A DNA stretch of 10,508 nt from Paramicrosporidium saccamoebae KSL3 (lineage: Eukaryota > Fungi > Cryptomycota): contig MTSL01000083.1 in NCBI GenBank assembly GCA_002794465.1, positions 1 through 10,508 of the forward strand, written 5' to 3'. Both the position numbers and the translations under genes were made by a program. This document shows positions 1 to 10,508 of this stretch, in pieces (the stretch's first letter is position 1; every line of letters starts with the position of its first letter). The notes beneath the pieces were generated by a model. It was given only the letters and a program-made list of their open reading frames with translations. It was not told where the DNA came from and searched no databases.

Positions 1-64
1 CACCTCCACCTCCACCTCCACCTCCACCTCCACCTCCACCTCCACCTCCACCGCCTCCGCCGCC
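1..64 (-). repeat. Coding hexamer microsatellite (GGAGGT)n on the minus strand, encoding poly-glycine
   Basis: CACCTC is repeated perfectly over 1-52 on the + strand, with further Gly codons to position 64. In frame with the USP ORF it gives at least 21 consecutive Gly. Confidence 0.95.
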
Positions 65-1117
65 AGCTCCGCCTTCAGCAATTTTATCAAGGCCGTTTTC
101 TAGCATATAGGCAACGATCGTATCTGACGGTTCAACGTGAGCGGAAAAACCAGGAACCTTCCACTTGTCGACTTCATCGTCACGAACGTAAAAGAATAAA
201 TGTGCCTCTTGTCCGTGTTGTAGTACACTTGCCCGTGATTGCTTAGTTACAACGGCGTCATTAAACCAGTACCAACTATCGTCGTTATTTGCATCAGTCT
301 TGACAATGGCAGTAAAATGTACACCGTGATGCAAGACCACCCCATAGAGATGATACAACAGTCCATTGACCCGCATTGTTTCAGTATAGTGTGTCGTGTA
401 ATCTCGATAGGTGGTAGTAAACAGGTTAGTATCTGGGGTTCTCCAAGGGTGATTTGCCTCGATAACGAGGATCGGTCCGCTTCCGGTAATCATCTCGACC
501 AGCTCGCCCATTAGCTCCCGTTCTTCCGAACTCTTTTTCCTCTCAGTAATCTGGCTTGACAAATTTGCGAGAATGTATTCCAGATTTTGCTCAACGGGCA
601 TTTTAGGGTCGATAGTCACGGCAACATGTGCCTGTTCCGTTATCTTTATATCTGATGGAGGTGTACCATCATTGTAGGTCCTGTAGGTGGCAGTACTGAC
701 GTTAAATAATGCCTTGAATTCCTTGTATACCGGGTCCTCTAGATCTTGCACGTTCTCCGGAAAGTCGGACAAAAGTCGCGTTACAACACGCCTTGCCTCA
801 TCGATACCTCCATCCTTTTCAACGTCAAGGTTCCTGGCAAGGCATTCGTTGCGGTATTTATAGTAAAAATCCGTGCCAGACTGCATCACCGGACCCTTAC
901 AGTTTTGCATTCTGGCAAAATGTGCAGCAAGACTGAGTTCGACCGTGTGGTCCTTAAAGTCCTCCCGGCTCAAGAGGTTGCGTCGCAAGCTGGGCAGATA
1001 GAAGAAACATTGAAGGACAGAGTTGATATAGCAGTTGTTCTTATTGTTGGAAAGCCCGGGAAGATTGGCTCCTGACACAAATAGCACCAAAAAGGACAAT
1101 AGCAGGAGAAACTTCAT
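1..1117 (-). CDS. Signal-peptide-bearing ubiquitin-specific protease (USP / peptidase C19 family); 3' end runs off the window (at least 372 aa)
   Basis: Manual translation from the ATG at 1117 stays open to position 1 (not in the ORF track). It begins MKFLLLLSFLVLFVSGA (basic residue, hydrophobic core, small residues), followed at once by the Cys-box GLSNNKNNCYINSVLQ (C29, nt 1031-1033). The His-box is YHLYGVVLHHGVHFTAIVK (H267, nt 317-319), then WYWFNDAVV (N286/D287) and AHLFFYVR, ending in at least 21 Gly. Confidence 0.9.
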   Translation of the reverse strand, partial: MKFLLLLSFLVLFVSGANLPGLSNNKNNCYINSVLQCFFYLPSLRRNLLSREDFKDHTVELSLAAHFARMQNCKGPVMQSGTDFYYKYRNECLARNLDVEKDGGIDEARRVVTRLLSDFPENVQDLEDPVYKEFKALFNVSTATYRTYNDGTPPSDIKITEQAHVAVTIDPKMPVEQNLEYILANLSSQITERKKSSEERELMGELVEMITGSGPILVIEANHPWRTPDTNLFTTTYRDYTTHYTETMRVNGLLYHLYGVVLHHGVHFTAIVKTDANNDDSWYWFNDAVVTKQSRASVLQHGQEAHLFFYVRDDEVDKWKVPGFSAHVEPSDTIVAYMLENGLDKIAEGGAGGGGGGGGGGGGGGGGGGGGG

Positions 1118-1174
1118 AGTGGCGCTGGTTTGTCCCTGGCTTTTCCTCGTCCCGTGGGCCTGTTATCCACTGAC

Positions 1175-1246
1175 AGCCAATAAGGAACGGCAGTGTCTGC
1201 CACTGACCAATTAAAGCGCCCGATAATTTGCCGAATAAACCAATCA
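1175..1246 (-). promoter_or_regulatory. Three CCAAT boxes (candidate NF-Y/HAP sites) upstream of the USP gene
   Basis: AGCCAATAAG (CCAAT 1177-1181), GACCAATTAA (1207-1211) and AACCAATCAG (1240-1244), all in the same orientation, 30 and 33 bp apart, about 60-125 bp upstream of ATG 1117. Confidence 0.5.
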
Positions 1247-1290
1247 GGTGTGCTTGAGTTTACAAGAGATGAGCATCGAGTGTTGGGCCA

Positions 1291-1374
1291 TGAGTTGTGA
1301 ATTGTGAATTGTGAATTGTGAGCTGTGGACTGTGAGTTTTGAATTGTGAGTTGTGAACTGCAAGTTGTAAGCAG
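1291..1374. repeat. Degenerate 7-bp tandem repeat (consensus TGAATTG/TGAGTTG), about 10-12 copies
   Basis: tgagttg tgaattg tgaattg tgaattg tgagctg tggactg tgagttt tgaattg tgagttg tgaactg (1291-1360), then the decayed units caagttg taagcag. Confidence 0.92.
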
Positions 1375-1944
1375 CGAAGGATTTGACTTGGACGAGACGC
1401 ATGCAACAGTGGAGAGTCCAGCATTTCTGGAAAGCAGCACAAGTGCAGCCTGTAAAAGTCAATAAATAGCCAAATCAAAAATGTGAATGTAAAGTGATAA
1501 AATATTTAGCCGGATGTGGGGCACTTGTCCAAATATAAAATGGAGAGTCAGAGGTGAGGAGTGGAAAGATTGGCATAATGTCGGAGAGTCCATACCAGTT
1601 GATAATTCCCCGTCACCCATTTATATTGACATCGTGGTAATGTAGTACACCCGCCATATACTAGTAGTGTGCGTACTGATGGCCCCAATTTAGTAACTGA
1701 AAAGATAATGTTATATCTAACAATATACTACTCATTTTAGTACACGGCAGTTTTTCCCACGCCATATCCATGACATCTCGAACTATAGTTAAGTTGTTCG
1801 CCTCGTGGGTATGACTCCGCGCCCTACCAACCCTGGCAATTATGCTCCAAGTCACATCCGAAGAGGGCAACGGCTCTCCTTCTGAGACTGGTGCACCGCC
1901 AGAGGCACATACAAAACGAATTATAGAGTACCCTAGACTCCCTG

Positions 1945-3441
1945 ATGACTAACCAACATAGTGACCTCACCAGCCTCTCGACGCCCGATCGTAAGAAACG
2001 CAAGACGGACGAATCCCGGACGATCTATCTTGGCGGCGTCCCGCCCACCATCACTGCCACTGCCCTACTCAACCACATCCGCGGCGGCGCCATCCTTTCT
2101 CTCCGCTTTCTTACTGAACGCAGCTGCGCATTTGTCGACTTTGTGGACGCAAAAGGGGCAGCGTCGTTTTACGGAAGGGGAAGGAGGATGTGTGTGGGTG
2201 GGGTGGAGGTGAGGGTTGGCTGGGCCAAGACGAGTGCAGTTTCGCAAAATGTGGAGACGGCAATACGGAATGGCGCATCAAGAAATGTTTTTATAGGAAA
2301 TCTTGATATTGACGAGGGAGCCACGCCAGAGGAGGAGGAGCAGTTGAGTGCTGAACTCAAAGCCCAAGTCGAACGGTTTGGGCTGGTAGAGCATATTAAG
2401 GTGGTTCCTGAAAGACACTGTGCCTTTGTGCACTTGACCAGTGTCGCCGATGCTATGAAAGCCGTCAGTGTCATGAGCGGAGAGGAACAGTGGCAAGGAA
2501 AACGACTCGGATTCGGTCGGGATCGTTGTTCCAACGAACCCAGTAAAGCCAAAAATCGGGAAAATGAGAAAGAAGAAGGCCAACTCGACACTGTACAGGA
2601 GGAAGCGCCCAAAAGGCCAGAAGCGCCTCTTCGGACTATTTACTTGGGCAGAATGCCACCAGAGACAACTGCCGAGGACCTTTGCAATATTATCCGCGGA
2701 GGAGCTTTGGAAAAGATTCGCGTTACTCCCGAGAAGCAATGCGCTTTTGTCACTTTTCTTGAACCCATGGCTGCACAATCTTTCTTTGACTTTGCCACCC
2801 AAGCAGGCATCTGGATTCGCGGTAATCGTCTGAAGCCTGGTTGGGGGCAGGCCTCCAGTCTTCCTGCCGCTGTGACTGTGGCCCTCCGTCAGGGAGCAAC
2901 CCGCAACGTCTATCTTGGCAACATTAATCTGTCCAACTTGACGGAAGACGACTTGCGTCGCTCCTTCTCCGCCTACGGACCCATCGAAATGATCAATTTC
3001 CTCAGAAAAGAACGCGACGTTGTCTTTGTCAATTTTTGCCAACTCCTTGATGCCGTCAAGGCGGTGGAGGGCGTCCGCAAGGATCCTCTTTTCCAGAATT
3101 GTAACATTAGCTATGGAAGGGATCGGTGCGCCCAACCGCTCCGGACGATCCCCGAGCCGAGGGAATTTGTGCCCGTTTCTGATCATTATTACCATCCTTC
3201 CATGCTGCGTGGCGTTTTGCCAAGATATCCTCCTCATTATCCTGCGATGACCCATCCCCCTCTATATCCTTTACAATATCATCCCCCCAGTGCAAATCCA
3301 TACCATCCCTCGCCGTCCTATTCTCCCCCTTCACATCCCTATCCTTATCCCTATCCATACCATTCTTACCCTTATCCCCCTCCTGATCCTTATGATCCTA
3401 CATTTCCTACCTATCATCATCCATCATATCGCCCCCATTAA
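1945..3441 (+). CDS. MRN1: Four-RRM RNA-binding protein, Mrn1 (S. cerevisiae) / Nrd1 (S. pombe) type, with a Pro/Tyr/His-rich C-terminal tail
   Basis: Two tandem RRM pairs: RTIYLGG...IRGG...CAFVDF...VGW then RNVFIGNL...CAFVHL...LGFGRDRC; and RTIYLGR...LCNIIRGG...CAFVTF...LKPGWG then RNVYLGNI...VFVNF...ISYGRDRC. This motif pattern is characteristic of the Mrn1/Nrd1 family as I know it. There is an in-frame stop upstream at 1924-1926. Confidence 0.85.
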   Translation: MTNQHSDLTSLSTPDRKKRKTDESRTIYLGGVPPTITATALLNHIRGGAILSLRFLTERSCAFVDFVDAKGAASFYGRGRRMCVGGVEVRVGWAKTSAVSQNVETAIRNGASRNVFIGNLDIDEGATPEEEEQLSAELKAQVERFGLVEHIKVVPERHCAFVHLTSVADAMKAVSVMSGEEQWQGKRLGFGRDRCSNEPSKAKNRENEKEEGQLDTVQEEAPKRPEAPLRTIYLGRMPPETTAEDLCNIIRGGALEKIRVTPEKQCAFVTFLEPMAAQSFFDFATQAGIWIRGNRLKPGWGQASSLPAAVTVALRQGATRNVYLGNINLSNLTEDDLRRSFSAYGPIEMINFLRKERDVVFVNFCQLLDAVKAVEGVRKDPLFQNCNISYGRDRCAQPLRTIPEPREFVPVSDHYYHPSMLRGVLPRYPPHYPAMTHPPLYPLQYHPPSANPYHPSPSYSPPSHPYPYPYPYHSYPYPPPDPYDPTFPTYHHPSYRPH

Positions 3442-3694
3442 AGCTGAAATTGTATTTGTGGGTTGTACCATAAGTAAGCGCAGGTGTTGTGAATGGGTAA
3501 AAGTTTGTAAAGATTGGACTTGTGAATCAGTGATTAAAGAATCTTTACTACGACTTTTATTGATCGTAAACTGAGAGAGTATATATTTACGGATCAAAGC
3601 CGCTCAGTCACTACTATGAACCCACACCCGTACTCGAATCTCACAATTCCTTTCTTCTCATTGGCGGGCTAAACAATTACTCTTTCCCATTGCA

Positions 3695-4429
3695 ATGACA
3701 CTGGCAGGTTACTTGGCCGGCTTGACCACGCTTACGGCGAGTATCATGTTCCTTTTGCAACCCACCACAGTACCCGAGACGACTCCAAGTACTTCCTGGT
3801 GGGAATCCTTTTCTGAATGGGTATTGCACTCGCACCCTGCTCCTTCATATGCCAAGTTGCCACTCTTTGGCGTCGCTCCCGATGTCATTCTCCGCGCTCA
3901 ACATTCCTGGAGCGGCACAGGGTTCCATCTTCGGTACAAATTACAAGTGGAAATGCTGGGCGAGGCACCAGGATGTCTGTTGACGGCAAAATGGAGTGTT
4001 CCAAAGGACATGTTCGTAGACCAATGGTTGTTACACCGTGCAACTCTGGAGACTTGGCAAGTAGACGGAGATGTTGATCTGGAGGCGCCAGTATACTCTG
4101 ACGCCGCAAAATCATTTACTCTCCAGGCCACACGCCCTCTAGGCACATTGGTGTTATTAGAGATTCCCGATTTTGTTCTCCGCTACCAACAACCATCCTC
4201 GCTACGGAAGAGGTCGTCCAAAGTCTTCTTGCATCCTCCAAAGCTTGGATTGGAATGCCCCGAGGATGGAAAGGAGCTAGTGATCAAGGTGGAGGAGATT
4301 GGCAAGAATTTTAGACCGCTGGACGCCAGCGTGCCGGTAGCCCAGCCGCACCCAATCATTAGCTATGCCACTCTCACTACTGTAGTATCCTCTCTCTGCT
4401 ATCTCCTAGTTCAGCTATATAAATCCTAA
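3695..4429 (+). CDS. PIGX: PIG-X / Pbn1 family protein (GPI mannosyltransferase I accessory subunit)
   Basis: 244 aa. Motifs GFHLRY, VPKDMFVDQWLL, DLEAP, LRYQQP, PKLGLEC and VPVA, plus a C-terminal TM helix (IISYATLTTVVSSLCYLLV) and a hydrophobic N-terminus, match the PIG-X family pattern. Confidence 0.8.
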   Translation: MTLAGYLAGLTTLTASIMFLLQPTTVPETTPSTSWWESFSEWVLHSHPAPSYAKLPLFGVAPDVILRAQHSWSGTGFHLRYKLQVEMLGEAPGCLLTAKWSVPKDMFVDQWLLHRATLETWQVDGDVDLEAPVYSDAAKSFTLQATRPLGTLVLLEIPDFVLRYQQPSSLRKRSSKVFLHPPKLGLECPEDGKELVIKVEEIGKNFRPLDASVPVAQPHPIISYATLTTVVSSLCYLLVQLYKS

Positions 4430-4456
4430 CGATAAAAATCCTCCACTATAAACTGT

Positions 4457-4462
4457 AATAAA
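4457..4462 (+). promoter_or_regulatory. Candidate polyadenylation signal AATAAA for the PIG-X gene
   Basis: AATAAA lies 28 nt after the stop at 4429; the evidence is position only. Confidence 0.4.
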
Positions 4463-4614
4463 GGGCTTTTGCTGTAAACCTTACTTACACCCAGCCTACT
4501 CGGTAAAAGAGATTGTTAGTATCTATCCTATAGACCCCACAATGAAGGTCGGTTTCGATGACAACCAATCACAGGGCCGGGGGACTATAGCCAGGTGGCG
4601 TCTGTTCAACCGAC

Positions 4615-6387
4615 ATGCTGCGGTGGTTCAGTATCCGACGCATCTTTTTCTGGGTCGCACTGTTCACCGTCATTTTGGTTTCACTAGTCTGGACGGGGAA
4701 ACAGCTGGCTCGCGTTGGTGATGGACACAGGCATGGGCGCGCAGGAGCACGGAAGCACGATACAGTATTGGCTGCAAGAAAGGCCAAGCTGCGGATGAGC
4801 CAGCAGAACCGTGAGGAAGTAAAGGAACCCCCCACCAAAAATACGGCCCCAAAGGATACAGATATGCCGAAAAATGAAAAGAAAAGGACACTATCACTAA
4901 CTGACGGGGAGGAGCTGGAGGAGGCCAAGCCCGTCATAATCCCCCAGCGGACTCGTACAGCAATCGAGGCATCCTTTCTCAGACCATTCCAAATGAAACA
5001 CACTGACATTAAGGCTGCCTTTGAGCAATTTAAGAATACCACCAGGACCATGGAGTCTTATCTGTGGGATCAATACCGTATTGTTGCGCTTCCCGCATCC
5101 ATCAAGGATAAAAACGGGAAAAACCTGAGACCCATTACTCGCTTCACAAAGTCTATCATCCGCCATGTTTCCATCTTTTACGGAGAATATCTTATGCGTG
5201 GCGGCACAGAGACGAGGCATTTTGGCGTCCCCGTGTGTCGGGAGATTGGCCTGGGAGAGAGTGATGGCCATGGAGAGGGCCAAGATCGTGGTGAGAACGA
5301 AGAATATCAGACTAAGGAGCTGAGTAGACTTGCAGGCTCTCAGGGAGATTTATTCTTCAAAGAGGTTCCTTATACGGTGGGAGGGGTGCGTGGGCCGTTT
5401 TCTCTGAACGAAAAGGGCAATGTCCAATTGGTGTCAAAACATTTCAAGGTGAAGAATCCGCGCAAGGACGGCAAGAAGGAGCATGTCAGTCAAGAGGAGC
5501 GTGATGTAGCGTTTGCCAAACGCATCTTTGGAAGAGAACACTATGCTCTTAGTACAGTTGCCCATCGAGGCGTTATCCAGCCGGTATGTTACGAAAAGGA
5601 GCCCACATTGAGAATGATTTATCCTTTCCTAAAAGGCGGCGATCTGGTAACATTATCCAGTGACCATTTATCTTTCTACGCACCAGCAAAGCCACGGCAT
5701 ATCCTCAAGCCTGATGAAACCTTCCTGCCTCGATTCTTCCGTCAACTCGTCGAGACTATTTATGCCATCCACCAGCAGGGAATCCTCCATCTGGACCTGA
5801 AGCCTGAAAATTTTGTCATATCCGGCCCCGATCGTAATTTCATCCTTCCCTCAGACTCCCCCGCCCTCTCTGACTACAGTCTGGTGCTGCTGGACTTTGG
5901 CTTGGCCATGCGCCTAGATGAGGTAAAGGAGAAGGACTGCATCCATGTCGGCACTGACGTCACCATGGCACCCGAACAGCACATTTGCAGACCCGCGGGC
6001 CGTGGCTCGGATTGGTGGTCCGTGGCTGCCGGCATGTGGCGCACCCGCGTCTTCTGGGAGCCCTCCATTACTGACGACCAGCGAGACGAGATATTAGATT
6101 CACGGTGCGCCCAATGGGGTCATTATGTCTATCCCACGCAACCATTCTTCCATCCAGAATTTTCAGCCTTGATGGATCTCATGTTGAAGCCAAGAGTGGA
6201 TGATCGTGATTTTAGTGCTGATAGAAAGTCGCTAAACAAATTGTTGGATTCTCCCTATCTTCTTCGTGGACTGGATCCACAGGCTAGAAGGAAACGCATG
6301 GCAGAGTTGGCAGCTGCGCCCGCTAATACCACTGAAACTGAGAGTGTATATTATTCCACAGAATTCACAAAATCGCACACATATTAA
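4615..6387 (+). CDS. Divergent Ser/Thr-type protein kinase with an N-terminal signal anchor/TM helix
   Basis: N-terminus MLRWFSIRRIFFWVALFTVILVSLVWTG. Kinase motifs: alphaC-like REHYALSTVAHRGVI, hinge YPFLKGGDL, HLDLKPEN (H392-N399), DFG (D427), GTDVTMAPE (E454) and DWWS. Confidence 0.9.
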   Translation: MLRWFSIRRIFFWVALFTVILVSLVWTGKQLARVGDGHRHGRAGARKHDTVLAARKAKLRMSQQNREEVKEPPTKNTAPKDTDMPKNEKKRTLSLTDGEELEEAKPVIIPQRTRTAIEASFLRPFQMKHTDIKAAFEQFKNTTRTMESYLWDQYRIVALPASIKDKNGKNLRPITRFTKSIIRHVSIFYGEYLMRGGTETRHFGVPVCREIGLGESDGHGEGQDRGENEEYQTKELSRLAGSQGDLFFKEVPYTVGGVRGPFSLNEKGNVQLVSKHFKVKNPRKDGKKEHVSQEERDVAFAKRIFGREHYALSTVAHRGVIQPVCYEKEPTLRMIYPFLKGGDLVTLSSDHLSFYAPAKPRHILKPDETFLPRFFRQLVETIYAIHQQGILHLDLKPENFVISGPDRNFILPSDSPALSDYSLVLLDFGLAMRLDEVKEKDCIHVGTDVTMAPEQHICRPAGRGSDWWSVAAGMWRTRVFWEPSITDDQRDEILDSRCAQWGHYVYPTQPFFHPEFSALMDLMLKPRVDDRDFSADRKSLNKLLDSPYLLRGLDPQARRKRMAELAAAPANTTETESVYYSTEFTKSHTY

Positions 6388-6655
6388 TATATTTCATATT
6401 TGCCACTAGCATCTGGATCAATTAGTTGAGTGATATGTGGCGGATCAAACATGGTAAGGAGATTTAGAGGCGAGAAATGCAAGGATGGATCCCATGTCGG
6501 TGGGTTCGTACCGGCTAGCTGGTAATAAACAGTTCCCTGCCATCCATTTCTATAGACATCTCGGTCATGCTCCTCTCACGCATTTGATCGATCTCGACAA
6601 AACTTTCGTTGGTTCCCATTGGCGGATCTTGCGGTGAGATGGCCCATTTCATGCC

Positions 6656-6985
6656 ATGGTGCTAATACACGCATCTCTAATATTGATGGTCCTCGCCATT
6701 GCAAATGGTCTCCCCTCGGGCTTGGTAAATCTGGGCAATACGTGCTATATGAACTCTATTCTACAAAACTTGCACCATCTGCCAATGATGCGACACTGCG
6801 ATATTGCGCAGCGTTGGTCACTAATGTTCCATACGATAGATAACAATAGACTGCGGATCTCTTTTAGAATGATTGGAATCGCCTACTCGGAGAGTCTCAA
6901 GGACCTCTATCTCTCGGCCCCGGTCCTTTATATACAAGCTCTTACACAATCGGCATTCTTTGTTATACATGCAAGGAGACTTTGA
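6656..6985 (+). pseudogene. Truncated signal-peptide + USP Cys-box ORF (109 aa), probable remnant of a secreted deubiquitinase paralogue
   Basis: MVLIHASLILMVLAIANG is followed by LPSGLVNLGNTCYMNSILQNLHHLP, a near-canonical USP Cys-box. It stops at 6985. I found no His-box in any + frame downstream, where the sequence is occupied by SNF5. Confidence 0.7.
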
Positions 6986-8036
6986 CAGACATCGAACAGT
7001 GTTGGCACGGCTCCATGAAAAGTCTCAACAAGAACGTGAGAGCAATTTCATCCGCATTCGTCGACAGCAGCTCGGTTCGATGGAGGCGCGAATTGCCCAC
7101 ACCCGCAAGGAGCGACCACCCATTCTTGTCACAAAGAACGAACGCCGACCCACCGTGGCACTTGGTTGGGTGCCCAGACAGCGCACTGAGCCGGTGCCTA
7201 TACGGCTGGACCTCGAGATGGACGGGTACAAGCTCCGCGACACTCTGTTATGGGACCTCCACGACGAATCCTTGGCAGCAGAGGATTTTGCCGAGTTTAC
7301 CTGTCGGGACTTTGACCTCCCCTTGAGCACATTCTCTCCGGCCATTGTAAAGAGCATTCAACAGCAACTCCAAGAGCATCGTGAGGCCGCCAATATGCTT
7401 AGAAATGCGGGTGGGCCTGCGTCGCTTGCCGGCGTCCGGGCGCTCGTGAAATTGGACATTACCATTGGATTGCTACAGCTTACGGATCAGATTGAGTGGG
7501 ACTTGGGAGAGAGCAAGAACAGTCCAGCAGATTTTGCAGTAGATTATGTTAGGGAATTGGCGCTCCCAGTAGAGTTTATCACAGCCATCACAAACGACAT
7601 TATGGAACAAGTAGCCCACATTCGACGAGCCTTGCTGCTTGTCGGCTACTCAAAGGACTCGAATGGTACGGTCCGTCCTCACGATCCCGAATTACAGCCA
7701 CTGATCCTGCCTGCTCTCAAGGGAACACGTCGTGACCCTAATACACTCAATGATTTCACCCCCATCATCTTAGAGCTCGATCCGGTGGAGGTGGAGAAGA
7801 TTGAACAAAGTCGAGACCGCGAGGCGCGGAGAAAGAGACGTCAGACGCGAGGCAGACGACCAGTCGAGGGTATTTCTATGGTTAATTGGACGCACATTTC
7901 GCCTCCAAAGACCATATTGACGCCACTGTCATATCGCGGCTCTCTACATCGAATGCTTGGTAGGATTGAAGACGACGAGACTACAGATTCTACGACTACA
8001 AGAACAACGACCCGATCACGTCGTTCCAAGAAATAA
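6969..8036 (+). CDS. SNF5: SNF5/SMARCB1/INI1 family chromatin-remodelling subunit (an Sfh1-type paralogue is not excluded)
   Basis: Repeat 1 is PIRLDLEMDGYKLRDTLLWD...FAEFTCRDFDLP...IVKSIQQQL. Repeat 2 is VKLDITIGLLQLTDQIEWDL...SPADFA...ELALPVEF. The C-terminal coiled coil is ELDPVEVEKIEQSRDREARRKRRQTR. The track start at 6873 is TTG; the first in-frame ATG is 6969 (355 aa), so the start is uncertain. Confidence 0.9.
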   Translation: MQGDFDRHRTVLARLHEKSQQERESNFIRIRRQQLGSMEARIAHTRKERPPILVTKNERRPTVALGWVPRQRTEPVPIRLDLEMDGYKLRDTLLWDLHDESLAAEDFAEFTCRDFDLPLSTFSPAIVKSIQQQLQEHREAANMLRNAGGPASLAGVRALVKLDITIGLLQLTDQIEWDLGESKNSPADFAVDYVRELALPVEFITAITNDIMEQVAHIRRALLLVGYSKDSNGTVRPHDPELQPLILPALKGTRRDPNTLNDFTPIILELDPVEVEKIEQSRDREARRKRRQTRGRRPVEGISMVNWTHISPPKTILTPLSYRGSLHRMLGRIEDDETTDSTTTRTTTRSRRSKK

Positions 8037-8161
8037 GAGTGATTCGTGCGAGGTCGGTGAGAAATGGGTCGTATGGCGGCCCTTTAACTCTGTTTAATAG
8101 AAGATATACCTGTGAGAACTTTGTTTCTTATGAGATAGCATGACTACGGACCAGGAATGTC

Positions 8162-8167
8162 AATAAA
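8162..8167 (+). promoter_or_regulatory. Candidate polyadenylation signal AATAAA for SNF5
   Basis: AATAAA in the 301-bp convergent spacer between SNF5 and the esterase; the evidence is position only. Confidence 0.3.
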
Positions 8168-8337
8168 AGGTCTGCTAAACAGTGTCCACTTATTATTAGA
8201 GCAAATCTGACCCAAATGGCGATTCCACGGCCCATTTCTTGTCTATAAAAAACTAGATACTTTAACAAAACGAATGCTCTCATCAATAAGGTATTTTTAC
8301 TCAAACCTCATGCTTCTATAAATTGCAATGGCGATAC

Positions 8338-10266
8338 TTAAAAACGCCGAGGAACTGTCTTTGTAGTGTGAGAACGGGAGTTGTGGGCTGTTGCCTTTGC
8401 GTTGTTTTTGGCCTTTTCAGGATTCACCTTTTTAACTTCCACCTTTTTCACTTCTTTCGTCTTCAGAGTAGCGTCTTTGTGGTCTTTCTTTCCGGGATTT
8501 TCCTTTTCTTCCGTCTTTGTAGCCTTTGACCTTTTTTTCTTGTCAACAATCTGGACAGGAGCTTCCTCTTTATATTCACCTATCACAGAATTCACATCCA
8601 AACTCAATTTCTCAGTGTAGAGCATCTCTACTGCCTGACGGGGATTGATTTTTGTCGCAGGCTTGCACGGTCTGCGTAGTTTCTCAAATGCTGGGCCTTC
8701 ACCCTTGATAAATCCAAACAGTGGACGGAGAACTTGACGGCACTGGGCAGGGCTAGATAGTGATTCAATTGTTCTAGTTCCAGCAGAGTCAAGTTTAGTG
8801 TTAAAAATCAACGCTTGCTCGAGGCCATGGAAGGTCCCCATCGACTCCAGCACATTTAATGCCTCCCCTAACGGAAACTTGTAGAGGTGAGCACTGACCA
8901 TTGCAGCCATTCTCGCCCAGGCGGAGCTAATGATATCCAGAGTGAACTGGAACTGGTGACCATGTGCGGTCAAACCATGTGATCTGTAATATTCCAAAGA
9001 CTTGAGGGCGGGGTTGATAAAGATGGAATCGGTGGCAGCGCAAACAACGGCTTTATAGGAGCTGTTTCCATAATTGGAGGGAGGGTAACTACCTTCGAAA
9101 GATTCGACTAGGTCCTCACGGCCAAGCATAGCCCACAATTGGTGGCCATCCTTTGTTAAATGTTCCTGATTTCTGATACAGAAGAGACCGCAATCATCGG
9201 CTGTTGCAGTGACAAGAATTTCAACACCTTTCATGAACAGACCATTCTTTAGATGATGTTCGGCATTGCCAACCAGATACTTTCCATCACGGACCGGTCC
9301 CCACATTACCTTGATATCACGAGAAGCCTCAACTATCTGAGCTCCTGTCATCTTTTGCAGACACTCTAACAAAGCATCACCCGTCTTAGCTTTACAATCG
9401 GTATTGGCAACCACAAGGTTTTGGCGAGCAATGGCTTCTTCAGTTGTAATGGAATCAAACATGGAAGCTGTTCCGCTCATCAAAATTAGCTTATGGAACG
9501 GATTATTATTCTTAAAGCCAAGGTCCTCCTTCTTGTGGAGCTTAAAATGGACGCACTGGGCCAAGGCAGCCCCAGCCGAATGTCCAATAACTGTCACGTT
9601 ATTAGGATCTCCGTGAAACTTGGCAATATGATCCTGTACCCAGCGGAGTGCCTGAATGATCCCAACTAGAGCCGCGTTGGTGTGGTACTTGTCGGGTTTG
9701 ACAGCATCCTTGCTATGCCAGAAGCCAAGGGCCCCCAGAGGATAGCCGACGTTAACCCAAATCGTGTCGGGACTAAAGTCTTCAAAACGATAAGCGCCCT
9801 GTGGATCATTCAGGGCCATGTTGGGGGCCCCAGCATCCATGCCGCCGCCGTGAATGTAGAATACTACGCGCTTTTTCTCGGCAGTCTTCTCCCCGACTGG
9901 AACGAAAATATCCAATGTATGGCATTTCAAGGCATCAGTTGTCGCACCCCCCGTAGAAATCAATGCATCCACTATCGGTTTAGCTTCTCCAGGCACGTTA
10001 AAGTTGTCTAGCTGGGGACTGATACTGCTAAGCTGAGTAGCATCAATAATCGTCTTCTTATTAGCCTTATAGACGACAGCCTCAGATTCAACAAACAACT
10101 TTTCTCGAGTGGCATATTGGATACCAGTGTACTTGTGCACCGTGAGATTCTTTGGTTTCACTGAAATCTCTGTACCCTTGACATATACATTGTCACCCAA
10201 TTTGACCAATGCCTCACAGAGGGCTGAGGAGAAGAAGCAGGCAATGAGAGCAATTCCAACACGCAT
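8338..10266 (-). CDS. Secreted type-B carboxylesterase/lipase (cholinesterase-like alpha/beta hydrolase) with a Lys-rich C-terminal tail
   Basis: Signal peptide MRVGIALIACFFSSALCEA. Motifs: KCHTLDIFVP, VFYIHGGG (oxyanion hole), YPLGALGF, ALRWVQDHIAKFHGDPNNVTVIGHSAGA (S230, GHSAG at nt 9571-9585), LILMSG, WGPVRDG and GTFHGLEQ (H480). Confidence 0.92.
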   Translation of the reverse strand: MRVGIALIACFFSSALCEALVKLGDNVYVKGTEISVKPKNLTVHKYTGIQYATREKLFVESEAVVYKANKKTIIDATQLSSISPQLDNFNVPGEAKPIVDALISTGGATTDALKCHTLDIFVPVGEKTAEKKRVVFYIHGGGMDAGAPNMALNDPQGAYRFEDFSPDTIWVNVGYPLGALGFWHSKDAVKPDKYHTNAALVGIIQALRWVQDHIAKFHGDPNNVTVIGHSAGAALAQCVHFKLHKKEDLGFKNNNPFHKLILMSGTASMFDSITTEEAIARQNLVVANTDCKAKTGDALLECLQKMTGAQIVEASRDIKVMWGPVRDGKYLVGNAEHHLKNGLFMKGVEILVTATADDCGLFCIRNQEHLTKDGHQLWAMLGREDLVESFEGSYPPSNYGNSSYKAVVCAATDSIFINPALKSLEYYRSHGLTAHGHQFQFTLDIISSAWARMAAMVSAHLYKFPLGEALNVLESMGTFHGLEQALIFNTKLDSAGTRTIESLSSPAQCRQVLRPLFGFIKGEGPAFEKLRRPCKPATKINPRQAVEMLYTEKLSLDVNSVIGEYKEEAPVQIVDKKKRSKATKTEEKENPGKKDHKDATLKTKEVKKVEVKKVNPEKAKNNAKATAHNSRSHTTKTVPRRF

Positions 10267-10508
10267 ATATCACTGAAGAAATTAGGACCCCTGGCAAATT
10301 TATTAGCCGCGGCGTGCCCCCAGATCCCCATTTGAGGGGTGTCCCGGATTATTCTGGACAATTTGTGGGGTTTAAGTAAAAGACCCTTTATTAAAATCCC
10401 TGGTCCGTAAGCGCACTATACTATCTCGCATATCCCAATTTAATTGCAGCGTCCAGGGCCGGGGGTCAGAGCACTTTGGTTTTTTTGCGGTTCATGCATT
10501 CCGTGCAT

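Follow-up and report, generated by a model that had tools for sequence, protein, structure and literature searches.

Leader-bearing USP-type proteins of Paramicrosporidium saccamoebae and related metagenomic sequences as candidate exported deubiquitinases

A leader-bearing USP in P. saccamoebae

Contig MTSL01000083.1 of Paramicrosporidium saccamoebae (GCA_002794465.1) encodes, at one of its ends, a USP-type deubiquitinase domain with all of its catalytic residues intact, preceded almost immediately by a short hydrophobic leader with the anatomy of a signal peptide. The window analysed here is this entire contig (10,508 nucleotides). The explanation we favour, at slightly better than even confidence, is that the protein is a Sec-exported or surface-displayed, active USP acting on the host ubiquitin system. 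The active enzyme would enter the parasite's secretory pathway via the short, probably cleaved, N-terminal signal peptide, and would then be released or, in relatives with a C-terminal transmembrane segment (TM), displayed on the parasite surface. Given that secretory-pathway entry would place the catalytic domain outside the parasite's own cytosol, and that Paramicrosporidium grows inside the nucleus of its host amoeba, an exported enzyme would meet host ubiquitin or a Gly-Gly ubiquitin-like modifier. Host proteins or the parasite surface could be stripped of this modifier, which would blunt ubiquitin-based host responses, presumably to the benefit of the parasite.

A candidate host-directed effector deubiquitinase of an intracellular eukaryote is what the initial annotation had proposed. 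The organism agrees with this, since P. saccamoebae is an intranuclear parasite of Saccamoeba amoebae, and the proposal is supported in that its testable steps all came out favourably, export and activity being predicted from sequence. The link to parasitism comes from this one named species, the other family members described below being environmental sequences. The features of the window are as follows.

1..1117, minus strand: partial CDS of the putative signal-peptide USP deubiquitinase, 372 codons running from 1117 to 2, with the 3' end cut by the contig end (gene table and Pfam UCH)
1163..1165, minus strand: in-frame TAA, 15 codons upstream of the ATG at 1117-1115
1067..1117, minus strand: leader, aa 1-17, with n-region MK, h-region FLLLLSFLVLFV and c-region SGA; predicted cleavage between SGA and NL
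179..1057, minus strand: USP (peptidase C19) catalytic domain, aa 21-313 (Pfam UCH, family profile against USP7, and Foldseek)
992..1057, minus strand: USP Cys box, aa 21-42 (GLSNNKNNCYINSVLQCFFYLP), with oxyanion-hole N24, catalytic C29 (codon 1031-1033) and invariant Q36
248..355, minus strand: His box, aa 255-290, with catalytic H267 (317-319), gatekeeper F268, W282 and N286/D287 (257-262), and a short BL2
74..178, minus strand: family-specific C-terminal extension, aa 314-348, with conserved W319 and P322/P330 (family alignments)
1..73, minus strand: poly-Gly linker, aa 349-372, encoded by (GGTGGA)n, inside which the contig breaks off
6656..6985, plus strand: 109-aa ORF with a leader and USP Cys box (MVLIHASLILMVLAIANG-LPSGLVNLGNTCYMNSILQNLHHLP) in its first ~47 aa (tblastn and Pfam UCH)

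Family definition

An exhaustive phmmer search of 1.84 billion proteins places the window protein in a discrete, apparently undescribed family, which comprises two adjacent P. saccamoebae paralogues and about 25 metagenomic proteins. Two of the metagenomic members were traced to their contigs, both of which are compact and fungal-like. Nearly all complete members present a leader beside the Cys box, a His-box loop that is 4-5 residues short, and a conserved C-terminal extension, in which W302 and P313 (alignment A4 numbering) are invariant. When scored with the family HMM, members obtain at least 223 bits, including ten that were left out of HMM building, and canonical USPs all obtain 126 bits or less. 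Leader and catalytic core had initially been described as directly fused; this is not a singular case, as the window protein is one member of a family with the same junction, found in some 20 diverged homologues from independent assemblies.

The P. saccamoebae paralogues, PSACC_03621 (PJF16626.1; 536 aa) and PSACC_03620 (PJF16627.1; 558 aa), lie next to each other on one contig and are named "USP domain-containing protein" in UniProt. They score 303 and 231 bits, respectively, with the family HMM, and are about 26% identical to the window protein, with which they share both genome and family. The short His box is present in both, and the leader in PSACC_03621; given that the PSACC_03620 model begins inside the Cys box, its start was probably mis-called. 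Both differ from the window protein in being longer and in having low-complexity tails with UIM-like motifs at their extreme C-termini (Pfam UIM E=0.005, below cut-off), motifs that were not found in other family members. A further tandem pair of family paralogues occurs on the environmental contig L003, the second of which has a Gly/Ser-rich linker in the position equivalent to the poly-Gly of the window protein. As expected of host-directed effectors, the family combines a conserved, lineage-specific putative export signal with paralogue expansion (the tandem pairs in P. saccamoebae and L003, and the likely relic in the window).

A homologue search with the window protein alone returned no match, while the full family alignment returned two and the trimmed core alignment one, the full-alignment search having apparently been swamped by low-complexity tails. 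It was the exhaustive phmmer search alone that brought the family to light. No related loci were returned by a JGI metagenome search with the window protein alone. The top phmmer matches, which are proteins of 1700-3200 aa from Thomomys, Cuculus and Pempheris, were rejected. They consist of canonical USP17/36-like or USP18-like domains repeated in tandem, with an HxGxxxxGHY box, and rank first because scores add over 3-10 domain copies. P0160, which the full-alignment search returned, was also rejected as a family member: it is an ascomycete USP encoded beside a HET-domain gene, its domain is canonical, and its N-terminus carries a TM anchor.

Leader and membrane topology

The hydrophobic leader of 16-17 aa initially described directly before the USP Cys box is present as claimed. 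The N-terminus of the ORF is MKFLLLLSFLVLFVSGA, and the Cys box starts three residues later, contiguous with the leader in one frame. No other part of the 372 aa is strongly hydrophobic (the leader has a Kyte-Doolittle 19-mer of about 2.0, the next best being 1.17). The leader call was made with classical signal-peptide rules together with conservation among homologues. Under these rules, a signal peptide has a basic n-region, an h-region of 7-15 residues and small residues at -3/-1; the window leader has M-K, then an h-region (FLLLLSFLVLFV) of 12-15 residues, then S-G-A at -3 to -1, followed by N. In the family, a leader adjoins the Cys box in 20 of the 23 N-terminally complete members, compared with 9 of 115 other USP matches (Fisher p=2e-14), and the other three members have an N-terminal leader separated from the Cys box by a linker. 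Hydrophobic cores span 8-20 residues, and the leader is conserved even though identity within the family is only 20-28%. This anatomy and this conservation argue for the cleavable-type signal peptide that had been proposed. A mitochondrial presequence was rejected, as the leader has neither Arg nor an amphipathic pattern and is purely hydrophobic.

A different, and in our assessment unlikely, explanation is that the leader stays uncleaved and anchors the protein to the ER, a mitochondrion or a peroxisome of the parasite, with the USP domain facing the cytosol and working for the ubiquitin system of the parasite itself. USPs of this membrane-anchored, cytosol-facing kind are well known, with USP30, USP19 and yeast Ubp1 and Ubp16 as examples. 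The premise of the initial annotation that USPs act in the cytosol and nucleus, outside the secretory pathway, was too simple with regard to membranes, although these anchored enzymes do face the cytosol. Like the window protein, they join a USP domain to a hydrophobic targeting segment; their anchors, however, are TM helices of full length, and linkers hold the catalytic domain in the cytosol, whereas the window leader has a short core and a -3/-1 motif, abuts the catalytic core, and has flank charges that favour translocation. Where an anchored USP would present a TM of 18-22 residues, a basic C-flank and a linker, the window protein presents a core of 12-15 residues, a C-N charge difference of -1 and three residues of spacing. 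P0160 provides a contrast, with a hydrophobic segment of ~20 aa, a basic C-flank (ARKRG) and a 25-aa linker.

The family as a whole gives a similar picture, with some exceptions. Its h-regions are mostly too short for a stable TM, and the C-N flank charge difference is negative in 19 of 26 members and positive in two, an orientation that translocates the C-terminal side. In most members, only 2-8 residues lie between leader and catalytic core, too few for an enzyme that is tethered to the membrane and faces the cytosol. In several relatives, on the other hand, Pro directly follows the last small residue (…A-PVG). This disfavours cleavage at that bond, the most obvious site, and some family leaders may be cleaved earlier or kept as type II anchors. 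Five members combine the leader with a C-terminal TM, two of them with clearly basic cytosolic tails. This combination implies an exoplasmic catalytic domain and makes little sense for a cytosol-facing enzyme, although in one TM-bearing member, P0006, the more basic flank, a strongly basic one, precedes the TM.

Retention in the ER had been named as an outcome that would speak against export. Among full-length family members, no K/HDEL or GPI-type C-terminus was found, and the window protein is read to aa 372 only. Its CDS being partial, a TM, a retention signal or another domain could follow that residue, which would bear against the exported-enzyme explanation.

Catalytic domain and substrate

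The comparison with Pfam UCH (PF00443), suggested at the outset as a check, yielded E=2.2e-16 and 60.7 bits, above the cut-off of 23.9, and UCH_1 yielded 36.2 bits against a cut-off of 22.2. The family profile matches the USP7 catalytic domain over its full length with E=1e-26. In the stretch G21-L-S-N24-N-K-N-N-C29-Y-I-N-S, the spacing is exactly that of the USP Cys box (G-L-x-N-x4-C-[YF]-x-N-[SA]), and the stretch aligns to USP36 and USP7. In the alignments with USP36, USP2 and USP7, H267-F268 falls on the catalytic His and the aromatic gatekeeper, and F285-N286-D287 on the third catalytic position, within the W..F[ND]D..V motif. The catalytic set that had been read from the translation, C29/H267/N286-D287, is accordingly complete and at the catalytic positions.

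These positions, together with N24, reach 90% conservation or more among family members, and the H, W and D of the His box are invariant (alignment A2). Also kept are the acidic "DD..F" motif, the invariant Gln and the oxyanion Asn, and the residue after the catalytic His is F or Y; in deubiquitinases, an aromatic residue at this place selects for a penultimate Gly (PMC10719079). The AlphaFold models are of low confidence, with a pLDDT of 36.7 from the single sequence, and a pLDDT of 50.9 and pTM of 0.59 from a 4-sequence alignment, the fingers region being below pLDDT 50. When the latter model was submitted to Foldseek, the top 50 matches were all USPs at probability 1.0, with TM scores of only 0.34-0.56.

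The His box of the window protein is non-canonical, in that 4-5 residues are missing from the BL2 loop, which precedes the catalytic His. The gap is of five residues against USP36 (HMMER) and four against USP7 (family profile), so that H-H-G-V-H-F is found in place of the canonical H-x-G-x4-G-H-Y, and the trait is family-wide. Such a shortened loop might change or abolish binding of the ubiquitin tail.

A second explanation, which we regard as quite improbable, is that the protein does reach the lumen or the outside but has lost its action on ubiquitin, having been re-purposed as a papain-fold protease or esterase, for instance of the spore, polar filament or host surface, or as an enzyme for a non-ubiquitin Gly-Gly modifier. 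The BL2 loop is indeed shorter than in every canonical USP in the match list, yet the oxyanion Asn, the invariant Gln, "DD..F" and the aromatic gatekeeper are all retained, and the profile match to USP7 extends over the full catalytic domain. Individual members point in either direction: P0016 has a faint match to the SUMO-specific USP-like Peptidase_C98 in the BL2 region (E=0.0018, below cut-off) and P0028 has lost Cys, His and Asp, which indicates functional drift in the family, whereas the UIM-like tails of the two P. saccamoebae paralogues, with Pfam scores below cut-off, would point to ubiquitin. TssM, itself a USP-type enzyme, is reportedly also an esterase on non-protein ubiquitin conjugates.

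Comparison with known USPs and effectors

In comparison with canonical USPs (C19), of which USP7/HAUSP is the best solved match, followed by USP12/46, USP2 and USP36, the window family has in common the Cys box, a QDE-like acidic motif, the His box and the Cys/His/Asn-Asp set from end to end, at ~15-25% identity. Besides the 4-5 residues missing from BL2, it differs in having no zinc-ribbon cysteines, in the N-terminal secretion leader that replaces the usual cytosolic N-terminal extensions, and in a C-terminal extension of its own (…FYVR…W…P..IP).

The use of deubiquitinases as effectors by intracellular bacteria and by viruses has been studied in depth. To our knowledge, deubiquitinases secreted by eukaryotic intracellular parasites are essentially undescribed. 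The Paramicrosporidium lineage stands at the base of Microsporidia. Neither signal peptides nor secretion come up in a 2022 review of parasite deubiquitinases, and the P. saccamoebae genome paper makes no mention of ubiquitin, secretion or effectors.

Burkholderia TssM, the sole described bacterial USP-type effector deubiquitinase, is proposed to strip ubiquitin from the surface of the invader, and is exported by a general secretion route after the bacterium has reached the host cytosol (PMC10719079). This is type II export, and as such Sec-dependent. By description, TssM resembles the window protein in being a USP-fold deubiquitinase with a general export route in an organism that directly touches the contents of the host cell. 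It differs in being bacterial, in lacking the fingers subdomain and in having an Ig-like N-terminal domain, whereas the window protein has a fingers-length insert between the boxes (~180 aa) and an ER-type leader of eukaryotic kind. USP-domain proteins with a proposed action on host ubiquitin also exist in Amoebophilus asiaticus (Aasi_0770 and Aasi_1805) and Cardinium hertigii (CAHE_0028), intracellular symbionts of amoebae and arthropods (PMC3486910). They are similar in being USP-class enzymes of an intracellular organism, and the host of Amoebophilus is likewise an amoeba; by description, they differ in being bacterial, in having canonical boxes that are highly conserved, and in their secretion routes.

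More broadly, and with somewhat less than even confidence, we propose that Rozellomycota near Paramicrosporidium have lineage-specific, tandemly duplicating, short-BL2 USPs which would be exported, in soluble, UIM-tailed or membrane-displayed form, to the host nucleoplasm or cytoplasm. There they would remove host ubiquitin or a ubiquitin-like modifier, either at the parasite surface or on host nuclear proteins. This analogue of bacterial anti-xenophagy deubiquitinases would have arisen from USPs that the parasite already possessed. If true, these would be the first eukaryote-to-eukaryote secreted USP effectors. The leader-bearing family offers a concrete and cheaply testable handle on the dealings of the parasite with ubiquitin-based host defence, and may shed light on the manipulation of host chromatin or nuclear proteostasis by a parasite that lives in the nucleus. 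With regard to enzymology, it represents a natural USP variant with a truncated BL2 and no zinc ribbon that would have to fold in the secretory pathway, and could inform USP gating and specificity.

Gene model and locus

The gene had been described as hidden and missing from the annotation track, but the public gene table for GCA_002794465.1 already contains a partial CDS at 2..1117 on the minus strand (372 aa). Given that the neighbouring esterase has a spliced model in the same table, this looks like eukaryote-aware annotation. Since the in-frame TAA at 1163-1165 lies upstream, the ATG at 1117 is the first start of the frame, from which no stop is found up to the contig end. The contig ends within the (GGTGGA)n tandem repeat (period 6, 8.7 copies, 100% match, positions 1-52), and as the window comprises the complete record, there is no further sequence to its left. 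An upstream exon that removes the leader from the N-terminus had been raised as a possible objection; on inspection, the frame is closed by that TAA, and the minus-strand ORF at 1114-1440 was rejected as an exon, being of low complexity, spanning a 7/14-bp tandem repeat and lying in another frame. In the family member P0016, an in-frame stop is likewise located upstream of the leader.

It is very improbable that the gene model is an artefact, with the protein starting elsewhere, or that the gene is a silent, decaying pseudogene: the CDS is incomplete at a contig end inside a repeat, a likely truncated paralogue lies in the same window and the genome has introns (as in the esterase model next door), but all 372 codons are uninterrupted with the catalytic residues intact, leader and Cys box share one frame behind a stop, and the junction is conserved across the diverged homologues of independent assemblies.

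The candidate truncated paralogue is the plus-strand ORF at 6656-6985, which was found by tblastn (37.5% identity, E=1.8e-4) and is also matched by P0012, P0015 and P0041. It scores 33.3 bits with Pfam UCH, against the cut-off of 23.9, over profile positions 2-31 only, and nothing USP-like follows the Cys box within the 109-aa ORF. Judging by this composition, it is likely a truncated relic of a paralogue.

The USP gene and its contig

The window spans all 10,508 bp of record MTSL01000083.1 in assembly GCA_002794465.1. On its minus strand, a USP-type deubiquitinase (DUB) frame is open for 372 codons from the ATG at 1117 to the contig end, confirming the ORF first noted at 1-1117, and is closed by an in-frame TAA at 1163-1165, 15 codons upstream. 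The initial annotation considered this gene hidden; it is instead a partial gene already present in the public gene table for the record (2..1117 (-), 372 aa), and the spliced esterase model in the same table indicates eukaryote-aware annotation. At the contig end the protein is cut within poly-Gly, encoded by a perfect (GGTGGA)n repeat at which the assembly broke.

The remaining genes are ordinary eukaryotic ones (RRM protein, PIG-X, protein kinase, SNF5 and carboxylesterase). Base composition is even along the whole contig, which argues that the USP ORF is native to it. Further features are as follows.

1114-1440 (-): ORF spanning the repeat below; low-complexity, looks non-coding
1291-1368: 7/14-bp tandem repeat (TGAATTG / TGAGTTGTGAATTG; 5.6-9.6 copies, ~79% match) within the 828 bp that separate the divergent USP and RRM genes
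2278-3255 (-): 325-aa frame opposite the RRM gene, without a Pfam match; most likely open by chance
4615-6387 (+): protein kinase; its N-terminus, with basic residues and then 19 hydrophobic ones (MLRWFSIRRIFFWVALFTVILVSLVWTG), suggests a membrane-anchored kinase
6656-6985 (+): 109-aa ORF, absent from the gene table, whose first ~47 residues carry a second leader and a USP Cys box
8338-10266 (-): carboxylesterase with a signal-peptide-like N-terminus (MRVGIALIACFFSSALCEA)

The protein scores 60.7 bits against Pfam UCH (cut-off 23.9). Its residues 1-17 (MK-FLLLLSFLVLFV-SGA) form the sole strongly hydrophobic segment, with small residues at -3/-1, and only three residues separate this leader from the Cys box (G21-L-S-N24-N-K-N-N-C29-Y-I-N-S-V-L-Q36), confirming that the two adjoin. 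With phmmer against PDB sequences, the Cys and His boxes align to USP36, Ubp8, USP15, USP2 and USP7, H267 being the catalytic His and N286/D287 the catalytic Asn/Asp-Asp. The catalytic set described as complete thus holds as regards C29, H267 and N286/D287, but the His-box loop is not canonical: relative to H-x-G-x4-G-H-Y, the loop leading to the catalytic His (BL2) lacks 4-5 residues.

A divergent USP family

A word-indexed protein search with the window protein returned no match, and phmmer, run exhaustively over 1.84 billion cluster representatives, yielded 293 matches at E<=1e-3. Vertebrate proteins in which 3-10 canonical USP domains stand in tandem take the top scores; these are sums over copies, and the proteins are irrelevant to the family. 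Several of these, namely P0001 (KAM4815304.1, Thomomys bottae, 3205 aa), P0004/P0013 (fish) and P0002/P0005 (birds), have up to ten near-identical USP17/36-like or USP18-like domains, and represent tandem arrays of genes, or megasatellites, fused into single gene models.

Ranked below these arrays are proteins of 330-580 aa with one USP domain that share four traits with the window protein: a hydrophobic leader at the N-terminus, a Cys box that follows within a few residues, a short His box (x-P-G-H-[YF]) and a conserved C-terminal extension (FYVR…W…P..IP). A family HMM built on 19 trimmed cores scores members at 223 bits or more, including ten sequences outside the build, and every canonical USP at 126 or less; divergent members with large inserts (P0034, P0028, P0091) score 95-125 bits. 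N24, C29, H267 and D287 are kept in at least 90% of members. By these sequence features, the window protein is assigned to peptidase family C19, in a divergent subfamily set by its leader, short BL2 and C-terminal extension. One member, P0028 (Logan contig, 504 aa), has a leader and a C-terminal TM segment, and carries other residues in place of the catalytic Cys, His and Asp (…GSYSY…, …PGARY…, …HFDGVSV…), which apparently makes it a pseudo-enzyme.

Structural evidence supports a USP fold and nothing further. The single-sequence model failed (pLDDT 36.7), and a model from a four-sequence alignment reached 50.9 (pTM 0.59), with thumb and palm at moderate confidence and poor fingers. With this low-confidence model, the best 50 Foldseek matches are all USPs (USP30, USP7, USP15, Ubp8, USP21, USP2; probability 1.0, TM 0.34-0.56). 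By sequence profile, the family matches the USP7 catalytic domain over its whole length (E=1e-26), interrupted by a gap of 4 residues in BL2.

Named members are limited to the P. saccamoebae genes PSACC_03621 and PSACC_03620, neighbours on a 188-kb contig; all others come from metagenome or SRA assemblies. The deposited PSACC_03620 model (P0017, PJF16627.1) begins within the Cys box (MNFCYMSSVLQ…) and lacks the leader and G-x-x-N present in its neighbour, so its start codon was probably mis-called. Two environmental contigs examined are both compact and carry eukaryotic, fungal-type genes (PAT1, eIF2-gamma, Opi1, Pkr1 and PTR2 on one; SPT16, BRO1 and PROPPIN on the other). As in P. saccamoebae, family genes are tandem or close in environmental genomes. 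One of the two examined contigs, L003 (Logan SRR27341044), carries two in tandem (8141-9871 and 10214-11413); the second also encodes a leader (MRLRSLGIGWLLWLPTIVGAA), and its core is followed by a Gly/Ser-rich linker comparable to the poly-Gly of the window protein. Two further family proteins, P0018 and P0029, are both reported on one 59,153-bp contig; the JGI label of P0018, "Fe2+ transport system protein FeoA", looks mis-annotated.

In the window itself, ORF 6656-6985 overlaps the SNF5 start in a different frame and matches Pfam UCH at 33.3 bits over profile positions 2-31 only, with no USP similarity beyond. Its sequence is probably that of a truncated paralogue relic.

The leader as a probable secretion signal

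The case for secretion is built on leader anatomy and conservation. A hydrophobic 10-mer lies at most 35 residues upstream of the Cys box in 20 of 23 N-terminally complete members; in the other three, a linker of 25-127 residues comes after the N-terminal leader. For the remaining USPs in the phmmer list the proportion is 9/115 (Fisher p=2e-14), and four of those nine are divergent family members. Uncharged cores span 8-20 residues, mostly 11-17, and the leader-to-core gap is 2-8 residues in most members. Subtracting the N-flank from the C-flank charge gives a negative value, the orientation translocating the C-terminal side, in 19 of 26 members, zero in five and a positive value in two. In contrast, P0160, an ascomycete USP from the same list, exemplifies a cytosol-facing anchor, with ~20 hydrophobic residues, a basic C-flank and a 25-residue linker. 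Five family members have a C-terminal TM segment, with clearly basic tails in two; together with an N-terminal signal, this implies type I topology and an external USP domain. None of the full-length members has a terminal K/HDEL. Against the secretion reading stand a Pro directly after the last small residue in several relatives, a basic stretch preceding the TM of the recovered protein P0006, and the missing C-terminus of the window protein.

Likely function and precedents

Besides the catalytic residues, the family conserves the oxyanion Asn, an invariant Gln, the acidic motif and an aromatic residue after the catalytic His, a gatekeeper which admits only penultimate Gly (PMC10719079). This set of residues points to active hydrolysis, with ubiquitin or a Gly-Gly ubiquitin-like protein as the substrate. 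The tails of both P. saccamoebae paralogues (D-D-E-D-I-R-A-A-I-A-L-S-L and D-D-D-L-A-M-A-L-A-M-S-M) match the ubiquitin-interacting motif, with Pfam UIM at only E=0.005, below threshold.

The secretory lumen is not known to hold ubiquitin, so an exported USP makes sense only where it meets another cell's ubiquitin; given that the parasite is intranuclear, this would be the host nucleus. We therefore favour, from sequence comparison, a DUB exported or displayed on the parasite surface, whose substrates would be host conjugates or ubiquitin that has been deposited on the parasite. What links possession of a leader to action in the host is our inference. The initial proposal of a host-directed effector is supported, and strengthened by the comparative evidence.

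Within the searchable literature, the family and its interpretation appear undescribed, although its sequences are already public as "hypothetical" or "USP domain-containing" proteins. Our literature search found no paper tying Paramicrosporidium or Rozellomycota to DUBs or a secretome; the P. saccamoebae genome paper contains none of the words ubiquitin, secret-, signal peptide or effector, and secretion goes unmentioned in a 2022 review of parasite DUBs. The nearest functional precedents come from bacteria. Burkholderia TssM, according to PMC10719079 the sole bacterial effector of USP type described so far, leaves the cell by type II secretion when the bacterium has become free in the host cytosol; the others are the USP-domain proteins of Amoebophilus and Cardinium (PMC3486910).

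Five metagenomic proteins (P0099, P0070, P0097, P0113, P0085) have a canonical His box, yet carry signal-peptide-like or lipoprotein-like leaders, and some are AT-rich in composition. Their source may be other intracellular organisms, possibly bacteria, with independent secreted USPs of their own.
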